Sequence record: PV683292.1
Reading direction: 5' to 3' (one strand)
DNA from: Klebsiella phage HMGUkp2
Length of the DNA stretch: 64,000 nucleotides
Shown here: in pieces, positions 1-64,000 of the stretch
How the letters are laid out: every line of letters begins with the position of its first letter
Position numbering within the stretch: the first letter of the stretch is position 1
The notes under the pieces: model-generated
Databases searched by the model: none
What the model was told of the DNA's origin: nothing
The model's input: only the letters and a program-made list of their open reading frames with translations
Made by a program: the position numbers and the translations under genes

Positions 1-275
1 ATGCTATCTCTCAGGCCCAGAAGGCCGGGGTTAACCAATACTTGATGGTTGATTGCTCTCATGCTAACGCCCAAGGTTCTTTCTTGAACCAGGTTGCAGT
101 TTGTGCTGAAGCAGCAGAACTAGCGAACGTTCGAGGAATTATGTTAGAATCTAACCTTAAACAAGGTAATCAAAAGATTTCTACAGACCTTGAATATGGT
201 GTATCAATTACTGATGCGTGTATTGGCTGGGAAACCACTGAAATGGTTCTCCGTAATCTGAATAACAAAGGTTAA
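1..275 (+). CDS. 3' fragment (C-terminal ~91 aa; ORF open to window start) of a 3-deoxy-7-phosphoheptulonate (DAHP) synthase-like protein, AroG/AroF class
   Basis: Frame is open from nt 3. Translation ...LMVDCSHANAQ...GIMLESNLKQGNQKI...EYGVSITDACIGWETTEMVLRNL closely matches the conserved C-terminus of E. coli AroG (VMIDFSHANS...GVMVESHLVEGNQSL...AYGKSITDACIGWEDTDALLRQL). Stop at 273-275, 2 nt before the cd start. Confidence 0.65.
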   Translation, partial: AISQAQKAGVNQYLMVDCSHANAQGSFLNQVAVCAEAAELANVRGIMLESNLKQGNQKISTDLEYGVSITDACIGWETTEMVLRNLNNKG

Positions 276-277
276 AA

Positions 278-838
278 ATGAAAGCATCTACCTATCTTCA
301 AATCGCATACCTGATTTCCCAAGAATCAAAATGCTGCTCTTGGAAAGTAGGTGCGGTTATCGAAAAAGATGGTCGCATCATTTCTACAGGGTATAACGGT
401 TCTCCGGCCGGCGGAACTAACTGTTGTGACCATGCCGCACAGCAAGGTTGGACCAAGTTTATTCCTAATTCTGGGTCTGGCCGAATTTCAGGCAAAGGTG
501 GACAAGTTGTTCTGGCTAAAGAACACAGACCCGCACATAGTGAATGGTCTTCTAAAAATGAAATCCACGCCGAACTGAACGCTATTTTGTTCGCGGCCCG
601 TAAAGGTTCTTCAATTGAAGGCTCCACTCTGTATTGCACTGCATCTCCTTGCCCTGATTGTACTAAAGCTATTTCTCAGTCAGGTATTAAAAAGGTTGTT
701 TATGCGGAGCGCTATGATCGCTCTCCTGATGACTGGGCTGATATTCTGGTTGAAGCCGGAATTGAAGTTATTGAATATAACCGTAAGAATCTTAACTCTC
801 TGAACTGGGAACAGATTCGTAATTTTTGTGGTGAATAA
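278..838 (+). CDS. cd: dCMP deaminase
   Basis: 186 aa. Zinc-deaminase motifs HAELNAI and PCPDC; size and sequence similar to T4 Cd; position upstream of gene 31. Confidence 0.9.
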   Translation: MKASTYLQIAYLISQESKCCSWKVGAVIEKDGRIISTGYNGSPAGGTNCCDHAAQQGWTKFIPNSGSGRISGKGGQVVLAKEHRPAHSEWSSKNEIHAELNAILFAARKGSSIEGSTLYCTASPCPDCTKAISQSGIKKVVYAERYDRSPDDWADILVEAGIEVIEYNRKNLNSLNWEQIRNFCGE

Positions 839-1173
839 TGAATCTTAACGAATTCGACTCTATCGTAAGCATCAACCCGCCTATGCCAGAGCCTGTAGAT
901 GCAACTGAAAAATTTGCATTTATGCTCAAAGCTGCCGGTATTAATGTAATTGTTATCGGCGCTCCTTCGTTTTCTGTACAAACTATAAAACGTGGCGAGC
1001 GTTACAAAGTTGATATTGCATCTTTCAAGGCCCAGGATCTGGATCATCTGGTTTCTGAGATCGTGAAATTTAATCCGGATGTAGTTTATCTGCGTGAAGT
1101 AAAAGACTTTACTGAAATTGAAGGTAAACCTGCATACACTGTTCGCTTTAACTTTATTAAGGTAGAAGTATGA
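838..1173 (+). CDS. hypothetical protein (cd.x-position ORF)
   Basis: 111-aa ORF, overlapping stop/start with cd; position equivalent to T4 cd.1-cd.5. Confidence 0.5.
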   Translation: MNLNEFDSIVSINPPMPEPVDATEKFAFMLKAAGINVIVIGAPSFSVQTIKRGERYKVDIASFKAQDLDHLVSEIVKFNPDVVYLREVKDFTEIEGKPAYTVRFNFIKVEV

Positions 1174-1493
1174 AATTAACTACTGACCAAAAAATTGCTC
1201 TGCGTGAAGTTCTGAAAGTCAAACTATCCATGGGCGTATCAGATATAGTTTTCGAAAAAGCAGACGGCACTATTCGTACTATGAAAGGTACCCGTGATAA
1301 AGATGTAGTTTCTTCTCTAGTTGGCGCCGAGATCTATGAAAGTTATGTGAATCCTTCTAAGCCACGTAAAGAATCCACCGATATGGTTCCTCTGTTTGAT
1401 ACCGAATTAAAACAATGGCGTGGATTCAGCATTGACAAACTGATCTCTGTTAACGGCATGAAAGCAGAACATTTACTCCAATTTGTTGGCTAA
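1170..1493 (+). CDS. hypothetical protein
   Basis: 107-aa ORF, ATGA overlap with the upstream ORF. Confidence 0.5.
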   Translation: MKLTTDQKIALREVLKVKLSMGVSDIVFEKADGTIRTMKGTRDKDVVSSLVGAEIYESYVNPSKPRKESTDMVPLFDTELKQWRGFSIDKLISVNGMKAEHLLQFVG

Positions 1494-1496
1494 TCT

Positions 1497-1527
1497 GTTA
1501 TATGCTTTAAGAATGTTTTGATATTAT
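1497..1527 (+). promoter_or_regulatory. MotA-dependent middle promoter: MotA box TGCTTTA (1503-1509), 12 nt, TATTAT (1522-1527)
   Basis: Same TGCTTTA-N12-TA(T/A)(T/A)AT architecture recurs at 23486 and 62681; lies upstream of gene 31. Confidence 0.5.
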
Positions 1528-1557
1528 TATTCTATCCTAACAACAAAAGAGATAACT

Positions 1558-1887
1558 ATGACTGATTTACCAATTCGTGCTCTTGGTGAGTATGTTATTT
1601 TAGTGTCTGAACCTGCCCAGGCTGGTGAGCCAGAAGTTTCTGCTGGCGGCATTATCATTGAACAACGCCGCTCTCAAGGCGAAGTTCCTGAACTGTGTGA
1701 AATCTATTCTATCGGTGAAGATGTTCCTAAAGGTTTCGTTGAAGTTGGCGATCTGACTCCAACCCCTTTAGGCAGCATCAAACATGTGACTCATCCTTTG
1801 GTTGCGGCTGGTATAGCTAAAGCTAAAGATATTAAGCAGAAATTCGTCACTGTACATTATAAAAATTTGACGTGTGTTTACAAGTGA
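1558..1887 (+). CDS. 31: co-chaperonin for GroEL (GroES analogue) gp31
   Basis: 109 aa. [19 protein letters not shown]...[10 protein letters not shown] aligns almost residue-for-residue with T4 gp31 (111 aa). Confidence 0.9.
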
Positions 1888-1895
1888 TATAAATA
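1888..1895 (+). promoter_or_regulatory. candidate late promoter TATAAATA
   Basis: Exact T4 late -10 consensus in the 31/rIII intergenic region. Confidence 0.35.
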
Positions 1896-2024
1896 AAAGT
1901 ATGAAGTGATGTGAGAACTACCTCCAAAAAGGGCATGTCACATTAACTTCTATGCGGTGGAGATGCGTTAAGCCGAATGGGTCTTAAGGCTCCACCTTTT
2001 ATTCACCTCACTTGAGGTTCTATA

Positions 2025-2273
2025 ATGAAAGATACTATCAAATTTGTACTTGACATCCAGCGTCAATCCTGGAATAACGGCCACGAGAACTACGGCGCCT
2101 CCATCGATGTAGAAGCAGCAATGCTTGATCTGCTCGGTTATTTCAAACATCTGAACCCAGCTCAGAAAGCTCTTGAAGCCGAACTAGCTGCTAAAGATGA
2201 ACTGAAATATGCTAAGCCGCTGTGTGCTAAGGCTCATAAAGCTGTTCGCCACTTTGTGGTAACGCTGAAGTAA
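2025..2273 (+). CDS. rIII: rIII-like lysis-inhibition accessory protein (82 aa)
   Basis: 82-aa ORF, the same length as T4 RIII; sits downstream of gene 31 as in T4; GAGG RBS 8 nt upstream. Confidence 0.4.
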   Translation: MKDTIKFVLDIQRQSWNNGHENYGASIDVEAAMLDLLGYFKHLNPAQKALEAELAAKDELKYAKPLCAKAHKAVRHFVVTLK

Positions 2274-2642
2274 TTTGTACGCCCACCATGTGTACGCATG
2301 GGTAACGTATGATGTGGACGTTGTTGGTTATCCCCACGTAAAACATCCGAAACCAACGGTGATTTGCTACCAAAGTGCAGCTAGAAAATAAACGGCAAGT
2401 GCATGCTACCCCGAGGCGATGGCTAATCGGGAGTACGCCTCAAGGCCTATACATCCATCGGTGTATATCTTATCCCCGATAAATCGGACCCGGAACCTTT
2501 AAGCTAACGGTGTGCAACAGATAAGAGTTTAAACGTACCCCTTTGAGGGCTTGCGGGAGCTACAACCGAAAGAACTGTCGAAAGAAGTTGAACCTCGGAA
2601 GAACGTGCTCCCATGTATTTCTCCAAAATGGAAGACTTTATA
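2274..2642 (+). ncRNA. about 370-nt non-coding, GC-enriched, stem-rich region (candidate structured RNA or leader)
   Basis: No ORF longer than 27 codons in any forward frame. Stems include GAGGCG...CGCCTC, GCGGGAGC...GCTCCC and AACGT...ACGTT. Unusually long gap for a T4-like genome. Confidence 0.3.
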
Positions 2643-2825
2643 ATGGCTAAACAAGCAAAAGCAAAAGCAAAAACTGCAGTAAAAGAAGTTGTTGGTACCT
2701 CTAAACGCGCTGGCTACAAGCGTGCGTCGAACAAGCGTATCAATCAGACGGTTGAGAAAATCATGCGTCGGGCTCGTGCGGTTCTTCGCGATGATGCTTC
2801 TCGTTTTGGTAAGCCGAAGGCATAA
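2643..2825 (+). CDS. small, very basic protein (60 aa; MAKQAKAKAKTAVKE...)
   Basis: Lys/Arg-rich ORF followed at once by an intrinsic terminator; the alternative upstream ATG at 2613 has no RBS. Confidence 0.45.
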   Translation: MAKQAKAKAKTAVKEVVGTSKRAGYKRASNKRINQTVEKIMRRARAVLRDDASRFGKPKA

Positions 2826-2830
2826 GTTTA

Positions 2831-2856
2831 GGGACTCCTACGGGAGTCCCTTTTTT
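2831..2856 (+). terminator. intrinsic terminator GGGACTCCTACGGGAGTCCC + T6
   Basis: Perfect 8-bp stem, followed by TTTTTTGTTTT. Confidence 0.7.
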
Positions 2857-2872
2857 GTTTTAGTAGAAGGTG

Positions 2873-2901
2873 TTTACATCAGCTTTAGGTTGTGGTATAG
2901 T
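2873..2901 (+). promoter_or_regulatory. T4-type early (sigma70) promoter GTTTACA-N17-TATAGT
   Basis: -35 TTTACA at 2873-2878, 17-nt spacer, -10 TATAGT at 2896-2901. Part of a repeated 26-nt element TGGTATAGTACTCTTACACCAACAAA also present at 4374. Confidence 0.65.
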
Positions 2902-2930
2902 ACTCTTACACCAACAAACCGGAGAATAAA

Positions 2931-3296
2931 ATGAAAATCAATCTGAATGCTACTGTTAAGTGCAAAGACCATGACGGCTATAAAGCCCAAGTAGTTCATG
3001 AAGCCCAGTGGATGCTTAGCAAAGAGCAATTCGAACTGGTTTACTGTATGACTCCTGAGGGCCCTTCAGATGATTTCTCATGGAAAATTCGTTTGACTAA
3101 TTTCTTCACCGGTGAAGAGTATGTTTTGAAAACCCTTGTTGTTGGTAAAATCATTTCCGAGACTTACGAAGATGAAGACGGTTACTCAGAAGATGTAACG
3201 TACTACAAAAACGGCCGTCAAGTGGCTGATGACCTGATTGAAAAAATGAAAGCTAAAGGTCTTATTGATTTAACTCATTGGACCTTTATCGGTTAA
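2931..3296 (+). CDS. hypothetical early protein
   Basis: 121-aa ORF downstream of the early promoter. Confidence 0.5.
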   Translation: MKINLNATVKCKDHDGYKAQVVHEAQWMLSKEQFELVYCMTPEGPSDDFSWKIRLTNFFTGEEYVLKTLVVGKIISETYEDEDGYSEDVTYYKNGRQVADDLIEKMKAKGLIDLTHWTFIG

Positions 3297-3302
3297 TTGA
3301 CT

Positions 3303-3316
3303 GGGGCTTCGGCCCC
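3303..3316 (+). other. GGGGCTTCGGCCCC UUCG-tetraloop hairpin (copy 1 of 3)
   Basis: Identical 14-mer at 4778-4791 and 22815-22828, each immediately after a stop codon. Confidence 0.6.
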
Positions 3317-3338
3317 TCCTTTTGAGGAAATAGAAATG

Positions 3339-3866
3339 CGTAATTATGAACTGGATGCAACTTATAAGCTTTCCGACGAAGCGGTCAAGCGGTTCTCTGA
3401 AAGTAGCCATAAAGGATTAAATTACTGCCTGGCTCGTGAAATTGGTACTCGTCTTTGGAAGCCGGTTTCTCTCGATTCAAGTGGGTGTGTTCAAGCTATT
3501 GAAATGGTTGGCACCGGGCGAGTCATTGCACCTAAAGACCTTAACTGCGCTGATATCAAAGGCCGCGAACAATCATATGTAATGTTTACCTGTGGTGAGC
3601 TTGATGTTGGCACTGTTGAGCGGTACATTGAACGTAATCCGGTTCAGGTAGAAGTCGAGCCTCTGTATCTTGTTCTAGAACGTTCTAAAAACTTTGAACG
3701 GGCTTCTATTGCTTATCGCGGCAATCAGTGTGCTTTCACTCTTGAAGAAGCAAAACAGATGGTTGCAGAACTCTGTCTGATTGCTCCTGTTGAAACAACG
3801 TACGAGTTGTACAAATTCTACGGCACTGCAAAGCCTGTTGTTACCACCGTAATCGAAGTTAAATAA
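3339..3866 (+). CDS. hypothetical protein
   Basis: ORF 3297-3866; start moved to ATG 3339 because GAGGAAAT RBS sits directly upstream. Confidence 0.5.
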   Translation, partial: RNYELDATYKLSDEAVKRFSESSHKGLNYCLAREIGTRLWKPVSLDSSGCVQAIEMVGTGRVIAPKDLNCADIKGREQSYVMFTCGELDVGTVERYIERNPVQVEVEPLYLVLERSKNFERASIAYRGNQCAFTLEEAKQMVAELCLIAPVETTYELYKFYGTAKPVVTTVIEVK

Positions 3867-3875
3867 GGAACTAAA

Positions 3876-4352
3876 ATGGAACTCTATAAATTTGCATCAG
3901 AAGACGCTCGTCAGAAATTCGAACTCAGTAGCTGGGAAATCGATAATGCACTGGCTAAATTGCTGAAAGGTAAAATTTTTAGCTTAACTGAAAAGAAGGC
4001 TAATGGTACGGTTATAGCCATCGAAGTTGAAGGTGAACACTACAACTCTGATCGCCTTCGTAAAGAATACCCTGAGTTCGGAATTGATGAATACGCTGAA
4101 GCTCTGTTTACTGGCGATGAAATCGGTACATTGGTCGTTAAGGTTCCTGAACCGGTTGAAAAGTTCTGTGTAATGACTGCTGACGGAAATAGTGGGTTCT
4201 TGATTCGTGCTCATGATATGACTCTGGAACGGGCAGAAGAAGTTGCGGCTCTCTACGTACGCGACAACGAAGACTCACAGGCAATAGTTATCAAAAAGAT
4301 TTCGTCGTTTACTGCAAAGAAAGAAATCGTGATAGATAAAGTTCAATACTAA
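3876..4352 (+). CDS. hypothetical protein (paralog family with 4810-5289)
   Basis: 158 aa; shares NGTVIAIEVEGEH / GGNILAIEIPGGK and C-terminal similarity with the 4810 ORF. Confidence 0.5.
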   Translation: MELYKFASEDARQKFELSSWEIDNALAKLLKGKIFSLTEKKANGTVIAIEVEGEHYNSDRLRKEYPEFGIDEYAEALFTGDEIGTLVVKVPEPVEKFCVMTADGNSGFLIRAHDMTLERAEEVAALYVRDNEDSQAIVIKKISSFTAKKEIVIDKVQY

Positions 4353-4355
4353 GTG

Positions 4356-4384
4356 TTTACAATGGTGTAGGAGTATGGTATAGT
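4356..4384 (+). promoter_or_regulatory. T4-type early promoter GTTTACA-N17-TATAGT
   Basis: -35 at 4356-4361, -10 at 4379-4384; same repeated element as at 2873. Confidence 0.65.
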
Positions 4385-4414
4385 ACTCTTACACCAACAA
4401 ATGAGGATAAAATA

Positions 4415-4771
4415 ATGAACTTCACCAACTTCGAACGCAAATATGTTCATGATTTCGATCAATCGCCTATCTGCCTCTGGAAACATAATAACGGTGTTGT
4501 AGCTCAGATCGATATGTACTGGGAAGATAACTATGTTTTCATCAGCTTTGAGAACGGTCCTACTCTAGATATTAAACTGGAAGGTTCCATGATTAAAGTT
4601 GGTTTTCACGATGATGTTCGTGTTCGCAACTTTGCTACACATCCATCATGGCACGGTGATAATCGCAAAACTTTGGTTAAGCTTTATCTGCGCCATGTGC
4701 TCGGTTTAAGAACTACTGAAGAACAGCGTGAAGCAATCTGGGATATCGTTTCAAACGAATTCACAATTTAA
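4415..4771 (+). CDS. hypothetical protein
   Basis: 118-aa ORF with RBS AATGAGGA. Confidence 0.5.
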   Translation: MNFTNFERKYVHDFDQSPICLWKHNNGVVAQIDMYWEDNYVFISFENGPTLDIKLEGSMIKVGFHDDVRVRNFATHPSWHGDNRKTLVKLYLRHVLGLRTTEEQREAIWDIVSNEFTI

Positions 4772-4777
4772 TCGAAC

Positions 4778-4791
4778 GGGGCTTCGGCCCC
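4778..4791 (+). other. GGGGCTTCGGCCCC UUCG-tetraloop hairpin (copy 2)
   Basis: Identical to 3303-3316; followed by TTTGAGGAAAT RBS. Confidence 0.6.
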
Positions 4792-4809
4792 ATCTTTGAG
4801 GAAATTACT

Positions 4810-5289
4810 ATGAACGTTACTGGCAAAACATTTAAACTGTCTACAGAGAAGTTCAACGAATACTTAAGTCGTTATAGTAAAATAGCTGAAGTTTTTGTTG
4901 AGTGTAATCCTACCAATTTACCATTCAAGGTTTTGTCTTCTGATGAAGGTGGTAACATTCTAGCTATCGAAATCCCTGGCGGCAAAGTCCTTCAAGCCTA
5001 TGAAGGTGAGCTTTCTGATTACTGGTGTATTTTCTTAGATACTGCGTACAATAAGGCTATTCCGGGTTTCCATTTGATTGAGACAGATCCCGTAGTGGCT
5101 CCTTCTGAAGAAGAAACCGGTTATTACGTTCTTACCATTAACAAAGACTCCAAAGCTATTTTGGGTCCTTTGACTTCTAAAGATGCTTATGAGTTCGCTG
5201 AGCGTCAAGCTCTTAACGCTGTTCCTGAAGTAGTTGTTCAGGTTCTGAAAATCGAAGCCACTGCATCTGTAGAGGTAAAATTCAAATGA
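4810..5289 (+). CDS. hypothetical protein (paralog of 3876-4352)
   Basis: 159-aa ORF. Confidence 0.5.
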   Translation: MNVTGKTFKLSTEKFNEYLSRYSKIAEVFVECNPTNLPFKVLSSDEGGNILAIEIPGGKVLQAYEGELSDYWCIFLDTAYNKAIPGFHLIETDPVVAPSEEETGYYVLTINKDSKAILGPLTSKDAYEFAERQALNAVPEVVVQVLKIEATASVEVKFK

Positions 5290-5570
5290 TCGTATCAAGC
5301 TTCTGGAACGAAAAACGTGGAAGCATCGAAACTATCATCAGCGATACCTTCGATGGCAAAGTACCTACTGTTGATGCCGTTCGTAAGTACATCGATAAGT
5401 ACTGCCCTGTAGAGTTTCGTCTTATCAACGGCGCTGACTCTTTGCAAATCAACTATATCAACGCACGTCTGGAAAAATTAGTTACAGATCGACCTGTAGG
5501 TTATTCTGACGACAACGGTGATAACGCCGTTATGCCTAAAGAGCCTAATAAATTCAAAACTAAGTTCTGA
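5286..5570 (+). CDS. hypothetical protein
   Basis: 94-aa ORF, ATGA overlap with upstream ORF. Confidence 0.45.
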   Translation: MIVSSFWNEKRGSIETIISDTFDGKVPTVDAVRKYIDKYCPVEFRLINGADSLQINYINARLEKLVTDRPVGYSDDNGDNAVMPKEPNKFKTKF

Positions 5571-5580
5571 GGAAAATATT

Positions 5581-5745
5581 ATGCGTGTTTCTGTTCCTAA
5601 AGCCCAAGCTCCGCGCCTGGCTCGTTGCTTGATGAACAATGAAATGATCGAAGTTATTAGTTGTGAAGTTGAAAGTAATAAAGTGGTTTATTACGTAGAT
5701 GCTCCAGAGTTCTTTGAATTTCCTAACTGGGTTACAGTGCAATGA
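5581..5745 (+). CDS. hypothetical small protein (54 aa)
   Basis: ATG at 5581 with GAGGAAAA RBS; in frame with the listed 5518 ORF. Confidence 0.35.
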   Translation: MRVSVPKAQAPRLARCLMNNEMIEVISCEVESNKVVYYVDAPEFFEFPNWVTVQ

Positions 5746-5924
5746 TTCAAGTAGCTAATGGTTTTAAACAAGGCGAAATCCATCTAATCTCGGCTGGGTT
5801 GCCTAAATCAGGCTTCTATATGGAAGTCCTGAAGAAACGACTCGAACAAGGAAATTACATAGTTATAACGGACTTCGAGTCATCTGTAGACTTTGAAAAA
5901 TTAAAGGATTTCTATGCGCTTTAG
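5742..5924 (+). CDS. hypothetical small protein
   Basis: 60-aa ORF, overlapping stop/start with upstream ORF. Confidence 0.4.
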   Translation: MIQVANGFKQGEIHLISAGLPKSGFYMEVLKKRLEQGNYIVITDFESSVDFEKLKDFYAL

Positions 5925-6126
5925 AAGACATGATACAGTCTCATTAGGCCTCTCTGGTATCCCAGGTGTTGTTATCTATTGTTTAGAAGCAATTCCACAG
6001 TACCACATCGAACCGTGGTATAATGTAAACTGGGTTGATGGTAATACTTCACTGCACGCTGAAAGCGAGCTTTTTAAAATATCTAAACTAAGAGATCTAA
6101 CTAATGAAGAAGGTTATTCTTACTGA
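5914..6126 (+). CDS. hypothetical small protein
   Basis: 70-aa ORF. Confidence 0.4.
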   Translation: MRFRRHDTVSLGLSGIPGVVIYCLEAIPQYHIEPWYNVNWVDGNTSLHAESELFKISKLRDLTNEEGYSY

Positions 6127-6946
6127 TATCGATGGTGTGGTTATCCAGTGGCAATCAGGCCTGGCTTATTTTGCACACAAATATGGTATCAAAACTGACG
6201 TCATTATTGAGATGATTTCAGACGAAAAGTTCCGGTGCGCTTCGGATATTTTCCAAACTGATCTTGCTACCGGAAAGCAGCTTATGGAAAAGTACAATAA
6301 CTCCGATTTTATTCGATACCTTGCCGCGTATAAAGATGCCCTGAAGGTTATCAATGACCTAAAGAAAGACTACGAATTTGTAGCTATAACTGCGCTAGGC
6401 AACAGTATTGATGCCAAGCTGAATAGACAGTTCAATCTGAATTCTTTGTTCCCTGGCGCATTCCAGGAAATCCTGATGTGTGGTCATTCAGAGTCTAAGG
6501 ATGCCCTTCTTTCTCAGGCTAAAGAAAAATATGGATCTCGGATTGTTTGTTATATCGATGATCTGCCTTCTCACTGTGAAGCTGCCATGAAGGTATTCAA
6601 AGGAACGGATGTCGATGTGTTCTTTATGCCTCGCGGCGAAAGAGCCGAGAAAACAGGTGCTTATTTTGTTAAAGACTGGGCTGAAGTTCAGTATATGATT
6701 TCTAAGCGTTCTTCTGATATTGGGAACCTGGCTACTCTTCATAAAATAGCAGGTACTCCTGGGACCCGTAAAGATCATGAAGATGCCATTTGGGAAGTAA
6801 TCCGTAAGGCCCAAGAAGCTAATAAAAATAAGCCTTGGGCCCAAACACCTTTACGCCCGGTTGTCCCATTTACTCCAGAGCCGTACATCAATTGCAGAGA
6901 CAAATGGACCATTAAAAGTCCGTCCTCTTTAAGGGCATCCTTCTGA
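6104..6946 (+). CDS. HAD-superfamily hydrolase (putative nucleotidase/phosphatase) with about 80-aa C-terminal extension
   Basis: HAD motif I ILTDIDGV (DxDG), motif II VAITALG, motif IV YIDDLP. Confidence 0.6.
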   Translation: MKKVILTDIDGVVIQWQSGLAYFAHKYGIKTDVIIEMISDEKFRCASDIFQTDLATGKQLMEKYNNSDFIRYLAAYKDALKVINDLKKDYEFVAITALGNSIDAKLNRQFNLNSLFPGAFQEILMCGHSESKDALLSQAKEKYGSRIVCYIDDLPSHCEAAMKVFKGTDVDVFFMPRGERAEKTGAYFVKDWAEVQYMISKRSSDIGNLATLHKIAGTPGTRKDHEDAIWEVIRKAQEANKNKPWAQTPLRPVVPFTPEPYINCRDKWTIKSPSSLRASF

Positions 6947-6953
6947 GGTAGCT

Positions 6954-7229
6954 ATGTTCGTGGTTCATACTCTTATAGACGGAAAACATAGTACACGTGA
7001 CTTCGGTCACGTTAACATGTTCTTCCGTGAAAACCCTTTGTTCAGACAAGCTAAGGATGAAGAAATCTTTAAACAATGTGTTGAGCAAGGGTTCATTTAT
7101 ATAAGCGAATACCTCTGCGATACCGTTAATGGCCGGAGAGCTATGATTACTTATCATAAGAAGCTAGATCTGCTTCTGGATGAAGTAGCTTATAATAAGA
7201 CTACTTATAACGGAAGGCGAATTAAATGA
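6954..7229 (+). CDS. hypothetical protein
   Basis: 91-aa ORF directly upstream of the ligase. Confidence 0.4.
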   Translation: MFVVHTLIDGKHSTRDFGHVNMFFRENPLFRQAKDEEIFKQCVEQGFIYISEYLCDTVNGRRAMITYHKKLDLLLDEVAYNKTTYNGRRIK

Positions 7230-8704
7230 TTTTAGATATCCTTAACGAACTTGCTGCTACAGATTCAACCAACGAAAAGAAAGCGATTATGAATCGCGAA
7301 AAGAATAATGAACTTCTGAAGCGTGTATTCAGAATGACATATTCTCGTCGTTTGAACTACGGTATCAAAAAATGGCCTCAGGCCGGTGAACCCACACAAG
7401 CTGCAGGCCTTTTAACTCTAGAAGATTGCTTAGATTTCGCAGAGTTTACTTTAGCTCCTAGAAAGGTAACAGGTAATGCGGCCATTGCTGAGTTAGCCTC
7501 GTATATCGCAGATGGTTCTCCGGAAATTATAGAAGTTTTACGCCGTGTTCTGATGCGGGATCTTGAATGTGGCACAGGTACAACGATTGCTAATAAAACC
7601 TGGAAAAACCTCATTCCTGAGTACCCACAGATGTTGGCTTCATCTTTTGACGAAGCCAAAATTAAAAAGCATATTAAGTTTCCAGCGTATGCCCAGCTAA
7701 AGGCTGATGGTGCACGGTGCTTTGCCGAAGTACGTGATGATGGGGTTTTGTTCTTTTCTCGCTCTGGTAACAATTATCTAGGTCTTGATAAATTGGCTGA
7801 ACAGCTAATGGAAATGACTAAAGAAGCCCGCGAGAAACACCCCGGCGGTGTAATGATTGATGGTGAGCTAGTTTATCATGCTCCAGCCAATTTCAAAGAG
7901 AAAGATTCTCTTGACTTCCTGTTCGGCGACGTTGTTGAAGAACAAGAAGAGACTGTTGCTGACCGCAGCACTTCAAATGGGTTAGCAAACAAATCTCTGA
8001 AGGGCACAATTACCACTGAAGAAGCCGAAGGTATGAAATTCCAGGTCTGGGATTACGTTCCTCTGGATGTAATTTATTCTGAAGGTAAACTCAAGAGCTT
8101 TAAGTACGATGTACGTTTCCGTGCATTAGAACTTATGGCTGAATCCTTCAGCCAGATTATTCTTATCGAAAATCATTTGGTTAATAGCCTTGAAGAAGCT
8201 CGGGCTGTTTACCAGAAATACCGTGACCAGGGCTTAGAAGGCATTATTCTTAAGAATATGGATGGTCTGTGGGAAGATGCTCGCTCTAAGAACCAGTTCA
8301 AGTTCAAAGCAGTAATAGATATTGCTTTACGAGTTACTGGGTACTATGCTCACTCTAAAGATCCGAATAAAATTGGCGGTGTTAACCTAGCTTCTGAGTG
8401 TGGACGTATTACTACTGACTGTGGTTCAGGTTTCACAGATACAACTCATAAGAAAATTGATGGTGAATGGATTCTGATTCCTATCGACCAACGCGGCGAA
8501 CTTGACCGTGAATCTCTGATGCAAGATGCTATTGCTGGTAAGTTAATTGACCGTATTGCCGATTGTGAATGTAATGGTTGGACGACTTCTAAAGGCCGTA
8601 AAGACGGAACTGTAGGCGTGTTTTTACCAATTATTAAAGGCTGGCGATTTGACAAAGAAAAAGCCGATACCTTTGAAGAGGTGTTTGGTGATTGGCCATT
8701 CTAA
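7226..8704 (+). CDS. 30: ATP-dependent DNA ligase gp30
   Basis: 492 aa; adenylation motif KADGARCF (KxDG); size and position (before alt) as in T4. Confidence 0.9.
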   Translation: MILDILNELAATDSTNEKKAIMNREKNNELLKRVFRMTYSRRLNYGIKKWPQAGEPTQAAGLLTLEDCLDFAEFTLAPRKVTGNAAIAELASYIADGSPEIIEVLRRVLMRDLECGTGTTIANKTWKNLIPEYPQMLASSFDEAKIKKHIKFPAYAQLKADGARCFAEVRDDGVLFFSRSGNNYLGLDKLAEQLMEMTKEAREKHPGGVMIDGELVYHAPANFKEKDSLDFLFGDVVEEQEETVADRSTSNGLANKSLKGTITTEEAEGMKFQVWDYVPLDVIYSEGKLKSFKYDVRFRALELMAESFSQIILIENHLVNSLEEARAVYQKYRDQGLEGIILKNMDGLWEDARSKNQFKFKAVIDIALRVTGYYAHSKDPNKIGGVNLASECGRITTDCGSGFTDTTHKKIDGEWILIPIDQRGELDRESLMQDAIAGKLIDRIADCECNGWTTSKGRKDGTVGVFLPIIKGWRFDKEKADTFEEVFGDWPF

Positions 8705-8708
8705 TTAA

Positions 8709-8729
8709 GGAGCCTTCGGGCTCCTTTTT
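8709..8729 (+). terminator. intrinsic terminator GGAGCCTTCGGGCTCC + T5
   Basis: UUCG-looped hairpin then TTTTTGG, immediately after the ligase stop. Confidence 0.65.
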
Positions 8730-8764
8730 GGCATAAATAGTAGTATCTTATAAGGGGAATAATT

Positions 8765-10909
8765 ATGTCTGAACAACTTAACGAAGTTTTCGACTCTGAT
8801 AGTGATAAGAACTATCCTGTCGTGAACTTGAATTTGAAATCTAAAGTACCGCAGATCTGGGCTATTAAAGTACCTGGAAATGAAAACTTAGTAGCTAGAA
8901 TGGTATCATACCAATCTGAAGGCGATGCTATTAAACAGGTTAAAATGGGTGACAAATATGCCCATTTAATTTTAATGTCTCTTAGTGCTAAAGGGGCCCC
9001 AGCCGAGCTTAAAGGTGGCTTGGGTAGTAATCCAATCGGGGCAATTAATACAATTTTTGATACGGTTTATGAGCAGGTAAAACAGTTAAGAATGGATGCC
9101 GTGATGTTCCGGTTCCCGACTAAAAAGATGAAAGGTCAAGGTCCTGTTCTGCAACGTCTTATTGCCCGTCTGTGTATGTCCCGCACTGGTGGTAAATTTA
9201 AAGTCCTGGATGCTCTCTATAACTTTACCGGTAAACATACATATATTCTTATCTACCGTAAAAATAAACCCTTAGAGGACATCTCTGGGATTCCTGGCAT
9301 CAATACTGAGCTATATACTAAAGTTGATTCTGCTGTAGGTGATGTATGGGTATCCAAGAAAGACGGTATTCAAGTCACTAAAGATGAAGCTATCGCCGGC
9401 TCTATTGCCGAGGTAGAGAAAACTCGTACAGATATCGCTGTTATTCGTCGTACTAAAATTTCTCGTCGGCAAGTTGCAGCTAGCCAGGCTCTTTCTACTG
9501 ATGTGGTTATGGACCCTTCTAAGTTTGAAGAATATGAAGCTTCTGCTATAGAATTCATTAAGCCTAGTACTGCCCAGGAAATTCCTGAAGCAGCCCAAAT
9601 ATTAGACTCTGTCAGTTCTAAAGCTTCTAGGGCCCAATCCGCCAAATTAGCGGCATCTGGTGCAGCTTTCCAATTAAGCTCTTTAATTACTATTAAACTA
9701 AGCGAAAGAGATCAGTTTGAAGAGTATTTCTCTAAAGAGCTTATTAAAAGAATAGGCAATGCCCCGTTAACTTCTGTTAAGAGCATGCAGGCTTATGCTC
9801 AGACTCTTTTAGATGCTTTAGCTGAACGTGAATACGAGGCTATGGAGCACATTATGACTCGTACTCCAGAATACCTGGAACAGTCTGAACGCGAAGCTAT
9901 GGCCAGAAATCTTTGGAACATTGAACGGACCAAACTAATCAAAGCAGCTCTCCAAGGGTATGCCAAAAATGTTTCTTCAGGAATTGAGTTAATTACAATG
10001 ACTCGCAGTCCTGCTCAGTATACTCCTGCAGAAAAGCGTGGAATTAGAGAATACGTAGGTTCTGGGTACACTGATATCAATAATATGCTTCTTGGAAGAT
10101 ATACAGAAGACAACTATGATACATTAAGCGCTAAAGAAGTTACAACGGCTATTAAAAATCTTGATGATGCATTTAAGAAAGGTGACCGTTTACCAGAAGG
10201 ACTTACTTTATGGCGCTCTCAGACTGTCCGTCAGCCTATTTTTGAATCTCTTGTTAAAAATAGGGTATTTTATTTCCGAAACTACGTTTCGACGTCTTTG
10301 ATGCCTATTATTTTTGGTGGTTGGAAAGGTAATCAATCTGTAGCAATGACTTCAGATAATACTAGGGCTGTTTTAAACACTCCCGGCAATAGTGCAGAAA
10401 CAGTTAAACCAGCCAGTTGGCTTAACGCCGAGGTAGATACTAATGGTGAAAGTGAGGTTGTCGATAACCGTAAGCAGGCCGAACTTAATAAAGTTATGAT
10501 CGGTTGGGCTATTGAAGGTGGCCATAAAACCAACGTCGTTTATCCAGGCGACTTAAGTAATATGTCCGGTGAAATGGAAGTTATCTTGCCGCGAGGGACT
10601 ATGCTTCAAATTAATAAGATTGTAGATGCATCTTATTCTGACGGCATAGTACATGATAACCAAAAATTCATTCAGGCCGAGGTTATGACTTCAGACCAAA
10701 TTGAAGAATCTATGGTTGTTTATGACGGCGATGTTCTGGTAGAATCTGGTGAACTGGTTCCGGTAGGCTCTGGTACTATCGTTACTGTTGACGGCGAAGA
10801 TACTGATATCAGTGCTTCTACGTTCTTGACTACTAAACGGGACATCCTTAGCATCTTGGCTTCGTTTATCGATATTGAAGATACTCCGGAAAAATTTGTA
10901 CAAGGCTAG
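8765..10909 (+). CDS. alt: Alt-like ADP-ribosyltransferase (capsid-packaged, RNAP-modifying in T4)
   Basis: 714 aa. Position directly downstream of gene 30, as T4 alt (682 aa). C-terminal region carries the ART signature YVGSGYTDINNMLLGR (compare C3/VIP2 Y-x-G-S-x-Y-x-x-IN-x-LR). Confidence 0.65.
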   Translation: MSEQLNEVFDSDSDKNYPVVNLNLKSKVPQIWAIKVPGNENLVARMVSYQSEGDAIKQVKMGDKYAHLILMSLSAKGAPAELKGGLGSNPIGAINTIFDTVYEQVKQLRMDAVMFRFPTKKMKGQGPVLQRLIARLCMSRTGGKFKVLDALYNFTGKHTYILIYRKNKPLEDISGIPGINTELYTKVDSAVGDVWVSKKDGIQVTKDEAIAGSIAEVEKTRTDIAVIRRTKISRRQVAASQALSTDVVMDPSKFEEYEASAIEFIKPSTAQEIPEAAQILDSVSSKASRAQSAKLAASGAAFQLSSLITIKLSERDQFEEYFSKELIKRIGNAPLTSVKSMQAYAQTLLDALAEREYEAMEHIMTRTPEYLEQSEREAMARNLWNIERTKLIKAALQGYAKNVSSGIELITMTRSPAQYTPAEKRGIREYVGSGYTDINNMLLGRYTEDNYDTLSAKEVTTAIKNLDDAFKKGDRLPEGLTLWRSQTVRQPIFESLVKNRVFYFRNYVSTSLMPIIFGGWKGNQSVAMTSDNTRAVLNTPGNSAETVKPASWLNAEVDTNGESEVVDNRKQAELNKVMIGWAIEGGHKTNVVYPGDLSNMSGEMEVILPRGTMLQINKIVDASYSDGIVHDNQKFIQAEVMTSDQIEESMVVYDGDVLVESGELVPVGSGTIVTVDGEDTDISASTFLTTKRDILSILASFIDIEDTPEKFVQG

Positions 10910-10938
10910 TTTACAACACCACATGGATGTGGTATAGT
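10910..10938 (+). promoter_or_regulatory. T4-type early promoter GTTTACA-N17-TATAGT
   Basis: -35 at 10910-10915, -10 at 10933-10938; third copy of the TGGTATAGT...ACAAACAAATGAGGA element. Confidence 0.6.
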
Positions 10939-10969
10939 CTGTATTACACAAACAAATGAGGAAATCAAA

Positions 10970-11257
10970 ATGCGTTCATTCATCCGTTTAAATGGTATCG
11001 AAGCTTCTATCGATGACGTTATCCCTGCTTCAGAGCAGTTCAATGAAGTTGTAGTAAAAGAGTTGCAGAAAGTCTATGGCGATAAATTCTTTGCTTTCGC
11101 CCCGATGCAAAACTTTACCAATCCGGACCAAACAGATACTATCTTTGCTGGTATTATATCTGGTCAGCTTGAATCTGAAGCTCCGGTTCAGATTCAGGTT
11201 GCTGATGAAACTGGCTTAATCGCCACTTCTACCGCGTTTTTTGGTTTCCGTAAATAA
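10970..11257 (+). CDS. hypothetical protein
   Basis: 95-aa ORF with RBS AATGAGGA. Confidence 0.45.
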   Translation: MRSFIRLNGIEASIDDVIPASEQFNEVVVKELQKVYGDKFFAFAPMQNFTNPDQTDTIFAGIISGQLESEAPVQIQVADETGLIATSTAFFGFRK

Positions 11258-11266
11258 ACCCCCTAA

Positions 11267-11290
11267 GGGAGCCGTGAGGCTCCCTTTTTT
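11267..11290. terminator. bidirectional intrinsic terminator GGGAGCCGTGAGGCTCCC + T6
   Basis: Lies between converging genes (10970+ and gp54-); an identical 18-mer is at 48666-48683. Confidence 0.7.
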
Positions 11291-12206
11291 AGGTTAAAAT
11301 CTTACTAAGTCCATTCCCAACACCTGCAACACGGCTTAATCTACTTGAAATACTACCTAAACCTTGGGCACTTAGATTTGGGTTAATAGTATCAATCTTC
11401 TGAACAGTCTTATCTTCTAACCAATCCAATGCCGCTTGTTTACCTACAGCACCGATCTGTGCAACTCTGTAAGCGAAGGTGACTTCGAACGTAGCTATCT
11501 GATTATTATCTTCATAGCTAAATTGAGGTGCACTGACGCCCACAGGGATGCATCCTGTGTACATACACACTGTATGCGGTAGTCCATTTCGGGCATGCAA
11601 GTTAACTTGGATATCCGCTTCAACATCAGAAGGCAGGGCTCTTAATCCTGTTACAGGATCTTCAACGGCGTTTACCCAATCTTGCATAGCACGGAAATTA
11701 CTGGCCTCTGAATCCATACGGAATGTTATAACTAACGGAGCATATTCCCGACCAGTGATTTTGATGTTAGGACTGTTATGGAAGGTGTCCATTTCATGGG
11801 CTAATCTATTTTCAGGAATCTGAACAGAATGGATCAATAATCCTGTAGTAGGGAAAGCCATATTAAAGAAGTCAAGCAGATAGGTCCCTACGGTGAATTC
11901 CCCTAATAACGATTGGATGGTGCGTTGAGTCATGGCTCCTATCAAAAATTTACTCACGCCTGATTTTCTAACCAAGCGCTGCGTCCCGGCAGTAATAAGA
12001 GATGTAACACCTCTCGTAAATTCACCTTGGGTTAATCCGAGCCAGTTATCATTAAGACCCACGTTATTATAAAGTTCCCCACCAAATTCATTTAGTAGAG
12101 TCTGAGTTTTACTCGATGGCGCCGTAGCAAAAATAACAGAGAACATGTTAGTTCTCTGAAAATCACTATTAGCAGCCTGTGTCACGAATTCATCTAAAGT
12201 ATACAT
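11289..12206 (-). CDS. 54: baseplate tail-tube initiator/cap gp54
   Basis: 305 aa; N-terminus MYTLDEFVTQAANSDFQRTNMFSVIFATAPS matches T4 gp54; followed by 48 and 29 as in T4. Confidence 0.85.
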   Translation of the reverse strand: MYTLDEFVTQAANSDFQRTNMFSVIFATAPSSKTQTLLNEFGGELYNNVGLNDNWLGLTQGEFTRGVTSLITAGTQRLVRKSGVSKFLIGAMTQRTIQSLLGEFTVGTYLLDFFNMAFPTTGLLIHSVQIPENRLAHEMDTFHNSPNIKITGREYAPLVITFRMDSEASNFRAMQDWVNAVEDPVTGLRALPSDVEADIQVNLHARNGLPHTVCMYTGCIPVGVSAPQFSYEDNNQIATFEVTFAYRVAQIGAVGKQAALDWLEDKTVQKIDTINPNLSAQGLGSISSRLSRVAGVGNGLSKILT

Positions 12207-13261
12207 TACGATTGGAATCCTTTAGAATATAGAGAACTACGGTTCAAAGTCAAGATTTCTCTCATGGTTAATTCAAGGGTAAAAGTGCTAGGCAAGTTAG
12301 GAGCAATAGCCAGACCATTGAAGTGACCATTAGGAGTTTTATCGAACCTAAGACTTTGAATTTGGCAGGGCCCGAATATATCTTCTCTCCCGTCATAAGA
12401 ACTAGTGTATCCGAAGTTACGAACCGTCCAAATAGTTGGGTTGCTTACAACAATTACATTAGTAAGGAAAGAAGTAATAGACTCAAACATAGTCCCGCTT
12501 TTAGAGGACCCTTCCGGAGTGGCGTACTCTAAAGTGCTTTTATACCATTCATCTATTTGTTCTTTAACTTCTTTAGCAAAGTCTGATGTTCCTGTGGCAC
12601 CATAAGAATAATAGTTAAAGATCTCATAGATTTTAACAATTTGAATAAGGTCTTGGGGAGTTCTTGGCGTAAGATCCCAAGTAAAAACCTTAGTTCTATT
12701 TTCTGCACCGGCATACATACTGCGGGCAGTATTATAGATCTGTTCCCCTTTATCTGCCATCACTCCATGGGTTAGAGATTCCAACCCGCCGAATACAGCG
12801 GTAGAAGCCACATTACTTAAAACACCGGTAGCAGAGCCGCCGCCTCGTGTGATCAGGGATTCGCCTACATCATTAAATTTGTGAGACACAGAATCTACAT
12901 CAGATTTAGACTTAGGCAACAGGATGTTAGCTACAGGGGCTTTAGAAAGTCTCTGGGAGCCTGTGTTAGTTTTTTCTGGGGCATCAAAAACAGATGATTT
13001 ACTAACGGCACTTCGGAAATCTCGTAGGTCCGGAGAAACACGAGATTTAAAATCGTATGCAGTAAACAAAAGCCCGTTCTGATACAAATCATGAACTCTC
13101 ATGTCTTGACTTGAATCGTTCCCGGCAGAACGTTCTGCCGGGTATTGAGCTGTCACGGTGCTGGCAGCATTTTTTAAAGTGTGCTTAGATGTACCTTGAG
13201 AAATCTTAGAACCGGATTTCTTAATATTCTCTAGCCCATCTTTTAATTCTTCGAAAAACAT
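12206..13261 (-). CDS. 48: baseplate tail-tube cap gp48
   Basis: 351 aa (T4 about 364); synteny 54-48-29. Confidence 0.8.
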   Translation of the reverse strand: MFFEELKDGLENIKKSGSKISQGTSKHTLKNAASTVTAQYPAERSAGNDSSQDMRVHDLYQNGLLFTAYDFKSRVSPDLRDFRSAVSKSSVFDAPEKTNTGSQRLSKAPVANILLPKSKSDVDSVSHKFNDVGESLITRGGGSATGVLSNVASTAVFGGLESLTHGVMADKGEQIYNTARSMYAGAENRTKVFTWDLTPRTPQDLIQIVKIYEIFNYYSYGATGTSDFAKEVKEQIDEWYKSTLEYATPEGSSKSGTMFESITSFLTNVIVVSNPTIWTVRNFGYTSSYDGREDIFGPCQIQSLRFDKTPNGHFNGLAIAPNLPSTFTLELTMREILTLNRSSLYSKGFQS

Positions 13262-13270
13262 AAAGAATCC

Positions 13271-14971
13271 TTAATTAGACTTTGTAAATCCGACCATACC
13301 TGGAGCTGGAGAACTAGTAACCGGCTGCATAGGCATAACAGTAGTGTTATTTTTGTTAATGGCTGTGTTAACATTCACAGAAGCTTGAGAAGCTAGTTTA
13401 TCACCAACTTTATGTTGGGCTTCGATTTTCTCAATAACCTTAACTTGCTGGGATTCTTGCTTGTCTTCTGCCGGTTCTGGACTAACAGCCGGGAATCGTT
13501 TTTTGTTCCACTCATCCTGCATAAAGCGATACTGAGGCTCTAGTTCTTTAGCTAGACTAGGATTATTCTTCTTGAACTCTTCAAAGTTCTTAGAAGCTTT
13601 AGCAACAGCGTTAGCGGCAGACTCCATACGCTCGGTATTTTCAGGTCGAGTGTTCTGGGCATATTCAGAAGTTCTTTTTAATTCAGCCTGCATTTTGCCT
13701 TGGGCTTTATACATTTCTAAGCGCTGTTCACGGGTTTTACCTTCAAAGGCCGGGTCTTTAGTATCAGAATCAGCTAATTTCATACGTTTTTCGTATTCAG
13801 CATCATCAATCTTACCAAGTAAATATCTATCGCCCCAAGCAGTAATTTTACGTTCCAACGGAGAATCCTGCTCTTCTTTCAAGCGCTGATTATCTTTATA
13901 TTTAGCTACGTAATCTTGGTCTTCTTCAGAAAGTTCGGCCCCGGTACGATACTGGAAACGATCTGCAGCTGCACCGCGAATATTATCAGCGGCATCGCCC
14001 ATACCAGGAACTTTACTAAGAACAGCAGCAACCAATTTAGAAAGACCAAACATAATTGTTTCGCCTAAAGTATCTAAAACGCCGACAAGACCTTTAACAA
14101 TAGCTTCAGCTAATCCTAACCAAGAACCTTCATTAAAAGTATCTTGAATGCTTTGAGCCATTTCACTTATAGCTGTTAACACAGGTGCCCAAGTCCCGGC
14201 CAGTTTAGTGAACTCTTCAAAGTTTGATTTGAACAACTCAGTCCAGTATTTGAAATGGATTTTGATAATATCAATAGCCATAATCAAAGCTAAAACCATA
14301 GCGGCTGTTTTGGCCATATTAGCAACAGCTGTCACAGTATAGCTAAAAAGCATACTGGAAATTCTGTCAGTTAACGAAATTGATTTCTTAAACCCGGATT
14401 TAGTGGTATCTAAAAGGGCTTTAAGAAGGTCTGTATCACCCTTCTTGTTCTTTTCCTCATCTTCCTTTTTTGGAATTACTTTAGGTTCTTCCTGTGGTAA
14501 TACATCAGAATCTGGGCGTCTGTTTTCATGCGGTGGAATAAGGTCTTGAAGAAGATCGTCTAACGATGGAATCTCCGGAACCGGCTCAGGAATAGAATCC
14601 TGTACAACCTCGACAGACGGAACATTTGCTGTCTGCGGAGTTGCTTGTTCGACTTTTACTCCTAGTTTTTCAGCCAATTTATTGATTCTGTCACTTATTA
14701 AAGAGGCTGTGGTATTAAGAGCACTTAATTCATCTAACTGAAGTTCGATGCCAGCATTAGTATCGGATAAAGAATTTCCTACATTAGCAAGACCATTCTC
14801 TGTAGCTTCGGCACCCATTTCAGCAGCAGCTTGGATCCCTTCAAGGGTTCCATTAATAGTGCCTAGCGAATTGTTTTGTTCTTCTTGTAGTGCTTCGTTA
14901 CGTTTTTGTGGGGCTGCGTCGGCGATTACCCGACGCAGAGATTGTGTTTTACTGTTTACTTTTCTAGCCAT
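13271..14971 (-). CDS. 29: baseplate hub / tail-length tape-measure protein gp29
   Basis: 566 aa (T4 590); coiled-coil-rich; synteny. Confidence 0.8.
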   Translation of the reverse strand: MARKVNSKTQSLRRVIADAAPQKRNEALQEEQNNSLGTINGTLEGIQAAAEMGAEATENGLANVGNSLSDTNAGIELQLDELSALNTTASLISDRINKLAEKLGVKVEQATPQTANVPSVEVVQDSIPEPVPEIPSLDDLLQDLIPPHENRRPDSDVLPQEEPKVIPKKEDEEKNKKGDTDLLKALLDTTKSGFKKSISLTDRISSMLFSYTVTAVANMAKTAAMVLALIMAIDIIKIHFKYWTELFKSNFEEFTKLAGTWAPVLTAISEMAQSIQDTFNEGSWLGLAEAIVKGLVGVLDTLGETIMFGLSKLVAAVLSKVPGMGDAADNIRGAAADRFQYRTGAELSEEDQDYVAKYKDNQRLKEEQDSPLERKITAWGDRYLLGKIDDAEYEKRMKLADSDTKDPAFEGKTREQRLEMYKAQGKMQAELKRTSEYAQNTRPENTERMESAANAVAKASKNFEEFKKNNPSLAKELEPQYRFMQDEWNKKRFPAVSPEPAEDKQESQQVKVIEKIEAQHKVGDKLASQASVNVNTAINKNNTTVMPMQPVTSSPAPGMVGFTKSN

Positions 14972-15498
14972 TATTCAAAGAGCCTTATTATATTGCCAAT
15001 TCCTTTTATAGGGCCATTAGGGCCAGGAATAGCTACAGTGTTAACGATACCGTCAACCCATTTAATTACGAATGCTGGAAGCTTCATAAAATCAGGCTTC
15101 TCTGTTCTGCCGTCTACAGAAGAAAAATACTTGTCAAGAATTGCGTCGGCCGAGCCGAATTTACTAAACCTTTCGGGGGCATTAAATTTATATTCTTGAC
15201 CGTTTAAACGGTGTGTTAATATACGGCATCCGTACACATCTGATAAGCGATAAGTGAATCCGTCCTTTTCAACTTCTTCTTTAATCTTACCGTTAAAGGC
15301 CAAAAGTTGTAATAGAACAATATCGCTTTGTACAGCATCTAGACCTGGTTTAATAGAATCTAAAAGAATTGCCAGATTTTCGTCCGGCATTTTTACTTCT
15401 TTCATTAAGTTGTGGTGCTTAAGTCCAAGCTTAGGTAATGAAATTTCAATACCATCAATTGTAATTTTCTTAATAGGCAGAATCACGTTTAAGTTCAT
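14971..15498 (-). CDS. 28: baseplate hub distal subunit gp28
   Basis: 175 aa (T4 177); synteny. Confidence 0.75.
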
Positions 15499-16612
15499 TT
15501 TTTACCTTCGCTATTTGAACTGGTTCAATAGTAGAACCGTTAGTAAACATATAGATGTTGGTGATTGAATGGTTATTACTGATTTCATGGATAACTTCAT
15601 CAACATAAAAATCAGTACGGAACTGTTCTTTAGGATCGTAGAAGTTTAACTTCATTCCAGGAGTCACTTCAAAGTTACCGTATATTTTAGCAGACGCGTA
15701 GCCATCGTACTGAGACATAGTAACGATGCGGTTAGCTTCTTCGTAACCATTACGATAAATCATTTCTGAATAACCGCCGCTTCTATTAATATAGATACTA
15801 TTAGAACCTTCACCTACAGTTATTTTTGTGATTTCTTTATCTGTAAAACTTTGGGCATAGAATGTAGCGTCTTTGAACGGGTTTCTAGTATAAGCGTTAG
15901 CTTTTACGAGCCATTCAAAATCCCAAGCTAAAGATACCGGCAACTGGTCTGCGAATTGCCCGATAGTCTGAGGCGCGCCGACAACAAAAGATGCCGCGTT
16001 CTGGGCAATCATCGCATTATAGTCCATCATGTTTATACCGGTTATGTCTTCCCAAGCAAAAACAAACTGGTCACTTTCTACAGATAGACCTACATCTCGG
16101 ATATATTGCATGAAGTCCTTTATATTAGAAGTCCAAGGAATCCTAGGAACATATGTGTTTATTCCGTTTATAGGCGGAGCCAGCTTAGGATATTTTTGGT
16201 AAATCACGCCTATCATTTCAACCAGGGTTTCATAAGCTGAACTGAAGAAGCAACGGCTGAACTTCAAATTCATTATATCATGGAGCGTACTAAGCTGGAT
16301 AGCTATAATATTATCGCCCTTATCATCGACTCGAACTGTGAAATGTTTTATTCCATAGATTCGTGTTTGTGTTCTCGATGTATTGCTATTAGAAACAGAG
16401 ATCTGAATAATTTGGTCTCCGTTCATCTTGTTGTGAATATTTTTAGAATCATAGAACTGAAGCATACCTTCATTAATACCAGACAAACTATCTCTCATGG
16501 TCAAGGTGGTAAATGTGGCGCCGAGTTCAACGAAGCTATTATCAAGCCACTTATCATAGTTTTGATAAAGCTTAATACTAACATTTGGAAATCCGGGGCG
16601 TTGTGAAATCAT
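15470..16612 (-). CDS. 27: baseplate hub subunit gp27
   Basis: 380 aa (T4 391); synteny between 28 and 51. Confidence 0.8.
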
Positions 16613-17364
16613 TTTTGTGCTAGGTCCTTTTCAATCAGAGATAACGTGATGCTTCGCTCGATAGGAATCATATTCATAACAGAAGAAAGGTCGTAGCCTT
16701 GTTTAACTATCAAGTGATTGATTTTATAAAATGTAAATACTTCGTCTGGGTTCAGAAGAAGCTTAAAGATATCCATAAAATTAGTGTAATGGATCTCATG
16801 AGAATCGCAGCACGAGTATTTTAGTACAAAGTCAAATATGTTCAATTTTTTGATTATAAGTTCTAAGGTTTCTATATCAATAGCTTCAACAACTTGAACT
16901 TTGTTTTCTGTAGACAGCTCAGACCACTGATAGACCCCATTAGAATCTTCTACTGTCAAAATGTTTTCTGTTACTAGCCCAGCTATGTTTTCTTTATAGT
17001 TTTTAGATGGGTGCTTAAATTTAAGTCGAAGCCCGGACACTTCGACTACAGGAAGCTCAACTGCTTCTTGGTGGAAATTAATCAGCACCATTTTAGCTTT
17101 TCCACATTTAGGGCATTCAACCTTAACCGGGATTTTAGTCTTACCTATGCTAGATAAATAGACTTTTAAGAACACAAATGCCCTGTATTCTTTAGGGATA
17201 TCACTGAAGTAGTCGTTTTGGAGTTCTTCAATAAGTTTTTCTTGATCTTCTGGAGACTTAGTGTTCATGTCGTTCCGTACCAGAAGAAAATCTCTATAAT
17301 CAGAGACTGTGAACGGAGAGAATCGATGAACACCGTCTGGTAATTCACATCTTACGATATTAGC
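16609..17364 (-). CDS. 51: baseplate hub assembly catalyst gp51
   Basis: ORF 16609-17424 trimmed to [12 protein letters not shown] (ATG at 17364), which has RBS AAGAGGA and a late promoter just upstream; gives 252 aa (T4 249). Confidence 0.75.
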
Positions 17365-17389
17365 CATAAGGAGTCCTCTTATTTTATTG

Positions 17390-17401
17390 TATTTATAAAT
17401 A
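17390..17401. promoter_or_regulatory. palindromic divergent late promoters TATTTATAAATA (TATAAATA on both strands)
   Basis: + strand TATAAATA 17394-17401 drives gp26; - strand TATAAATA (complement of 17390-17397) drives gp51. T4 has divergent late promoters at the 51/26 junction. Confidence 0.7.
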
Positions 17402-17417
17402 CGTCTAGAGGTAATAT

Positions 17418-18044
17418 ATGACAACTTATAATTTTGACCTAACTATAAATGGCAAAAATATTTCTTGCCGAGCGTTTACACTAGAAGAATATTTGAATCT
17501 TATAAAAGCTAAAGCTGATAAGGTTCTTGATAAAACGATTAAGCAGCTGATTAAAGATTGTACTAATGCTAAAGGCTTAAATAAACATGAATCTGAACTT
17601 CTTCTAGTTAATCTGTGGGCCCATTCATTAGGTGAAGTTAATCATACAGCCACCTGGGTGTGCGAGTGTGGCAACGAAATCGACGTGCCAATTAATACTA
17701 ACCGTATTCAAATCGTGGGCTCTAGCGATCTCTTATATTCCCTAGGCGAACTTCGTATCCAGTTCAAATACCCTGAATTATTTGATGATAATGATATCGC
17801 TTTAATGATAGCTAAGTCTATCGATTACATTATTGTTAACGGTGAGCAGATCTTTGTTGATGATTTATCTGACCAAGAGATAGATGACCTTTATTCTGCT
17901 ATAACTACCGAAGATGTGCTGAAAATAAAAGATATGCTACTGAAGCCACAGATACAGCTGGCAGTTCCTATTTCTTGCAAGTGTGGGAAGAATCATGTAC
18001 ACCAAATTACCGGACTCAAAGAGTTCTTTAAGGTTATCCAATGA
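17418..18044 (+). CDS. 26: baseplate hub subunit gp26
   Basis: 208 aa (T4 208); synteny. Confidence 0.75.
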   Translation: MTTYNFDLTINGKNISCRAFTLEEYLNLIKAKADKVLDKTIKQLIKDCTNAKGLNKHESELLLVNLWAHSLGEVNHTATWVCECGNEIDVPINTNRIQIVGSSDLLYSLGELRIQFKYPELFDDNDIALMIAKSIDYIIVNGEQIFVDDLSDQEIDDLYSAITTEDVLKIKDMLLKPQIQLAVPISCKCGKNHVHQITGLKEFFKVIQ

Positions 18045-18433
18045 ATATAGACAACATGTATTCGGACTTAGACCCGGACCTTAGAATGGCCTGGGATAAA
18101 GACGTTGCAAGAACTGTAGGCGCAAGAGCAGTAAAAAATAGCATCTTAGGGATTATCACTACAAGAAAGGGCAGTCGCCCTTTCAATCCAGACTTTGGGT
18201 GTAGCCTTTCGGATGAGTTGTTCGAAAATATGACTCCGTTAACTGCTGATACTATCCAGCGTAATATTGTATCAGCCATTCAAACCTACGAGCCGCGGGT
18301 AGAACGTCTACGTGTTGAGGTCTTGGCCTTATACGATGATAACGCTGTAGTCGTTACAGTGATGTTTTCTATCGTCGACGACCCGGATGTCTTAGAACGC
18401 ATCAAGATCAAATTACGTGCTTCTCGTCAATAG
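18041..18433 (+). CDS. 25: baseplate wedge subunit gp25 (gpW/lysozyme-like fold)
   Basis: 130 aa (T4 132); GSRPFNPDFGCSL motif; synteny. Confidence 0.85.
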   Translation: MNIDNMYSDLDPDLRMAWDKDVARTVGARAVKNSILGIITTRKGSRPFNPDFGCSLSDELFENMTPLTADTIQRNIVSAIQTYEPRVERLRVEVLALYDDNAVVVTVMFSIVDDPDVLERIKIKLRASRQ

Positions 18434-18477
18434 TGTGTATAATGGTTTAGGTCCTTTAAATTGAGATTGGTGATTAA

Positions 18478-18897
18478 ATGAAGTTGGAAGATTTACAAGA
18501 TGAATTAGACCGGGATTTAGTTATTGACCAGACAAAACTTCAGTATGAAGCTGCCAATAATCCTGTTGTCTATGGGCGGTGGGTACGTAAGCACTCTATA
18601 TGCCGTAAAGAAATGCTCCGTATTGAAGCCATGAAGAAACAAGCTATGAAGAAAAGACTTGATTACTACACGGGACGTGTAGAGCCTGGCGAAGAAGTGT
18701 GTATGGATTCGTATGAAAAGTCTGAACTAAAAACTGTAATGGCTGCAGATGAAACCATCTTAGGAACTGAAACCAAACTTCAGTACTGGGGTATTCTGCT
18801 TGAGTTCTGTAGTGATGCTATGGATGCTATTAAAGCTCGCGGATTCGCAATAAAAGCAATTATTGATCTTCGTAAATTCGAAGCAGGTGAAGCGTAA
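18478..18897 (+). CDS. uvsY: recombination mediator UvsY
   Basis: 139 aa (T4 137); N-terminus MKLEDLQDELDRDL...; synteny. Confidence 0.85.
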   Translation: MKLEDLQDELDRDLVIDQTKLQYEAANNPVVYGRWVRKHSICRKEMLRIEAMKKQAMKKRLDYYTGRVEPGEEVCMDSYEKSELKTVMAADETILGTETKLQYWGILLEFCSDAMDAIKARGFAIKAIIDLRKFEAGEA

Positions 18898-18927
18898 TAA
18901 ATAAGTTTATTAACAGAGGAGACAACC

Positions 18928-19092
18928 ATGTCGTGTATTTGTGTCGTCTGTAAGACTCCAATCGATGATGTATTGGTTGTTCAATCAGACAAAGGTCCGG
19001 TTCATCCCGGTCAATGCTATAATCATGCAGTTGAGATGCCAGTTACTGAGAATACAGAACAGCAACTTAACGAAGTGCAGCTTTTAATCTAG
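18928..19092 (+). CDS. small Cys-rich protein (uvsY.-2 position)
   Basis: 54-aa ORF MSCICVVCKTPIDD... with RBS GAGGAGA; below the ORF-track length cutoff. Confidence 0.35.
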   Translation: MSCICVVCKTPIDDVLVVQSDKGPVHPGQCYNHAVEMPVTENTEQQLNEVQLLI

Positions 19093-19126
19093 TGTGTAAC
19101 CTTATTGGTTATTCTTGGCTCTCCGT

Positions 19127-19152
19127 AAGGAGAGCCTTTTTTGTATCTAGAG
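19127..19152. terminator. bidirectional terminator GGCTCTCCGTAAGGAGAGCC + T6
   Basis: 8-bp perfect stem between converging + and - genes. Confidence 0.65.
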
Positions 19153-19153
19153 A

Positions 19154-19381
19154 TTAGAAGTTTTCTTCTTCCTCGTCAGAATCTATTGATTCCAGTTCTG
19201 CGCGTTTACCGGCCAAAGCATCGCGAATAGTGATATCATCAGAATCTTTCAAATCAGCTTCTTTTACACGCTTTTTGTAATATTTTTCCAGCTCATTAAG
19301 GCCATCAAGGGTCTGGCAAGAGTTTACTTTAGACATAAAATCTTCAATGGCGGCTTCGTATAAAAATTGTTTAAAGTCCAT
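19154..19381 (-). CDS. uvsW.1: UvsW.1 (C-terminal helicase-associated small protein)
   Basis: 75 aa, acidic C-terminus, directly downstream of uvsW. Confidence 0.6.
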   Translation of the reverse strand: MDFKQFLYEAAIEDFMSKVNSCQTLDGLNELEKYYKKRVKEADLKDSDDITIRDALAGKRAELESIDSDEEEENF

Positions 19382-19390
19382 AGCGGTTCC

Positions 19391-20890
19391 TTAGAGTTCG
19401 ACAAGTTTCATGACGTAATCGAATTTCTCATCAGCATAACGCTGGATACGTTCTAAGCCATGTTTGAGCAAATAGTTAATGTGAGTGTAAGTCTTTTTGG
19501 CATTAGCAGATTTAGGTTTAACACCACAGTCATCGATGATGTCCCAAACAGTTGCTACATCTTTAGAGCCATGCTTACGAAGTACTCGACCTATAGTCTG
19601 AAGTACAATAATCTTTGATTTAACACCGTGCGCTAAAATAACATGGTGTAGATTCTTAATACTGATTCCGGTAGAGAATACGCCGTACGATGCGACAACA
19701 ATAATTCCAGCTTCGTTTTCTGCCATCTTTTTAAGAGCAGTACGAGTATCTGTATCAATTTCACCGGATACATAGAATACTTTGTCGTGACCCAGGTCTT
19801 TAATCATCTGGAATAATTCTTTGCCGTGGCTGATGTTCTTGAACATCACGAAGGCGTTTTGGTTTTTATTAGCTAATTTAACGGCTAGATTTGCAATCCA
19901 TTTATTACGGCGTTTAACTGAAGTGATATATTTAATCTCTTCTTGGTAAGTTTTACCTTTCAAAGCAACAGTAACGTTATCTGGATACCGAAGTCTGATA
20001 GCGTTAATTTTAAGCTCAGTAACAGCGCCTTCTTCCATCAACTGCGAAGTTGATACTGGTTTAAAGATATCACCAAACAGACCTTGATACTGCATCAAAT
20101 TAGCTTTGCCGTCTTTCAAAGAACCGGAAAGTCCGAATTTGAACATGCAGTTATTTAACCCGGCAATAATGGTAGAGATAGATTTACCTGTCGCAAGATG
20201 ACATTCATCGTTCATCATAAGACCGAACTGGCTAAACCATTCTTTAGGCTGTTTAATAGCAGTCTGCCAAGTACTAACATAAACAACTGCAGAAGAATCT
20301 TTCTTAGTACCGCTTCTGATACCAAGCATATTGTCTCTTTTGAACAAACGATAATCACAGAAGTCGTCTATCATTTGATCAACAAGGGCGGTAGTAGGAA
20401 CAATTATCAGAATTTTACCTTCATAGTTCTCTACGTAATAACGACTCAGGAGCGCCTGGATCAATGATTTACCTGCCGATGTAGGTAAATTCAGCAGAGC
20501 ACGTCTTTCTTTAAGACCCTTAAACACGGCTTCTTTCTGGTACCAATGAGGTGTAATCTTAGTCAATCCAGAATAGATTTCTTTAGAATCGAGCCATTTA
20601 TCAAAAGATTCTTGAGTGATTTCTTCTTTTTCAAAAATCACAGGGTCTGCATGGATTTTATAACCCATGTTGTTGGCGAATTTCTGTACCTGGTTCACCA
20701 GACCGAATGGAAGTAATCTGTCGTAACCTAATAGACGAATACGCCCGTCCCATTGACCATAACGAAATTTTGGATTAAACTTATAGCCTTCGGCTTCGAA
20801 GGAGAAAAAGTCTCTTAGTTCGTAGAAGATGCCTTCATCGCATTCAACCAGAACGTGACTAAAATCATGAAATTTTAATTTGATGTCCAC
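19391..20890 (-). CDS. uvsW: UvsW DNA/RNA-DNA helicase (SF2)
   Basis: 499 aa; Walker A LPTSAGKS; DECH-box MMNDECH; synteny. Confidence 0.85.
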   Translation of the reverse strand: MDIKLKFHDFSHVLVECDEGIFYELRDFFSFEAEGYKFNPKFRYGQWDGRIRLLGYDRLLPFGLVNQVQKFANNMGYKIHADPVIFEKEEITQESFDKWLDSKEIYSGLTKITPHWYQKEAVFKGLKERRALLNLPTSAGKSLIQALLSRYYVENYEGKILIIVPTTALVDQMIDDFCDYRLFKRDNMLGIRSGTKKDSSAVVYVSTWQTAIKQPKEWFSQFGLMMNDECHLATGKSISTIIAGLNNCMFKFGLSGSLKDGKANLMQYQGLFGDIFKPVSTSQLMEEGAVTELKINAIRLRYPDNVTVALKGKTYQEEIKYITSVKRRNKWIANLAVKLANKNQNAFVMFKNISHGKELFQMIKDLGHDKVFYVSGEIDTDTRTALKKMAENEAGIIVVASYGVFSTGISIKNLHHVILAHGVKSKIIVLQTIGRVLRKHGSKDVATVWDIIDDCGVKPKSANAKKTYTHINYLLKHGLERIQRYADEKFDYVMKLVEL

Positions 20891-20906
20891 AGCGTATAGC
20901 CTCAGT

Positions 20907-20928
20907 TATAAATACATACATATTTATA
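20907..20928. promoter_or_regulatory. divergent late promoters (TATAAATA at 20907-20914 on +; TATAAATA on - as complement of 20921-20928)
   Basis: TTATAAATACATACATATTTATAC lies between the uvsW (-) and inh-like (+) starts. Confidence 0.6.
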
Positions 20929-20947
20929 CACTAGAAAGAGAGACACT

Positions 20948-21667
20948 ATGGACAAGCAATATATAGATGACCTTCGCGGTCTTGAAAATAAAAAAGAAGC
21001 TAAAGCCAAACTTATTGAATATGCTGAAGGATTTAATATCCGACTGAAAAAGAGTAAAGGCTTTGAAAACCTAGTCTTAGACATCGAAGCAGCTTTTAAA
21101 AAGATGGCAGAAGAGCCTATGCCGGAAGATAACGAAGGTCTGAGTATTAGCGATCTTATTGCTGCTGATGACGAACTTGAAGGCAGGAATGATTTTGTAA
21201 TCAGTGATGAAGAAGCTAAGCCTGAAGCTAAACTGCTATTTGATTCTCCAGAAATTCCTGTATCTATTCACGAAATCAAAGAAACCGTTCAAGATCAATC
21301 AGTTATTGAAGAAAAAGCTATTCATATTGAGGCGCCTATAGGTGAATTCTCCGAACCCAAGGCTAAGCTTTCTGAAAATACCTTTGAAGAAGCTGTATCT
21401 AAAATTATCGCTGATGAAACTACTTTTGAACTACCGGAAAACTTTAGCCCTCATTTTATTCTGATGGGACGTAATCCAGGGTACGTGACATTACCGTGGT
21501 GGATTTACAAGTGGATTAAAGATACCCCTGATTGGAAATCTAGACCTACCAGTTTCCCACATCCTAGTGCACACCAGACACTGTTTAGTTTAATTTATTA
21601 CATCAAAAGAAACGGATCTATTATGATTCGTGAAACCCGTAATTCTTCGTTTGTAACTTTAAAATAA
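20948..21667 (+). CDS. inh: Inh-like protein (inhibitor of prohead protease gp21), position-based call
   Basis: 239 aa, acidic N-terminal half; between uvsW and hoc as T4 inh (226 aa). Confidence 0.4.
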   Translation: MDKQYIDDLRGLENKKEAKAKLIEYAEGFNIRLKKSKGFENLVLDIEAAFKKMAEEPMPEDNEGLSISDLIAADDELEGRNDFVISDEEAKPEAKLLFDSPEIPVSIHEIKETVQDQSVIEEKAIHIEAPIGEFSEPKAKLSENTFEEAVSKIIADETTFELPENFSPHFILMGRNPGYVTLPWWIYKWIKDTPDWKSRPTSFPHPSAHQTLFSLIYYIKRNGSIMIRETRNSSFVTLK

Positions 21668-21676
21668 GGACCGACT

Positions 21677-22810
21677 ATGGCTTATAGCGTATCTATTGCT
21701 CCTTTGGCTGCCTCAGCAGTCATTGGGGCTACAACTAATTTTACTGCAACCACGTCTGGTGCTGCGGTCGAAGGCACAGAAACATTTGAGTGGACTGTAA
21801 ATGGCGTAAAGCAATCTTCTGTTACTGCAGCTATGAATTATGTTGCTGCAGGACCTGCAGGTAGTAAGACTGTTAAAGTAGTTGCTACCGTCACTCCAGC
21901 TGAAGGCGATCCTGAAACGGCCGAAGCAGAAACTACTCTGACGGTTAAGAACAAAACCATGCCTGCTATTACTTTAACTTTGAGCCCAACTTCAGTTTCT
22001 AAAGAAATTGGCCAATCTCAAGTAGTTACAGCGGATGTTAGCGGGGCACCGGCGGGAGCAAGCATTGCTTACGTGTGGAAACGTGGTACTACTGTTATTG
22101 CAGGCCAAACAGGTAAAACAATTACCTTAACTGAATCAGCGGAAACTAGCTATACACTTAATTGTGAAGTAACGGTTTCTGCGCCAGATTATAATAATGG
22201 AACTGCAACTAAAGGTATCACTGTTGCTTTTACTAAAAAGACCATGAGCGGTGTTTCTGTTACTTTGACTCCTGAGTCTATTACGACCGAACAAGGGTCT
22301 GAAGCATCTTTTAAAGCCAATGTTATCGGCGCACCTTCAGGCGCATCTGTAGCTTATTCATGGACTAAAGACGGTTCTCCTATTGAAGGATCAACAAGTA
22401 CTCTAGAAATTGATACATCTACCATAGGGCCACAAGTAATCGGGGTTTCGGCTGTTGTTTCTGCTCCAGATTATAAACCAGCTACAGTTACTAAAACCGG
22501 TAATGTAACTATTACTAAAAGGGTAGCCCCTACTCCTGACGGAGAACTTCCATACGTTCATCCGCTCCCGTTCAGAGGTTCAGCTTATATCTGGTGCGGA
22601 TGGTGGGTAATGGATGAAATCCAACAAATGACTCTTGAAGGCAAAGATTGGAAACTGGATGATCCTGACAGCGATTATTACTTGCATCGGTATACCCTGG
22701 CTAAAATGCTAGAAGAGTACCCTGAAGTCGATGTCCAAGAATCTAGAAATGGCCGTGTTGTTCACCGGTCCGCTCTTGATGTTGGAATAATCTACGACTA
22801 TATCTACTAA
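21677..22810 (+). CDS. hoc: Hoc, highly immunogenic outer capsid protein with tandem Ig-like domains
   Basis: 377 aa (T4 376); three about 90-aa Ig-like repeats (…TVSAPDYNNGTATK…, …VVSAPDYKPATVTK…); synteny. Confidence 0.7.
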   Translation: MAYSVSIAPLAASAVIGATTNFTATTSGAAVEGTETFEWTVNGVKQSSVTAAMNYVAAGPAGSKTVKVVATVTPAEGDPETAEAETTLTVKNKTMPAITLTLSPTSVSKEIGQSQVVTADVSGAPAGASIAYVWKRGTTVIAGQTGKTITLTESAETSYTLNCEVTVSAPDYNNGTATKGITVAFTKKTMSGVSVTLTPESITTEQGSEASFKANVIGAPSGASVAYSWTKDGSPIEGSTSTLEIDTSTIGPQVIGVSAVVSAPDYKPATVTKTGNVTITKRVAPTPDGELPYVHPLPFRGSAYIWCGWWVMDEIQQMTLEGKDWKLDDPDSDYYLHRYTLAKMLEEYPEVDVQESRNGRVVHRSALDVGIIYDYIY

Positions 22811-22814
22811 TAGT

Positions 22815-22828
22815 GGGGCTTCGGCCCC
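22815..22828 (+). other. GGGGCTTCGGCCCC UUCG-tetraloop hairpin (copy 3)
   Basis: Identical to the 3303 and 4778 copies; directly after the hoc stop. Confidence 0.6.
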
Positions 22829-22909
22829 ACACGGGCATCTAAAGGCTCCGGAGTTAGCTTTAAAACTTTTATGATTTAATAACCCCAACATCACTAAGTG
22901 GAGCTAACC

Positions 22910-23128
22910 ATGCAAGCATTAAAGATTCATATGATGCATGAAACTGGTACTAGTTTTATTGACATCGCTAAACAGTTTGGTATCAGTGCTAAAGAAGCTA
23001 TGCAGGAATGGATAAAAGTCGAAAAAGCTAGAGAGCGAGCCAAAGCCCGTGAGCGTGTGGTTTATCGTAAACGGCTTATTACAGACCATACTAAATTAGT
23101 TGAAAAAATGAGGTGTTATAATGCATGA
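22910..23128 (+). CDS. hypothetical protein with putative HTH (…TSFIDIAKQFGISAKEA…)
   Basis: ORF 22898-23128 trimmed to ATG 22910 (GGAG RBS). Confidence 0.4.
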   Translation: MQALKIHMMHETGTSFIDIAKQFGISAKEAMQEWIKVEKARERAKARERVVYRKRLITDHTKLVEKMRCYNA

Positions 23129-23483
23129 TTCTGTATTTCAATCAGATGTAAAATCTCGGCGTATTCAAGGATGGGACGAATCAGGGCAACCTATTGGCGG
23201 CCTGAAGGCACTCGTTAACGAGCCACGTGTTTCTACATTAGTAGAACACTATGGTGCCCTGGCGGACTCTGTCGCTACGACCGAATTGAAAAAAGCCAAA
23301 GACGAAGTTGAACTGGAATTTAAAACTCATGCTCTGAAAGGCAAACGCCAGTTTAATTGGTATCCATCCTCGTTGGCAAAGAAATATAAAGACCAGCTGA
23401 TTAAATGGATGCAAGACGACGGCGTGGTAGTTAATTGGAAGCATGATCAACGAGATGGTGACTGGGTAGAAATTACATTCTAA
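23121..23483 (+). CDS. hypothetical protein
   Basis: 120-aa ORF, overlapping start with upstream ORF. Confidence 0.45.
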   Translation: MHDSVFQSDVKSRRIQGWDESGQPIGGLKALVNEPRVSTLVEHYGALADSVATTELKKAKDEVELEFKTHALKGKRQFNWYPSSLAKKYKDQLIKWMQDDGVVVNWKHDQRDGDWVEITF

Positions 23484-23511
23484 TATGCTTTAAAAATTTT
23501 TGTGATATATT
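23481..23511 (+). promoter_or_regulatory. MotA-dependent middle promoter: TGCTTTA (23486-23492), 12-13 nt, ATATAT/TATATT
   Basis: Same architecture as at 1503 and 62681; upstream of rnlB. Confidence 0.5.
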
Positions 23512-23597
23512 CGGTATAATGGGTTTAAGCTAAGAGTACTGGCGGTAGAAGTCTTTACTCTTTTAATTATGTTTGTTCTGATATTTAAAGGTGAAAT

Positions 23598-24596
23598 GTG
23601 TTTGAGAAATATTCTAGTCTTGAGAATCACTACAATAATAAATTTATTGAAAAGATTCGACACCACGGTTATGATGTAACTGAAGGCTGGTGTGCACGTG
23701 AAAAGATTCATGGTACCAACTTTTCTATTATCATTGAACGTGACGCAGTCACATGCGCGAAGCGCACAGGCCCTATCCTTCCAGCTGAAGATTTCTTTGG
23801 GTACACGGTTATTCTGAAGAAATACAATGACTCTATTAAAGCCGTACAAAATACAATTAAAGAAGGCTGCAGCATGCAGATCTTCGGCGAATTCGCTGGC
23901 ACTGGTATCCAGAAAGGTGTTGATTACGGCGAGAAAGACTTCTATGTCTTTGATATCTTGGTTAAAACTGATAAAGGTACTAACCAGTTCGTAGATGACT
24001 TTACGATGGAACAGATGTGTTGCACCTTTGGTTTTAAGGTTGCACCTCTGATGGGCCGTGGTTCATTTGATGAACTAATTAAACTGCCTAATGAGTTCCA
24101 GATTAACGTTAAACGTTACAACGAAGCCGCGGCTGAAGATCTCAGAAATGCTAATACCCGAGTCTGGTCGGCCGAAGAAGCCACAGATAACACGGCAGAA
24201 GGTTATGTACTGAAACCTAACTATCCACGGTTCCTGGCTAACGGCAGTCGTGTGGCTATCAAGTGTAAGAACTCTAAGTTCAGCGAAAAAGCTAAATCTG
24301 ATAAGCCTATTAAGCCTAAAGCTGTTCTGGGTGAAATTGACAAAGAGGTTCTGCAGAAATTCTCTGAATACGTTACTATTCAGCGTGTAAATAACGTTAT
24401 TAGTAAGATCGGTAAGGTTGGTCCTAAAGACTTTGGAAAGGTTATGGGCTTGACAGTTCAAGATATCCTTATTGAAGCTGAACGAGAAGGGCTCGAGGTA
24501 ATTCAAGCAGAACAACCTGATATCGTGAAGAAAGAAATTACTAAGCTGGTACAAGACGTGCTTCGCCCAGCTTGGATTGAATTGGTAAGTAATTAA
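23598..24596 (+). CDS. rnlB: RNA ligase 2 (Rnl2)
   Basis: 332 aa; N-terminus [19 protein letters not shown]...[14 protein letters not shown] (nucleotidyltransferase motif KxHGxNF) is near-identical to T4 Rnl2 (gp24.1, 334 aa). Confidence 0.9.
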
Positions 24597-25140
24597 TGAG
24601 AGTGGCGCTTATTGGTTCTCGAAAGGCGCCCCGCAAAGTTCTTGATTTGATGATATCTATAGGTGAAAACTTTTCAAATAAAGGGTATTTAGCTTATAGT
24701 GGCGGAGCTCCTGGTTCAGATGAAGCCTGGCTGGCAAAATACGATAGGTCTAAATCTTTAAGAATAATACCTTACAACGGGTTCTGCGGGCACTTTGTAG
24801 GCCCAGGGGTTGTAAGTTTTGAAAACTTACCAGCAGACGTTCAAACTGCTAGTTATAGAATAGCTCAATCAGTTACCTCGTACTGGGAAAACTGTTCAGA
24901 TATAGTTAGAAAGTTGTTTGCTCGTAACGCGTGTCAAGTTCTTGGATTAACCTGTCAAAACCCTGTGGATTTAGTTTTATACTGGGCCCGGTTAGAAACG
25001 GTAGAGTTAAAGGCGGGACTAGAGTTGCAGTTGATATAGCTAAAAAGTATGGTATCAAATGTATTAATCTGAACAATTCAGAAGTATTTAAAAAATTCGA
25101 AGATAAGTATAGGCCGAAGTTTGATATTTTCAGTTTATAA
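24596..25140 (+). pseudogene. DprA/Smf-like (SLOG Rossmann) gene split by a frameshift: 24596-25039 in frame 2, continuing 24931-25140 in frame 1
   Basis: N-part LIGSRKAP...YSGGAPGSDEAWLA...ARNACQVLGL matches the DprA Rossmann core (SGxAxGID...RNRIIAGL). The downstream frame encodes GRVKGGTRVAVDIAKKYGIKCINL (compare DprA SGSLITAxxALEQGRxVFAVPG). Frame change lies near 24985-25010. Confidence 0.5.
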
Positions 25141-25164
25141 GGGAGCCATAAGGCCCCATTTTTA
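25141..25164. terminator. bidirectional hairpin GGGAGCCATAAGGCCCC + TTTTTATTT
   Basis: Sits between the converging DprA-like (+) and gp24 (-) genes. Confidence 0.5.
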
Positions 25165-26430
25165 TTTCTCGAGCGGTGGTAACTTAACGCCGAGGTAAGA
25201 ACTTAATAGACTCTGACCAGCCATCTTATCCATATCAGAACCATCGATGATTCGAGCTTCTTTTTCATCTTTAGCAACAGTGTAAGGATTAGCAGACAAA
25301 GCATAACGTGCGAGTAAAGAAATAGTAGGCTGTAAAGAATCAGGGTCGACAACTATCTTGAATTCGCCCATTTGATCTACATCATCTTCTACATCCATAC
25401 CTTCAGTATACGGCGCGTAATATAATGATGCCACCGTCTGGCCTTCACCCATATCTGCATTAACACCAACAATCACATATTCTGCCGGCGTATTCATATC
25501 CGCATAAAGAGGCAGACCATTCTTCAGATAGCCGTAGGCTAACTCATCACCGTCATCTCGTTTTTCAACCCAGCCAGAAGCAGCTAAAATAGCCGCACAG
25601 CGAGAACTAGCCACAGCATATGTCCCGGCGAACGAAGTATTGCGTTGGACGGCAGAATTCATCTCACACATATAGTAATACAACGTACGTGCACGATCCT
25701 GGGCATTATCATATTTAGGGTCCGTAAGGTCTAAAACCCCTTTAGACGACACACCGCGAACTTTAAACCTACTAGAAACTGTAACCAACGATTGAAGAAT
25801 GTCTTTGTTTACTTCTTCAGCCATCTGGATACCTAGCATATCGTCTAAGAAATCAGGGGCATCGAATCCATTAGCTTCTAGGTCTTGGGCTAATTCAACA
25901 GTAACAGAAGTTTTAAGTTTACGGGATTTAACTGTAGTTTGCCATTTATCGACACGGAACCCGGCTTCAGCTATTTCAGGGTGCCCGGCCTCAAACTGAG
26001 CAGTAGGGGCAGCGTCAGAAACCATGCGGATAGTTCCAGCCGCAATAGCTTCAGAAATAAGCTCATCATGGCTGGTTTCAGTAGATCCAGCAAAAGGATT
26101 ATCTTCAAGGGCTTTAAAGACAACAGAGTTATGCTTGAACAGGTCACCTTTATTATATGGGGCTTGGCCGACGAATTCCGGTGTATTGGCCCTGGATTCA
26201 GGACCCATAAGTCCGCCAAATGTAGCGCCGCCTACATAAGTCATATTATCTTCAGGGTTCAGAACTCTGATACCATATAAAGCGGCAACCGGCTGACGAG
26301 TGCGCTGTTCTGCCACAAGGGCCTTAAAGATTCTTTTATTAGTTGCTTTGGTGTATGAAAGTAAATCAGGCCTCCCGGCCTGATTAGAAGAGGTTAAAGT
26401 ACTTTCTTGGATTAATCGATCTATTTTCAT
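25162..26430 (-). CDS. 24: prohead vertex protein gp24, paralog B (distal copy)
   Basis: 422 aa; HK97-fold capsid family; about 50% identical to the adjacent copy; T4 gp24 is 427 aa. Confidence 0.8.
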   Translation of the reverse strand: MKIDRLIQESTLTSSNQAGRPDLLSYTKATNKRIFKALVAEQRTRQPVAALYGIRVLNPEDNMTYVGGATFGGLMGPESRANTPEFVGQAPYNKGDLFKHNSVVFKALEDNPFAGSTETSHDELISEAIAAGTIRMVSDAAPTAQFEAGHPEIAEAGFRVDKWQTTVKSRKLKTSVTVELAQDLEANGFDAPDFLDDMLGIQMAEEVNKDILQSLVTVSSRFKVRGVSSKGVLDLTDPKYDNAQDRARTLYYYMCEMNSAVQRNTSFAGTYAVASSRCAAILAASGWVEKRDDGDELAYGYLKNGLPLYADMNTPAEYVIVGVNADMGEGQTVASLYYAPYTEGMDVEDDVDQMGEFKIVVDPDSLQPTISLLARYALSANPYTVAKDEKEARIIDGSDMDKMAGQSLLSSYLGVKLPPLEK

Positions 26431-27701
26431 TATGGCTCACTTAAAATAGCAGGGAGTTTAACACCCAGAAGGACAGACATGTCGCTTTGACCCGCCATCT
26501 TATCCATATTGGTTGCATCAATATCTCGAGCTTCTTTTTCATCTTTAGCAACGGTATATGGGTTAGCAGACAACGCGTACCGAACCATCAACGAAATAGT
26601 AGGCTGTAAAGAATCCGGGTCGACAACTACCTTAAAGGCGCCGACATGTTCATCATTATCAAGATCAAGGCCTTCAGTATAAGGTGCATAGAACAAAGAT
26701 CCGATAACTTCACTGCCGCCGAAGGATTCTTTAACACCTACAGTGACATAATCTAATGGGCTATTAACATCAACAAATACCGGAAGACCATTAGCCAGGA
26801 ACCCGTACGCAGATTCTGCAAGGTATTCATCATCTTCAGGGCGGTGTTTCAGCCATCCAGACCCAGCCAGAACAGCAGCAGCACGAGCACTAGCAACGAC
26901 AAAGGTCCCAGAATAAGAAGTTTTACTTTGAATATGGCTGTTCATTTCGCAAACTAATTGGTAAAGTTTACGGGCCGCTTCAGGGGCGCTTGAATAAGAT
27001 AAATCGACAGATCCGTCGTCAGAAACGCCTGCAACTTTATAACGTTTAGAAACTGTAATCAAGGATTGAAGAACGTCCTTATTGATTTCATCGGCCATTG
27101 TTGTTGCAAGAAGATCTTCAAGAAACATATTAGCATCAAAGCCGTTAGCTTCTAGATCCTGGGCCAGTTCAACCGTCAGAGAAGTTTTCAGCTTACGGGT
27201 TTTAACTCGAGCGTTCCATTTGTTAACAGTGAAATTAGCAGAACTAATTTCTACATTATTAGATTCAAATTTAGCCGTTTCAGCGGCCTCAGAATAAAAA
27301 CGAAGCTTTAAAGTGATAAGGGCTTCAGACAGCGCCTCGTCAATCGTAGCGCCGTTTAGAGCACCCGATTCTAAGGCCTTATAAACCACATTGTTATACT
27401 TATAAAGTGTCCCTGCCGTCACAGAGTGTGTTGCAGAAGTAATTTCTTCTATACTATCCCGGTCAGATGCAGAAGCAGCACCGCCGTAAGTAGCACCTGT
27501 TTTAAAAGAGAGTTCATCGTCTGGGGTTTCGTATTTAACACCATACAGAGCAGCAACAGGCTGAGTAGTACGTTGTTCGGCGACGATGTCAGTGTAAACC
27601 AATTTAGTAGTAGCGCGGGTCAATGCAACGAGATTCGGGCGACCATATTGGATGCTATTCGTTACAGTTGATTCGCGCAGAAGTTCGTTAATTTTAGCCA
27701 T
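26430..27701 (-). CDS. 24: prohead vertex protein gp24, paralog A (proximal to gene 23)
   Basis: 423 aa; MAKINELLRESTVTNS...; late promoter and hairpin immediately upstream. Confidence 0.85.
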   Translation of the reverse strand: MAKINELLRESTVTNSIQYGRPNLVALTRATTKLVYTDIVAEQRTTQPVAALYGVKYETPDDELSFKTGATYGGAASASDRDSIEEITSATHSVTAGTLYKYNNVVYKALESGALNGATIDEALSEALITLKLRFYSEAAETAKFESNNVEISSANFTVNKWNARVKTRKLKTSLTVELAQDLEANGFDANMFLEDLLATTMADEINKDVLQSLITVSKRYKVAGVSDDGSVDLSYSSAPEAARKLYQLVCEMNSHIQSKTSYSGTFVVASARAAAVLAGSGWLKHRPEDDEYLAESAYGFLANGLPVFVDVNSPLDYVTVGVKESFGGSEVIGSLFYAPYTEGLDLDNDEHVGAFKVVVDPDSLQPTISLMVRYALSANPYTVAKDEKEARDIDATNMDKMAGQSDMSVLLGVKLPAILSEP

Positions 27702-27727
27702 TGCGCTTTCCTCGGGTTGATATAATT

Positions 27728-27735
27728 CTATTTAT
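27728..27735 (-). promoter_or_regulatory. late promoter TATAAATA for gene 24
   Basis: Complement of TATTTATA; followed on the - strand by RBS GAGGAAAG and the gp24 ATG. Confidence 0.65.
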
Positions 27736-27745
27736 AAAGGTCTAC

Positions 27746-27765
27746 AAACAAAAATGGGAGAGCGA
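27746..27765 (-). terminator. hairpin GGGAGAGCGAAAGCTCTCCC after gene 23 (AAAAATGGGAG cassette, copy 1)
   Basis: 8-bp stem; T4 has a stable hairpin downstream of gene 23. Confidence 0.6.
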
Positions 27766-27791
27766 AAGCTCTCCCATAAAGGTTTTTAAAA

Positions 27792-29357
27792 TTACAGGCC
27801 CTTGACCCATACGCGCCGGAAGTAGGCGTTTTTACCAACGGAGTTAACGATGGACGGCATACCAGACTGAATACGTGCACCAGGAGCTTGCAGTTTAGAA
27901 TCAGCGAACGGGTTAATACCAATACCGTAGCGGGTTTTGAAGCCCATGACCGGCTGGAAGTTCTTAGGATCAGAACCACGCAGCGGGGTCAGCGCGACAT
28001 ACGGAGCATAGTAGATACCGGCATCCATTTCGTTGCTGCCTTTATAACCGATGGTGAAGTAGTCCTGCGGAGCATACTGGTCAATGTAGACGCGGTATTT
28101 GCCGCCAAGAACACCTGCAAACACGGATTTAGTGGTGTCAACGTTATAGCCTTTACCGAGGCCTTGAGCAGCATAGGTGATACCAGAATCGGTAGCAGCC
28201 AGCGCGTTTACAACGTTACGGGAAGCGATAATGAAGTTACCTTCACCGCGACCGGTCTGACGAGCGATTTCAGCAGATTCTTTGTCGATCTGGAACAGGA
28301 GAGCTTTAAAGCTTTCACCGGCCCAACGAGCGCCACGGATATCAATCGGATCCTGGAAGTCGAACACACCTGCTTTAGAACCAATGGTCTGGGTCATGCC
28401 GGTTTTACCAGGCTGAGCAGAGTAGTTGATCCAGTCAACAACTTCACGGTTGATTTCCAGCATAATTTCAGTAGCCAGAATAGAACTCAGTTCGGCGTCT
28501 GCATCCATACCATGAACAGCGCGCAGATCCTGTGCCAGTTCGATGGAGTATTGAGCTTTCAGCTGACGAGATTTAGCTTCGATAACTTGCTTATCGATAC
28601 GGAAGCCCATTTCGTTCCACGGGTTATCTTTCGAACCGTTGAAGCCTTCCTGCAGTTCAGCGATAGAAGTAGCCATACCTTCGGCCAGTTCAGCCAGTTT
28701 ACCGGCTTCAACCAGACCCATAACAACTGCATCCAGTGCGGCGGCGTCAGCGGCAGCTCCCGGGGTTACGGTTTCAACAGCCTGGAAGTAAGCAATACCG
28801 GTTTCCTGGAATACATGCTTAACAATATCACCTTCGGTGATTTCAGTGCCTGCTTTAATTTCAGGGAATGCACGACCCTGAGCAGTAGCACCCTGGCCTG
28901 AATACATTGCATCCGGAGCAAACATCGGATGGAAAGCTTCTTTAGCACCCGGTGCAATCGGATCTTTACCGTATACTGCACGCAGTGCAAATACCTGACC
29001 AGTCGGGCTGGACATCGGCTGAACGCCACAGATATCAAAAGCAATCAGATTAGGAATAGCACGACGAACCATACCCATTACGGCCGGGCCGATCTGAGTG
29101 ATAGCACCAGAGGTCTGGCCTGCTGCGATATTCTGAGCATCGTAACCGTGGTCACCGCCAATTTCTGCTTCGCTCAGGAAAGAACCAAAAGCTTCAGCAA
29201 TTTTTTCGTCACGGAAAGCCGGTTCAGTCTGAATAGCTGCTTCCTGGTTTTCCATAATTTTTGCAATCAGTGCTTTCTTACCGGCGCCAACGATTTCCGG
29301 CAGACCTTCACCTTCAAGCAGCGGAGTCCATTTTTCTACGAGTTTGTTAGTTTTCAT
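27792..29357 (-). CDS. 23: major capsid protein gp23
   Basis: 521 aa, the same length as T4 gp23; long stretches identical (…KWTPLLEGEGLPEI…, …GFNGSKDNPWNEMGFRIDKQVIEAKSRQLKA…). Confidence 0.95.
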   Translation of the reverse strand: MKTNKLVEKWTPLLEGEGLPEIVGAGKKALIAKIMENQEAAIQTEPAFRDEKIAEAFGSFLSEAEIGGDHGYDAQNIAAGQTSGAITQIGPAVMGMVRRAIPNLIAFDICGVQPMSSPTGQVFALRAVYGKDPIAPGAKEAFHPMFAPDAMYSGQGATAQGRAFPEIKAGTEITEGDIVKHVFQETGIAYFQAVETVTPGAAADAAALDAVVMGLVEAGKLAELAEGMATSIAELQEGFNGSKDNPWNEMGFRIDKQVIEAKSRQLKAQYSIELAQDLRAVHGMDADAELSSILATEIMLEINREVVDWINYSAQPGKTGMTQTIGSKAGVFDFQDPIDIRGARWAGESFKALLFQIDKESAEIARQTGRGEGNFIIASRNVVNALAATDSGITYAAQGLGKGYNVDTTKSVFAGVLGGKYRVYIDQYAPQDYFTIGYKGSNEMDAGIYYAPYVALTPLRGSDPKNFQPVMGFKTRYGIGINPFADSKLQAPGARIQSGMPSIVNSVGKNAYFRRVWVKGL

Positions 29358-29377
29358 GTGTTAATAACCTTTTTAAA

Positions 29378-30196
29378 TTAAGAAATACGAGCCGCTGAAG
29401 CGACATATGCAGCCATCAGGCCACCGGATTGTTTAGGAGTTTCTTCGGGTTCTACAGCTTCGACAGTGAAGTTAAGACCCTCAGCATCTTTGTCAATAGT
29501 ATTTATATCAGCACTTTCGACAATTGCTGAAGCTTCAGCGGAGGACTGTACCATTTCTACGATGGCGGCCAGTTTAGTACCGAATGCATCAGAATATTCC
29601 AAACCTTCAGTCAGAGAAATAACTTTCTCTTTCTGGGATTCAGTTAAGTCGCGGGTAGCTTCGTTCATAGCAGTTTCGCGTTGAACGTAATTGATATAAG
29701 CATCGCGCATGTTTACTTCTTCAAACAGACGCGCAGTTTCAGCTTTCTGTTCAGCGATTTCTTCTTGGAGTTCTGCAACAACATCTACAGCATCTTCCGG
29801 AACCACAACGTTATGTTCGACGAACAGATCTTTCAGACCGACAACCATGGATTCGAATAAGTCAGCTTTAATACCACGATCTACAGCCAGTTTGTTTTCG
29901 GCAAGCCATTCTTTGGCGACGTGGTCGAGGAACTTAGCGGCAGATTCAGCGATTTTTTTCTCAGCTTTTTCTTCGGCTTTTTCCTTTTCTTCTTCGACTT
30001 TTTCTTCGGCCAGGGTGGCGATTTTTTCGATGTGAGATTCAGCCAGCTTTACAGCGGCGGCTTTTACAGCAGTTTCGTAAACAGTTTCAAACTTAGCCTT
30101 AACATCGGCAGACAGTTCAACTGATTCGAAAATGCTATCTAGTTCGACTTTAGCATCAATAGTCTGAGCTTCGGTCATCAGAAGTTCTTTAAGCAT
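29378..30196 (-). CDS. 22: prohead core scaffold protein gp22
   Basis: 272 aa (T4 269), highly acidic coiled-coil; synteny. Confidence 0.8.
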   Translation of the reverse strand: MLKELLMTEAQTIDAKVELDSIFESVELSADVKAKFETVYETAVKAAAVKLAESHIEKIATLAEEKVEEEKEKAEEKAEKKIAESAAKFLDHVAKEWLAENKLAVDRGIKADLFESMVVGLKDLFVEHNVVVPEDAVDVVAELQEEIAEQKAETARLFEEVNMRDAYINYVQRETAMNEATRDLTESQKEKVISLTEGLEYSDAFGTKLAAIVEMVQSSAEASAIVESADINTIDKDAEGLNFTVEAVEPEETPKQSGGLMAAYVASAARIS

Positions 30197-30224
30197 TTTG
30201 GTGTCCTGTTGTTAAGTTACATTA

Positions 30225-30890
30225 TTATTTATAATGCTTTTCTAGGCTCTCGATTAGAGCGGTAAATGCTTTATCAGCATTCATCTTGGCAGTTTCTTCT
30301 ACCTTTTCTGTAGACTCACGAATTTCTCGTGGTGCTACAAACGCATCTGGAGCTGAGGGACCCCAAACTGCATCAACACCTACCGTCAGGCGAAAACCTT
30401 CTTGTACGATGTTATATCCTTTACCTGAATCTTTTAATGTGCCCAGGCCTCTACTAGACACTCCAGGAATCCATCCTGCTCGGATGTTAGCAGCCAATTT
30501 ATCTCCCGGTCCGTGGTCACCTTCGATGACGCGTGCGCGACCATAAACGTTATTACCCTTCCACCACATATCCTCAATAATGATAGCAGCTTGCATCGGG
30601 TCGACGTTTGCACGAGGAGGATGATTTAGTTCTCCTAATGACTGCTTAGTTTTAACTTGTTCGGTTATATACCGGTCAATGGCACGCTCTAGGACAGCTT
30701 TCGGGTATAACCGTTTATTACGGTTTACCACTTCGGCTTGAAGGAAAATACCCTCAATATACAGCCCTGGCTTTAAACCGCTCGACCCGTCTGAAGGCTG
30801 TTCAAACGATTCGAGCATAGGTTTTCCATCAATGATTTCACCCGGTATTCCCCAGTTCTCAATTAAGAGTTGTTCATTGACGTTTGACAT
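30225..30890 (-). CDS. 21: prohead core protease gp21
   Basis: 221 aa (T4 212); synteny. Confidence 0.85.
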   Translation of the reverse strand: MSNVNEQLLIENWGIPGEIIDGKPMLESFEQPSDGSSGLKPGLYIEGIFLQAEVVNRNKRLYPKAVLERAIDRYITEQVKTKQSLGELNHPPRANVDPMQAAIIIEDMWWKGNNVYGRARVIEGDHGPGDKLAANIRAGWIPGVSSRGLGTLKDSGKGYNIVQEGFRLTVGVDAVWGPSAPDAFVAPREIRESTEKVEETAKMNADKAFTALIESLEKHYK

Positions 30891-31315
30891 TAGCTCAGTC
30901 CTAGTGCTTGACGGCGTTTAATAGCTTTCTTTTGTTTGCGAATACCACGAGTTATTATGCTCGGGTTCGCCCGTTTAGATTTGACCGCTTTTCGAGCAAT
31001 TTGACGACGCTTCGATTTAGAAAGACCTGTAGTTTGGTAAGCATTACGCTCGCGCGTTTTTCGGTCTTTAAGGCGGGTCACTTCACCGCGGCTATTGACG
31101 TGCTTAACGATAAATTCATTAAGTTGTATATCTTCATTGAGAGCACCCATTGCGATGGCCAGTTCGGTTTCGCTAGCCATCATGTTCTCTACAATTGTAT
31201 TTATACCGTCTTTATCGAATGCTTTAGACAAATGGTCGATGCGGCCCTGAGCTTCTTGAATTTTGCTTTCAACGTTCTCGATAACTAATTCGAAATTTTC
31301 AGGGAGTATCAACAT
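30890..31315 (-). CDS. 68: prohead core protein gp68
   Basis: 141 aa (T4 141); synteny. Confidence 0.6.
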
Positions 31316-31575
31316 TATTCGTCGTCCTCATCATCGTCATCGTCGTCGCCTTCATCGGCGTCGTCATCATTTTTATTTTCTTTTTTCTCGTCATCGTCAT
31401 CGGCGTCATCCTCCGAATCTTCTTCAGGTTCTTCGCCTTCGATCATGACTGAGCTTGCAATTTTGACTTTAAGCTCTTCAATTAAACTAGACGTCCGTTC
31501 TTGCAGCAGTGGAGCCACGGCTTTACGTACTGCAACGAGGTCGTTAGCCTTAATTGCTTCCATTAATTCTTCCAT
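31315..31575 (-). CDS. 67: prohead core protein gp67 (poly-acidic tail)
   Basis: 86 aa (T4 80); C-terminal D/E run; synteny. Confidence 0.6.
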
Positions 31576-33143
31576 TAGAAGTCCTCTACATTTTCTGGGT
31601 CTTGGAAACGAGCCTCTTTAGACTCTAATTCAATTTGCTTAGCTTCTTGATCAATCTGTTCATCAGACATCTGCAAGAAAGTTTTCATGGCATACTGGTG
31701 AGAAATGTATTTCCCAATAAACGGTTCAGCCATGGTTAGCATATTGATTCTACGTTCCATCACTTCTGCATCCTTCATTTCTGTGAAGTATGAGTCTTGG
31801 TGGAACACAACTTTAATATTATTTATCTCTTTATTCCACTCATCTTCTGTAATAACTTTCTTCAAAAGAAGATTGGTTTTCAGAGGATCAAGCAGAATTT
31901 CTTCAAACTTATGTTGAAGATCTCGGATAAATTTACGGAAATCTAATTCTTCGCGAGTGATACCGGTTCCGGCATCGAACTGCACCCCACCTTGATTGTT
32001 AAGGTCCGGCATACGAGATAACGGAACACGAAGAGCCATATAAAGAGCTGCACGGAAATAACGTACATCATCCATATCGCTCATATTAGTGGCACCCGGT
32101 AGGGTATCAACTTCTGTTACTGCTTTACCATCACGTCGTTGCAACCAATAGTCTTCAGTCATAGACATATTGTGCTGTTGGTTTTTAATTTTACCGGTAG
32201 AAGCGTCATATACAACACGATTTTTCATTGTGTTCATAATATGCTGCATATGTGCTGCCGCCTTACGAGAAGGCATATTCCCGGTATCAATATAAAAGAT
32301 ACGGCGGTCCGGTGCACGCGTGATACGGTAAATTACTAATGCATCTTCTAAGAGTTTAAGCTGGTTAGCAGGCTTAACTGCACGATGAAGATAACCGATA
32401 ATGCTTTTACCACAGCAATCAACTAAACCTGAATGAGCATACGTAATAGCTGACCGCGGAATTTTAATCTTAGTGTTGGCAGAATAAACTTTGTTATTTA
32501 CGCAGTAGCTTTCGTTAGCTGTATCGTAGATAAAGTATTCTTTATAGCCTTTAACGACTTTAACACCGGCTTCTTCTTTTGTGATTAGTTCACGAACATA
32601 CTGAAGGTTACGTGGATCTAAACGACGAAGCTCTTTAATACCCTCTCTAGGGCGCTTAAGATCGATAATTTTATGGAAGAAGATGCGCGAGTCTACATAC
32701 CAACGTCGGAAATGGTCACTACCTTTTCTTTCAAAATCAAGACAGTTCAAAATTTCTTTGAATTCGTCCATCATTCGTTCTTTTATATTTGCACTAAAGT
32801 TGGTAGAGTCGAGATTTAAAGATACTACATCGTGACCATCTTCATAAACGATGGAATCCGAAATAATATCCTGGACTGCGTTATCTACTTCATAGTTGTT
32901 CATCAAACTACGGTAAGTATCAATAAGCTCACGAGTAGTTTTCATTCCCGGTAACTGCGTACCAAACATCATTTGGTTAAACGCGTTATACGGGGCATCT
33001 TGCTCATTAGTTTCTACTTCATGAGCTCCATCATCGAATTTGGGTCCGGTAATGGATTCTAAATCGTCTCTAATTTGTTGTTTATATTCGGACTCATCGT
33101 GTTTTTCCCACGGAGCGAATAAACTTAGAATGTTGAAATTCAT
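31575..33143 (-). CDS. 20: portal vertex protein gp20
   Basis: ORF 31575-33155; start placed at [12 protein letters not shown] (RBS GGAGAAAG), which matches the T4 gp20 N-terminus MKFNVLSLFAPW; about 522 aa. Confidence 0.9.
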
Positions 33144-33177
33144 TACTTTCTCCAATAATGATTCTTACTACTATTTA

Positions 33178-33221
33178 TATCGCTATTTCGTAGGATCATT
33201 CGCTTAAGAAATAGCGATAGG
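33178..33221. repeat. long inverted repeat TATCGCTATTTC...GAAATAGCGATA in the 19/20 intergenic space
   Basis: About 12-bp arms around a 20-nt spacer on the late transcript between genes 19 and 20. Confidence 0.5.
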
Positions 33222-33241
33222 GCCCGAAGACCCTACCAGAA

Positions 33242-33733
33242 TTACAGCCACCAGTCAAGGGCAAAGGTAGCTTCAAATGTTTCAACTTCGTTATTGCTAT
33301 CCCAATCGAGGGCAACTTCACCTACGTTGGTCGGCCAAAGGCCTACGATTTCGTGTTCATTAGTGACAGTTTTACCATCACGGGAGAATTGACGAACTTT
33401 AGCAGTTTTCTTATATTCAGCAGGGGTAGAACCTGTAATTTCATTACCCTGGGAATGAGCCATGGCAGCCCAAGCAATAATAGCTTTACGAACTTCATGA
33501 GCGTCATCGTTATAAATTGTGATAGTCCAATCGTCGAATGTACGGTCTCCGGCAATATTAATTTTGCGGTTCATATATCCAACAGGAACTTTTTCTACAA
33601 TACCGGCAGGCATAGTAGCAGCTTTACACTGGAAGCTGAAGTTACGGCCAAGGAATGGGATTTCAACTTCAAACAGGTTAGGACGAGCGAAGTCACCGGA
33701 TTCGAACGCTTTGGTGATGTCTGTAAGCTCCAT
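33242..33733 (-). CDS. 19: tail tube protein gp19
   Basis: 163 aa, same as T4; ...AFESGDFARPNLFEVEI...CKAATMPAGIVEK... near-identical to T4 gp19. Confidence 0.9.
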   Translation of the reverse strand: MELTDITKAFESGDFARPNLFEVEIPFLGRNFSFQCKAATMPAGIVEKVPVGYMNRKINIAGDRTFDDWTITIYNDDAHEVRKAIIAWAAMAHSQGNEITGSTPAEYKKTAKVRQFSRDGKTVTNEHEIVGLWPTNVGEVALDWDSNNEVETFEATFALDWWL

Positions 33734-33736
33734 AAG

Positions 33737-34420
33737 TTATTGTTTCCTATCATATTTTTTGATTAAAAGGTTAAGTGTTTCTAGGTCAACACTATTTTTA
33801 GAATCTTTTTGTCGATTCTGTTCCCAAGGAATCATTTCAAGGTTGCAAATATGCCCAATTATTTCAGGTGGAATATTATTTTCGAACCCATATTTGATAG
33901 ATACCTTATGGTCTAATTGGTAAGCTCCTTTAATACCGGACTTACCGGATAATTCAAAATTTGGCAATTCCTTTATTTGGTGTTTGAAATTCTTAAGGGT
34001 AAAAGAACGAACTTTATAGTAGTATTTTCTTTTATTATCCTTATTAGGATTCCACCTACCATTATTCGCGCCGCAGCATGCTTCAACCCTTACACCTTTC
34101 TTAGATTTAGAAATCTTAGGGCCTTTAGACTTTCTTATTTCTAATCCAATATCAGAATTCCAATATTTCTTTCTTTCTTTAGAATAAACTTCCCAACGGT
34201 GTTTCATACAAAATTTTATGTTGGTTTCATTAAGCTTAGCTTTAGTTACAGTATATTCTTCGGCACACTTATCGCATTTACACGTCACACGAGTTTTGTC
34301 AGGACAATCTTCAAGTTTAATTAAATGCGGATTACCACTTTTGACATCGTATCCTAGCGATTTAAAAGAAGTAACGTTCCTATTTGTTATCGGAACTATA
34401 AAATGTGTACTAGTAATCAT
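33737..34420 (-). mobile_element. freestanding HNH homing-endonuclease gene inserted between genes 18 and 19
   Basis: 227 aa; C-terminal HNH motif ...GAYQLDHKVSIKYGFENN...NLEMIPWEQN; Cys-rich N-terminus (CKCDKCAEEY); T4 has no gene at this position. Confidence 0.7.
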
Positions 34421-34425
34421 AATAC

Positions 34426-34433
34426 TATTTATA
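34426..34433 (-). promoter_or_regulatory. late promoter TATAAATA directly upstream of the HNH gene
   Basis: Complement of TATTTATA at 34426-34433; ATG at 34420, with no obvious SD. Confidence 0.5.
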
Positions 34434-34585
34434 GTGGCCCTGGAATCAGCCAGGGATAATTTAAATTGTGGTTAATATAATTTATTATCCTCTAAAAAGG
34501 ATTCGCCTGGCGGCGTCCTACGGATTTATTGCTAAACCTGAAGCCATAGTATAATGACTTCAGGTCTTTCCGGTAGGTGATTATA

Positions 34586-36568
34586 TTATTGTTGAACACC
34601 AATCAGTTCATCAAAGTCTGCACCGGTTGCAGTAGCAACAAAGTTCAGAGTAATGAAGTTGATAGAACGAGCCGGCTTGATGTAGAACGACGCAACGAAT
34701 TCATTACGATCGATGACCGCAGGGGTGTTGTTGGTAGTATCACAAACGACACGGAAATCATACACACCACCAAGAGCTTTAATGTTCGCTAAGTATTGAC
34801 CTGTTTCCATACGGAACGAGGAACGAGTGAAGTTATCGTTCAACTCGAAGATTTGATACTTAGAACTATCACCGATATTGGTTTTCAGCATGTTAAACAG
34901 ACGACGAACGTTAATACGATCGAACGGAGTCGGAACCGTAGTAGCGGTTTTATCACCAAACAAGATGAAACCTTCACCTGTACCTTGACCGATAACAGGG
35001 TTAATACCTACCTGATACATGCGATCACGCGCTGATTGACGAGGTTCAATAGCCAGTTTAATGCAGTTCAGGATCTGGCCGCGACGGTATCCAGCCGGAG
35101 ACATCCAAGGCTGAGAAGTTGTGTCGGTACGAGCACAGAGACCTGCAATATCAGCAGCTAAAGGAACCCAACGGTTAACGTCGTTATATTTATCGTATTG
35201 ATACTTATAGTTACCGTCAATTGCTGCGTATGTGGTATTAATGTTCATGTTCGAATCGGTATAAGAACCAGTACCTTCACGCCAATCAATCAGATTGTCA
35301 ACAGCACGCGTTAGCGGAACATTAACAAGAGCAGAACGAGGCGGAGAAATAAGAACTAAACAGTCTTGACGTTCATCGCCGATAGAAACGACGTGTTTCT
35401 GTACGGTAGAAGAAACTTCAGCTTCTTCACCGGCGCATGCACCAGCAATAAGCAGGTTAACACGCAGTGCTTCACGGTCACCAAACAGATCCCAACCTTT
35501 CATCAGATCCGCAGCAGTAACAGATTCATTAGCAGAAACGCCGCCATTTAACTGAATAATACCACTGAAATCTTTAGGCCAGCCTTCTGAAGTAGCAAAA
35601 ATGAACTTAGAAGAACCGTTGGCAAAATAATCATCCATAAAGATGTTATTACCGTACATATCCTTATCACCACGTTTAGTGGATAGGATAACATTTTCTA
35701 CTAAAGTCCCGTCACGGCGAACGATAATAGCATATTGATCTGGTGTTTGAGGGCCGTAGCCGAATACAGACTTGGCCGTTGACGCGCGAGTACCACCACC
35801 CGGATACATATCTAACAGAGAAACTGCATTAGCATCGTAGGTAGCTTTAGAAACAATTTCTACTTCCAAAGTAGAACCGATTTCACCAGGATAAACCGCC
35901 ACAACACCGGGCATACCATACTTAGATAGTGCAGTTTGGAAGGTAGTATTAGTTATTTTTTCATCGGCCGTTTCTGTATCGGTCAACAGAATACCAGAAT
36001 CAACGATAATTTTACCTAAGCTAATACCGCCAGAAACGCCCGCAGAAGTTCCTGCGATTTCAACGGTCCAAGAACTGCCTAAATCTGGATACTGGTTGAT
36101 GGATTTCGCATAAGCGATAATTTTTGCAGTCGGGATAAAGACCGAAATGATTTTACCGTCGGTGTCTACTTTAGTGATACGACCTTCTGTCTCAACATCC
36201 GTGGTCAGATATTTTACGGTCAGTTTATCACCTACAGAGTAGTTAGTACCTGCGGTATCAATTGTCCATTCAATGTTACCAGCGATTGGGCTTGCGTTTT
36301 TAGCAGCCTCTTCGTTTACAACACGTACGGTACGAAGATCGTTACCATACTGAAGGAAGTTCATACCGGACATAAAATAGTCAGCGGTCTGGTTGTTCGG
36401 ACCACCAAACAGGTCAACAAGTTCTACTTCGTTAGTAACCTGAGTAACTTGGTATGCCGGGCCCCATTGAAACTTACCAACTAATGCAGCACGACCTGTA
36501 GCGTTAATGACTACCGTGCTTTGGACGCTCGTTTCTTTGAGCTCAATTCCAGGAGAGATTAAAGCCAT
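34586..36568 (-). CDS. 18: tail sheath protein gp18
   Basis: 660 aa (T4 659); MALISPGIELKETS... N-terminus. Confidence 0.9.
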   Translation of the reverse strand: MALISPGIELKETSVQSTVVINATGRAALVGKFQWGPAYQVTQVTNEVELVDLFGGPNNQTADYFMSGMNFLQYGNDLRTVRVVNEEAAKNASPIAGNIEWTIDTAGTNYSVGDKLTVKYLTTDVETEGRITKVDTDGKIISVFIPTAKIIAYAKSINQYPDLGSSWTVEIAGTSAGVSGGISLGKIIVDSGILLTDTETADEKITNTTFQTALSKYGMPGVVAVYPGEIGSTLEVEIVSKATYDANAVSLLDMYPGGGTRASTAKSVFGYGPQTPDQYAIIVRRDGTLVENVILSTKRGDKDMYGNNIFMDDYFANGSSKFIFATSEGWPKDFSGIIQLNGGVSANESVTAADLMKGWDLFGDREALRVNLLIAGACAGEEAEVSSTVQKHVVSIGDERQDCLVLISPPRSALVNVPLTRAVDNLIDWREGTGSYTDSNMNINTTYAAIDGNYKYQYDKYNDVNRWVPLAADIAGLCARTDTTSQPWMSPAGYRRGQILNCIKLAIEPRQSARDRMYQVGINPVIGQGTGEGFILFGDKTATTVPTPFDRINVRRLFNMLKTNIGDSSKYQIFELNDNFTRSSFRMETGQYLANIKALGGVYDFRVVCDTTNNTPAVIDRNEFVASFYIKPARSINFITLNFVATATGADFDELIGVQQ

Positions 36569-36601
36569 GATTATTCCTCAAAGTGATTTGCTTTATCTTA
36601 T

Positions 36602-38914
<2,313 letters not shown>

Positions 38915-38922
<8 letters not shown>

Positions 38923-39715
38923 TTTGCCTCACTCCAGGAGGAACATCTCCTGACGGAATAGGAATATTTTGAGAATAACTTTGTTCATATGAACCATCCC
39001 ATTCAGCAGATTCTATATGCCTAGGGACTACTTCTGTATCAACAGATTCAAAATTATCGTTGTGGGAAAGTTCTTTACTGTTTGCAAAGAAGTCCAAATA
39101 AATCGTTTTGATCTCACCTTCAAGTTCAGCAACAGGTGGATAAAGCCAGCCATTTACTTCAAACATAATAGACCACTCAAGGCGACGTCTTGAATTAGCA
39201 TCACCGTCAACCTGCTCGTCAGGCGCAATACTTTGAAGAACTATTTTGATATCACGCTTGAATTGGATATTGTTAGGATAAAGCTCGTGAATGGTTGTAT
39301 TAAAGTGTGGCTGAAAATAAGGTAAAATTTGCTCGACAATCTGATACATATCATCTTGATGACGAGTATAGATTCCAAGCTCAAAAATCATCTTAATAGG
39401 AGTAGGGTTATATTGTGAGACAGGAGTTTTACCGTCTTGAGTCTGAGATTTAGTCCTATTAAGCTGAGAAGTTTTAAAAGCTGCATTGTATTGCATATCT
39501 ACTAAATGAAGATTCATTCTTGGGAGAATAGTTTCTATTTTTGCTTTATCTTCAGTAGATTGAACAGCTGTCCACTTATTAAGTTGCAACATAAATTTTT
39601 CTTTAGATGCATACGAAATAGGGACTTTAATATATTTAAGGCCTTTGTCATTGCGTAGACGTGCTACTTGGACATGGGAAAACAAATCACCCATCAACAC
39701 GATGTATCTACGCAA
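38915..39715 (-). CDS. 15: tail sheath stabiliser/terminator gp15
   Basis: 266 aa (T4 272); synteny. Confidence 0.8.
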
Positions 39716-39754
39716 GGACGAATTGTACCAGAAACCAAAAATAAACCACCCCCA

Positions 39755-40342
39755 TTAATCTTCTTTAAATTTACAGTTATTGTTATGCCATCTGTTAATT
39801 AGGTTATAAGGAACCATCTTGTGACAATGAGGACATTCCAGTTTTCTTTTTGGAACACCTTTTTGAGCCTGGCCAAATGATTTGGCGTGCTCTTTACTAA
39901 GCTTTTTACCTTTATGGGTTTCACTAATACGCCTTTTAGCATAATCGCCGTGGTGCTTGCCAAAGAATGAATTTAGTTCACCTACCCTAGTTTTACCCCA
40001 TTCAGATTTAACTCGTTTCATTTCTACACGGGCTTTTTCATATTTAGTTTTTAACTCATCTTCAGATAAATCAAGATTTCTTCGCTCTGAGCTACTAAAC
40101 ATAATCCAAAAGGCCATGATCATTTTAGGATTTTTAGTTTTAGCCAATACTTCATGAGCTTCTAAATGGTCTAAAATGTCTAGAGAAACTATATTTTCTT
40201 GGCAAGATTCATATTCCGGAAATAAAGAACGAGGTAGAATATGATGCTTTTCGGTGTGTTTAGTTTTAGGTGGCCTGGTGACCACCGACAGATATTCATC
40301 TGCTAAATCACCAAGCCATAGTCCTACTTTATCCTTTATCAT
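39755..40342 (-). mobile_element. freestanding HNH homing-endonuclease gene inserted between genes 14 and 15
   Basis: 195 aa; HNH motif EKHHILPRSL...NIVSLDILDHLEAH; C-terminal GKHHGDYAKRRISETHKGKKLSKEH resembles NUMOD3-type DNA-binding repeats; Zn knuckle CPHCHK. Confidence 0.7.
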
Positions 40343-40351
40343 ATAGATTAT

Positions 40352-41155
40352 TTAATCATCTAAGAACCCATCGTCAAAAGGAGAAGATTTAGGTGGAGCA
40401 TAATTTCCTCTTCCGTTATTGACATAGAAAGGTTCTACATATTGGGCCGCTTCAGCATTAATCTCTTCTGTTTCAGCGTACTGATCATTGTTGATATCAG
40501 CTAATCCATCAATATTTTTAATAGGCTGAAGATCGAGTTCACTGAACTCAGGAATATTGATACCTTCATTACGCTGTAGTTCAGGCTGCATTTCTTCACC
40601 AGAATAGACATATTTCTGAGCAGTTATTTTACGCATGGCATTTTGACCTACTTGATAAAACGGGTCGTAAGGTTCTACCCAGGTTATTTCAAATAGGCTA
40701 TTATCCATCGGAAAATAAACCAGGTCGCCTGCGATAGGTTCTTTTCCGCCAGCTTGATGCTTAAACAACCTTGGATTAATAGTGAATGTAACTTCGTCAT
40801 TAACGGACATACCGAACTTACTAAAGAACGTATTGTCACCTGAATACCCGTCAAAACTATTTAAATAAGCAGCAAACATCCAAGCCTTATTAAAGCTTGA
40901 TTGTGGGTCTTCTCCAAATAGAAGATCTGGATTGTTAAACTGGCGTGGCAGATAATAAAGCTCTATTCCACGCATCTGAATACTCTCGGCTACTAGTACA
41001 TCAGCTAGAGTTTGGGTGTTAGTATACTTGTTGAAGTTAACAAATGGGTTCAAAATCTCAGTTTCATTGGTCCTAGCATAGCCAGAACGGTCTTCGAGCT
41101 TAGCAAATAGATTTGAATTATAAGTGCTCATTATTACCCCAGCAAAATAGGACAT
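40352..41155 (-). CDS. 14: neck protein gp14
   Basis: 267 aa (T4 256); synteny. Confidence 0.8.
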
Positions 41156-42078
41156 CCAGGATCAAGCAGATCAAGCTCGGTGCGTAAAGCTTCTTTTTCT
41201 ATACGAGCTTCTTCGATTAAACGAGTCCCGTCAACAGTTACACCACCCGGAAGCATCATGCCTTGGTGTTTGGCTAAAATCTGTCCATTAAGTTCTTTAG
41301 CTAAACAGTGGGCATAATCTTTTACCCAACGATTATTATAGGCACCTTCACGGTTCTGGTTCTGTTCACCAGCAAATTGGCCTGTGATTCCTTTATTAGG
41401 ATTGTCATATACTTCACCAAGGCCCCATTGGTTAGCGTTATTAGAACCAGCGTAACCGTACCCGGCAGTATTACCTACAGCCCAATCTACGTTGTTATAA
41501 GATTTAGTCCATACCTCACAAACGATTATATCACCCTTCATAAAGTTACCCATTATTTTGAGCAACTCCGTATCAGAGTTATACCAGTAGTCCGGAAGTG
41601 GAGATAAAAGGTCCTGCATCATCGACCAGTAAGTCATCAGCTGTGTAAAATACCCGAGGTCAGCTCCGAACGCATTAGGCCCGTATCCTTTTTGACAAGA
41701 TGAACCCATACCACCATTGATGCCAGCCATACCCATAAGAAAGTCTGTAAACCAAGGGTAAGTAGTATTTCCGTCCATTGAAGTAATCGAGCCAACATTA
41801 GTACGTACTATCTGAGAAATAGCAAATATATTACGGCCTTGGAGATTAAACACCCCATTCAAGAACTGGGCGTTATCCGATTCTTCCGTGCCAATGTAGA
41901 AAACCTGATATCCTTTGTTCAGACCGTTAAAATGGTATTCACCGTAGAGCTCTAGAGCTCGCTGGATACAATCATATATTTGGTCAGTAGTTAATTCAAC
42001 ATTTACGATTGGTGCGCCCATGCGACGCAAGATAAGGTCCTTCAGTTCAGAAGGATTATTAGCAACTTGTCCGGCCAT
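41134..42078 (-). CDS. 13: neck protein gp13
   Basis: 314 aa (T4 309); late promoter and RBS upstream. Confidence 0.8.
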
Positions 42079-42101
42079 AAAAAGTCCTCATATAATAACT
42101 A

Positions 42102-42109
42102 TATTTATA
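42102..42109 (-). promoter_or_regulatory. late promoter TATAAATA for gene 13
   Basis: Complement of TATTTATA; second AAAAATGGGAG cassette. Confidence 0.65.
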
Positions 42110-42117
42110 CAAAAATG

Positions 42118-42135
42118 GGAGACCGAAGTCTCCCT
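42118..42135 (-). terminator. hairpin GGGAGACTTCGGTCTCCC after wac (UUCG loop)
   Basis: 7-bp stem directly after the wac stop. Confidence 0.6.
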
Positions 42136-42139
42136 AATT

Positions 42140-43906
42140 TTAGCGCGCTGGAACTACAGTAATATCAACAGCTTCTACATTTAAAACAACTTGAGAAGCC
42201 GGTTCAACAGCTTTAATAGCCATTCGTAAACGATCCGTTTCTTCTAACAGTCCAAGCCAATCAAAGCTAACAACTTGGTAACCTGCTACAGTTTTAACAC
42301 CTACAGAGTTAACATCCACAGAAACGTCATCAACATAAAACACTAAGTCAAGAACTTTATCTGCATGGGCTTTTTCGATAATAACCGAAGCTGATACACT
42401 ATAAATTGCAGTGTCGTCGATAACGATTTCGCTATTAATAACGCGAATCTGATTATTAAAATCAGCCGCTACAAGACCAGGACCGAACGAATATTCAAAA
42501 TCATCGCCGGTTAAATCTGCCTGAAGGTCTTTACCTTTAAATGAACCCATCGCCATGGATTTTTTGATCCATTGGTCTTTTGTACGGAGATAAGCATTCA
42601 GGTCAGTTACATCCTGCACATAATTTGAATTTATCTTTTTAACAGACTCTAAAAGACCACTCTTTTCAATAGGGTCTGCAGCGCTAGAATTACCGTAAAC
42701 AGTTTTACGAACTTCATTTAATTGGCCTGTGATACCGTTAGTACCATTACCCAGTTCAGCCTGAATATCTTGAATAGATGATTGCTGTTGAGACTGGACA
42801 CCGATAACTTCAGTCAAACGACCTTCAATAGAACTAGGATCAGGAGTTTCGCCAGGGCCAACAATGCCTGTTTTCTGCTGAATCCAAGCTATCTGCCCGC
42901 GCATGCCAGAAGAAGCATCTTCGCCAACAACAGTCTTAATTTCGTCTTGGGTAGTTTGAATCGCATCTAATCTACCTAAAATGCTGTACGGTTCTGAAGC
43001 TGATCCGATTTTTACTTCAATGGCACCTACTTTATCAACAAGACCGGTTCCAGCTGAATTAACGGTAGCATCAATAGATAGAGTACGTGATTCTAAATTA
43101 GATACTCTAGAAGAAATTGTTTCAGGACCTGTTAAATTAATGGCGGCAGAAATATTTTCCTGCGTGGTTTTAAGAAGACCAATATCGTTGTCAGCCTTAA
43201 TTATTCTGCTGTAAATGGAAGTCCCATTCGCTAAGGTTTTAGGACCTATTTCAGTACGAATTTCATCAATTCTGCCTGATAAAGCACCTACATCAGAATC
43301 GATAAAATTGTCTTCAAGATCTTGGACTCTAGCAGTAACTTTAGAAATGGCGTCACTGTTAGAAATGATACGGAGTTTCATGCCGGAACCAGGAGAATTT
43401 AAATCAACTTCACCGTTTTTATTCTGTCCGGGATAAGAACCCATTTCATCTTTGATGAATACAATATCTCCGCGTATAGTACGGTGTTTAGGATCTAAGT
43501 TCGGATTATACACTCCGACTTCAGCCGTTAATTTTATCGAAGATTCTTTTAAAGAAGCTATTTCTTGCTCGTGAAGATCTAGCTCAGAATTAACCAGTAC
43601 AATGTCATCACGGTTTTTATAAACCTGAGTTACTGCATCAACATCAGTGGTAATTTCTAAAGATTCTTTAATAGATTCAATTTCAGAGCTGTTTTTGTTT
43701 ACTTGCTCTACAGTTCGTTCTACTTCACGGTGAACGAATTCGATGTTCTCTTGGAGTTGAACGCCGACTCGGTTAAGTTCGCCTTCATGTCCGTAACGAG
43801 TAGAAGCCGCATTAAGCGGCTCTCCATTTTTAATCCAGGCAATTCGTTTTTGAGACTCGCCTGGGTCTTTAGTTACATTGGGTAAAGTTTCAAGCTTGAT
43901 AATCAT
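42140..43906 (-). CDS. wac: fibritin (whiskers/neck fibres) with non-foldon C-terminal domain
   Basis: 588 aa. N-terminus ...DPGESQKRIAWIKNGEPLNAAS... matches T4 Wac (...EGQSRISWIKNGEEILGA...). Long coiled coil. C-terminal about 150 aa unrelated to the T4 foldon ([27 protein letters not shown]). Confidence 0.75.
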   Translation of the reverse strand: MIIKLETLPNVTKDPGESQKRIAWIKNGEPLNAASTRYGHEGELNRVGVQLQENIEFVHREVERTVEQVNKNSSEIESIKESLEITTDVDAVTQVYKNRDDIVLVNSELDLHEQEIASLKESSIKLTAEVGVYNPNLDPKHRTIRGDIVFIKDEMGSYPGQNKNGEVDLNSPGSGMKLRIISNSDAISKVTARVQDLEDNFIDSDVGALSGRIDEIRTEIGPKTLANGTSIYSRIIKADNDIGLLKTTQENISAAINLTGPETISSRVSNLESRTLSIDATVNSAGTGLVDKVGAIEVKIGSASEPYSILGRLDAIQTTQDEIKTVVGEDASSGMRGQIAWIQQKTGIVGPGETPDPSSIEGRLTEVIGVQSQQQSSIQDIQAELGNGTNGITGQLNEVRKTVYGNSSAADPIEKSGLLESVKKINSNYVQDVTDLNAYLRTKDQWIKKSMAMGSFKGKDLQADLTGDDFEYSFGPGLVAADFNNQIRVINSEIVIDDTAIYSVSASVIIEKAHADKVLDLVFYVDDVSVDVNSVGVKTVAGYQVVSFDWLGLLEETDRLRMAIKAVEPASQVVLNVEAVDITVVPAR

Positions 43907-43915
43907 TAAGAATCC

Positions 43916-45271
43916 TTAATTTGTGCAGAATGTGGCCAATACGTCTACATGTAAAACTCGGTGCCATTGAACAGGTTCAAGGTCAACTCTAGCTCCTGGA
44001 GGAATATTGCCGAACCGGAAATTACCCGACGCATACGCCTCGAATCTCCAGGAATGACCATTTCTTCCGCCTTTAGTATTTTCTATATTTAATGTAAGTA
44101 TTCCGCCTTGTCTTTGCCCATTAACGCGAACATAGAACTGGAAAATACGGTTATCACCGCCGTCGTTGTTTCTTTCAAATTTACAAACAACGTTCATACC
44201 TACAGTAGAAAAGCCTTCCCACGGACTTTGACAATACCAAGTATCAGGACTACCATTATTTCCTCTGTAGTTAAGATATGTGGCTCCTTCAATGCGAGTA
44301 ATATTACCAACCATCCTGTCTTTAGGCATAAAGCGGTTATCAGCTTCACCTTTAGACCAAGCATTTACGTCCCCGGCACTTAAAGTAATATTTCCGGATA
44401 AAGGCTTACCATTTACAGTAGTTGTTTTAAACACGACGGCATCAGCTCTTGCGGCAGTTTGCCCGGACTGAGGAACACCGGATAGCTGGACTAACCCGTA
44501 TTGGGATGTAGAACCGCGCAAGGCCATCAATTGCTTAGGAGAAACTGCTACAGAATCTAAAGTCCCGGCGGCTGTTTCAGATGCAGTAGATAAACGAATA
44601 ACACCAAATTTAGATTCAGATGCTTTAGCACCAAGCAACCCTTTAGGTGATATAGCGTATCCATCTCCTAAAGTCCCTTGTTGAATTTGAGCACTAGTAG
44701 CTAATTTAACTAATCCTAAATTAGTTTCTGTAGCCATTGTATATGAAGGAGGATTGGCCGAATGGGCCGCAATCATTTCTACAACTCGCTTCGGAGTCAC
44801 CGCTGTAGTATCATCGGTACCAGCTTGTCCCATATCATAAGTGGCCCGCTTAATAGTACCAAATCTAGTTTCAGTAGCCGTTACATTAGTAAAAACATGG
44901 CCTAATGCAGAAGGAACTATAGCGGCATTACCGATAGCGAATCCAGCCGCTTCAGCATTAGTAGCATATCTGGTTAAGCCTTTTACTGTGGTCGTTGCAT
45001 CTGGTCTGGTGATAACAGATTTTAATGTGGCCGGGCTAACAAATTTATTTGTTACTGTGCCAGCATCTACTTCAGTTTGAGTAGCTATAGCCACAATACC
45101 TGGAGTTGTAGGAGTTGCTACAGGTAAACCTACGTCAGTACGAGACCAGTCGCCGATCATTGATAATGCTTTTTGGACATTATCTACAGAAGTCGGCCAA
45201 TCTGTATTAGCCGGCTTAAAAATTGTGTATTCAGCTAAGTCACTATAGTGCTGAAAGTTATTTTGAGCCAT
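43916..45271 (-). CDS. 12: short tail fibre protein gp12
   Basis: 451 aa (T4 527); N-terminal and central regions similar to T4 gp12 (…VKGLTRYATNAEA…); C-terminal receptor-binding part diverged. Confidence 0.8.
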   Translation of the reverse strand: MAQNNFQHYSDLAEYTIFKPANTDWPTSVDNVQKALSMIGDWSRTDVGLPVATPTTPGIVAIATQTEVDAGTVTNKFVSPATLKSVITRPDATTTVKGLTRYATNAEAAGFAIGNAAIVPSALGHVFTNVTATETRFGTIKRATYDMGQAGTDDTTAVTPKRVVEMIAAHSANPPSYTMATETNLGLVKLATSAQIQQGTLGDGYAISPKGLLGAKASESKFGVIRLSTASETAAGTLDSVAVSPKQLMALRGSTSQYGLVQLSGVPQSGQTAARADAVVFKTTTVNGKPLSGNITLSAGDVNAWSKGEADNRFMPKDRMVGNITRIEGATYLNYRGNNGSPDTWYCQSPWEGFSTVGMNVVCKFERNNDGGDNRIFQFYVRVNGQRQGGILTLNIENTKGGRNGHSWRFEAYASGNFRFGNIPPGARVDLEPVQWHRVLHVDVLATFCTN

Positions 45272-45924
45272 TACGAGATCCTCTGGAAATAATGGAAGCG
45301 AACAGTATTACTAGCAAATACTTTATCTTCGCTACCTAAAAAGTTCCAACTTCCGTAACCTTGTTTAGCAGGAGACAAAACACTAAAGTTAACTGTAATA
45401 CCGTTCCATTTAAAAGTTTCGAAAGTATGGTTCTGGTAATCCAGGTGAGTAATATCTACGATATTCTGGGTAGAAGCAGAGCTAAAAACTGCTGCAATAG
45501 CAACCTTATCAGCAACCATAGACTCAAGGATGTTGAGCCATTTAGCAGCAGCTATCTCGGCAGTATCACCGTTTTTAAGTTTAACGGCAACACCTAGAAT
45601 CTCAACTATTTCTTCAGAGGTTTCGTCTTCTAATTTGACAACGCCTGAAAAAACGGCTCGAGTGATCTGTTGTGTTTTTCCTGGACTAATACCTGTTACA
45701 TTAGTAACAACTTCTCCGACATCGCTAGGGATCATCGCACGGACATCATCTATTGCTGCCTGGATATTAGGATACCAAACGCCGTGTTGTGTTTGTTTTA
45801 GTGTGACCGACCCATAAGGAACTTGATCACCTACAGAAATATCTTCAGGATCTAATTCAAACTGAAGATAGTTAGCTTCTCTTGAAGGGACCTTAGCCCC
45901 TTCACGTGTTTTAGTAAAAATCAT
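45271..45924 (-). CDS. 11: baseplate wedge / STF-attachment protein gp11
   Basis: 217 aa (T4 219); C-terminus GYGSWNFLG...FHYFQR close to T4. Confidence 0.8.
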   Translation of the reverse strand: MIFTKTREGAKVPSREANYLQFELDPEDISVGDQVPYGSVTLKQTQHGVWYPNIQAAIDDVRAMIPSDVGEVVTNVTGISPGKTQQITRAVFSGVVKLEDETSEEIVEILGVAVKLKNGDTAEIAAAKWLNILESMVADKVAIAAVFSSASTQNIVDITHLDYQNHTFETFKWNGITVNFSVLSPAKQGYGSWNFLGSEDKVFASNTVRFHYFQRIS

Positions 45925-47735
45925 TATGCCACCCTTATCCAGCGATAGACAGTTATAGAAGGTTGAACGTTAGAAATAGGTAAGCCACCAGCGCCTTTGT
46001 TTACGGTGATAGAACCTTCTCTATATTTGGAATACCCAGGACCAGATGCATCAGGATCTAATTGGCACCCGCCGATAACTACGGTACCATTATCATCAGC
46101 AATAAGAACCGTATCATCAGATTTAAGTTCGGGGATGTTATTTGCTGAAATCTGGAATTCAACTTCGCCGACCGTGCCTCCAGCGCTATGAGACGGCCTA
46201 CCTGAACTGTCTAGGTCATTATTATTTAATGCAAAGTAAGGATTACTTATATCAGAAGCCCACCCTACAGATGCATGGCCTTCACCGTACATCTTCCATA
46301 CACCCATACCCATGTAATCTCGAGGATTAGCCGGGTTATGAGCATTTTCATAAATTGTTCCTATAGGATAAATTGAGTCAAAAAATGCTGAGATGTTAGA
46401 TAACCGAACATCGTACTCATTAGGCACATCAACTTTAGTTTTTTGGCTCGGGTTCTGATAATCAGTGTATTCGATTCTGTTTTTAAGGTCTACTGTTTCT
46501 TCGGCATTCATATAAATCAGATCTGTCTCAGAAACAATATCATCCATGGACATCGTGGTCCCGATGTTGTTATTATACCAACGGACAGTAATGATATCCT
46601 GGTCTTCAAACGGTTGACCGAATCTAATACCAGAAACTTTAATCCCGTCACTATCAAATATCAAACGATAATCGGAGTCCGATTGGACCCAAGTCCCACC
46701 ATTAGCTATACAATCTTGTAAAGATTCACCAGGGGCACCTTCACAAATAAACTCCGGAAGACCACCTGTCCCTGCTTCAACCTGGCTTTTACCGTTTATT
46801 TCTACCTCGATAGAATTTGGATTCATGTCTATACCAGGAAGAACACCTAAATCTGCGACGCTAAGTTCACGCAGGGTACTCAAGTCGGCTACAATTTTAG
46901 AGCCTTGGACTGTTTTCTCAGAGGTAAGTTTGTTACTGCGAACCATAACAGTAACTTTGTTGTATGAGCTACGCCATACACCAATACCATCTAAAAAGGT
47001 TTCGAAAATAATTACATCGCCTGCAGAACAAGGCTTAACTAACCGAACATCTTTTTTATTCAAAGCCACAATAGTATTGTTTGGGCCAGGAGAACCGTAA
47101 TCTGCATTAACCGGGTCAAATCCATTCTCACCGTAAAACAGCATATTACCACGGCGATAGACATTCAGAGATTCTGGATTATATTCTTCACCATCAAAAA
47201 TGTCTAAGAAGTCAGTTTGGCCTTCAGTGGCAATAATTGATTTCTTAGAAACTGTAGCTAAATCGCCATTAGTAAATTTTTCAATGGTTTTACCGTTGAT
47301 GTATTCCCATCTACCAGGAGAGCAATAAACCAGCTCAAGATCTTGATAGTTAGTATTAAAGGTCTTAGGAGATGCAGAGCCTTTAATAGTATCGCCTGAG
47401 GCAGGAACCACAGTCACAGGGGACAACCGCCAGGTAGACCATACATCACGTAGACGAATAACGCTGTTGTAGTCCGAAGGTTTACCTTTAGGAAGATAAA
47501 CTGTTACACGAGCCGCCTGTGTATTAATCGCGAAACTATCACCCATTTTAGGGTCAAGTCGAATAGAAGTAGCTGCTGAGTGGGTTTTCCAAGCACCAGC
47601 AGCGTGAGGATAAGTACCATCGCCTAATTGATAGTACAGTTCGTCAAAGTTGTTATTAATCTTTTGGCCACCAAGGCGGAGATAATCTCCGCTGCCGTCG
47701 TCGACTACTTGGCCAATATTTAAATTTTGTTTCAT
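45924..47735 (-). CDS. 10: baseplate wedge protein gp10
   Basis: 603 aa (T4 602); synteny. Confidence 0.85.
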   Translation of the reverse strand: MKQNLNIGQVVDDGSGDYLRLGGQKINNNFDELYYQLGDGTYPHAAGAWKTHSAATSIRLDPKMGDSFAINTQAARVTVYLPKGKPSDYNSVIRLRDVWSTWRLSPVTVVPASGDTIKGSASPKTFNTNYQDLELVYCSPGRWEYINGKTIEKFTNGDLATVSKKSIIATEGQTDFLDIFDGEEYNPESLNVYRRGNMLFYGENGFDPVNADYGSPGPNNTIVALNKKDVRLVKPCSAGDVIIFETFLDGIGVWRSSYNKVTVMVRSNKLTSEKTVQGSKIVADLSTLRELSVADLGVLPGIDMNPNSIEVEINGKSQVEAGTGGLPEFICEGAPGESLQDCIANGGTWVQSDSDYRLIFDSDGIKVSGIRFGQPFEDQDIITVRWYNNNIGTTMSMDDIVSETDLIYMNAEETVDLKNRIEYTDYQNPSQKTKVDVPNEYDVRLSNISAFFDSIYPIGTIYENAHNPANPRDYMGMGVWKMYGEGHASVGWASDISNPYFALNNNDLDSSGRPSHSAGGTVGEVEFQISANNIPELKSDDTVLIADDNGTVVIGGCQLDPDASGPGYSKYREGSITVNKGAGGLPISNVQPSITVYRWIRVA

Positions 47736-47737
47736 TA

Positions 47738-48622
47738 TTAGATTCCTGTACCGACGGTCTGAGTACCGATAGATTTAATTGCCAGTCTAGCGTTAGAGTA
47801 ATTTGATTTCACGGTAAGCACTACTTTACCTGCAGAATTTACTGAATAGGTAGCATCGTAAAAGAATTCATCTTCACCTTTTTCACCACCAATTCTTATA
47901 ACAGCATATTCAGTAGAATAAACCTGGTTCATGCTAGAATCAATTAACAAAAGGGTTTCAGAAGACTGTCTGATATTTTTACCAGGTGGTGTTGCTACAT
48001 AACTCATTAGAAGCTTAATAGAGTTAAATTCTCTAACCCCAGCAATAACAATGTCAGTTCCTGTTTGGTTAATTGTAAACGTTCTTTCTAAAGGAACGTG
48101 CTGCTGGCCAAACATACTTGTAATAGAGTAATCCCAAATACAATTACCTGAGGTATCTTTAGAAATACACCAGACTTCAACCCTAGTATACGGAGAAACT
48201 ATTTCAATTTTATTACCGCCTGAAGCGAATCCGTCATTAGCACTAGTTGTTATTGTAAGACTGGTTTCTGCCGAAATAGAACCGTCAGCATTTACAAAGT
48301 AAATAGCTTCACCAACGTTGCCTTTAGCTATAGTAACATTGAGCTTTTGGCCGTTGGTAGAAATGTCGTGACAAGTTCCTAAAGCTATTTCACTACTGCT
48401 ATAATCGGCAAATGACAACTTTTGGTAATATCCGGTTGCATGGATTATCTGGGTGTTTTCGCCATCAGCAGCCGCAAAAAGCCGTTGGTCGCCGAAAGCA
48501 TTAAAAATATCTGAGAAGTTGTTGTTTATTTTAACGCCGCCATCGTATAAGATATCGCCTGTTGAGGCGTTACCAATCTCACCTACGTTTACGACTTCTT
48601 TTGGAATTTGTGTGAATGCCAT
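47738..48622 (-). CDS. 9: baseplate wedge / LTF socket protein gp9
   Basis: ORF 47738-48676 trimmed to MAFTQIPKE (ATG 48622; RBS GAGGT and late promoter upstream), giving 294 aa (T4 288). Confidence 0.8.
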   Translation of the reverse strand: MAFTQIPKEVVNVGEIGNASTGDILYDGGVKINNNFSDIFNAFGDQRLFAAADGENTQIIHATGYYQKLSFADYSSSEIALGTCHDISTNGQKLNVTIAKGNVGEAIYFVNADGSISAETSLTITTSANDGFASGGNKIEIVSPYTRVEVWCISKDTSGNCIWDYSITSMFGQQHVPLERTFTINQTGTDIVIAGVREFNSIKLLMSYVATPPGKNIRQSSETLLLIDSSMNQVYSTEYAVIRIGGEKGEDEFFYDATYSVNSAGKVVLTVKSNYSNARLAIKSIGTQTVGTGI

Positions 48623-48648
48623 AGTGTACCTCAATATGTTTATAGAGA

Positions 48649-48656
48649 TATTTATA
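48649..48656 (-). promoter_or_regulatory. late promoter TATAAATA for gene 9
   Basis: Complement of TATTTATA; third AAAAATGGGAG cassette. Confidence 0.65.
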
Positions 48657-48665
48657 AACAAAAAT

Positions 48666-48683
48666 GGGAGCCTCACGGCTCCC
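48666..48683 (-). terminator. hairpin GGGAGCCGTGAGGCTCCC after gene 8
   Basis: Same 18-mer as the terminator at 11267-11284. Confidence 0.6.
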
Positions 48684-48686
48684 TAG

Positions 48687-49718
48687 TTAAAATTCAAAGA
48701 TAATACTAACTTCTTCAGTTTGGTCCATTGATCTAATGATCGGTTGTCTATTTTCCATATAAATGATTTCACCGGACTGTCTAAACAAACTTACCGCCGG
48801 ATAAGATCCTTTAGTAGCCTTAACATTAGGGTCATTAGGATTCTTTTTAGCTTCTAAAGGATTACTAATTACAGAAATCTGTCTAAATCCGGTATTACCC
48901 GGTAAACTAAACTCCGGGAAATAGACCGAGTCCAGGAAAGCTTTAAACCGCACGCAGTTGGCTTTAAGGCGGTAAATGATGTCGTAGTCATATTGTTGCC
49001 AGCTGATGTTATTATGATAACCCCAACGTTGAGGGTCCGCAGCCACTTCATCCGGCCATGGAACGACAATATATTCATTAGTACAGCGGTTAATAGAAAC
49101 ATCTGGCGGGATCTCATAAAGATATTCCCAATAGTACCCATCTCCTGTATCTATGATACCGTTAGTACCACCACTAGTATCTGCTCGGCCGCTAGGAACA
49201 ATAGTAGAAGTTCTTGAAGGAGACCACTTACCGCCTAGCGCAAGGCATTCATCTTTATTAGACAACTGGCCTATAGAACACATACCTTCTTTTGGAACAT
49301 CAACACATTTATAAATTAGCCAACCGGCGCCGACTTCTGTTTTATTATACGGGGCGTTATTAGTAACTACAATATCACCAATTAAAAATGTTGAGTTATC
49401 GTAACGCGAATCACCCCAATCACGCCTTGGAATAACACAGTCTAGCATGCTTGGGTCAACTTTAACAGCGCCCATCATATTAGTCCAGACATCAACAACC
49501 CCGTCAGTACTATCTGAAGGGTATGGAGGGGCAAATCCTGGCTCGTTTTCATTAGCAGACCATGGAGTAGATTTGCCAAAGCTTATATACAATGTATTTT
49601 GTTCTGGTCCATCTCCTACGGATTTATAGAACGTGTACATTTTTTCAGTACGAAATTTAGAAGTAATAACAGCGCGATAAATCGCGCTGTTCACTGATGC
49701 TAACGCAGATGTAGACAT
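48687..49718 (-). CDS. 8: baseplate wedge protein gp8
   Basis: 343 aa (T4 334); synteny. Confidence 0.8.
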   Translation of the reverse strand: MSTSALASVNSAIYRAVITSKFRTEKMYTFYKSVGDGPEQNTLYISFGKSTPWSANENEPGFAPPYPSDSTDGVVDVWTNMMGAVKVDPSMLDCVIPRRDWGDSRYDNSTFLIGDIVVTNNAPYNKTEVGAGWLIYKCVDVPKEGMCSIGQLSNKDECLALGGKWSPSRTSTIVPSGRADTSGGTNGIIDTGDGYYWEYLYEIPPDVSINRCTNEYIVVPWPDEVAADPQRWGYHNNISWQQYDYDIIYRLKANCVRFKAFLDSVYFPEFSLPGNTGFRQISVISNPLEAKKNPNDPNVKATKGSYPAVSLFRQSGEIIYMENRQPIIRSMDQTEEVSIIFEF

Positions 49719-52700
49719 TTATTCACCTATATTGACCTGGGTTGGATTCTCAGGATCACGAGGATTTCCTACATTATCTTTAAGCCGTTCATCTACCAGC
49801 TCTCTATAACAAGAGAATGTTACTGCAGACTGGTCAAATAAAGGACTGTGCCGCTTACGTCTTTCACAAGGACCTTGACCTTGGAATTGGCTATTATTAT
49901 TCTCTGTGATATATTCTTGAGTACATGGGTAAGGAACACCTTTGTTTACATTATCGTAGTAAATAGGGTCACCCCATGCGTCTCGTTCTATAGTTCCACT
50001 AGGAGAAATTGCGGCATTTCTGTCAGGATAATACGAAGGAATGCCTGAGTCCCACTTATAGTTCTTGAGTTTATTTATGGTGGTTTCAACGTGTTTCATA
50101 CTAAGCCCAGCATTAATAAACATCGTGATCAAAGTAATACCGATGAAGCCGAAACCTACCGGATGAACAAATCTCAGTACGTCATCTCTGTATCTAGAAG
50201 TAGGAAGAGAAGAACGAATTTTCATCACATAATAAGAACGAGAACGGTTAATATATTCTATGGTATTAGAAATAAGTTCTTTACCACGAACACCCACAAC
50301 AATCATACCTTCAAAAGAGGTCTTTTCAGATTTAACTTCTTGACCAGCGACAAATCGACCTATCATATTATGAATAGTCATACGCCATAGAAGCTTACCG
50401 TCAACATATTCGCGCTCAATATATGTCACATTGCAACGACCTGAAGCTGTGTAAATCGTACGACCCACAATATCGTCATTGATATTATCAGAGTCAACAA
50501 CTATATCATACTCGGTGCTGTTTTTAGATTCGATGTCAATTTCAACATCCTCATTATATAAAAGCTTGAACAGAAACTTGTAGCTTTCTTCAATACCTTT
50601 TGTGGCGTAGAAGTCATTTTTACGAGCTTCAAAGAAACGTACTACAGCATCTCTCCGCTCCTTTGACAGGTAGATATTACGCTTATAAACTTCAGACCAT
50701 AAGTATTCCCAAGCATGTTCTTCTCTAGGGTACTTATCACGAACAAGGTTCAGAAGCTTATTATAATGCGTTCCATATCCTTTAGAAATGAATTGTAAAT
50801 AATAATTACTGAAAGCTTCAAAGTTAGTATCTTGAAGCAAATAACTATCTGGCATCATTTTACGAACTAAAGGAACTAAATCAGGATCTTGGAGACCAGT
50901 ATCTTCTGTCGGGGTCCACGGAACTTCATGCTCTTGGTTTTGTAAAAACGCCTTAAACATTACATTTTTAGGCTTCCAAGTAATCTTAACATAATCTCTG
51001 ACTCTGTATTCAAATTCATAGAATCCTACCAAAGTACCATCAGGTTCGTGGAACATGATACCAGAGGCATATTTTAAGAAGCTATCGAACTCTACGTTAG
51101 GACAATAGAATACACCATCGCCTTTATTCCAAACTTCATGCAAAATACGGTTAGGATCTGTTAAAGACAGAGTATCAACATACTTGGTATAAGTAGTGTT
51201 GTTATAAACTACTAAAGCATGGTCCGTAGTAGTAACCCAGTTTCTATTTCCAGAACGGGCCATCCAGTTAAACCAAGGCTCGGCATAAAATTTCATACGT
51301 CCAGGTTTAAACTCTTCCCAACCGCTATTTTCGTTAGATCGGAAGCTCATCATGTGCCAATGTTTATCATGATGGTACTGGTAAGGCGCATAATACGAAA
51401 TAGCTTCTGTAACCTTGGCAGGGTATTCTAAAGGAAGTTCATTATCAGGAACATATTCGTTATACCGAAAGTCGCCAGAGCTAAAGAACAGTTCTTGCCC
51501 ATCAGTAGACATGCTAGACCAACCATGTTCAATTCTTCTACGTTCTTCTGCTGTGGTACCAAAAACTCTTCTAAAGCTTAAAGTATCTTCGTCAAATACG
51601 TAAACGCCTTTAATTGCTTCAGCTTCTTTAGATACACATTCAACATTTTTAGGGTCGGATGCATCAAGCCCTGCGGATTTTAAACGGCCTGTAATAAGAG
51701 CAAAGATTTTGCCGCCGATAGAATCCATTTTATAACAAACAGCTAGGTCATCACCGGTTATTCTGATTATTTCAGGCTCAAATAACTTTTCACCGAATGT
51801 AGGGGATCCGATAACTGTATCAACAGGGGCTTGTTTTAATTTAATTCTGCGAACTGTGTCTCTGGCTACACCGTATAAGTGTGTATTGTTAACGGTCATA
51901 GCTTCTACTCTAGTATTAAGAATACCAGGCCATGAAGCATATACACCGAAGATTTCTACTTCGAACCCTAAATTAAGCTGGTCACCTAACTTAGTAAATG
52001 TCACTTCGTTATCACTAAATCGAACTTCATCCGACGACCATCGAACATCGCTAGATTTACGCCCATAGAACACTTTATTATAGCCCAGGACGTATGTAGT
52101 AGTATTGGATTGATAAACACAGGTCCTTGAAACAGGATTGCCTACGCGATCACTAAAGAGGCGTACGTAATGCCAGTTCTGGCCTTTATCATTAGATACT
52201 TTGACCATGTGCTGGAAACGTTCAAACAGATAGAGGTTGCCATCTATTTCAGCAAGCATGGTTCTGTCTTTATCTACGCAGACCGCTTCTATAGGCCCTT
52301 GAATTTCATGGAATTCATCTTCACCTAAAACATATTGCTTAACTTGTGAAAGATCTTTATATTCAGTAGAGATAGGAAAGTTTTCAGCCATCAGTGATGC
52401 TTGTAATGCAGCCGTATTGAAGTTAACATAGTTCATACGGTTCTTAATGAACTTTTCTTCAATGAACGGTTTCATAAGCATGAATTGGCTCATCTGTTCA
52501 AATGTGTAGGCGTTAACTTCAAATGTTTCAAAGTCTTCAGTTTCTACCCATTCCGAAGGTTCGAATCCCGCCGCGGTCGATTGTACACGCATTCTGTACG
52601 TGGTCATAGGACGCAAGTTATTTGCGAACCATTCGTTTTCAGTGGTATAACCTAGTGCACGCCAACTTAAAGAAGAACGGTCGAGAAGTCGACCGTTTTC

Positions 52701-52826
52701 ATCTTCGATCTCGGCTATTTCTACAAAATAGTAGAAGTTTGCACCAACGTCATCCCAACGAATATTGACCTGGTTCGCTGATAGCTTGTGAATACGTAAG
52801 CTGGTGACGAAAGGTGCAATTGTCAT
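49719..52826 (-). CDS. 7: baseplate wedge protein gp7
   Basis: 1035 aa (T4 1032); synteny. Confidence 0.85.
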   Translation of the reverse strand: MTIAPFVTSLRIHKLSANQVNIRWDDVGANFYYFVEIAEIEDENGRLLDRSSLSWRALGYTTENEWFANNLRPMTTYRMRVQSTAAGFEPSEWVETEDFETFEVNAYTFEQMSQFMLMKPFIEEKFIKNRMNYVNFNTAALQASLMAENFPISTEYKDLSQVKQYVLGEDEFHEIQGPIEAVCVDKDRTMLAEIDGNLYLFERFQHMVKVSNDKGQNWHYVRLFSDRVGNPVSRTCVYQSNTTTYVLGYNKVFYGRKSSDVRWSSDEVRFSDNEVTFTKLGDQLNLGFEVEIFGVYASWPGILNTRVEAMTVNNTHLYGVARDTVRRIKLKQAPVDTVIGSPTFGEKLFEPEIIRITGDDLAVCYKMDSIGGKIFALITGRLKSAGLDASDPKNVECVSKEAEAIKGVYVFDEDTLSFRRVFGTTAEERRRIEHGWSSMSTDGQELFFSSGDFRYNEYVPDNELPLEYPAKVTEAISYYAPYQYHHDKHWHMMSFRSNENSGWEEFKPGRMKFYAEPWFNWMARSGNRNWVTTTDHALVVYNNTTYTKYVDTLSLTDPNRILHEVWNKGDGVFYCPNVEFDSFLKYASGIMFHEPDGTLVGFYEFEYRVRDYVKITWKPKNVMFKAFLQNQEHEVPWTPTEDTGLQDPDLVPLVRKMMPDSYLLQDTNFEAFSNYYLQFISKGYGTHYNKLLNLVRDKYPREEHAWEYLWSEVYKRNIYLSKERRDAVVRFFEARKNDFYATKGIEESYKFLFKLLYNEDVEIDIESKNSTEYDIVVDSDNINDDIVGRTIYTASGRCNVTYIEREYVDGKLLWRMTIHNMIGRFVAGQEVKSEKTSFEGMIVVGVRGKELISNTIEYINRSRSYYVMKIRSSLPTSRYRDDVLRFVHPVGFGFIGITLITMFINAGLSMKHVETTINKLKNYKWDSGIPSYYPDRNAAISPSGTIERDAWGDPIYYDNVNKGVPYPCTQEYITENNNSQFQGQGPCERRKRHSPLFDQSAVTFSCYRELVDERLKDNVGNPRDPENPTQVNIGE

Positions 52827-54772
52827 TGAGTAATTGGCTCCAATGTGATAGTTGTGTATTGAGGGCGTAAATCGTTCTCAAATACGATAAGTGTTCCATC
52901 TCTTGAGAAGATAATATCTTGACCTGGCGTAGAATAAAGCTCGATGCTTTGGTCTTCAAAACGATCTGAAGTTACACCAAGAGCCCCAAGGTTCCAATAG
53001 ATGTTATCACCCGGATAAGAGATTTCGCCGACTTTATAAAATTTAGTACGACCTTCTATAATAGGCTTGTTAAAATCAGATCCTGTGTACGGCTTAATAT
53101 ATGCATTCTCAACAATATCGCCGTCTCGGAAAGGCCCTATAACAATATTCCCTTTTCCTAACTCATCAGGGTCCGCTCCGTAAATTCTAACAGGATAACT
53201 CAACTCGGAATTAGCCACAAAAGAAATGTCGCTTGACTCTAAAGTCCGCTTATTAATTTGATTATAGTATTTAATACCACTTTCAGGCAGAACAAAATAA
53301 TTAACAACTTCGCGAACCAATTGAATCGTGGCAGACGAACCTAAAATACTAATATTTGCATCATCTACATAAGTCAGCATTTTAGACTTACTAAATGAGC
53401 TATTGAAGATTTCTACTTCGTCACGATAATAGGTATCGATCTGATCTAAAATTTTATTTTCAAGCCACTGCTCAGATTCTTGTAACTTGTTCATAGCATA
53501 AGAAACTTTAACATTTTGCTTGATGAACAAATAATCCGGAGACATAATAGCAGGAGTAATAGGAGCTAATGTAAACGGCTCTAAATAAGCTTTAATGTCT
53601 TCACGTTGGACCGCTGTCAGTTGTAGACCTGATTTTGGTTTAATTGCAATAAATGCGTACCCTGGTTTATCTGGGTCAGTAAAGCATTGGACTGCCTGGA
53701 CGATATTACCAAAACGAGAACTAACAAAACTTTCATAATCCGACTTAGAAACACAGCGCATCTGAGATTCACGCTTCAGGATAGCAAGTTCTCGAATGCG
53801 CTCAATTCCTTCAGGGTCGCCACCGCCGTCGGCACCAACATAATCAGGAGAATTGGTCCAGTTTTCAATGATTTTATTAACGGTAACATACTGGAGTGTG
53901 TCTGCATAACTAAAATCTACAGCGCCATTAGCAACATCACCTTCGGTACGGATGTATTCTATGGTTATTGTGTCATTGCGAGTAGGTTTTAGACCACCAA
54001 TAAAGTTAGCTTCTAAAACACCGCCAGCTACAGAAGTAGTTTCTACACCTTCGCCAAAGAAGAATTCTGTATCACCGTCAACAGTTTCACGCATATAGTA
54101 AATGTGCGAAGTGCTTCCGGTATGAACCATTGATCTATCGGTCCAGTTGGTCCATTCAGAGCCGTTAACCATTAAGCGAACTTCTGATCTGTCGATATTA
54201 GGATCACGGACCAAAATAGGAACTTTAGGGTCATACTGAATTATCTGACGAATAATTCGTCCTTGAGCTAGTTCAACAACAGGCCAATAATGTTTATCGT
54301 TATCACGAGTTACAACCACATCTTTGGTAGTGACAAAAGAATATGGGTCTGCTGATGTATCACGGGCATATGCCAAGAACTTAGTCCCACGCGGAATACT
54401 AATCGATACCGGATTTAAGTCGTGGGTAACATCCAGCATAATAGAAGTTTTAGCCGCGGATTTAGAAGCAGGAAGATACCCGTTTTCTTGGGCTGCCTGG
54501 ACTACCGAGCTACGAAGATTAGCAGTTCCGATAAAACTTTCGTATATTGCTGTGTTAGCAAATTGTTGAATATAAAGAGTGTTATAAGCTAAAAGATCTA
54601 GCAGTACGTTGATTCGAGAACCAGAGAAATCATAATCTTGGAATTCTGATTGACTTGAAAGCCAATCAATAAGATTATTTTTAATTTCGTCAAAGGTTGC
54701 ACCAACGAATGCTTCAGGGATAGCGTTTGCAGTACGCGTCAACTGGTAATTTACTGGTTCTGTAGTAGCCAT
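52823..54772 (-). CDS. 6: baseplate wedge protein gp6
   Basis: 649 aa (T4 660); synteny. Confidence 0.85.
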   Translation of the reverse strand: MATTEPVNYQLTRTANAIPEAFVGATFDEIKNNLIDWLSSQSEFQDYDFSGSRINVLLDLLAYNTLYIQQFANTAIYESFIGTANLRSSVVQAAQENGYLPASKSAAKTSIMLDVTHDLNPVSISIPRGTKFLAYARDTSADPYSFVTTKDVVVTRDNDKHYWPVVELAQGRIIRQIIQYDPKVPILVRDPNIDRSEVRLMVNGSEWTNWTDRSMVHTGSTSHIYYMRETVDGDTEFFFGEGVETTSVAGGVLEANFIGGLKPTRNDTITIEYIRTEGDVANGAVDFSYADTLQYVTVNKIIENWTNSPDYVGADGGGDPEGIERIRELAILKRESQMRCVSKSDYESFVSSRFGNIVQAVQCFTDPDKPGYAFIAIKPKSGLQLTAVQREDIKAYLEPFTLAPITPAIMSPDYLFIKQNVKVSYAMNKLQESEQWLENKILDQIDTYYRDEVEIFNSSFSKSKMLTYVDDANISILGSSATIQLVREVVNYFVLPESGIKYYNQINKRTLESSDISFVANSELSYPVRIYGADPDELGKGNIVIGPFRDGDIVENAYIKPYTGSDFNKPIIEGRTKFYKVGEISYPGDNIYWNLGALGVTSDRFEDQSIELYSTPGQDIIFSRDGTLIVFENDLRPQYTTITLEPITQ

Positions 54773-55065
54773 TAGTGAATAAACACCTTATGTGAAGATT
54801 GAGCGATGGTGTCACCGCATGAAATTGGATCGGCCATTTGGGCTGCTTTCTTCCCGTTAACGAATACTTTACTCGTTCTAGCCTCTACGACGCCTCCATG
54901 TGTATCGTGAGGCTTCGTTGTTTTTGTGTGTGGTGTAATAGGATCGCCGTCACGAACAACAGCGATACCACCGGTGAATACTTTAGATTGTGTAGCATTT
55001 ACATCGGTCGGAGGATAAGCGTCATGACCTGTCGTAATGCAATGATTGTATGCTAAGCCTGCCAT
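54772..55065 (-). CDS. 5.4: PAAR-repeat spike-tip protein gp5.4
   Basis: 97 aa (T4 97); position between 5 and 6. Confidence 0.7.
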
Positions 55066-55560
55066 TTAGTTCCCCACATATACGTAATCACGCAGCTTTT
55101 TAGCCCAAATACTCCAGTTACCTTTAACTGTTTGTGAGTAGACCTTTGTTAGTTTTTTCTCTTCAACAGAGCCACTTCCTGGTTCGCCAGGGACTGCCGG
55201 AGTAGTTACAGTATAGATTAACTCAACAGTATACGTAAATGTCTTAGAAAGCGCCGTAGGGGCCCTGAATAAGTATAGATCAGCTTCTTTTGGAGGAGGC
55301 AACTCCTCCCATGCTGAAGCTGATTTCAAATCGTCGCCTTCTCGGTATAAAAGCGCATTAGCACCAAATGTGAAAATTGAGTTATAGTTACCTGTATAAT
55401 GGTTTTGAGCTACAGTGATACCGGTTACTGGTTGGTAGTTAGTAATAGTAATTGACTTAAGAGTTTCATCTGCCTCTAAAGAGGCAGTGAAATATTGATC
55501 TACAAAGTCACCTTCTATAAGTTCTTCTAATGTCGTATTTATTGGAATTATCTGAGCCAT
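55066..55560 (-). CDS. gp5.1-like hypothetical protein
   Basis: 164-aa ORF between gene 5 and 5.4. Confidence 0.5.
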   Translation of the reverse strand: MAQIIPINTTLEELIEGDFVDQYFTASLEADETLKSITITNYQPVTGITVAQNHYTGNYNSIFTFGANALLYREGDDLKSASAWEELPPPKEADLYLFRAPTALSKTFTYTVELIYTVTTPAVPGEPGSGSVEEKKLTKVYSQTVKGNWSIWAKKLRDYVYVGN

Positions 55561-55562
55561 AA

Positions 55563-57302
55563 TTAACCTACATCAATTCTGCTACCATCGATAGTGTACT
55601 GACCTTGAGCAATAGAACTCATCGAAGCCATTGTCTCAGTCCATGACCCGCCTACATTCCAAGAAACCGTTCCTGCGACGACATAAGACATGTTCCCACC
55701 AATATTCATTTCATGGTTCCCATCCACTTTAGTGGTAGCATCGCCATTTACTTGGATATCTGCATTTCCTTCAACGACAATTTTTACGTTACCTTTAACG
55801 ATGAGGGTCCCGTCACCTTCTACGGTTTTAGTTTCGTTTCCACGAATATAAAGAGTATTATCACCGTCAATTTGCTGACGACGATTGTACATATTATAAT
55901 AAACTTCGTTTCCGCCTACGTTAACTTTCTTATCACCGGAAATCATGATATTACCGTCACCTTGGGTCATATCATAAAGATCGGCAACTGTTTTACGAGT
56001 ACGGCGCCCGTCAGGAGCAACTTCTTCGTAACAGCCGGTTGGATGGACCAGTCTATATCGTTCGTAACCCGGGGTATCGTCAAATTCTTGAATATGGCCT
56101 GATTCGGATTCATACGTGTGAACGTAAGGATATTCGCCTTTATAAGAACTTTCAGGTTCTTTGAATAGAATCCTTGAATCCGTAGGAGTCCATGGAGCAC
56201 TTGGGTCATCAGAATCATCTGAACTGGGGGCGGCAAATAATTGAATCATTCTTCCTTTGGCCTGATCCGGCGGAACAGGAATACCGTATGATTCTAAATT
56301 GCCTGTTAAGATAATCATAGATACACGCGAAGCACGACCTTTAGTCTGATTAAACCAAACAGAGTTGCGGGCTTCTTTAAATGCGGTTTGCCAGTCTTCA
56401 GCAAGCATTGCATCTAACATACCTTTGAATTTTGCTAATCCATGGATACCCATTTGGAAGGCCATGTTCTCTAAAGCCATCTGCCTTGACCTATTTACTT
56501 TAGAATAAACAGGGCCAACCCTAGGATGGTTTTTAACATCTCTCTGGACATTCGCTAAATCTTTCTGGAATAATTTAGAAGCTTCTTCCATTTCGATGAT
56601 GCCCGGGTTCCCAGTTACTTGGCGCCCTACTTGATTGCTCAGAATTTTATTAATCTGGGTCATATCTCGTATTTTCTGCATTACAATCAAGTGGCCAATA
56701 CCAACAGTAGGATATCCTTCAGAGTCCCAGTATACTTTTAAACGAAGGCCTTCGTCGCGACGAAGCATGTTTTCGATAGTGAAATTAGGGTTGTCATCTG
56801 GCTTAGCATCATTGATATCTGTTGAATCTGGATTAATACCCACATCAAGATTAGCATCCTGAATAACGTTAGTATTGCTATTATAGCCTATTTCAGACCC
56901 TTGAGTCAGCGGGTTCGTATCCGAACCTAAGTATCTAGGGAACTGTCCTGTAGGGTCACTGAACCCTTCTGTGTAGTTAGGCTTCTTTGTACTATGCGCC
57001 GATAAAACATGAGTAACAATGCCTGATGTTTTATATTTGTCGAGCCATTGGCCAAAAACTGTACTACCTTCAACAATACCTGTAATTGAATGGCCCACAC
57101 CACTGATACCTGCAGAGTTAGTAGGCTGTCCTACAGTCATCCATGGTAAATCAGCAGTAGAAATACCTGAAATAGGCCCTTGTGTTTTTTGGAACGGGTG
57201 AAGGCCTACAACGCGTACTCTTACACGACCTTGCTTTAATGGGTCCATTCTATCTTCTACGACGCCGGTGAACCAGCGTACTTCATCATTCATTTCAATC
57301 AT
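55563..57302 (-). CDS. 5: baseplate central spike / tail lysozyme gp5
   Basis: 579 aa (T4 575); T4-lysozyme-like domain ...DSEGYPTVGIGHLI...; C-terminal beta-helix repeats (VxGxxxVxV). Confidence 0.9.
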   Translation of the reverse strand: MIEMNDEVRWFTGVVEDRMDPLKQGRVRVRVVGLHPFQKTQGPISGISTADLPWMTVGQPTNSAGISGVGHSITGIVEGSTVFGQWLDKYKTSGIVTHVLSAHSTKKPNYTEGFSDPTGQFPRYLGSDTNPLTQGSEIGYNSNTNVIQDANLDVGINPDSTDINDAKPDDNPNFTIENMLRRDEGLRLKVYWDSEGYPTVGIGHLIVMQKIRDMTQINKILSNQVGRQVTGNPGIIEMEEASKLFQKDLANVQRDVKNHPRVGPVYSKVNRSRQMALENMAFQMGIHGLAKFKGMLDAMLAEDWQTAFKEARNSVWFNQTKGRASRVSMIILTGNLESYGIPVPPDQAKGRMIQLFAAPSSDDSDDPSAPWTPTDSRILFKEPESSYKGEYPYVHTYESESGHIQEFDDTPGYERYRLVHPTGCYEEVAPDGRRTRKTVADLYDMTQGDGNIMISGDKKVNVGGNEVYYNMYNRRQQIDGDNTLYIRGNETKTVEGDGTLIVKGNVKIVVEGNADIQVNGDATTKVDGNHEMNIGGNMSYVVAGTVSWNVGGSWTETMASMSSIAQGQYTIDGSRIDVG

Positions 57303-57886
57303 TCTGGGGCCTTTTCCATTTCACGAACTATATCAGATAAAAAAGATTCGATATCAACAGGGTTAACGATTTTGATCTGCCGAAGTTTTTCATTTTCTAG
57401 TATAGCGTCTTCATAGACATCGACTGGAGCTAACGCGCCGCGGTATTGGATGTGAGAATCTTTAGTATAATCGTTCTCACCTTTGGCCCACCAGATGCCT
57501 GAATTAGGAGGAACTTGTTCTACGTTATAATATCTGTTCCCATCTGCATCAACATGATACAAGATCTGGTTCCCACCAACTTTAGAATATTTCTGTTCGG
57601 CTGCTTGGTAACAAGCATCCTGGGATTTAATCCATCCGTGATAAGGATCGTAGATTCCGTTACACATTAAGAGAATCCAATAGAACTGTGTGTTACCATA
57701 CAATTCATAAGACAGTTCTTCTGGACGTGGAGCACCTTGAATGTAATAGTTCTGAAGCAAGTAGTTAACCGCTACACGGTCAAAATATTCTTGGTAATCA
57801 CGATAGATATTAGCTGTCGGGATTATCTTCTTGCTGCCAGTCGTTTTAGCTTGATATTCGATTGGATTAAAAAACGAAAAGAGCAT
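57299..57886 (-). CDS. 53: baseplate wedge protein gp53
   Basis: 195 aa (T4 196); synteny. Confidence 0.75.
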   Translation of the reverse strand: MLFSFFNPIEYQAKTTGSKKIIPTANIYRDYQEYFDRVAVNYLLQNYYIQGAPRPEELSYELYGNTQFYWILLMCNGIYDPYHGWIKSQDACYQAAEQKYSKVGGNQILYHVDADGNRYYNVEQVPPNSGIWWAKGENDYTKDSHIQYRGALAPVDVYEDAILENEKLRQIKIVNPVDIESFLSDIVREMEKAPE

Positions 57887-57898
57887 AGTGTATCCTTT

Positions 57899-57924
57899 TA
57901 TAAATATTGATATATGTATTTATA
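57899..57924. promoter_or_regulatory. divergent late promoters (TATAAATA + at 57899-57906 for gene 4; TATAAATA - as complement of 57917-57924 for gene 53)
   Basis: Both octamers lie in the 53/4 divergent intergenic region. Confidence 0.65.
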
Positions 57925-57937
57925 AGGAGGCTTCATT

Positions 57938-58387
57938 ATGGCCTACAAAGGCAAATTTATGCCAGAGAATATCTCTAAGTACAAAGGAGATGTAAGAAAG
58001 ATCACATACCGTTCCTCATGGGAGCAGTATCTAATGAGATGGCTCGACCGTCATCCTGAGGTTGTTCAGTGGAATAGTGAAGAAGTTGTAATTCCGTATT
58101 TTTGTAATGCTGAAGGAAAGAAACGACGCTACTTCATGGACTTTTGGGTTAAATTTAAAGATGGGCAACAGTTCTTTTTTGAAGTGAAGCCAGCTAAAGA
58201 AACTGTGCCTCCGCCTAAACCTGTCAAGCTTACTACAGCAGCTAAGAAACGCTACATAAATGAAGTGTATACTTATTCTGTGAATCAGGATAAATGGAAA
58301 GCAGCTCAAGCAACTGCTGACAAAATGGGTATAAAATTTAGACTAATTACTGAGCATTCCCTCAAGAAACTTGGATGGAAAGGCTAA
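57938..58387 (+). CDS. 4: head completion protein gp4
   Basis: 149 aa (T4 150); synteny. Confidence 0.8.
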
Positions 58388-59217
58388 TGGCTATAATCGA
58401 ATTCTTGGGTGAAGCTGCTCCAGCGCTTAATCGTGCACCAAGTAAATCAGAGCAGCAATGGGTCAAGATTGGTGTTGAATACGCTAAAGCAAAGGCCAAA
58501 GGAATCACAGCTAAAGAATTCGCTGAAGAACGTGGGTTCAATTATGCTTCGTTCACCAAAGCCATGTCGCGGTACCAATCTCGTATTAAAACGGCCGTAA
58601 AGGTCGAAAAGTTAGAAAAGAAACCACGAAATAAACTGACTAAAGCTGAACGACAGTTAATTATGATTAACAGCTTCCGTAGTTCTCTTCGTGAAAAAAT
58701 AAAGAATGAAGGAGCCGCTGTTAACAACAAATCGGCTCGATGGTTCAATGATACCATTAAGAAAAATGTTCGCGGGCACCAAGTATCTAAGCCTGAACCA
58801 GGCAAATTATATGCGTATATCTATGATGCTAAGCATAAAGATACTCTGCCGTATTGGGACAAATATCCGCTGATTATTAATCTTGGATTTGGTCAAAACG
58901 GTAGTTCACGAGTTATGTACGGGCTTAACCTTCACTACATACCTCCTAAAGCGCGCCAGGCTTTCCTGGAAGAGCTCCTGAAGCAATACGCGAACACGCC
59001 TGTAATATCCAATAAGACTAAACTTAAAATCAACTGGAGTCAAGTGAAGGGCTTTAAAGGCACCGACAAGATGATTAAATCCTATTTGCCTGGACATATC
59101 AAAGGTCCGATGATAGAGATTAAGCCTGCAGATTGGGCTAATGTAGTAATGTTACCGCTCCAGCAGTTTATGTCGAAAGGCAAACGTTATTCTGCTACTT
59201 CAGTATGGAAATCATAA
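58375..59217 (+). CDS. 2: DNA end-protector protein gp2
   Basis: 280 aa (T4 274); synteny. Confidence 0.8.
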
Positions 59218-59825
59218 TGCACGATTCGAATGGTGGGTTATTTAACCAAACTAACACAACAAACTTTCTATTAGAGGTTCCTGACGGGAACCTCACTAAA
59301 GCATTTAAACTGAACCTTCAAGTAGCTGCTGTTCCAGGGATTCACATCCCTGTTACTGAAGTTGCTGGTCAGCCTCAAGGTATGCATCGGGCTTCTTTAA
59401 GTTCTGCTAGCATAGAATTCGATGCCGTAGCATGCCGATTCCTGGTAGATGAAAAGCTTGAATCTTGGGTCCAGTGTTACCAGTGGATGTTAGCATGTAA
59501 CAATTATCTGAATCGAGATAAATCTGGTTGGGGACGCAACGACGGGTTCCCGGATGCAGTTTTAATGCATATTCTCGATAACGATAAACGTGATATAGTA
59601 ATGACTATACGTTATGTCGGCGCATGGATCTCAGACTTGAGCGAAATAGAGTACTCGTTAGCTGAAGATTCAGATGTTCCGATGTATTGCACTGCTACAT
59701 TGAACTATAAGTACATTGAAGTTGAACAAAACGGTGTAATTATAGAGGGGCGTGCCCCTATTAATGAGGCACGTGAAGTTCAATTACAGGCCCAAATCAG
59801 GGGCCGTCATCCGAGTATGCAATGA
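59205..59825 (+). CDS. 3: tail completion / sheath stabiliser gp3
   Basis: 206 aa (T4 176); synteny between 2 and 1. Confidence 0.65.
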
Positions 59826-60526
59826 AACAAGTTTATCTTTTAGGTAAAAAGCGCAGTGGTAAGGATACCACGGCTGATTATATTATGGCTAACTATAATG
59901 CCATTAAGGCCCAGTTGGCATGGCCGATCAAAGAAGCATTACATCACGCTATATCAGTGTCTAAGTATAGGTATTCTGACATACCTCAATTGACACGAGA
60001 CCAAATCGAAGGTATCGATTATGACCGTGAGCAGAACTTGTTCCTTGATAAGAAGAGAGTCATTGCTATCATGCTTATAGCTATGGCTTGGTTGTCTGAG
60101 CAAAAGTATCTGTGTTCTACTTACAATGGCTTACCAATGAACTCGGTAGAAAGAGAAGTTGAACGCGTCATAAATACTATTGAAGATGATTGGTCCGTTA
60201 GACGTCTGATGCAGGCCCTTGGAACGGATATCGTGGTCAATTGCTTTGATAAGATGTATTGGGTTAAATGGTGTATGGACGAATATGCTGATAACTTTGA
60301 GAAGTATAATTACTTCGTAGTTCCAGATGTTCGTCAAGAACATGAAATTTCTTTTGCCCGGGCGATGGGTGCTACAATTATCCATGTAGTTCGCCCGTCT
60401 CAAGAAACTAAAACAGATTCTCACATCACCGAGCGTGGCCTTCCGGTTATGCCTGGTGATATTGTAATAACAAACGACGGTTCTATTGAAGAACTCTACA
60501 AAAAAATTGATAAGGTATTAAAATGA
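59822..60526 (+). CDS. 1: deoxynucleoside monophosphate kinase gp1
   Basis: 234 aa (T4 241); P-loop GKKRSGKDT. Confidence 0.85.
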   Translation: MKQVYLLGKKRSGKDTTADYIMANYNAIKAQLAWPIKEALHHAISVSKYRYSDIPQLTRDQIEGIDYDREQNLFLDKKRVIAIMLIAMAWLSEQKYLCSTYNGLPMNSVEREVERVINTIEDDWSVRRLMQALGTDIVVNCFDKMYWVKWCMDEYADNFEKYNYFVVPDVRQEHEISFARAMGATIIHVVRPSQETKTDSHITERGLPVMPGDIVITNDGSIEELYKKIDKVLK

Positions 60527-60762
60527 GTCAAGATATTATTAACGCCCTGAAAGTACGCGTATTCGATCTGTCTGAAGTTGTCCAGGCTTCCCAAGACCGC
60601 ATTAAAGAACTGGAAGCCGTTCTGGGTGAACTAGTTCAGATTCTGCCTGTAAAAGCAAAAGAAGACGGTTCTTTTGAACTGGCCGCTATCGTAGAAGCAG
60701 CTAAGTCAGTTGTTCTGGCTAGCGATGCAGAAGATGAAGCCGAAGCTGAAGTAGAAGGCTAA
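60523..60762 (+). CDS. 57A: tail-fibre assembly chaperone gp57A
   Basis: 79 aa, acidic coiled-coil; same size and position as T4 gp57A. Confidence 0.7.
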   Translation: MSQDIINALKVRVFDLSEVVQASQDRIKELEAVLGELVQILPVKAKEDGSFELAAIVEAAKSVVLASDAEDEAEAEVEG

Positions 60763-61218
<456 letters not shown>

Positions 61219-61241
61219 GGAGACTTCGGTCTCCTTTTTTT
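61219..61241 (+). terminator. intrinsic terminator GGAGACTTCGGTCTCC + T8
   Basis: UUCG hairpin followed by TTTTTTTTG. Confidence 0.7.
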
Positions 61242-61253
61242 GCATTCATGCAG

Positions 61254-61282
61254 TTTACATCACTAAATAGACATGATACTAT
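61254..61282 (+). promoter_or_regulatory. early promoter GTTTACA-N17-TACTAT
   Basis: -35 TTTACA at 61254-61259; -10 at 61277-61282. Confidence 0.55.
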
Positions 61283-61314
61283 ACTTTCATATCAGCTTAC
61301 ACAGGAAACCAAAA

Positions 61315-61578
61315 ATGAAAACGTACCAAGAATTTTTAAATGAATCTAAAGATGCTTTCAACCATGTAGAACTGAGCATCACTGATTCCCAGTACGGTAC
61401 TCATAAACTGTTCCGTGCTGTACACATTAAAGGTTCTCATGAAAACGCTATGGTTGACCTAGGTGAAGCAAAAGACCTAGAAACCCTGTTGTCTCATGTT
61501 AAATCATGGGGTGCCAAAGAGTTCCGTATCAACGGTAAACCTGTTAAAATGAGTGAAATCAAAAAACATTTAAAGTAA
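61315..61578 (+). CDS. hypothetical protein
   Basis: ATG 61315 preceded by CAGGAAACC RBS; in frame with ORF 61273. Confidence 0.45.
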   Translation: MKTYQEFLNESKDAFNHVELSITDSQYGTHKLFRAVHIKGSHENAMVDLGEAKDLETLLSHVKSWGAKEFRINGKPVKMSEIKKHLK

Positions 61579-61581
61579 GTG

Positions 61582-61610
61582 TTTACAACTCTGGTGGGTC
61601 GTGATAAGAT
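61582..61610 (+). promoter_or_regulatory. early promoter GTTTACA-N17-TAAGAT
   Basis: -35 at 61582-61587; -10 at 61605-61610. Confidence 0.55.
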
Positions 61611-61642
61611 GACCCTATCAAAACAAAGTGATGGAGATTAAA

Positions 61643-61822
61643 ATGAAACGTGCAGAAATCATTCGTAATGTAGCAGTAGCAGTAGCTCTTGGAGCAACGT
61701 CGGTTTCTATGTTTGCGGGTTTTATGGCAGGTCTGCTAACTACTACCGAAAACGCCGTATCCGCAGGACTGGCATTATCAATGATTGTTGTAGCTTTCGT
61801 AATGAATGAAATCTCTAAGTGA
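61643..61822 (+). CDS. small single-pass/hydrophobic membrane protein
   Basis: About 59 aa; hydrophobic core VAVAVALGATSVSMFAGFMAGLL; RBS GGAGA. Confidence 0.4.
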   Translation: MKRAEIIRNVAVAVALGATSVSMFAGFMAGLLTTTENAVSAGLALSMIVVAFVMNEISK

Positions 61823-61829
61823 GGAAAAT

Positions 61830-62015
61830 ATGTACGGCTTATTCATGTGGTCACGGTACTACCCTTGTGGCGGAACAGGCGATTTTGTAGATTGTTACGG
61901 CTCTATCGAAGAAGCTATTGAAGCCGCTCGTGAACGTAAAGACTTTAACGACAAGTATGAAGTCATTAGTTCTTCATTTTGTTCTATAACAAGTGGGTAC
62001 ACCAATGAACTATAA
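61830..62015 (+). CDS. hypothetical small protein (YYPxGG domain, copy 1)
   Basis: ATG 61830 with GAGGAAAA RBS; motif LFMWSRYYPCGGTGDF. Confidence 0.4.
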   Translation: MYGLFMWSRYYPCGGTGDFVDCYGSIEEAIEAARERKDFNDKYEVISSSFCSITSGYTNEL

Positions 62016-62382
62016 ATTATACGGCGATTTCGAAGCTAATCCACATACTCGGCCTAATTGCCGCATCTTATGTGGTTCGTTTGAAACCTATCAAGATGCT
62101 TTAGAATATGCCCGTGACTTAAGTTATTCGTTTATCGAAATCACGGACCAGCAAGGTAACTTGGTAGATGCTTCCGGCTGTTCTATGAACACTGGTAATA
62201 ACTTTGCATTATTTGCTGGGTCTAATTATTATCCATCTGGTGGGTATAAGGATTTTCGAGCTAAATCACAGAGTATCGATGAACTGCACGATCTTATGAA
62301 GAAACAATTCAAAGATCGTTTTGACTGGTGGCATATCGTCAACCTTAATACACACGTAATTGTGGAAAGCGGTTATTGCTAA
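61993..62382 (+). CDS. hypothetical protein (YYPxGG domain, copy 2)
   Basis: 129 aa; FALFAGSNYYPSGGYKDF repeats the motif of the upstream ORF. Confidence 0.4.
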   Translation: MGTPMNYKLYGDFEANPHTRPNCRILCGSFETYQDALEYARDLSYSFIEITDQQGNLVDASGCSMNTGNNFALFAGSNYYPSGGYKDFRAKSQSIDELHDLMKKQFKDRFDWWHIVNLNTHVIVESGYC

Positions 62383-62678
62383 TGAAAGTATTCGCTAAAG
62401 TAACTCATCCTGATAACGGCTATAGTCACGATTCTGAACTGGCCCATAGTCTGATTGCTGTGGCTCCATTTGGTGCTGAGACGTTTTATGAAGTCAAAAA
62501 GATTTCTATTGGCCGTTCGAGCACAAAGGTCCAGCTGGTTGATGATAAATATCATTATAACAGTGTGAACTTCACGTTCTATGTGATGGAAGACAATGCC
62601 CCTGTTGAGTACGATATCTTCAAGAACGAACAAATGGCTGGATGTATTGAGCACGATTATATTATGATCAGCCGGTAA
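62376..62678 (+). CDS. hypothetical protein
   Basis: 100-aa ORF. Confidence 0.4.
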   Translation: MLMKVFAKVTHPDNGYSHDSELAHSLIAVAPFGAETFYEVKKISIGRSSTKVQLVDDKYHYNSVNFTFYVMEDNAPVEYDIFKNEQMAGCIEHDYIMISR

Positions 62679-62705
62679 TATGCTTTAAGATTTAAGTGAT
62701 ATTAT
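62675..62705 (+). promoter_or_regulatory. MotA-dependent middle promoter TGCTTTA (62681-62687), 12 nt, TATTAT (62700-62705)
   Basis: Third copy of the motif; immediately upstream of the tRNA cluster. Confidence 0.5.
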
Positions 62706-62885
62706 TACTACGTGGAGACAACAGTCTCAAAATGACCTCAAGAGAAGCCGGTGGCTTAAGCTCTAAAACATGGTGAGGTCTCTATTCAGAAAGTTCTTGA
62801 CACGATAATTTGGTGGGAAGTGTACAGCCTTCCTGGATTATTCGAGTGAAGCCCTCGTGATGGGTGGAGAGCTTTCGAAATAGGT

Positions 62886-62961
62886 GCGGGTTAACTTCAG
62901 TTGGTAGAATGACGGGCTCATATCCCGTTACGCGATGGTTCGAGTCCATCACCCGCCTCCA
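62886..62961 (+). tRNA. tRNA with CAU anticodon (Met or lysidine-Ile2 type)
   Basis: Anticodon arm ACGGG-CTCATAT-CCCGT; T arm GATGG-TTCGAGT-CCATC; 3' ...ACCCGCC-T-CCA. Acceptor and D stems pair imperfectly by eye (possible 1:72 mismatch), so boundaries are within about 2 nt. Confidence 0.55.
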
Positions 62962-62966
62962 TTAAA

Positions 62967-63039
62967 TGGGATATAGCCAAGTTGGTAAGGCCCCGGATTT
63001 TGATTCCGGTATGCTCAGGTTCGAGTCCTGATATCCCAG
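62967..63039 (+). tRNA. tRNA-Gln (UUG)
   Basis: Acceptor TGGGATA/TATCCCA; anticodon arm CCGGA-TTTTGAT-TCCGG; T arm TCAGG-TTCGAGT-CCTGA; T4 also carries tRNA-Gln. Confidence 0.75.
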
Positions 63040-63045
63040 TTATTA

Positions 63046-63128
63046 GGGTCGTTGGCTGAGAGGGGAAGCGACGGACTGTTAATCCGTGTCTTAGGACAAG
63101 GCAGGTTCGATACCTGCACGGCCCGCCA
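63046..63128 (+). tRNA. type II (long variable arm) tRNA with apparent GUU anticodon; identity uncertain (Tyr/Leu/Ser-like architecture)
   Basis: Acceptor GGGTCGT/ACGGCCC; 3-bp D stem; anticodon arm ACGGA-CTGTTAA-TCCGT; 13-nt variable arm GTCTTAGGACAAG; T arm GCAGG-TTCGATA-CCTGC; encoded CCA. Confidence 0.6.
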
Positions 63129-63545
63129 AATAAGAAGCGAGACCAAACCGGTAATGACCTTGTTGAGGCCTAGCCCAGATGGATGCGCACTCGCAAGTCG
63201 TCGAACTGACGTTCCCTGTTATACAGGTCCCTCATTGAAACCAGGTATATCACAACTTGAAGCGGCGCAGGAAGATACTAGTTATCTTTCGAGGTATAGC
63301 GATTCAGTTAATGTGTTAACAAAGATTATATCTGTGCACGGGTATATGAGAGCCATTAACGCTTATTCAGCTTTCCGGAAAGCTTGAGAGATTCGTATCC
63401 CTGCGAAAGATAATTACATGGCAGTCTAAAGAGATGAGTTAGAGGTCCGTAAGTAAATGCCGGGACCGAAGTGGATTGTTCCCACATAGCGTGCTATGTG
63501 TACTACATCAAGCTACTTGTTTGTACTCTTTAGACCCGGATTCAG
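63129..63545 (+). ncRNA. about 400-nt hairpin-rich non-coding region inside the tRNA cluster (candidate small stable RNAs, analogous to T4 species 1/2 RNAs)
   Basis: No tRNA cloverleaf; perfect palindromes AGCTTTCCGGAAAGCT (63373-63388) and CACATAGCGTGCTATGTG (63484-63502), plus GTCC...GGAC; the overlapping 111-aa ORF 63052-63387 runs through tRNAs and is not credible. Confidence 0.3.
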
Positions 63546-63622
63546 GGCCCTGTAGCTCAATCGGTAGAGCGTTCCCCTCATAAGGGAGTGGTTGCATGTT
63601 CGAGTCTTTGCCAGGGTCACCA
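63546..63622 (+). tRNA. second CAU-anticodon tRNA (Met/Ile2), with weak or aberrant T-stem
   Basis: Acceptor GGCCCTG/CAGGGTC (one GU); D arm GCTC-AATCGGTA-GAGC; anticodon arm TTCCC-CTCATAA-GGGAG; T region GCATG-TTCGAGTC-TTTGC pairs poorly; 3' A-CCA encoded. Confidence 0.5.
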
Positions 63623-63748
63623 AAATGTAAGGGGTGGAAATATCTTCAGGACCTCCAATACAGGACCCTGCGGCCCACCCCAAGGTATACGGTTCGAGGA
63701 CGTATTGACTTTTCTCCAGGGTGACACGTTTGGCGGCGTGCCTGTCGA

Positions 63749-63830
63749 GGAAACGATTTACCGGCCTTATAAAAATGTAGTTCAACGCCAATTGTTCTAT
63801 AACCTGGTTCGAGTCCAGGCGTTCCGTCCA
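63749..63830 (+). ncRNA. tRNA-like element: canonical T arm CCTGG-TTCGAGT-CCAGG + CGTTCCG-T-CCA 3' end without a recognisable upstream cloverleaf
   Basis: T loop and CCA end are textbook, but no 5' acceptor strand complementary to CGTTCCG and no D or anticodon arms could be found by eye. Confidence 0.3.
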
Positions 63831-63852
63831 ATCAACTACTGAGAAAAATATT

Positions 63853-64000
63853 ATGACTATCCTAAATGAAGATTTACTTCCTTGCCCGTTCTGTGGCGAA
63901 AAATTCCCTTTTACGTATATCAGTTATAGTTGTTGTGTGTTAGAATGCAAATGCGGCGTTGGCATTGCCGGTTGTAAAGGTGGCGTTACTGTCGTGTATG
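63853..64000 (+). CDS. 5' fragment of a Cys-rich hypothetical protein (continues past window end)
   Basis: MTILNEDLLPCPFCGEKFPF...CKCGVGIAGCKGG; RBS GAGAAAAA. Confidence 0.3.
   Translation, partial: MTILNEDLLPCPFCGEKFPFTYISYSCCVLECKCGVGIAGCKGGVTVVY

Follow-up and report, generated by a model that had tools for sequence, protein, structure and literature searches.

The first 275 nucleotides of the window (the whole 64,000-nucleotide stretch of Klebsiella phage HMGUkp2, record PV683292.1, analysed here) hold the 3' end of a gene for DAHP synthase, the enzyme that converts PEP and erythrose-4-phosphate (E4P) to DAHP and Pi. The explanation that best fits the evidence, and one we consider reasonably probable, is that the gene encodes an intact and catalytically competent enzyme that was acquired once, has been held in a fixed slot upstream of cd, and has lost its normal feedback control. 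The gene itself is not new: about 200 genomes of T4-like phages already have it annotated, and it has an entry as the auxiliary metabolic gene (AMG) family phrog_5045. The interest that remains lies in what it does and in how consistently its feedback pocket has been rebuilt.

On the plus strand, frame 3 runs from the edge of the window through 90 codons to a TAA at 273–275, so that within the gene segment at 1–275 positions 3–275 encode the C-terminal 90 residues of a type I-alpha DAHP synthase. The translation, AISQAQKAGVNQYLMVDCSHANAQGSFLNQVAVCAEAAELANVRGIMLESNLKQGNQKISTDLEYGVSITDACIGWETTEMVLRNLNNKG, corresponds to residues 241–330 of a 330-residue protein in relatives; the C-terminal 27 per cent of the gene is therefore inside the window and ∼720 nucleotides lie 5' of position 1. 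A preliminary description of this DNA had reported a C-terminus with three diagnostic DAHP synthase blocks, and all three are present in the fragment: MVDCSHAN at residues 15–22, ESNLKQGNQ at 49–57 and SITDACIGWE at 68–77. By alignment with AroG, AroF and AroH each block contains one ligand of the catalytic metal, all on the plus strand, namely the histidine equivalent to AroG His268 (phage residue 260; CAT at 60–62), the glutamate equivalent to Glu302 (residue 289; GAA at 147–149) and the aspartate equivalent to Asp326 (residue 311; GAT at 213–215). The fourth ligand, Cys61, is encoded upstream of the window together with PEP- and E4P-binding residues, and is also present as read from near-identical relatives, the only source for these positions.

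The match of the fragment to DAHP synthase is far beyond chance. Against PF00793 (DAHP_synth_1), the profile suggested in the preliminary description, it scores 51.8 bits (E = 7e-14; cut-off 25.5) and aligns to profile positions 193–269 of 270; it also matches phrog_5045 (E = 3e-33) and the NCBIfam aroFGH model TIGR00034 (E = 9e-25, 87 bits), where 90 residues are too short to attain the cut-off of 173.2 by themselves. A full-length relative that is 96 per cent identical reaches 427.8 bits against this aroFGH equivalog, ∼250 bits above the cut-off, as well as 454.5 bits against NF009395 (cut-off 343) and E = 3.4e-165 against phrog_5045, and a phmmer search of the PDB returns Escherichia coli AroF (6agm, E = 3.5e-98) and AroG (E ∼3e-93). 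The relative scores below the cut-offs of the NCBIfam models specific to AroG (NF006723, 365.7 bits against 568) and AroH (NF009396, 380.5 bits against 463).

The residues required for catalysis are fully conserved. Six phage proteins were aligned with AroG, AroF and AroH, and every one keeps the four metal ligands (C61, H268, E302 and D326 in AroG numbering), the PEP-binding residues R92, K97, E143, G163, A164, R165, K186 and R234, and the DAHP synthase-type KPRTT motif, and C61, R92, K97, R99, R165, K186, R234, H268, E302 and D326 are invariant in 129 of 129 aligned sequences. The pzk-kv8 protein P0001, 98.9 per cent identical to the fragment, was modelled with AlphaFold2 (pLDDT 93.8, pTM 0.92), and Foldseek superposes the model on AroG, Neisseria meningitidis and yeast DAHP synthases (1kfl, 1qr7, 4hso, 1oab) with TM-scores of 0.94–0.96 and rmsd of 1.3–1.6 Å. 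The model of this relative thus predicts a complete (beta/alpha)8 barrel with type I-alpha decorations, and the phage protein is predicted to be a catalytically competent type I-alpha DAHP synthase, a metal-dependent TIM barrel.

PF00793 also includes KDO8P synthases, and given the scores under the AroG- and AroH-specific cut-offs it might be supposed that the phage protein is a neofunctionalised or moonlighting member of the fold, acting on another substrate in the manner of KDO8P synthase or serving a non-catalytic role. We judge this very improbable, as the KPRTT motif and all of the metal, PEP and E4P residues are invariant, the aroFGH equivalog cut-off is exceeded by some 250 bits, and the best structural matches are all DAHP synthases. 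KDO8P synthase (KdsA) itself was rejected as the identity of the protein on the KPRTT motif and on best matches, in sequence as in structure, that are all to DAHP synthases. Likewise, the conserved active site taken with the AroG-like predicted fold makes a catalytically dead or moonlighting protein unlikely, and the earlier suggestion of a moonlighting derivative finds no footing in an active site that is wholly conserved.

Identity over longer stretches places the source of the window: positions 1–3000 are 96.4 per cent identical to Klebsiella phage vB_KpnM_Clarke_MM3 and 95.5 per cent to Klebsiella phage Marfa, and positions 1–25000 are 96.1 per cent identical to Marfa, which is classified as a Marfavirus. 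On this measure the source is a Marfavirus-like T4-like Klebsiella phage and not a Tequatrovirus, the genus against which it had initially been viewed. By tblastn the fragment is 97–99 per cent identical to the annotated DAHP synthases of 23 Klebsiella phages (E ∼1e-53). The gene is a 993-nucleotide, 330-residue coding sequence in Clarke_MM3, Marfa, VAC36 and CP-p-KP-21072, where it is annotated as phospho-2-dehydro-3-deoxyheptonate aldolase. The possibility that translation begins further upstream, with a longer N-terminus, was considered and rejected, an in-frame TAA lying five codons before the ATG.

That the window shows only 275 nucleotides of the gene leaves room for a gene remnant in this genome, or for an assembly chimera with host DNA, and both had been raised in the preliminary description. 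Either is extremely improbable in view of the relatives. In 23 independent Klebsiella phage genomes, 92–96 per cent identical in DNA, the sequence is collinear with the fragment and with its junction to cd, and the differences are nearly all synonymous (15–16 synonymous against 2 nonsynonymous in comparison with Clarke_MM3 and Marfa). Among the Klebsiella phage copies dN/dS is 0.02–0.05, so the gene is under strong purifying selection in relatives, and all 212 of the phage homologues are near full length; a remnant or pseudogene is thereby rejected for the relatives, which carry the 330-residue gene with every catalytic residue. The intactness of the window's own copy is accordingly a matter of extrapolation, and a probable one, from relatives that are 92–96 per cent identical. 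Composition argues in the same direction with respect to host DNA. [quoted passage not shown] Since composition and codon use are phage-like, 23 genomes are collinear here and the phage proteins form one clade, neither a recent capture nor a host-DNA chimera is retained.

Downstream, the arrangement is as had been described: the TAA at 273–275 is followed after a 2-nucleotide spacer by the ATG of cd at 278, with both genes on the plus strand. The cd gene (278–838, plus strand) encodes a dCMP deaminase of 186 amino acids, identified by PF00383 (E = 5e-27) and by the annotations in relatives. An AAAGG at 267–271 of the same strand, within the last DAHP synthase codons and 6 nucleotides before the cd ATG, is the likely ribosome-binding site of cd, and the Marfa record annotates a ribosome-binding site at the equivalent place. 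This placement is compatible with co-transcription and translational coupling of the two genes, and the 2-nucleotide spacing, taken by itself, makes it most likely that the DAHP synthase gene is co-transcribed with cd. A scan for promoters and terminators upstream of the gene in a relative gave match counts that were not above those of shuffled controls. The sole plausible sigma-70-like site upstream in that relative lies in an intergenic gap, three small open reading frames before the gene.

The gene is widespread among phages of this kind. A tblastn search with the full protein found it in 212 phage records, nearly all of them T4-like, and in 212 of 212 the match extends over at least 80 per cent of the protein. 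Sorted by the names of the organisms, 125 records belong to Escherichia, 24 to Klebsiella, 12 to Shigella, 7 to Proteus, 6 to Serratia and 4 to Enterobacter phages, and the remainder to others. The order is pseT, small cd.x open reading frames, the DAHP synthase gene, zero to two small open reading frames, cd, 31.1, 31 and rIII, and this slot is the same in five genera: Marfavirus, Mosigvirus (JS09), Kanagawavirus (CIP9), Winklervirus (CHI14) and Bragavirus (PM2). The pseT.x open reading frames, which the preliminary description had assigned to this position, lie beyond pseT in the T4 and RB69 layout, and it is the cd.x open reading frames that stand between pseT and cd. RB69 has the same layout without the DAHP synthase gene, its cd.2 abutting cd. 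The gene is thus accessory even inside Mosigvirus, and it is dispensable in at least some relatives.

This distribution also bears on how the gene was first regarded. The suggestion of an AMG stands in so far as the gene is full length in relatives and belongs to phrog_5045, which PHROGs files under 'moron, auxiliary metabolic gene and host takeover', but the gene is not unusual, being annotated across Marfavirus, Mosigvirus, Kanagawavirus, Winklervirus, Bragavirus and other T4-like phages of Enterobacterales. A phage DAHP synthase is mentioned at the level of annotation in the phiC120 paper (PMC8022965) and also in virome AMG lists; no biochemical or genetic study of one was found in the literature searched, which omits most subscription journals.

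There is reason to think that all of these copies descend from one old capture. A database search recovered 24 phage-type clusters (56–97 per cent identity, 319–343 amino acids), below which there is a sharp step to bacterial proteins of 51–54 per cent identity, all but four of them 345–374 amino acids long. Neighbour joining of 129 sequences groups the phage proteins in a single clade (bootstrap 199/200); they are 56–76 per cent identical across genera and 44–52 per cent identical to AroF, AroG and AroH. A single clade with such a step to the bacterial proteins argues for one old acquisition followed by inheritance within T4-like phages. By neighbour-joining distance the nearest enzymes to the phage clade are AroF-like and of the Gly211 type, with AroG and AroH further away. 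The source was probably a bacterial gene of the Tyr type (AroF-like), and the T4-like lineage has since retained the gene in a single position immediately before cd. Several records were set aside as candidates for independent acquisition: the copy in 'Acinetobacter phage MD-2021a' has cobS and phpB as neighbours, on a contig that looks bacterial, the 'Bacteriophage sp.' matches (32–34 per cent identity) are unverified, unannotated records, and the 2.4-kb 'Salmonella phage S.Kent 1-2-1' match is also unannotated.

The active site is unchanged in the phage clade, and the allosteric site is not. In AroG the Phe site is lined by Asp6 and Asp7 of the neighbouring subunit, and in AroF the N-terminal changes N8K and deletion of Ile11 also relieve inhibition. 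When the feedback site was examined in 30 phage-clade sequences (the 24 database clusters and 6 reference phage proteins), all 30 N-termini were ∼8–10 residues shorter than those of AroG, AroF and AroH, the segment with Asp6 and Asp7 being absent. In AroG numbering, position 150 is isoleucine in 29 of the 30, and all 30 have Lys or Arg at 151, Ile175, Pro180 and Tyr209. The 96 nearest bacterial clusters have instead Pro150 (92), Gln or Glu151 (95), Ser180 (95) and Phe209 (96). The canonical feedback pocket, made up of the N-terminal segment, P150, Q151, S180 and F209, is therefore replaced throughout the phage clade; since the catalytic family is not defined by its regulation, this leaves membership in the DAHP synthase family standing.

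Several of these positions have been characterised through mutants of AroG. AroG P150L and D146N are completely Phe-resistant, and S180F, L175D, L179A, F209A or F209S, and V221A are also resistant; in the crystal structures of AroG with Phe and AroF with Tyr, the inhibitor is held by its main chain through the side chains of Gln151/152 and Ser180/181 (PMC9529685). In the phage clade both of these polar anchors are gone, as are the key proline and some of the N-terminal lid, with the active site untouched, and the phage enzyme is probably insensitive to feedback by Phe or Tyr. The residues that the phages have instead (Ile, Lys, Pro) are other than those of the characterised mutants, and the predicted model retains the regulatory beta-hairpin (beta6a/6b in AroG).

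Given that the substitutions differ from those of known mutants, the altered pocket could instead bind another effector, and the phage protein would then be an ordinary extra DAHP synthase that contributes enzyme dosage only and remains regulated by Tyr or by some other aromatic or chorismate-derived compound. Several observations are congenial to such an enzyme: it retains Gly at AroG position 211, as do the Tyr-type AroF and the nearest bacterial relatives, it retains the beta6a/6b hairpin, and its pocket residues are strictly conserved within the phage clade, so that the pocket could still be in use. Moreover, pocket residues vary widely among bacterial members of the family, some of which may well be regulated. 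Against continued regulation stand the replacement of both Q151 and S180, which anchor the inhibitor main chain, the replacement of Pro150, where P150L alone abolishes inhibition, and the absence of the N-terminal segment with Asp6 and Asp7. We take a still-regulated enzyme to be unlikely, if well worth keeping in mind.

The wider family tempers what may be read into the pocket. Among 150 diverse family representatives P150 occurs in 80, Q151 in 81 and S180 in 92 (with Pro180 in 23), and 71 of the 150 deviate at two or more of the four pocket positions; the exact I-K-P-Y combination was found in none of them. Because these positions vary so widely, the functional meaning of a non-canonical pocket is not uniform across the family. 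A phage-only signature was accordingly rejected: non-canonical pockets are common in the 150 representatives, though the split from the 96 nearest bacterial clusters is clean. The change is clade-specific with respect to the nearest bacterial relatives, yet it is no new kind of change.

What a competent enzyme released from feedback might do for the phage can be framed by the physiology of infection. T4-like phages shut off host transcription, and the host DAHP synthases are repressed and feedback-inhibited when aromatic amino acids are available. An unregulated DAHP synthase expressed from the early genes would go on feeding the shikimate pathway, and by this means the phage might keep carbon flowing into it after host transcription shut-off, whatever the levels of Phe, Tyr and Trp. 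The products could be used as aromatic amino acids for phage proteins, or as chorismate-derived cofactors (pABA/folate) for the neighbouring nucleotide-synthesis enzymes. Phage thymidylate and hydroxymethyl-dCMP synthesis consume pABA/folate, and the position beside cd weakly fits a role in supplying it. The fullest statement of this scenario, held tentatively and at a little under an even chance, is that of a naturally deregulated DAHP synthase: a single ancient capture of a bacterial gene for a Tyr-type enzyme whose off-switch was lost through N-terminal truncation, P150I, Q151K and S180P, and which would make DAHP and chorismate despite plentiful aromatics and repressed or silenced host aro genes.

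A different use of the same enzyme would be as a carbon-flux device, an irreversible sink for E4P (and PEP) that pulls transketolase and transaldolase toward pentose phosphates for nucleotides and, in many of these phages, for the arabinose of modified DNA. The circumstantial attractions of this idea are that the gene lies in an early nucleotide-metabolism region beside cd and that carriers include phages for which arabinosylated cytosine has been reported (HY126) or is predicted by homology (JS09, Shf125875 and CHI14). However, RB69 makes arabinosylated DNA without the gene, the published arabinose pathway, in which the arabinose has been proposed to derive from ribulose-5-phosphate, requires no DAHP synthase, and the co-occurrence may be mere shared ancestry. 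A specific link between DAHP synthase and the arabinosylated-cytosine modification was rejected on the first two of these grounds, and the flux idea is kept as an improbable one.

If the enzyme is indeed deregulated, it could feed folate- and pABA-dependent dNTP synthesis or drain E4P toward pentose phosphates. It would then be a natural counterpart of the feedback-resistant aroG and aroF alleles of metabolic engineering, and could serve as a ready-made feedback-resistant DAHP synthase for the bioproduction of aromatic compounds. A first-step shikimate enzyme under purifying selection in strictly lytic phages, with a pocket that has been consistently rebuilt, is a candidate for a phage override of host metabolic control. 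The carriers, T4-like phages of Klebsiella, E. coli, Enterobacter and Proteus, are also common candidates for phage therapy, for which any effect of this AMG on host metabolism is of some practical relevance.

The closest known system is the T4-like phage DAHP synthase of phrog_5045 (Marfa gp197, YP_009850411.1; vB_KpnM_Clarke_MM3, XNS48489.1; Escherichia phage JS09, YP_009037555.1), which is the same gene. Compared with the Klebsiella phage copies, the fragment is 97.8–98.9 per cent identical in protein and agrees in the slot upstream of cd, in length and in active site; it has alanine where Marfa and Clarke_MM3 have proline after the metal-binding aspartate (SITDA/PCIGW) and a few synonymous changes, nothing of which is material.

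E. coli AroF (Tyr-sensitive, 6AGM) and AroG (Phe-sensitive, 1KFL) are 47–52 per cent identical to the phage enzyme and share its type I-alpha fold, with identical metal, PEP and E4P residues and a TM-score of 0.96 to AroG structures, and AroF also has the glycine at AroG position 211. The phage enzyme differs from both in an N-terminus shorter by ∼8–10 residues and in short deletions near the C-terminus (330 against 350–356 amino acids), and its pocket differs by P150 to I, Q151 to K, L/M175 to I, S180 to P and F209 to Y. Feedback-resistant AroG variants obtained by engineering or selection (P150L, D146N, S180F, L175D, F209A) are changed at the same positions 150, 175, 180 and 209 and likewise have an untouched active site. 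In contrast to these variants, the phage enzyme has Ile, Ile, Pro and Tyr at those positions, with Q151K and the N-terminal truncation in addition, all fixed clade-wide, and its resistance is a prediction from these residues.

Classical phage AMGs that bypass host bottlenecks include talC and CP12 of cyanophages and the nucleotide-precursor enzymes cd, td and frd of T4. Like the phage DAHP synthase, these place a host-derived enzyme for a pathway-controlling step among the early metabolism genes of a lytic phage; the DAHP synthase differs in that its target is the entry to the shikimate pathway and its benefit to the phage is putative.

The codon that follows the one for the metal-binding aspartate of the DAHP synthase (DAHPS; window 216–218) specifies alanine in a SITDACIGW motif, and the same residue occupies this position in the Escherichia coli enzymes AroG and AroF. 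Both Klebsiella phage vB_KpnM_Clarke_MM3 and Klebsiella phage Marfa, which carry intact DAHPS genes, have a proline after the aspartate, as does AroH. The site is polymorphic and adjoins the active site. Just upstream of the DAHPS start in Clarke_MM3, in a region outside the window, there is a GGGC-TTCG-GCCC hairpin with a UUCG tetraloop (4240–4251 of that genome), which lies immediately 3′ of the stop codon of the preceding small ORF and is followed by the DAHPS ATG 31 nt downstream. The hairpin, which was not among the calls of a simple terminator scan, might act in RNA stability or as an attenuator.

On the plus strand, cd and the gene 31 homologue are separated by two small ORFs. The sole match of the first (838–1173, +) was to a B12-binding-like domain and fell below the cut-off (E=0.003), and the second (1170–1493, +; 107 aa) matches the WYL_2 Sm-like SH3 domain (PF10902, E=5.5e-16). 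Farther along are three neighbouring hypothetical ORFs of 158–189 aa (3297–3866, 3876–4352 and 4810–5289, all +), among which pairwise similarity by BLASTP is borderline only (E=0.013 and 0.077). This resemblance may reflect very distant paralogy or may be due to chance. Near the end of the window, ARAGORN and Rfam both identify a cluster of four tRNA genes (62885–63622, +) comprising Met(CAT), Gln(TTG), Asn(GTT) and a second Met(CAT).

Some representatives of the DAHPS family are ∼700–800 aa long (P0121, P0122 and others) and contain either two DAHPS matches, as in two stretches of the 799-aa P0121, or other fused domains; tandem or fused DAHPS forms therefore occur in metagenomes. The 164 sequences clustered as P0011 bear the NCBI label '3-deoxy-7-phosphoheptulonate synthase [Escherichia coli]'. 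This cluster has the pocket signature typical of the phage DAHPS clade, is 66% identical to the search query and has a longest contig of 170,875 bp; its most probable source is a T4-like phage whose DNA was deposited under the host name. The DAHPS match in CAKLQF020000009.1 ('Acinetobacter phage MD-2021a') is flanked by cobS, histidine phosphatase and alpha-ribazole phosphatase genes, and this contig looks bacterial, not viral.

Among Mosigvirus-like phages, RB69 (NC_004928.1, 133742–134502) is without a DAHPS gene and its cd.2 adjoins cd directly, whereas JS09 and many further records of such phages from E. coli and Shigella carry DAHPS in exactly this cd.2/cd slot. RB69 and the JS09-type records represent a natural presence/absence polymorphism of DAHPS that is suited to functional comparison.

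Follow-up and report, generated by a model that had tools for sequence, protein, structure and literature searches.

What is carried by the long gap between rIII and gene 30.9 in a T4-like Klebsiella phage: the remains of a gene, a leader for the downstream message, or RNA elements in their own right? The window analysed here comprises 64 kb (64,000 nt) of Klebsiella phage HMGUkp2 (PV683292.1), a T4-like phage with affinity to Klebsiella phage EI and the genus Marfavirus. Scanning both strands of the entire window identifies 2274-2612 as the largest interval without an ORF of at least 50 aa, and there is only one further ORF-free interval of at least 150 nt, at the end of the window. The ORF-poor gap noticed in an earlier sequence-only reading is therefore real; its statement that no ORF exceeds 27 codons holds for ATG starts, but not for GTG and TTG starts, which open frames of 38 and 35 aa on the + strand and of 40-48 aa on the - strand. 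The gap is also richer in GC than its flanks, as stated there, if only modestly (0.455-0.50 in segments starting at 2101-2401, versus 0.37-0.44 at 1701-2001 and 0.40-0.41 at 2801-3001), and comparable values occur elsewhere in the window, e.g., 0.48 at 1601-1800. ARAGORN and the Rfam tRNA model place tRNAs at 62885-63622 only and detect neither a cloverleaf nor a tmRNA in the gap. Searches of the gap region against Rfam 15, at the gathering threshold and with E up to 10, returned chance-level matches only, as did those of seven related loci with E up to 1.

The upstream neighbour is the CDS of the lysis inhibition accessory protein rIII (2025-2273, + strand; PHROG 1457, E=7.7e-40), likewise annotated as rIII in near-identical Klebsiella phages, and the RNA island begins at its stop codon. 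Downstream lies the small Lys/Arg-rich ORF of the sequence-only reading (2643-2825, + strand), which encodes a 60-aa basic protein matching PHROG 1427 over residues 1-60 (E=7e-31) and precedes an ORF at 2931-3296 recognised as Pfam Phage_30_8 (E=1.1e-46). Its full-length profile and its conserved position before gene 30.8 assign it to the T4 gp30.9 family. An alternative ATG further upstream, at 2613, would give a protein of 70 aa, and the start MAKQ is conserved across genera. The family comprises 79 protein clusters, many of them metagenome sequences; their named sources are all enterobacterial phages, almost all T4-like, except one 'Shigella flexneri', and tblastn finds the gene in about 1005 phage records. 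A resemblance to ribosomal or histone-like proteins, as had been proposed, was not substantiated: no Pfam family scored above the cutoff, the PDB offered no match, and AF2 gave a low-confidence model (pLDDT 63) with a single helix at residues 35-55.

The terminator reported after this ORF was confirmed. It is an intrinsic terminator at 2830-2861 (+ strand; hairpin 2830-2851 plus T-rich tail), with a 9-bp stem containing 6 G-C pairs, a 4-nt loop and then TTTTTGTTTT, which ends the unit of rIII, RNA island and 30.9; the records of PhiKpNIH-6 and Marfa annotate a terminator after 30.9 as well. No promoter-like site was found within 2274-2642, and a late-promoter consensus, TATAAATA, is present at 1888-1895. 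We interpret the gap as a transcribed intercistronic region extending from rIII to gene 30.9.

The gap is made up of five or more RNA modules (A, y, B, C and D) that lie on the + strand and fold independently. Each has its own closing helix, and the modules are cassettes gained, lost and reordered across phage genera. They are preceded by a lineage-specific 5' segment (2274-2306, + strand) in which the sequence allows a hairpin GCCCA/UGGGU, and which T4-type phages replace by a different segment of roughly 120 nt. The case for structure is one of covariation across phages, not of folding energy. Segment 2274-2645 has an MFE z-score of -0.43 and the core one of -0.48, and single-sequence folds overall range from -0.4 to -1.9, so that the region is not stem-rich above chance in thermodynamic terms, contrary to the first impression. 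Among the three stems named at that stage, GCGGGAGC/GCTCCC proved to be the covarying closing helix of module D, whereas the other two did not hold: GAGGCG/CGCCTC is present here but competes with the supported helix P2 of module B and is missing in EcS1 and Slopekvirus-type copies, and AACGT/ACGTT has no comparative support. Covariation in modules B, D and A lends strong support to the more general suggestion of a structured RNA.

Module B (2389-2531, + strand) is a four-way-junction RNA of roughly 143 nt. Its closing helix P1 (2389-2393/2527-2531) is followed by J1/2, GGCAAGUGCAU (2394-2404), by P2 (2405-2414/2427-2438), J2/3 (2439-2447) and P3 (2448-2454/2461-2467), and then by P4 (2468-2474/2520-2526), which encloses P5 (2476-2479/2484-2487) and P6 (2488-2492/2508-2513); all of these, like the near-invariant block GCUAACRGUGUGCAAC with its one R position (2503-2518), lie on the + strand. 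Covariance model R1 scores 182.7 bits at 2383-2537, its sole match within the window. In the MAFFT alignment 97.0% of the cells are paired and in the model alignment 98.6%, as opposed to 24-46% in slid controls, and none of 500 shuffles attained the observed values. Double (compensatory) changes occur at 24 to 27 of the 38 pairs (3-8 in slid controls), counts which in part reflect few clade-level events because the sequences stem from related phages; the signal comes largely from the Slopekvirus-type, EcS1, PS2, EnC07 and Grimontviridae lineages. Independently, RNAalifold yields P1, P3-P6 and, of P2, the five inner pairs (its outer half was added by hand); 23 of 41 pairs are compensated in the RNAalifold result.

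The junction and loop nucleotides of module B are nearly invariant, with roughly 60 such positions unpaired, and the stems covary; P1 in particular changes its sequence between lineages and keeps its pairing. One pair in P3 is U-G in 28 of 33 sequences. Read from the opposite strand, such G-U pairs would turn into A-C mismatches, which indicates that the RNA is that of the + strand, also the coding strand. All-against-all column covariation mostly recovers clade structure, apart from one tentative extra pair of 2400 with 2445 (U-A or G-U). Candidate tertiary contacts are a junction pairing of GGC with GCC and a contact between 2400 (U/G) and 2445 (A/U), the latter a single covarying position.

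A remnant of a lost ORF, or a spacer with chance stems, would at first sight agree with the unremarkable folding energies and with the small ORFs that several GenBank records annotate over the gap (ACG-C40_0208a, Marfa_223/224, KM16 gp260/261). The frame and extent of these ORFs are, however, inconsistent from phage to phage, and indels of 1 and 2 nt, which break any frame, separate the module B homologues; many of the small 'hypothetical protein' ORFs annotated in the gap are probably artefacts. Neither decay nor chance accounts for compensatory changes in 27 of 38 pairs, or for the degree of conservation. Module B of five of the six genera compared is 86-96% identical to the copy in this window (EcS1: 73%), and the identity of gp31, rIII and 30.9 in the genera comparison is 61-84%. 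In all of these genera but EcS1, sequence constraint on module B exceeds that on the genes beside it. We consider the probability of a decayed gene or of chance stems to be close to nil. Intact ORFs in relatives, or a lack of covariation, had been named in the sequence-only reading as grounds to abandon a structured RNA, and the outcome favours the RNA: with compensatory helices beyond the controls and no conserved reading frame, module B carries what is generally expected of a conserved structured ncRNA, as judged by comparative analysis.

Module B is present in 406 phage records, as a single copy in each genome. Within the searched collections it is confined to phages, and its hosts are all enterobacterial where recorded (Klebsiella, E. 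coli, Shigella, Enterobacter, Yersinia and Serratia; one record names no host); E. coli genomes, plasmids and 185,579 prokaryotic species genomes gave no match. In nine of the 12 B-carrying genomes whose context was examined, the array lies directly upstream of 30.9 within one terminator-bounded unit. Two other kinds of locus exist. Slopekvirus K41P2, its relative L027 and Yersinia phage JC221 carry module B between uvsY and the convergent uvsW, and the Slopekvirus-like locus has no same-strand gene downstream. The phage PKM.Lu.22.1, of the unrelated family Grimontviridae, also has module B, in the order CDS stop, B, y and intrinsic terminator. T4 itself lacks module B by a clean indel of ~155 nt. 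A search of IMG/VR with the two-block pattern GGCAAGNGCATG...GGCCTAT yielded 28 extra loci (L039-L067 except L041), which were discarded because all are GC-rich coding sequence in about the number expected by chance; seven of 27 matches to GCTAACRGTGTGCAAC were likewise regarded as chance. An earlier description was not found in the literature on gp30.9, the rIII-30.9 gap or structured RNAs of T4-like phages.

Module A (2307-2359, + strand; alignment A4, 19 phages) is formed by a hairpin S1 and a probable H-type pseudoknot S2 (GUUGGUU / AACCAAC), separated by a conserved CGU(A/U)AAA. S1 reaches 100% pairing, and its UA/AU/GC and CG/GC/UA exchanges leave compensatory changes at two of three pairs; S2 is 70% paired in this alignment, which is not structure-aware, and has the variants GUAGU/ACUAC in EnC07 and GUGAG/CUCAC in Moon. 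The placement of module A relative to B varies by genus. Module y (2358-2384, + strand), read by eye, is a small hairpin with stem UUGC / GCAG and loop UACCAAAGU, preceded by GGUGA; the stem variants UCAC/GUGA, UCGC/GCGG and UUGC/GCAG were likewise noted by eye, and the motif lies 3' of B in Grimontviridae phage PKM.Lu.22.1 and Yersinia phage JC221 and opens the gap in T4. Module C (2535-2553, + strand) is the hairpin GUACCCC-UUUGA-GGG(G)CUUG, which recurs in relatives with varying loops (UUGA, UAUG, GAAA, UUAG, UCGA). Its position is 3' of B here and in PS2 and K41P2, 5' of B in EcS1 and EnC07, and 3' of A in T4, C40 and Moon. Module D (2554-2613, + strand; alignment A3) is a bulged hairpin of 60 nt, closed by the stem 2555-2560/2607-2612; its internal loops CUACAA and AAGAACGUG are conserved, and a GAAA tetraloop caps the inner hairpin. 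In the alignment 98.2% of its cells are paired, and double changes occur at eight of 16 pairs (0-3 in slid controls). T4 and RB69 carry module D upstream of rIII, and Klebsiella phage P8734 has it between tRNA-Arg and tRNA-Leu. Modules A, C and D occur once each in the window, and the order of A, y, B, C and D differs from genus to genus.

Such shuffling recalls the PeSL cassettes (promoter-early stem-loops), which mediate modular shuffling of T4-type genomes (PMC2839356, PMC4122927). Both PeSLs and the modules are small non-coding cassettes that mark the limits of insertions, deletions and replacements in the hyperplastic regions of T4-like genomes. This likeness, the clean indel relative to T4 with an inverted repeat (P1) at its bounds, and the vicinity of module B to uvsY in Slopekvirus-like phages are consistent with an element acting at the DNA level, such as a junction for recombination or shuffling, a structure at a replication origin or a miniature mobile element framed by terminal inverted repeats. 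PeSLs, however, consist of a simple stem-loop plus promoter with many repeats per genome, whereas modules A-D are single-copy and promoterless, and B combines six helices with invariant unpaired nucleotides. An identification of the modules as PeSL or MITE was rejected on the missing promoter, the variable P1 and the single copy number; the segment 3' of 30.9 (2830-2901), a terminator plus early-promoter pair, does fit the PeSL pattern. Target-site duplications are likewise absent from module B. Its 'terminal repeats' vary by lineage yet stay complementary, and its G-U pairs fit one strand only, which points to selection on an RNA fold rather than on a DNA end recognised by a protein. A DNA hairpin would moreover leave the many nearly invariant unpaired positions unexplained, and we regard a DNA-level function as very improbable.

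If the constraint acts on RNA, the whole array including module B may still serve in cis, as a 5' untranslated leader controlling stability or translation of the 30.9 mRNA, be it by impeding RNase E or exonucleases, by exposing or masking the SD, or as a switch responsive to a ligand or protein. The prevailing arrangement directly upstream of 30.9 is in line with this, and with an influence of module B on the stability, folding or ribosome loading of that mRNA. The predicted 30.9 translation initiation region (2620-2642, + strand) contains an SD-like GGAAG (2630-2634) that can pair weakly with an upstream UCUCC, a small hairpin predicted in most lineages, and inhibitory hairpins at initiation regions have precedents in the T4 genes e, soc, 49 and I-TevI (PMC3014915). 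The predicted stability of this hairpin (-2 to -4 kcal/mol, z-scores near 0) does not, however, surpass that of shuffled sequences, and no convincing match to the RegB/S1 target consensus GGAGRAYARAA (PMC1702504) was found at the initiation region. Module B occurs without a downstream 30.9 in Slopekvirus, in JC221 and in the Grimontviridae phage, in which a terminator comes next; conversely, T4, T2 and RB69 possess 30.9 without B. The module adjoining the start of 30.9 varies by genus (D, a plain hairpin, or others), so that 30.9 has no constant expression platform. The riboswitch-like leader of the sequence-only reading finds no counterpart in Rfam 15 and no constant downstream partner either, and its modules are shuffled in order. 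We therefore consider a cis-acting leader rather doubtful. An RNA-protein pair, also raised there, finds no support in the distribution of its would-be partners, with gp30.9 in about 1005 records and B in 406, or in the two other kinds of B locus, at which no 30.9 is annotated or visible beside it. The remaining proposal, an autonomous small RNA, is favoured for module B by its context, i.e., the uvsY-uvsW locus and the Grimontviridae locus before a terminator.

Self-cleaving ribozymes are common in phage genomes, and the near-invariant nucleotides in junctions and internal loops within covarying helices of module B are reminiscent of small ribozymes. Module B, or another module, could accordingly be a self-cleaving ribozyme or a dedicated RNase recognition structure that uncouples rIII from the downstream RNA by a cut in the polycistronic transcript, which would suit a position that is always directly 3' of a CDS or between cistrons. 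By contrast, Rfam 15 contains no ribozyme matching it even at E up to 10 (hammerhead, twister, twister-sister, hairpin, HDV-like, pistol and hatchet), core motifs of hammerhead, twister and hairpin ribozymes are not visible, and with its length and six helices module B exceeds most self-cleavers in size. We assign a processing element a small probability.

The reading that we favour, at somewhat better than an even chance, is that of a co-transcribed island of autonomous structured RNAs in which module B would act in trans and not as a leader for 30.9. Since it has no recognisable promoter of its own, the island is probably transcribed together with rIII; the late-promoter consensus at 1888-1895 may drive this transcription, further promoters upstream may contribute, and the transcript would end at the terminator 3' of 30.9. 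Module B might then either be freed by host endonucleases at its AU-rich flanks or be active within the transcript. Invariant unpaired nucleotides displayed on variable helices suggest that it binds a specific partner in trans, the likeliest being an RNA or a conserved protein, of host or phage, that takes part in enterobacterial infections, for which it could serve as decoy, sponge or scaffold. On this reading, gp30.9 would be a separate small basic protein that shares a transcription unit with B by happenstance.

Structured RNAs encoded by T4-type phages have been described before. The RNAs rnaC and rnaD of T4 are about 120-140 nt long and co-transcribed with other genes, and their function is still unknown (PMC3014915). 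Module B resembles them as a phage-encoded structured RNA of similar length, and rnaC and rnaD (species 1 and 2 RNAs) belong to a tRNA cluster, as does module D in Klebsiella phage P8734. Module B differs in being absent from T4, in following rIII or uvsY instead of lying among tRNAs, and in lacking a tRNA-like T-arm and a CCA end. A homology of module B to rnaC or rnaD was rejected, because with filters off its model reaches 7.3 bits at best (E=0.42) on the tRNA/rnaC/rnaD locus of T4. The sequences were also inspected directly, and no relationship in sequence or structure emerged.

Orphan structured ncRNAs have been approached by comparative genomics (PMC2864571). Module B shares with GOLLD, ROOL, HEARO, raiA and their like the covarying helices, the highly conserved junction nucleotides and the lack of coding potential. 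Some orphan structured ncRNAs are borne by phages, and their biochemical function has often remained unknown for years. Module B has, by contrast, no Rfam match to any of them, is much smaller than GOLLD or ROOL, and unlike orphan ncRNAs sits in an array of small modules with shuffled order.

A further parallel is provided by processed sRNAs, which RNase E releases via AU-rich flanks next to a stable helix. Module B likewise has AU-rich flanks beside a stable helix, and starts a few nt past a CDS stop or inside an operon. The 3'-UTR-derived sRNAs typically depend on Hfq and possess a short single-stranded seed and a terminator hairpin, whereas module B is a compact multi-helix RNA with no obvious seed, and a terminator follows only the Grimontviridae copy. 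Being promoterless, it also resembles 3'-UTR-derived or intercistronic enterobacterial sRNAs such as MicL (bioRxiv 10.1101/341578).

More tentatively, and as a possibility rather than an expectation, module B may found a new class of trans-acting structured RNA of phages, with the rIII-30.9 and uvsY-uvsW gaps as 'RNA islands' through which phages trade factor-binding cassettes. T4-like and some other enterobacterial phages would then collect and exchange cassettes A, y, B, C and D, each of which would bind one particular factor of host or phage and might, for instance, be a decoy that counters RNA-targeting defences or hijack host proteins of RNA processing or translation.

Phage RNA biology has its reference system in T4, which naturally lacks module B and so offers a ready-made null background for gain-of-function tests. 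Module B is a constrained RNA fold carried by about 400 sequenced phages of medical interest and exchanged across phage families. If the modules indeed act as decoys that bind proteins or RNAs, they would constitute a new layer of phage-host interaction, relevant to the choice or engineering of therapeutic phages. RNA islands, if they exist as such, would be the RNA counterpart to the protein-coding accessory-gene islands in phage genomes.

RNA modules that fold independently and are under evolutionary constraint form an array in the gap between rIII and the 60-aa gp30.9 ORF, on the coding strand and within the unit that runs from rIII to the terminator. The source is a T4-like phage of Klebsiella, whose region 2200-2900 shares 98.6% identity with Klebsiella phage EI and 90-96% with the Marfavirus phages F48, PhiKpNIH-6 and Marfa. 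The genes cd (278-838), gp31 (1558-1887) and rIII (2025-2273, PHROG 1457) precede the gap; the 60-aa ORF of the T4 gp30.9 family (2643-2825, PHROG 1427), a terminator (2830-2851 plus T-run) and gp30.8 (2931-3296, Pfam Phage_30_8) follow it. The sequence-only reading had described the small protein and the terminator correctly, and likewise the ORF-free gap: in the whole 64-kb window, 2274-2612 is the longest stretch without an ORF of at least 50 aa on either strand. The only other such stretch of at least 150 nt (63843-64000) lies at the window end, after a cluster of four tRNA genes (62885-63622; Met-CAT, Gln-TTG, Asn-GTT and a second Met-CAT). The statement that no ORF exceeds 27 codons is true for ATG starts only and fails for other starts. 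GC content is slightly raised over the flanks, as had been noted. Of the supposed richness in stems, the covarying helices stand, but the folding energy is ordinary (z = -0.43 for the whole gap, -0.48 for its core), so that sequence alone leaves the structure of the gap unproven.

Side-by-side reading of the gaps of 13 phages revealed the recurring blocks A, y, B, C and D, all single-copy in the window, in a lineage-dependent order. The T4 gap measures 244 nt; relative to it, ACG-C40 and SP18 have about 155 nt cleanly inserted, and the inserted sequence is equivalent to the central part of the window gap. The order is A-y-B-C-D in the window, y...B-A-C in ACG-C40 and SP18, B-A-C-D in Moon, C-B-A in EcS1 and EnC07, and A-B-C-D in Serratia PS2; T4 (y...A-C) and RB69 (A-C) have D relocated upstream of rIII, and in Marfa B and C are separated by two additional small hairpins. 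Extra hairpin types (UUGCC-GNAA-GGCAA and GAGAGG-UGAAAG-CCUCUC) occur between modules in some phages (about 1842-1905 of the Marfa locus, L002; upstream of B in locus L020), the latter type also just before 30.9 in EnC07. The pool of mobile hairpin cassettes thus appears larger than the named modules.

Module B (2389-2531, about 143 nt) is strongly supported by covariation, the check that had been proposed across related phages. Refinement of the RNAalifold consensus of 21 sequences (41 pairs, 23 compensated) yielded six helices (P1-P6), in which 97.0% of the cells of the MAFFT alignment are standard pairs, compared with 25-46% in controls with partners slid by 1-3 columns; both-sided changes occur in 24 of 38 pairs, and none of 500 shuffles reached the observed values. 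When 33 distinct sequences are aligned with the covariance model, 98.6% of cells pair and 27 of 38 pairs are compensated; this alignment is biased towards the model, but the MAFFT result stands without it. The covariance model hits each B-carrying locus exactly once and gives no hit in the T4 rIII locus. G-U pairs, among them a P3 pair at which 28 of 33 sequences have U-G, assign B to the + strand, and indels of 1-2 nt among homologues exclude a reading frame.

Almost every lineage has its own sequence for the AU-rich P1 (2389-2393/2527-2531), whose complementarity is always kept. P1 is followed by an 11-nt invariant joiner, GGCAAG(U/G)GCAU, and by P2 (10 bp with a bulged A), with which the GAGGCG/CGCCUC stem of the sequence-only reading competes; that stem is not conserved. 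The joiner CUYAWGGCC leads to the hairpin P3, and inside P4 a three-way junction connects it to P5 and P6; P6 holds the near-invariant GCUAACRGUGUGCAAC, whose R covaries with the Y of ACCYGG. The sole variable position of the first joiner, 2400, co-varies with 2445 in CUYA(A/U)GG (columns 18 and 67 of alignment A6): 25 sequences have U and A at these positions, six have G and U, and two have U and U. These combinations hint at pairing between the two sides of the internal loop beside P2.

A 156-nt query (2385-2540) matched 406 phage records at a single site per genome, in 395 cases over nearly its full length, with Klebsiella, Escherichia, Enterobacter, Shigella, Yersinia, Salmonella, Citrobacter, Serratia, Raoultella and Erwinia as the hosts most often named. 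B had no match in 5,426 complete E. coli genomes, in 72,556 plasmids or, by a two-block exact pattern, in 185,579 prokaryotic species (one genome each). Genuine matches in IMG/VR and JGI metagenomes are on T4-sized full-length contigs and a few short fragments; the extra matches of a looser pattern were rejected as chance. Compared with the window, B is 86-96% identical in five genera and 73% in EcS1, against 61-72% for gp31, 65-75% for rIII and 67-84% for 30.9 in other genera; B is thus more conserved than its flanking genes, EcS1 excepted.

The gap had been suggested to be a riboswitch-like leader or an RNA-protein pair. Against such a leader and against an obligate pair, B and 30.9 are uncoupled: about 1005 phage records contain gp30.9, among them T4, T2 and RB69, which are without B, and B occurs in three further settings without 30.9 downstream. 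In Slopekvirus K41P2, and likewise on a related metagenomic contig, B follows uvsY and a small ORF and precedes the convergent uvsW.1/uvsW, with no same-strand gene downstream. Yersinia phage JC221 has B in the same place, within an 830-nt non-coding island with y, C and an A-like element. Located between uvsY-proximal ORFs and uvsW.1/uvsW, these non-coding islands of 400-830 nt (797-1630 of the JC221 locus, L085; 779-1179 of the K41P2 locus, L011) combine B, y and C with additional hairpins, and a bidirectional terminator closes them; the small ORFs that annotations place within them look doubtful. The third setting, PKM.Lu.22.1, is a 76-kb phage of the family Grimontviridae and not T4-like. 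Its B (146.8 bits; 82.6% identity to the window copy over 131 nt) lies in the order CDS, 5 nt, B, y, intrinsic terminator (987-1226 of locus L086), which implies horizontal transfer of the RNA cassette. The uncoupling favours the remaining suggestion, an autonomous RNA cassette; cis effects on 30.9 are possible, with a low probability, where the two adjoin.

Of the remaining modules, D (2554-2613) forms an extended hairpin capped by a GAAA tetraloop and interrupted by two internal loops that are conserved (98.2% of cells pair; 8 of 16 pairs compensated). Upstream of rIII, where T4 and RB69 have D, the window has a long hairpin (GGTGGAG...CTCCACC, 1956-1996, then TTTT), and a similar one lies inside the rIII-30.9 gap of an IMG/VR contig (L015). 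In Klebsiella phage P8734, D lies between tRNA-Arg and tRNA-Leu, in a 320-nt unannotated gap of a tRNA gene cluster (locus L082; gap 945-1265, D 1201-1251), and hence among stable-RNA genes, with which structured modules therefore also travel. The same gap holds a possible C-like hairpin (CCTTAGGGCTTGCAGG). P8734 (146 kb, record without taxonomy) does not look T4-like and is the only one outside T4-like sizes of about 160-195 kb among the records listed for D. In module A (2307-2359) the hairpin S1 is well supported and a pseudoknot, S2, is probable, its two sides changing together in EnC07 and Moon; y and C, read by eye, are small hairpins with variable stems or loops.

The resemblance of gp30.9 to ribosomal or histone-like proteins found no backing: no Pfam family scores above the cutoff, and the PDB contains no relative. 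Its named homologues are 'hypothetical' phage proteins, except for one 'Shigella flexneri' label and one spurious enzyme name. The conserved start MAKQAK shows the 60-aa form to be correct, rather than one of 68-70 aa. The AF2 model (23-sequence alignment, pLDDT 63) has a disordered basic N-terminus and one helix (residues 35-55), and from composition nucleic-acid binding is plausible. ORFs of 33-65 aa, in frames differing between phages, are annotated over the modules in GenBank (loci L001-L003, L005, L087), as are N-terminally extended versions of 30.9 (68, 97 and 117 aa); UniProt lists an 'Uncharacterized 11.1 kDa protein in Gp30-rIII intergenic region'. Such small ORFs and extensions over the gap are probably annotation artefacts.

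Rfam 15, at gathering and permissive thresholds, has no family matching the gap modules, and ARAGORN found no tRNA or tmRNA in the gap, only the cluster at 62.9-63.6 kb. The T4 stable RNAs rnaC and rnaD are unrelated to B. B departs from the definitions of PeSLs and MITEs: it is single-copy and promoterless, and its ends covary. Past the 30.9 terminator by 20 nt lies a strong early-promoter-like site (TTTACA, 17-nt spacer, TATAGT, TG extension); this terminator/early-promoter pair (2830-2901) matches the arrangement of PeSL cassettes in T4-type phages (PMC2839356, PMC4122927). No promoter-like site of the array's own was found in the gap; the T4 late-promoter consensus TATAAATA occurs at 1888-1895 in the gp31-rIII gap (1888-2024), and the array is probably co-transcribed with rIII.

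Invariant unpaired nucleotides on variable helices, cassette-like mobility, presence in two phage families and a position just after a CDS in every case lead us to infer that B works as RNA itself; ribozyme activity of the array RNA is possible but improbable, and a role at the DNA level more improbable still. B most likely binds a conserved factor of enterobacterial infection, and may act either within the transcript or once endonucleases have freed it at its AU-rich flanks. A 2010 review recorded no characterised riboswitches or trans-acting RNAs for T4 and anticipated candidates from related genomes (PMC3014915); no description of B or the module island was found in Rfam or the searchable literature. 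We place B, as a new family, among the orphan structured RNAs, a known category, in which it is unusual as a member of a shuffled island of RNA modules.

Follow-up and report, generated by a model that had tools for sequence, protein, structure and literature searches.

Two diverged gp24-family genes in tandem downstream of the major capsid gene in a T4-like Klebsiella phage

The window analysed here is a stretch of 64,000 nucleotides from Klebsiella phage HMGUkp2 (PV683292.1), which shares ~97-99% identity with EI and Marfa, both Klebsiella phages. Its minus strand carries the gene order 20-67-68-21-22-23-24a-24b, in which two adjacent genes take the place after gene 23. As proposed in the initial annotation, 24a and 24b are tandem, full-length and diverged paralogues: both reading frames are intact, and the encoded proteins align over their full length with 54% identity and 73% positives (BLASTP, E = 6e-166). 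The genes and their flanking signals are collected in Table 1.

Table 1. Genes and sequence features of the 24a-24b locus, in minus-strand order.
Feature	Position	Strand	Details
Hairpin and U-run after gene 23, intrinsic terminator-like	27754..27777	minus	10-bp stem, -20.2 kcal/mol, z = -6.6, then UUUUUGUUUG
T4-type late promoter box TATAAATA	27736-27729	minus	27 nt upstream of the 24a ATG
Shine-Dalgarno GAGGAAA of 24a	27707..27713	minus	duplex with 16S 3' end, -5.9 kcal/mol
Gene 24a, canonical capsid vertex protein (assigned from sequence)	27701..26430	minus	ORF, 423 aa
Shine-Dalgarno-like GTGAG for 24b, within the last 24a codons	26436..26440	minus	-4.6 kcal/mol
TAATG junction, 24a stop/24b start	26428..26432	minus	1-nt overlap, translational-coupling type
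Gene 24b, diverged second gp24-family protein	26430..25162	minus	ORF, 422 aa
Short GC hairpin in the gap between 24b and the convergent DprA-like gene	25141..25157	both	terminator-like; -10.9 kcal/mol on minus-strand RNA; -10.2 on plus strand, then UUUUUAUUU

Both proteins match the Pfam family PF07068 (Gp23 family), 24a at 332 bits and 24b at 322 bits against a cut-off of 24.4 bits, and within this family they are two full-length homologues of the gp24 branch. T4 gp24 (PDB 1YUE) aligns over residues 1-420 with 639 bits for 24a and 504 bits for 24b, whereas the scores against T4 gp23 reach only ~45-49 bits. Identity to T2 gp24, the T4-type reference in our identity comparisons, amounts to 68.6% for 24a and 56% for 24b. 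The two proteins also display the traits of the gp24 family, with a length of ~420-430 aa, a short propeptide and no counterpart of the 65 residues at the N terminus of gp23. Assignment of either copy as a gp23-type major capsid protein is ruled out by their length, compared with ~520 aa for gp23, and by their 26%, partial-length identity to the gp23 of the window itself. Alignment of the copies to each other and to T4 gp24 and gp23 hence types both as gp24; the initial annotation had considered that one copy might be disabled or that the distal one might be a different HK97-fold protein, and the intact frames and the T4 gp24 score of 24b speak against both.

The signals around the pair point at joint late expression. 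The late promoter and hairpin predicted initially in front of the proximal copy are indeed present, and the Marfa record carries an annotated terminator at the site homologous to this hairpin. The 23-24 spacer is 90 nt long and without segD. No further TATAAATA box lies between 25162 and 27701, leaving a single one upstream of the pair; in the entire window 16 such boxes are observed, with 6.0 expected. The junction between the two genes, described initially as a 0-nt gap of ATGA type, needs correction: it reads TAATG, the last A of the 24a TAA stop being the first A of the 24b ATG, and ATGA, with its 4-nt overlap, is seen in the relative F48. In 24b orthologues the position of GTGAG is occupied by GAGG, with duplex energies of -5.6 to -5.9 kcal/mol, and in most phages compared 24a and 24b have Shine-Dalgarno sequences of similar strength, which therefore offer no clue to stoichiometry. 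Downstream of 24b, Marfa again has a terminator annotated at the site homologous to the short GC hairpin, which in the window was left unflagged by a consensus terminator scan. Judged by these signals, 24a and 24b share one predicted late promoter and form a co-expressed pair.

The pair is neither a novelty nor a local event but a genome feature common to at least 116 sequenced phages and already annotated in public records. Orthologues of 24b are found in at least 116 phage records from several genera. The Marfa and EI records each list 'capsid vertex protein' twice; the genes are named 24a/24b in JS98 (EF469154) and 24(1)/24(2) in VR7, VR20 carries a 'capsid vertex protein II', and in Salmonella phage S16 the pair corresponds to gp108/gp109. 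The order g23-24a-24b is kept in the window, in nine isolates representing six genera (Marfa, JS98, VR7, S16, CIP9, Cronus, Kosakonia 305, F48 and EI) and in four metagenomic contigs (L020-L023). The 24a-24b junction of every relative examined stays between -4 and +1 nt, and at none of the loci examined is 24b the sole vertex gene. Protein identity between the window and Marfa is 99.5% for 24a and 99.3% for 24b, and between the window and JS98 73% and 78%, respectively; by such comparisons, 24b orthologues are conserved as well as, or better than, those of 24a.

Since the pair is already annotated, the question it poses is one of function rather than of discovery. Our literature search found no paper on the function, virion presence or structure of a second gp24, and no virion proteomics, genetics or capsid structure of any two-copy phage. 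Matches of 24a and 24b in the PDB were T4 sequences only, with no structure of an orthologue of either. The published Jiaodavirus proteome comes from a single-copy phage, and the Kosakonia phage paper is without proteomics. A tie to 5-hydroxycytosine DNA modification, considered on account of a preprint naming the same genera, was dropped because that preprint names single-copy genera too.

At unsaturated distances, dN/dS of both copies falls between 0.02 and 0.08, pointing at strong purifying selection. Values for 24a and 24b, respectively, are 0.045 and 0.023 for the window against Marfa, 0.063 and 0.035 for the window against F48, 0.049 and 0.024 for JS98 against VR7, and 0.028 and 0.022 for CIP9 against Kosakonia 305. 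Together with the intact frames, this range rules out a decaying duplicate or pseudogene. Synonymous differences between 24a and 24b are near saturation along the full length of the genes (pS 0.48-0.97 per 40-codon window). Gene conversion between the copies was rejected because synonymous sites are saturated throughout, including the block that encodes an identical C-terminal peptide.

The tree of gp24-type proteins offers a further level of detail. In the neighbour-joining (NJ) analysis the 24b sequences form one clade with 100% bootstrap, apart from 24a and from the single-copy gp24 proteins; in a large protein database, the most distant 24b-type cluster is 65% identical to the 24b of the window and the next match 61%. 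Relative-rate tests with Acj9 as outgroup count 52 unique changes in 24a and 53 in 24b and so reject a faster evolution of 24b. When T2 is used as third sequence, 35 and 87 unique changes are counted, indicating that T4-type gp24 is nearer to 24a. Equal rates, with 24b nevertheless being the divergent copy, imply that the split between the two predates the divergence of T4-type gp24 from 24a. For this depth of the split we rely chiefly on the relative-rate tests, given that the NJ tree leaves its deep nodes without support (9-38% bootstrap) and that quartet analysis yields site counts of only 11:4:5. A recent, phage-specific duplication with a decaying or fast-evolving distal copy could have explained why 24b resembles T4 gp24 less than 24a does (504 vs 639 bits), but is refuted by the intact frame and low dN/dS of 24b (0.02-0.04), by its orthologues across genera, by its rate, equal to that of 24a, and by the saturated synonymous sites between the copies.

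Residues fixed differently in the two clades number 52. For 32 of them the change can be attributed to one copy: 24b has the derived residue at 29 and 24a at 3, so that 24a keeps the canonical gp24 state at 29/32. By this measure 24a is typed as the canonical vertex protein, and 24b is the divergent copy, an old paralogue kept intact. Non-conservative fixed differences include L34R, L27Y, L135G, P244Q, K289E, H290K and E329A. The best-conserved blocks, at 72-79% identity between clades, are common to both copies and comprise the region of the spine helix (T4 residues 177-226) and that at the C terminus (370-390). These shared blocks would suit mixed capsomers, in which 24a and 24b form heteropentamers at every vertex, and so would the translational coupling and similar Shine-Dalgarno strengths, by which the two proteins are made together. 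A pentamer, however, cannot accommodate a regular alternation of two subunit types, the fixed differences are many and several of them non-conservative, and the single-copy relatives build homopentamers, as seen for T4 in 1YUE and 5VF3. We regard such mixed capsomers as unlikely.

The propeptide region supports a role of both proteins in the head. In T4, the gp21 protease removes the gp24 propeptide at an E|S motif (PMC9958956). The corresponding motif reads MAKINELLRE|S in 24a and MKIDRLIQE|S in 24b, and the consensus L-[L/I]-x-E|S is retained in 18/18 aligned copies from two-copy phages. Since the prohead-protease cleavage motif is kept in both, 24a and 24b are both probably processed head proteins. 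An AlphaFold2 model of 24b was of low confidence (pLDDT 59, pTM 0.57); a Foldseek search with this model returned the T4 gp24 chains 5vf3_a, 7vrt and 1yue as top matches, with E = 5e-34 to 3e-28 and TM-scores of only ~0.46. The HK97 fold with insertion domain predicted for 24b follows from sequence homology and not from this model.

The residues fixed in 24b show a modest excess in the N-terminal arm, with 7/29 within the first ~45 residues. In gp24 this arm is turned towards the core in proheads and, once the shell has expanded, touches neighbouring subunits; in T4, the gp21 protease is believed to be set off when gp24 attaches (PMC9958956). Both observations could hint at a role of 24b away from the vertices, either as a factor for assembly or protease activation in the prohead only, or at a few special lattice positions, for instance beside the portal. 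We consider such a role highly improbable, as 24b retains the full-length architecture, length and cleavage motif of gp24, its best structural matches are gp24 chains, and none of its features suggests another oligomeric state.

Comparison of gp23 with its neighbours displays a different history for the two parts of the locus. S16 and Merlin share 91% identity in gp23 and 67% in gp24(a); Kosakonia 305 and PM2 share 93.5% and 72.6%, respectively. PEi20, from the genus of CIP9 and 305, has one gp24, of PM2 type, and no gp23 lineage is tied specifically to the presence of 24b. The gp23 history thus differs from that of 24a-24b, from which we conclude that the pair is exchanged between T4-like phages and moves among them as a cassette. 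Phages with nearly identical gp23 close their shells with a single vertex protein, so the second one is not architecturally required.

The sufficiency of one gp24 in such relatives would also agree with 24a and 24b acting as conditional alternates, where either protein builds all vertices and each performs better under some condition, such as temperature, pH, host or escape from a capsid-sensing host defence. Among the two-copy phages are the low-temperature VR phages, and we count this in favour. Further, gp24 of T4 has an influence on how stable the capsid is at low pH and towards digestive factors (PMC10580926). Against such alternation stand the placement of both genes in a single operon that shows no hint of differential control, the very low dN/dS of both over a long divergence and over hosts from Escherichia to Erwinia, and the observation that 24b never serves as sole vertex gene in the loci examined. 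On this balance, alternation according to conditions seems improbable to us.

The reading we favour, and hold with moderate confidence, is that the locus forms a conserved late operon of two genes, whose products are non-redundant head proteins of the gp24 family; the single vertex protein of phages with nearly the same gp23 counts against it. Both 24a and 24b would then enter the prohead, undergo processing and assemble into pentameric capsomers at the vertices. Most likely, homopentamers of 24a and homopentamers of 24b would divide the 11 vertices of the prolate head that are not taken by the portal and that fall into symmetry-inequivalent classes: one apical, five distal and five portal-proximal vertices. 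T4-type phages with a single gene 24 may have lost 24b or may never have received the cassette. More tentatively, and with considerable doubt, we propose that the separate homopentamers occupy inequivalent vertices (e.g., the portal-proximal ring as opposed to the distal ring and apex), that a two-protein head is ancestral in the group, and that the single gp24 of T4 is a secondary simplification via cassette replacement.

T4 serves as the reference for how large prolate capsids assemble, and the model built on it includes one vertex protein. A considerable number of T4 relatives, Klebsiella, E. coli and Salmonella phages considered for therapy among them, have long kept a second, strongly conserved protein of the vertex family. 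If 24a and 24b do occupy different vertex classes, non-equivalent five-fold sites of a prolate shell would here be marked by paralogues, which would bear on how prolate heads set their length and polarity.

Among known systems, the closest are the pairs of JS98, VR7, VR20, S16, Marfa, EI and F48, which agree with the window in gene order, in the tight spacing at the junction, in protein lengths and in clade membership. The differences are not substantial: the junction, TAATG in the window, is a 0-nt gap in JS98 and reads ATGA in F48, and 24b is followed by a DprA-like gene in the window and EI, by an additional 792-nt ORF in Marfa and immediately by rnlB in JS98. T4 gp24 (PDB 1YUE, 5VF3, 7VS5) resembles both proteins in its end-to-end alignment, its short E|S propeptide, its place after g23 and its late promoter; T4, however, has one gene 24 with segD between 23 and 24, as was correctly stated in the initial annotation, while here two copies are present and segD is absent. 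The duplication of gp23 that gave rise to gp24, inferred in reviews (PMC9958956, PMC10580926), offers a parallel as a tandem capsid-gene copy followed by specialisation. In that case the proteins are ~20-26% identical and their hexamer and pentamer roles established, whereas 24a and 24b are 54% identical and their division of roles is a proposal. Finally, bypass-24 mutants of T4 gene 23 raise the same issue of which protein fills the vertices, and illustrate that vertex occupancy is evolutionarily plastic. The T4 mutations remove the need for a vertex protein; in the phages described here, in contrast, a second protein of the vertex family has been added and maintained.

On the minus strand of the window, a T4-type head-gene cluster (20, 67, 68, 21, 22, 23) is followed by two adjacent genes, here 24a (proximal to gene 23) and 24b (distal). 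Their products align over the full length with 54% identity and 73% positives (E = 6e-166), and window gp23, the major capsid protein, reaches only about 26% identity to each over partial length. Both products match Pfam PF07068 with more than 320 bits each. T4 gp24, the capsid vertex protein (PDB 1YUE), aligns end to end with 24a at 639 bits and with 24b at 504 bits, compared to only ~45-49 bits for T4 gp23, so that both copies lie far nearer to gp24 than to gp23. The end-to-end 1YUE match rules out that 24b is some other HK97-fold protein. The initial annotation was thus right in describing tandem, diverged gene 24 paralogues, and its positions, lengths and rough estimate of 50% identity were accurate. 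An AlphaFold2 model of 24b is poor (pLDDT 59); its best structural matches are T4 gp24 chains, and it adds nothing to the sequence evidence.

Coordinates of the vertex genes and of the signals preceding them
Feature	Position	Strand	Description
24a	27701..26430	-	423 aa, ORF proximal to gene 23
24b	26430..25162	-	422 aa, distal ORF
Hairpin + U-run	27777-27754	-	after gene 23 stop; 10-bp GC-rich stem, -20.2 kcal/mol, z = -6.6
Late-promoter box TATAAATA	27736-27729	-	downstream of post-gene-23 hairpin, before 24a
Shine-Dalgarno GAGGAAA	upstream of 24a, 3' of TATAAATA box	-	sequence

The late promoter and hairpin that had been described ahead of the proximal copy are both present. No TATAAATA box occurs inside 24a, indicating that 24b lacks a late promoter of its own. 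The two genes do not meet in the ATGA form first proposed, which occurs in phage F48; instead, the last A of the 24a TAA is shared with the 24b ATG in a 1-nt overlap (GTGAGCCATAATG). The 24b ribosome-binding site, GTGAG, sits in the final codons of 24a, and the regions upstream of 24a and 24b pair with the 16S 3' end at similar computed strength, in the window and in most relatives. A short hairpin (-10.9 kcal/mol) lies 3' of 24b. This layout suggests a late operon of two cistrons with translational coupling. The window as a whole holds 16 copies of TATAAATA, where shuffled sequence predicts 6.0 ± 2.4; most precede head and tail genes on the minus strand, with back-to-back pairs at 17390-17401, 20907-20928 and 57899-57924.

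The surroundings of the pair vary among close relatives. A DprA-like gene convergent with 24b (24596-25140, +) is split into ORFs 24596..25039 and 24931..25140; it is intact in phage EI (546 nt), and only a 177-nt fragment is annotated at this position in F48. Compared with EI, one C is missing from a C-run near 24986 of the window (GGGCCCCGG to GGGCCCGG); the split reflects either a frameshift that made the gene a pseudogene or an error in sequencing the homopolymer. In Marfa, a hypothetical gene of 792 nt directly follows 24b in the same orientation (locus 5317-6108), and in a Jiaodavirus a hypothetical gene of equal length directly follows the single gene 24 (4327-5118). In the window (~25140-25162) and EI, 24b directly meets the convergent DprA-like gene with no 792-nt gene between them, which points at an insertion/deletion hot spot just downstream of the vertex genes. 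Further away, an ORF of 377 aa (21677-22810, +), in which Ig-like segments repeat and the C-terminal part is conserved, occupies the position of annotated Hoc in relatives, next to a putative Inh, assigned by position (20948-21667, +). The Hoc-like gene of F48 is annotated as two fragments.

Both vertex genes evolve under strong constraint. For pairs at unsaturated distances, dN/dS values of 24a and 24b are 0.045 and 0.023 (window vs Marfa), 0.063 and 0.035 (window vs F48), 0.049 and 0.024 (JS98 vs VR7), and 0.028 and 0.022 (CIP9 vs Kosakonia 305). Orthologues of 24b are conserved at least as much as those of 24a, with identities to the window of 78% versus 73% for JS98 and 97% versus 94% for F48. 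Between 24a and 24b, synonymous differences approach saturation in each 40-codon window, including a C-terminal block where the two peptides are nearly identical. Recent gene conversion is therefore rejected as the source of this C-terminal similarity, which indicates selective constraint instead. A decaying or recent duplicate is excluded as an explanation of 24b, and both genes appear to be functional.

Neighbour-joining of 29 gp24 sequences unites the 24b proteins in a single clade (100% bootstrap), which branches internally in the same order as the 24a proteins. Among the 5.8 billion proteins of a large database, clusters of the 24b type extend down to 65% identity to window 24b; the next matches, at 61%, are the single-copy gp24 of Jiaodavirus. 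Synteny was examined in the window itself, in 4 metagenomic contigs and in 9 isolates of 6 genera, the isolates covering part of the 116 records with 24b described below. In all of these loci 24b lies directly downstream of 24a (junction -4 to +1 nt), and none has 24b without 24a. The three most divergent metagenomic 24b-type proteins are all encoded in the order g23-24a-24b.

Fifty-two alignment columns are fixed differently between the 24a and 24b clades. The state of single-copy gp24 is held by 24a in 29 of these and by 24b in 3, with 20 unassigned, which marks 24a as canonical and 24b as divergent. Conservative exchanges (Y/F, L/I/V, K/R, D/E) make up many of these differences, and L27Y, L34R, T68G, L135G, P244Q, K289E, H290K and E329A are among the non-conservative ones. 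Faster evolution of 24b is rejected by Tajima relative-rate tests with true outgroups, which give equal lineage-specific changes for 24a and 24b (52 vs 53 with Acj9, 51 vs 52 with Pm5461), and similar counts in four other two-copy phages. With T2 as third sequence the counts become 35 and 87, indicating that T4-type gp24 and 24a share a later ancestor than 24a and 24b. Taken together, equal rates and T2 counts indicate that 24a and 24b had already split when the T4, PG7, Merlin, PM2 and PEi20 types of gp24 diverged from 24a; weak agreement comes from the tree topology and from quartet site counts (11:4:5). Two histories fit: an old tandem duplication, whose second copy later disappeared from lineages such as T4, or capture, beside the resident gene, of gp24 from a deeply diverged, unsampled lineage.

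The gp23 tree conflicts with the gp24 tree. Its groupings are Marfavirus and Karamvirus PG7 (89% bootstrap), S16 and Merlin (100%), and Kosakonia 305 and PM2 (100%), whereas the 24a and 24b trees unite the two-copy phages. S16 and Merlin share 91% identity in gp23 and only 67% in gp24(a); for Kosakonia 305 and PM2 the values are 93.5% and 72.6%. PEi20 belongs to the same genus, Kanagawavirus, as CIP9 and Kosakonia 305, which both carry the pair, yet its only gp24 belongs to the PM2 type and is not a 24a without its partner. These conflicts indicate that the vertex-gene cassette, single or double, is exchanged as a whole, and that either cassette can serve one gp23 lattice. The differing histories also point to a recombination boundary in or near the 23-24 spacer (window gp23 27792-29357, vertex genes 25162-27701). 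Some relatives carry homing endonuclease genes in this spacer: T4 has segD, as initially annotated, single-copy KMI9 likewise, and PhiKpNIH-6 another one. Such enzymes, we infer, could plausibly drive the exchange. In Marfavirus PhiKpNIH-6 (MN395284, 133533-138478) the window 23-24a-24b region matches in two pieces spanning ~700 nt beyond the query, with the homing endonuclease gene annotated under the match.

In T4, the prohead protease gp21 removes a 10-residue propeptide from gp24 (PMC9958956). An N-terminal L-[L/I]-x-E|S motif is retained at this cleavage position in both 24a and 24b. In view of this motif, of co-expression, of strong constraint and of a gp24 architecture kept over the full length, both proteins are probably processed, non-redundant prohead components. 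In the arrangement that we tentatively prefer, at well below even odds, 24a and 24b would form homopentamers sharing out the 11 non-portal vertices, which in a prolate head are not symmetry-equivalent (one apical, five distal, five portal-proximal). Possible rival readings are 24a/24b heteropentamers, use of the two as conditional alternates, and a non-vertex role. For two-copy phages, neither the literature searched nor the PDB yielded virion proteomics, a knockout or a capsid structure.

At the DNA level, three Klebsiella phages of the genus Marfavirus (EI, Marfa and Clarke_MM3) match the window region with 96.7-97.8% identity, and F48 and its relatives match it with ~92%. By tblastn, counting only scores above single-copy gp24, 24b orthologues occur in 116 phage records, by organism name including 55 Escherichia, 21 Klebsiella, 16 Salmonella, 9 Enterobacter, 5 Enterobacteria, 3 Erwinia, 2 Kosakonia and 1 Yersinia. 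The records of the closest relatives (Marfa, F48, EI) already list two 'capsid vertex protein' genes, and the pair is named 24a and 24b in JS98, 24(1) and 24(2) in VR7, and gp108 and gp109 in S16; VR20 and VR5 list a 'capsid vertex protein II'. Being annotated in these relatives and in more than 100 other phage genomes, the pair is not novel, and what keeps it of interest is the role that 24b may play. Among the phages checked, a single gp24 is found in T4, T2, a Jiaodavirus, PG7, Merlin, PM2, PEi20, Acj9, Pm5461, KMI9, JEP8 and Aes508. There are indications that T4, with its single gp24, may not represent the ancestral or the only arrangement.

Follow-up and report, generated by a model that had tools for sequence, protein, structure and literature searches.

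In textbooks and reviews, long variable arms among bacterial tRNAs are confined to those for Leu, Ser, Tyr and Sec, and one review names only Leu, Ser and Tyr as carriers (PMC9976931). A tRNA gene of Klebsiella phage HMGUkp2 has an arm of this kind together with GUU, the anticodon of tRNA-Asn. SerRS, LeuRS and TyrRS use the long arm, or the core shape that it imposes, to tell their tRNAs apart. A long-arm tRNA-Asn that is widespread, selected and restricted to phages raises the question of how the class IIb enzyme AsnRS accepts it while SerRS and TyrRS reject it. It also raises a second question, which is why almost only phages keep such a tRNA.

We analyzed a stretch of 64,000 nucleotides of the phage genome (sequence record PV683292.1), called the window below, that contains this gene. 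Our best explanation of the locus as a whole, which we regard as likely, is that it is a T4-like sub-cluster comprising a working, AsnRS-charged long-arm tRNA-Asn, an initiator-like tRNA-Met and an Ile2-type tRNA, in addition to a tRNA-Gln.

A tRNA cluster in a T4-like Klebsiella phage

ARAGORN and Rfam agree on four tRNA genes, all on the plus strand, that together span positions 62885 to 63622 (Table 1). The Rfam family RF00005 matches all four with 44.6 to 65.4 bits (gathering score, 29) and with window-wide E-values of 3e-6 to 6e-12, and each gene is also called by ARAGORN. Structural details given below are taken from ARAGORN drawings and from the Infernal alignment. The cluster had been recognized in a first-pass annotation made from the letters of the sequence, and our searches confirm it with one correction: the first gene begins at 62885, not at 62886.

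Table 1. Positions of the tRNA genes, and of two unusual arms within them, in the window
Feature	Position	Strand	Length (nt)	Anticodon	ARAGORN call	Evidence
Initiator-like tRNA-Met(CAU)	62885..62961	+	77	62919-62921	Met(CAT)	ARAGORN; Rfam 44.6 bits; homologs
tRNA-Gln(UUG)	62967..63039	+	73	63000-63002	Gln(TTG)	ARAGORN; Rfam 65.4 bits
tRNA-Asn(GUU), class II-like	63046..63128	+	83	63078-63080	Asn(GTT)	ARAGORN; Rfam 49.7 bits, variable arm as insertion; MFE fold; homologs; covariation
Variable arm of tRNA-Asn: GTC/TTAG/GAC hairpin, then unpaired AAG	63088..63100	+				ARAGORN drawing; helix covariation in 30 relatives
tRNA-Ile2-type gene (CAU)	63546..63622	+	77	63579-63581	Met(CAT)	ARAGORN; Rfam 53.6 bits; alignment with T4 tRNA-Ile and ileX
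Irregular T arm of Ile2-type tRNA: GCATG/TTCGAGT/C-T-TTGC	63594..63611	+				Infernal: non-canonical pair and insertion

The window comes from a T4-like Klebsiella phage (Marfavirus). The region is 90 to 95.5% identical to Marfavirus genomes, in which tRNA-Met, tRNA-Gln, tRNA-Asn and tRNA-Met are annotated at the cluster. It is also syntenic with the tRNA region of T4, where the order is likewise dNMP kinase, 57A, tRNA cluster. Within the tRNA region of such a phage, the locus appears to be the first sub-cluster. The G+C content of the phage is 41%, and each 1000 codons in the window include 55 Asn codons, 10.2 AUA, 8.1 AGA and 19.5 UUA codons. Presumably, the cluster furnishes tRNAs for codons that are far more frequent in the phage than in its G+C-rich host.

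The tRNA-Gln gene, similar to T4 tRNA-Gln as well as to E. coli glnU, specifies a canonical cloverleaf with U1-A72 and G73. It had been singled out as the only fully canonical gene of the cluster. This description holds for its structure, but, unlike the other three genes, this one does not encode CCA.

A scan of positions 62500 to 64000 for promoters and terminators found none on the plus strand, with sites no more numerous than expected by chance. Alignment of the spacer with T4 rnaD gave a score of 41, which is not significant in view of a shuffle maximum of 43. The spacer and the rnaC-like stretch form folds no more stable than those of shuffled sequences.

An 83-nt gene with a GUU anticodon and a long variable arm

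For the 83-nt gene, GUU is the only anticodon register found, and ARAGORN and Infernal agree on it. The register read at first pass thus stands, as does the class II architecture that was attributed to the gene. A 3-bp D stem (GCT/AGC) carries a 9-nt loop, and the 13-nt variable region consists of a hairpin with a 3-bp stem and a 4-nt loop, followed by three unpaired 3' bases. G73 (position 63125) precedes an encoded CCA (63126-63128). The acceptor stem has 7 bp and the T stem has 5 bp (a 7/5 arrangement), and a perfect 5-bp stem closes the anticodon loop CTGTTAA. Folded without constraints, the gene has exactly this class II cloverleaf as its MFE structure. The gene therefore has both a variable stem-loop longer than 10 nt and the 3-bp D stem of class II tRNAs, together with an anticodon that falls outside the Leu, Ser, Tyr and Sec isoacceptors indicated by a long arm in bacteria.

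Homologs of this gene are found in 552 phage records. A set of 103 distinct long-arm tRNA-Asn sequences was collected from viral contigs and tRNA arrays, and nearly all of them (100) have G73. Most share U1-A72 with bacterial tRNA-Asn (70 of 103), C2-G71 is shared by 48, and CCA is encoded in 56. Among other tRNAs in the same loci, an initial U occurs in 1% of those for Ser and in 4% each of those for Tyr and Leu. The long-arm form accounts for approximately 14% of tRNA-Asn genes in phage arrays, and cellular genomes are almost without it. Because the pattern used for the viral search fixed the anticodon arm, conservation of that arm among the viral contigs is not independent evidence.

An alignment of 30 sequences exhibits covariation in all five helices, with 98.9% of cells paired and changes on both sides in 18 of 24 pairs. 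The observed score is reached by none of 500 shuffles, and pairing in slid controls amounts to 36 to 45%. Within the variable-arm helix, pairing holds in 96.5% of cells, and two-sided changes occur in all four pairs. The variable arm of the family has, on average, 3.5 bp and 3.0 unpaired 3' nucleotides. This geometry is closest to that of phage tRNA-Tyr and not to that of phage tRNA-Ser, which averages 5.4 bp and 1.2 nt (n = 83). The design belongs to a lineage of long-arm tRNA-Asn that is old and diversified and that occurs in phages and mobile tRNA arrays. We found no description of a long-arm or class II phage tRNA-Asn in the open-access literature, an absence that is no proof for the literature at large. 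Genes for long-arm tRNA-Ile(UAU), tRNA-Cys, tRNA-Trp and tRNA-Thr also occur in phage arrays.

Transplanting GUU and G73 into tRNA-Lys has been shown experimentally to transfer Asn identity (PMC9976931). Both of these Asn identity elements, GUU at positions 34 to 36 and G73, are present in the 83-nt gene. When compared with reference tRNA genes of E. coli MG1655, taken by coordinates, its anticodon arm equals that of asnT at 16 of 17 positions, including GUU within a CUGUUAA loop, and the two genes also share G73 and the 7/5 acceptor-T helix. They differ elsewhere: in asnT the variable loop is 5 nt long and the D arm combines a 4-bp stem with a loop of 8 nt, in contrast to the 13-nt hairpin and 3-bp D stem of the phage gene. 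The acceptor stem, with G1-C72, is also unlike that of asnT and instead resembles that of lysT, to which the phage gene is identical at 7 of 7 positions of the acceptor 5' strand and at 10 of 10 positions of the T stem. The 3-bp D stem, the 13-nt variable region with its GUC/GAC stem and three unpaired 3' bases, G34 and U35 are shared with tyrT and phage tRNA-Tyr. The tRNA body may thus be described as a composite, in which a class II-like D arm and a 13-nt variable hairpin of Tyr-like geometry are combined with Lys-like acceptor and T stems and an Asn-like anticodon arm.

Overall identity, which is 65% to tyrT and 61% to asnT, does not discriminate between isotypes. An attempt to find the parent isotype by pairwise identity likewise gave no resolution: the mean identity of long-arm tRNA-Asn to tRNAs of the same locus is 0.60 for Tyr and 0.55 to 0.59 for the others, and the best matches are scattered over 17 isotypes. 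When the 83-nt gene was used as a blastn query against E. coli genomes totaling 28 Gb, a large database for so short a sequence, no match was returned.

On the basis of these features, our best reading is that the 83-nt gene encodes a working Asn tRNA with a phage-specific class II-like shape, which would read AAC and AAU. We infer that host AsnRS most likely charges this tRNA by way of its two known major determinants, the GUU anticodon and G73. Class II synthetases approach the tRNA from the side of the variable loop, so AsnRS could be hindered by the long arm.

Possible roles of the long arm and rival assignments

PARIS AriB cleaves the E. coli tRNAs for Lys (UUU), for Thr (UGU) and for Asn (GUU) at U36AAUC|N41 (PMC12409363). 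For this nuclease, a contact with the D-loop has been proposed. The 83-nt gene corresponds to one of the targeted isoacceptors, Asn(GUU), and can be compared with T5 tRNAs active against such defenses, namely those for Lys, Thr and Asn in the case of AriB and tRNA-Tyr in the case of retron Eco7. Like these anti-defence tRNAs, it resides in a phage array, and relatives of the phage carry Thr(UGU), and some also Lys(UUU), in the same region. However, the T5 variants are class I tRNAs with substitutions around the cleavage site, such as UAAGUU in T5 tRNA-Asn, whereas in the 83-nt gene UAAUCC is retained and the differences lie in the D and variable arms.

Our favored guess is that the extra arm might reshape the tRNA core such that host tRNA-targeting nucleases fail to recognize tRNA-Asn. 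In a fuller form, which we offer tentatively and consider doubtful on balance, phages would maintain a distinct class of tRNA-Asn that keeps the AsnRS determinants and a host-like anticodon arm, and whose D and variable arms were rebuilt in a Tyr-like manner to escape core-reading nucleases such as AriB. If this is true, the arm would represent a second route of defense evasion beside the known point substitutions of T5, and a change of shape, rather than mutation of the cleavage site, would be a general anti-defense strategy. The same logic might then explain the long-arm genes for the four other isotypes seen in phage arrays.

T5 was considered as an experimental proxy and rejected. Because its 78-nt tRNA-Asn belongs to class I and has a mutated anticodon stem, the PARIS rescue data do not transfer. 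Similarly, Bas34, which is sensitive to PARIS despite having its own tRNA-Asn, was ruled out as a long-arm carrier; this phage is SelmaRatti, and its tRNA-Asn has 77 nt. A long-arm tRNA-Asn is carried by IrmaTschudi (Bas28).

The exact retention of UAAUC|C could also mean that the anticodon arm serves as bait, and that the long-arm tRNA-Asn serves mainly to inhibit a host tRNA-targeting nuclease, as a decoy or competitor, or acts as a tRNA-like regulator. Asn(GUU) is among the AriB targets, overexpressed viral tRNAs have been suggested as possible inhibitors (PMC12409363), and the neighboring Thr(UGU) and Lys(UUU) genes of relatives are in keeping with such a role. We nevertheless give this idea little credence. 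Features needed for translation are kept under selection, including the 7/5 helix, G73, U1-A72 in most members, the CCA end in just over half and the T-loop consensus, and the tRNA-Asn genes of T5 and Bas34, the phages of the PARIS work, are both class I. Moreover, 120 of 134 loci have no class I tRNA-Asn beside the long-arm gene within the stretch fetched, which fits a decoding role.

If the tRNA does take part in decoding, it might be charged wholly or partly by SerRS, resulting in Ser at Asn codons (as deliberate or tolerated mistranslation) or in a dual identity. SerRS ignores the anticodon and reads the long variable arm and G73, both of which are present in the 83-nt gene along with C11:G24. 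We retain Ser mischarging as an alternative because the gene carries G73, G1-C72 and G2-C71. These three features and the long arm overlap with E. coli SerRS determinants (PMC9976931), and this overlap counts against the Asn reading. Furthermore, Mukai et al. proposed Ser identity for allo-tRNAs on the basis of a long arm and G73 or U73 (PMC5389517). The 83-nt gene shares with allo-tRNAs a long arm, G73, an anticodon that is not for Ser, Leu or Tyr, and an occurrence in phages or odd tRNA polycistrons. However, allo-tRNAs have acceptor/T helices of 8/4 or 9/3 (PMC5389517), in contrast to the 7/5 arrangement observed here.

Several observations make charging by SerRS quite improbable. Ser-type arms have roughly 5 to 7 bp and at most one or two unpaired 3' bases, whereas the arm of the 83-nt gene is short and Tyr-like, with 3 bp and three unpaired 3' bases, and is oriented differently from that of tRNA-Ser. 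The Ser-like acceptor pairs of this gene are not found across the family, whose acceptor stems are Asn-like: U-A predominates at 1:72 and the frequent C2-G71 pair (counts given above) is listed as a SerRS antideterminant (PMC9976931). Finally, Asn codons make up 5.5% of all codons in the window, and hundreds of virulent enterobacterial phages retain the gene; therefore, proteome-wide substitution of Ser for Asn is implausible.

The first-pass annotation placed the gene one substitution away from a Tyr tRNA, and it could accordingly be a tRNA-Tyr with its anticodon changed from GUA to GUU that TyrRS charges, inserting Tyr at AAC and AAU. Position 36 is indeed the sole difference between the Tyr and Asn anticodons (A36 and U36, respectively), and the variable region resembles that of E. 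coli tyrT, just as the arm geometry of the family is nearest to that of phage tRNA-Tyr. Yet this proposal can be almost entirely discounted, because the gene has G73, whereas 40 of 40 phage Tyr tRNAs and tyrT have A73, because its anticodon stem is that of asnT and not that of tyrT, and because the GUU form, being old and diversified, did not arise by a recent point mutation. Tyrosylation depends critically on A73, and G73 acts as an antideterminant for both TyrRS and LeuRS (PMC9976931). Also, the identity values given above reveal no special similarity to tRNA-Tyr of the same phage. The long-arm Asn scaffold might offer a natural point of departure for designing orthogonal tRNAs.

Two genes with the anticodon CAU

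Pipelines label long-arm genes simply as tRNA-Asn and both CAU genes of the cluster as tRNA-Met. Such labels conceal initiator-like and putative AUA-reading Ile genes in the genomes of hundreds of Klebsiella phages that are candidates for therapy. The two CAU genes had been proposed to be a Met/lysidine-Ile2 pair. The second gene agrees with this proposal, but the first, judged by its sequence, is initiator-like, and its assignment as an elongator tRNA-Met is not supported.

A 1:72 mismatch, which had been suspected in the first gene, is drawn by ARAGORN as U1·C72. It is followed by G2:C71, C3:G70 and G4:C69, and the gene ends with U73 and an encoded CCA. The anticodon stem (ACGGG/CCCGT) contains G29-31:C39-41, the GGG/CCC arrangement of initiators, and three G:C pairs at 29-31:39-41 are a feature of initiator tRNA-fMet (PMC1635315). 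E. coli metZ and T5t14 share the 1:72 mismatch, the three pairs that follow it, GGG/CCC and the length of 77 nt, and the acceptor stem is nearly identical to that of T5t14, which is annotated as "initiator tRNA fMet." Homologs occur in 250 phage records, and the mismatch is kept, with compensatory changes elsewhere in the stem, in four relatives (L001, L003, L031 and L093).

The gene also departs from tRNA-fMet in several respects. Its mismatch is U·C instead of C·A, U73 replaces A73, and the D stem is irregular, being either ACTT/GAAT with a C11·A24 mismatch or, in the Infernal register, CTTC/GAAT. The pairs A11:U24 and G12:C23, which discriminate bacterial tRNA-fMet (PMC1635315), are not present. 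The lack of these pairs and the presence of U73 count against the initiator reading.

The second CAU gene has the acceptor stem GGCCCTG/CAGGGTC, followed by A73 and an encoded CCA. This stem contains C4-G69 and C5-G68, which are required by E. coli TilS (PMC1635315) and are shared with E. coli ileX (tRNA-Ile2, lysidine). The gene aligns with ileX and, over its whole length, with T4 tRNA-Ile (T4t002; isoleucyl-tRNA in NC_000866). With the T4 gene it has in common the GGCCCTG acceptor strand, the CCCCTCATAAGGG anticodon arm and the genomic neighborhood; CCA is not encoded in T4 tRNA-Ile. Given its CAU anticodon, the two TilS-required pairs and its orthology to an accepted tRNA-Ile, the gene is predicted to specify a lysidine substrate that reads AUA. 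Host TilS would convert the anticodon to lysidine-AU, the form that reads this codon.

The T arm of this gene had been described as abnormal, with a mispaired GCATG/TTTGC stem and an 8-nt loop, and this is correct. The arm has a U·U mismatch and the 8-nt loop or, equivalently, a bulged U: G53-C61 is followed by the bulged U, the U52·U62 mismatch and three Watson-Crick pairs. In contrast, T4 tRNA-Ile, ileX and T5 tRNAI2(CAU) have neither the extra U nor the U·U mismatch in the T stem.

This irregularity had led to the suggestion that the gene is a decaying pseudogene or a mere source of tRNA fragments, with a T arm that is unable to form. In line with that view, the dG predicted for the T-arm hairpin in isolation is 0, compared with -2.2 to -7.9 kcal/mol for relatives, the MFE fold of the gene is not a cloverleaf, and Infernal flags both the mismatch and the insertion. 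However, the Rfam score is above those of two neighboring tRNA genes, and the acceptor, D and anticodon arms are intact. The bulged-U T arm occurs in several genera, with flanking compensatory changes (GGTG/CACC, ACTG/CAGT). The bulge is common to L031, L043, L028 and KPV15, the extra mismatch is common to KPV15 and L028, and the entire T arm is identical in Jiaodavirus KPV15. Homologs are present in 518 phage records. Because 131 of these match at ≥95% identity, the gene is probably not a pseudogene, and we consider decay unlikely. Between the same genera, it is more conserved than its tRNA-Asn or initiator-like neighbors. The Ile2-type tRNA presumably tolerates a T arm that is weak and bulged. 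T4 tRNA-Ile likewise contains a mismatch in a stem, U6·U67.

The tRNA cluster and its setting

ARAGORN detects four tRNA genes in the 64-kb window, all on the + strand and none outside the cluster. The Rfam tRNA model recovers the same four (scores, 44.6-65.4 bits; gathering score, 29); thus, the coordinates and anatomy that the first-pass annotation gave to the cluster are correct. CCA is encoded in three of the four genes and is absent from tRNA-Gln. Because the gaps between the first three genes are only 5 and 6 nt (62961-63046), they must be cut from a single precursor. A simple scan of 62500-64000 found no + strand promoter or terminator.

Features of the tRNA region and the tools that call them
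Feature	Position	Strand	Called by
tRNA Met(CAT), first CAU gene	62885-62961	+	ARAGORN, Rfam tRNA model
tRNA Gln(TTG)	62967-63039	+	ARAGORN, Rfam tRNA model
tRNA Asn(GTT), 83 nt	63046-63128	+	ARAGORN, Rfam tRNA model
Spacer with rnaD-like patch	63132-63271	+	
tRNA Met(CAT), second CAU gene	63546-63622	+	ARAGORN, Rfam tRNA model
Homolog of T4 rnaC (species 1 stable RNA)	63690-63832	+	

The 1.4 kb surrounding the cluster is 90-95.5% identical to the T4-like Klebsiella phages of Marfavirus CP-p-KP-21072, F48, Marfa and PhiKpNIH-6, and several of these records annotate tRNA-Met, Gln, Asn and Met at equivalent places. In PhiKpNIH-6, the cluster follows a dNMP kinase and a tail-fibre chaperone, and Arg(UCU), Leu(UAA) and Thr(UGU) tRNAs lie ~1.6 kb downstream of it. 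T4 has the same order, with gene 1, 57A and others, after which come its tRNA cluster and two stable RNAs, rnaD and rnaC. The cluster is the T4-type tRNA region of a virulent phage; it is ordinary for a T4-like phage, and its genes are routinely annotated in relatives. The window has a G+C content of 41% and contains, per 1000 codons, 55 for Asn, 10.2 AUA, 8.1 AGA and 19.5 UUA; the phage tRNA set serves these A/U-rich codons.

The rnaC homolog (local alignment score 76, against 30±4 for shuffles) has a tRNA-like 3' end, CCTGGTTCGAGTCCAGG-CGTTCCGT-CCA. It matches no Rfam family, and ARAGORN miscalls its homolog in viral contig L003 as a 96-nt tRNA-Phe. In the spacer downstream of tRNA-Asn, one patch is similar to T4 rnaD (AAGTCGTCGAACTGACGTTCCCTG ... 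GAAGCGGCGCA). The spacer's overall alignment score against rnaD (41) is inside the shuffle range, the stability of its fold is not above chance, and PhiKpNIH-6 annotates a 51-aa ORF within it.

A phage family of long-arm tRNA-Asn

ARAGORN and Infernal agree in placing the anticodon loop of the GUU gene, CTGTTAA, on a perfect 5-bp stem. Therefore, the GUU register proposed in the first pass stands, and there is no alternative GUA (Tyr) register. The class II (long-variable-arm) architecture recognized at that stage, with a 3-bp D stem, 13-nt variable arm and encoded CCA, recurs in the ARAGORN structure. The D stem (GCT/AGC) closes a 9-nt loop, and the variable region (63088-63100) consists of a GTC/TTAG/GAC hairpin and then AAG; the T stem is regular (5 bp), the acceptor stem has 7 bp, and the discriminator is G73. 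The unconstrained minimum-energy fold is exactly the class II cloverleaf. Compared with reference genes of E. coli MG1655, 16 of the 17 anticodon-arm positions agree with asnT, with G73 common to both; the acceptor 5' strand GGGTCGT (7/7) and the T stem GCAGG/CCTGC (10/10) match lysT; and the variable region has the length and GUC/GAC stem of tyrT.

Homologs of the GUU gene occur in 552 phage records (blastn), 532 of them with at least 80% query cover. Identity is 88-100% in T4-like genera (Marfavirus, Jiaodavirus, Karamvirus and others) and about 77-80% in T5-like Epseptimavirus phages, and the annotation, wherever present, is always tRNA-Asn. A scan of IMG/VR for GGTTCRA placed 15-26 nt after an Asn anticodon arm yielded at least 120 contigs. 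Among these and the cellular-genome loci, ARAGORN finds at least 103 distinct tRNA-Asn(GUU) with variable regions of 11-20 nt. When thirty diverse members were aligned and scored against the class II cloverleaf, 98.9% of cells were paired, versus 70% in shuffles and 36-45% with partners slid. Both sides change in 18 of 24 pairs, and in the variable-arm helix every one of the four pairs has undergone compensatory change. The extra arm is therefore a structure under selection, and the family genes are not decaying. This tRNA-Asn with a class II-like body, as a member of a large phage-restricted family, appears unreported; we found no description of it in a collection of 8 million open-access papers and preprints.

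The same pattern, searched in one genome per species across 185,579 bacterial and archaeal species, produced just 37 stretches. About 20 are real long-arm tRNA-Asn, 11 of which lie in arrays of 7-36 tRNA genes (for example, in Micromonospora and Verrucosispora); the remaining stretches consist of partial repeats or a duplication. In a length-neutral IMG/VR sample (anticodon arm and GGTTCRA separated by anything between 8 and 30 nt), 9 of 63 tRNA-Asn within arrays (14%) are long-armed. Outside Leu, Ser, Tyr and Asn, only Ile is recurrently long in this sample (28%, mostly UAU), and the long form is sporadic (at most 9%) in the remaining isotypes. Long-arm tRNA-Asn is thus a common element of phage and mobile tRNA arrays, but ordinary cellular tRNA sets rarely contain it.

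The recurrent tRNA-Ile(UAU) genes of phage arrays are 90-96 nt long, with a 22-27-nt variable region carrying a CCAGATTAG-like motif. Sporadic long-arm Cys, Trp, Thr, Met, Gly and Glu tRNAs are also found in phage arrays; loci with either kind include L017, L020, L021, L023, L048, L109, L179, L222 and L253, among others. Two Saprospiraceae contigs (L124, 4397-4857; L134, 5498-5796) contain tandem partial tRNA-Asn copies, comprising anticodon arm and T arm, near a normal 75-nt tRNA-Asn. Those in L134 are ~128 nt apart, and ARAGORN calls no complete tRNA at the copies in either contig. In Azoarcus sp. L1K30 (L158, 114-200), direct duplication, with TCCGTAGGTCA present twice, extends the variable region of an 87-nt tRNA-Asn. 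Here, a long variable region is reached in another way, with no relation to the phage hairpin family.

Charging and the purpose of the extra arm

Asn identity depends on the anticodon and G73, and was moved into tRNA-Lys by transplanting exactly these elements (PMC9976931). A73 and U35 are critical for Tyr, and G73 is an antideterminant for both TyrRS and LeuRS (PMC9976931). Among the 103 family members listed, the discriminator is G in 100, 1:72 is U-A in 70 and 2:71 is C-G in 48, as in the UCC...GGA-G pattern of bacterial tRNA-Asn. At the same loci, U is the first base in just 1% of tRNA-Ser, 4% of tRNA-Tyr and 4% of tRNA-Leu. A73 is present in 40/40 phage tRNA-Tyr and 69/69 tRNA-Leu. The family arm (on average 15.1 nt long, with 3.5 bp and, 3' of the stem, 3.0 unpaired bases) matches the geometry of the phage tRNA-Tyr arm (14.7 nt, 3.2 bp, 3.3 nt), but differs from those of phage tRNA-Ser (18.1, 5.4, 1.2) and tRNA-Leu (14.1, 3.3, 2.1).

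In effect, the window gene reproduces the published tRNA-Lys-to-Asn transplant and adds a class II core to it, a resemblance from which we conclude that host AsnRS probably charges it. The pairs G1-C72 and G2-C71 are conserved among bacterial tRNA-Ser, and antideterminants for SerRS include C2-G71 (PMC9976931). Because the window gene combines G1-C72, G2-C71 and G73 with a long arm, some serylation is kept as a minor alternative to charging by AsnRS.

The most attractive, though tentative, lead to the purpose of the arm is that it may serve defence evasion. The E. coli tRNAs for Lys(UUU), Thr(UGU) and, with lower efficiency, Asn(GUU) are substrates of AriB, the nuclease of the PARIS defence, which cuts a UAAUC↓N motif between positions 40 and 41. 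A second AriB monomer is modelled on the D loop, where U16C impairs cleavage, and PARIS is neutralised by T5 tRNA-Lys, Thr and Asn in combination (PMC12409363). In the window gene, UAAUC↓C is retained, but the D loop (GAGAGGGGA, with A at position 16) is completely different and the extra arm is present. In contrast, T5 tRNA-Asn is class I with a mutated stem, and the tRNA-Asn of Bas34, also in the PARIS work, has 77 nt; therefore, that work says nothing on the long-arm form. The T5 gene (L160, 9953-10030) carries UAAGUU in place of the host AriB motif UAAUCC, and its anticodon stem is mismatched. These features fit escape from PARIS by substitution, the route that has been described for T5 tRNA-Lys.

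The CAU genes and the second slot

The two CAU genes had been proposed as a Met/lysidine-Ile2 pair. The Ile2 half of this proposal holds for the second gene, and the Met half is refined for the first, which is initiator-like. In the ARAGORN register, the first gene has a 7-position acceptor stem topped by U1·C72, as had been suspected, and then U73 and CCA; the Infernal register requires a deletion. Homologs are present in 250 phage records, and relatives keep the 1:72 mismatch in stems where compensatory changes have occurred. Like E. coli metZ, the gene has G2:C71, C3:G70, G4:C69 and three consecutive G:C pairs at 29-31:39-41, and in its acceptor stem it hardly differs from a T5 gene annotated "initiator tRNA fMet." However, bacterial initiators are discriminated by A11:U24 and G12:C23 (PMC1635315), and the gene has neither pair; it is therefore termed initiator-like, and not a proven tRNA-fMet.

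Over its full length, the second CAU gene aligns with T4 tRNA-Ile, with the GGCCCTG acceptor stem and CCCCTCATAAGGG anticodon arm in common, and contains C4-G69 and C5-G68, both of which E. coli TilS requires (PMC1635315). Its T arm is indeed abnormal: after G53-C61, one U is bulged and U52·U62 is mismatched before three pairs complete the stem. The hairpin has a predicted dG of 0, versus -2.2 to -7.9 kcal/mol in relatives. Such an arm would suit a pseudogene, a live alternative that is nonetheless unlikely: the bulged U also occurs in phages whose other T-stem pairs covary (GGTG/CACC, ACTG/CAGT), Jiaodavirus KPV15 has an identical T arm, and the gene is found at ≥95% identity in 131 phage records. 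Most probably, the gene encodes a functional AUA-reading tRNA-Ile2 in which a weak T arm is tolerated.

The second slot of the cluster is occupied by Gln(UUG) in the window and by Lys(UUU) in viral contig L035 (13001-13077); in GenBank, tRNA-Lys also replaces Gln in Clarke_MM3, Potts1 and Biddle. Because the L035 flanks and adjoining tRNA-Asn are identical to those of the window, and the Gln and Lys genes have a common GGGATA acceptor half and CCGGA/TCCGG anticodon stem, either remoulding in place or a cassette swap is suggested. At the site where AriB cleaves, the L035 Lys gene carries C41.
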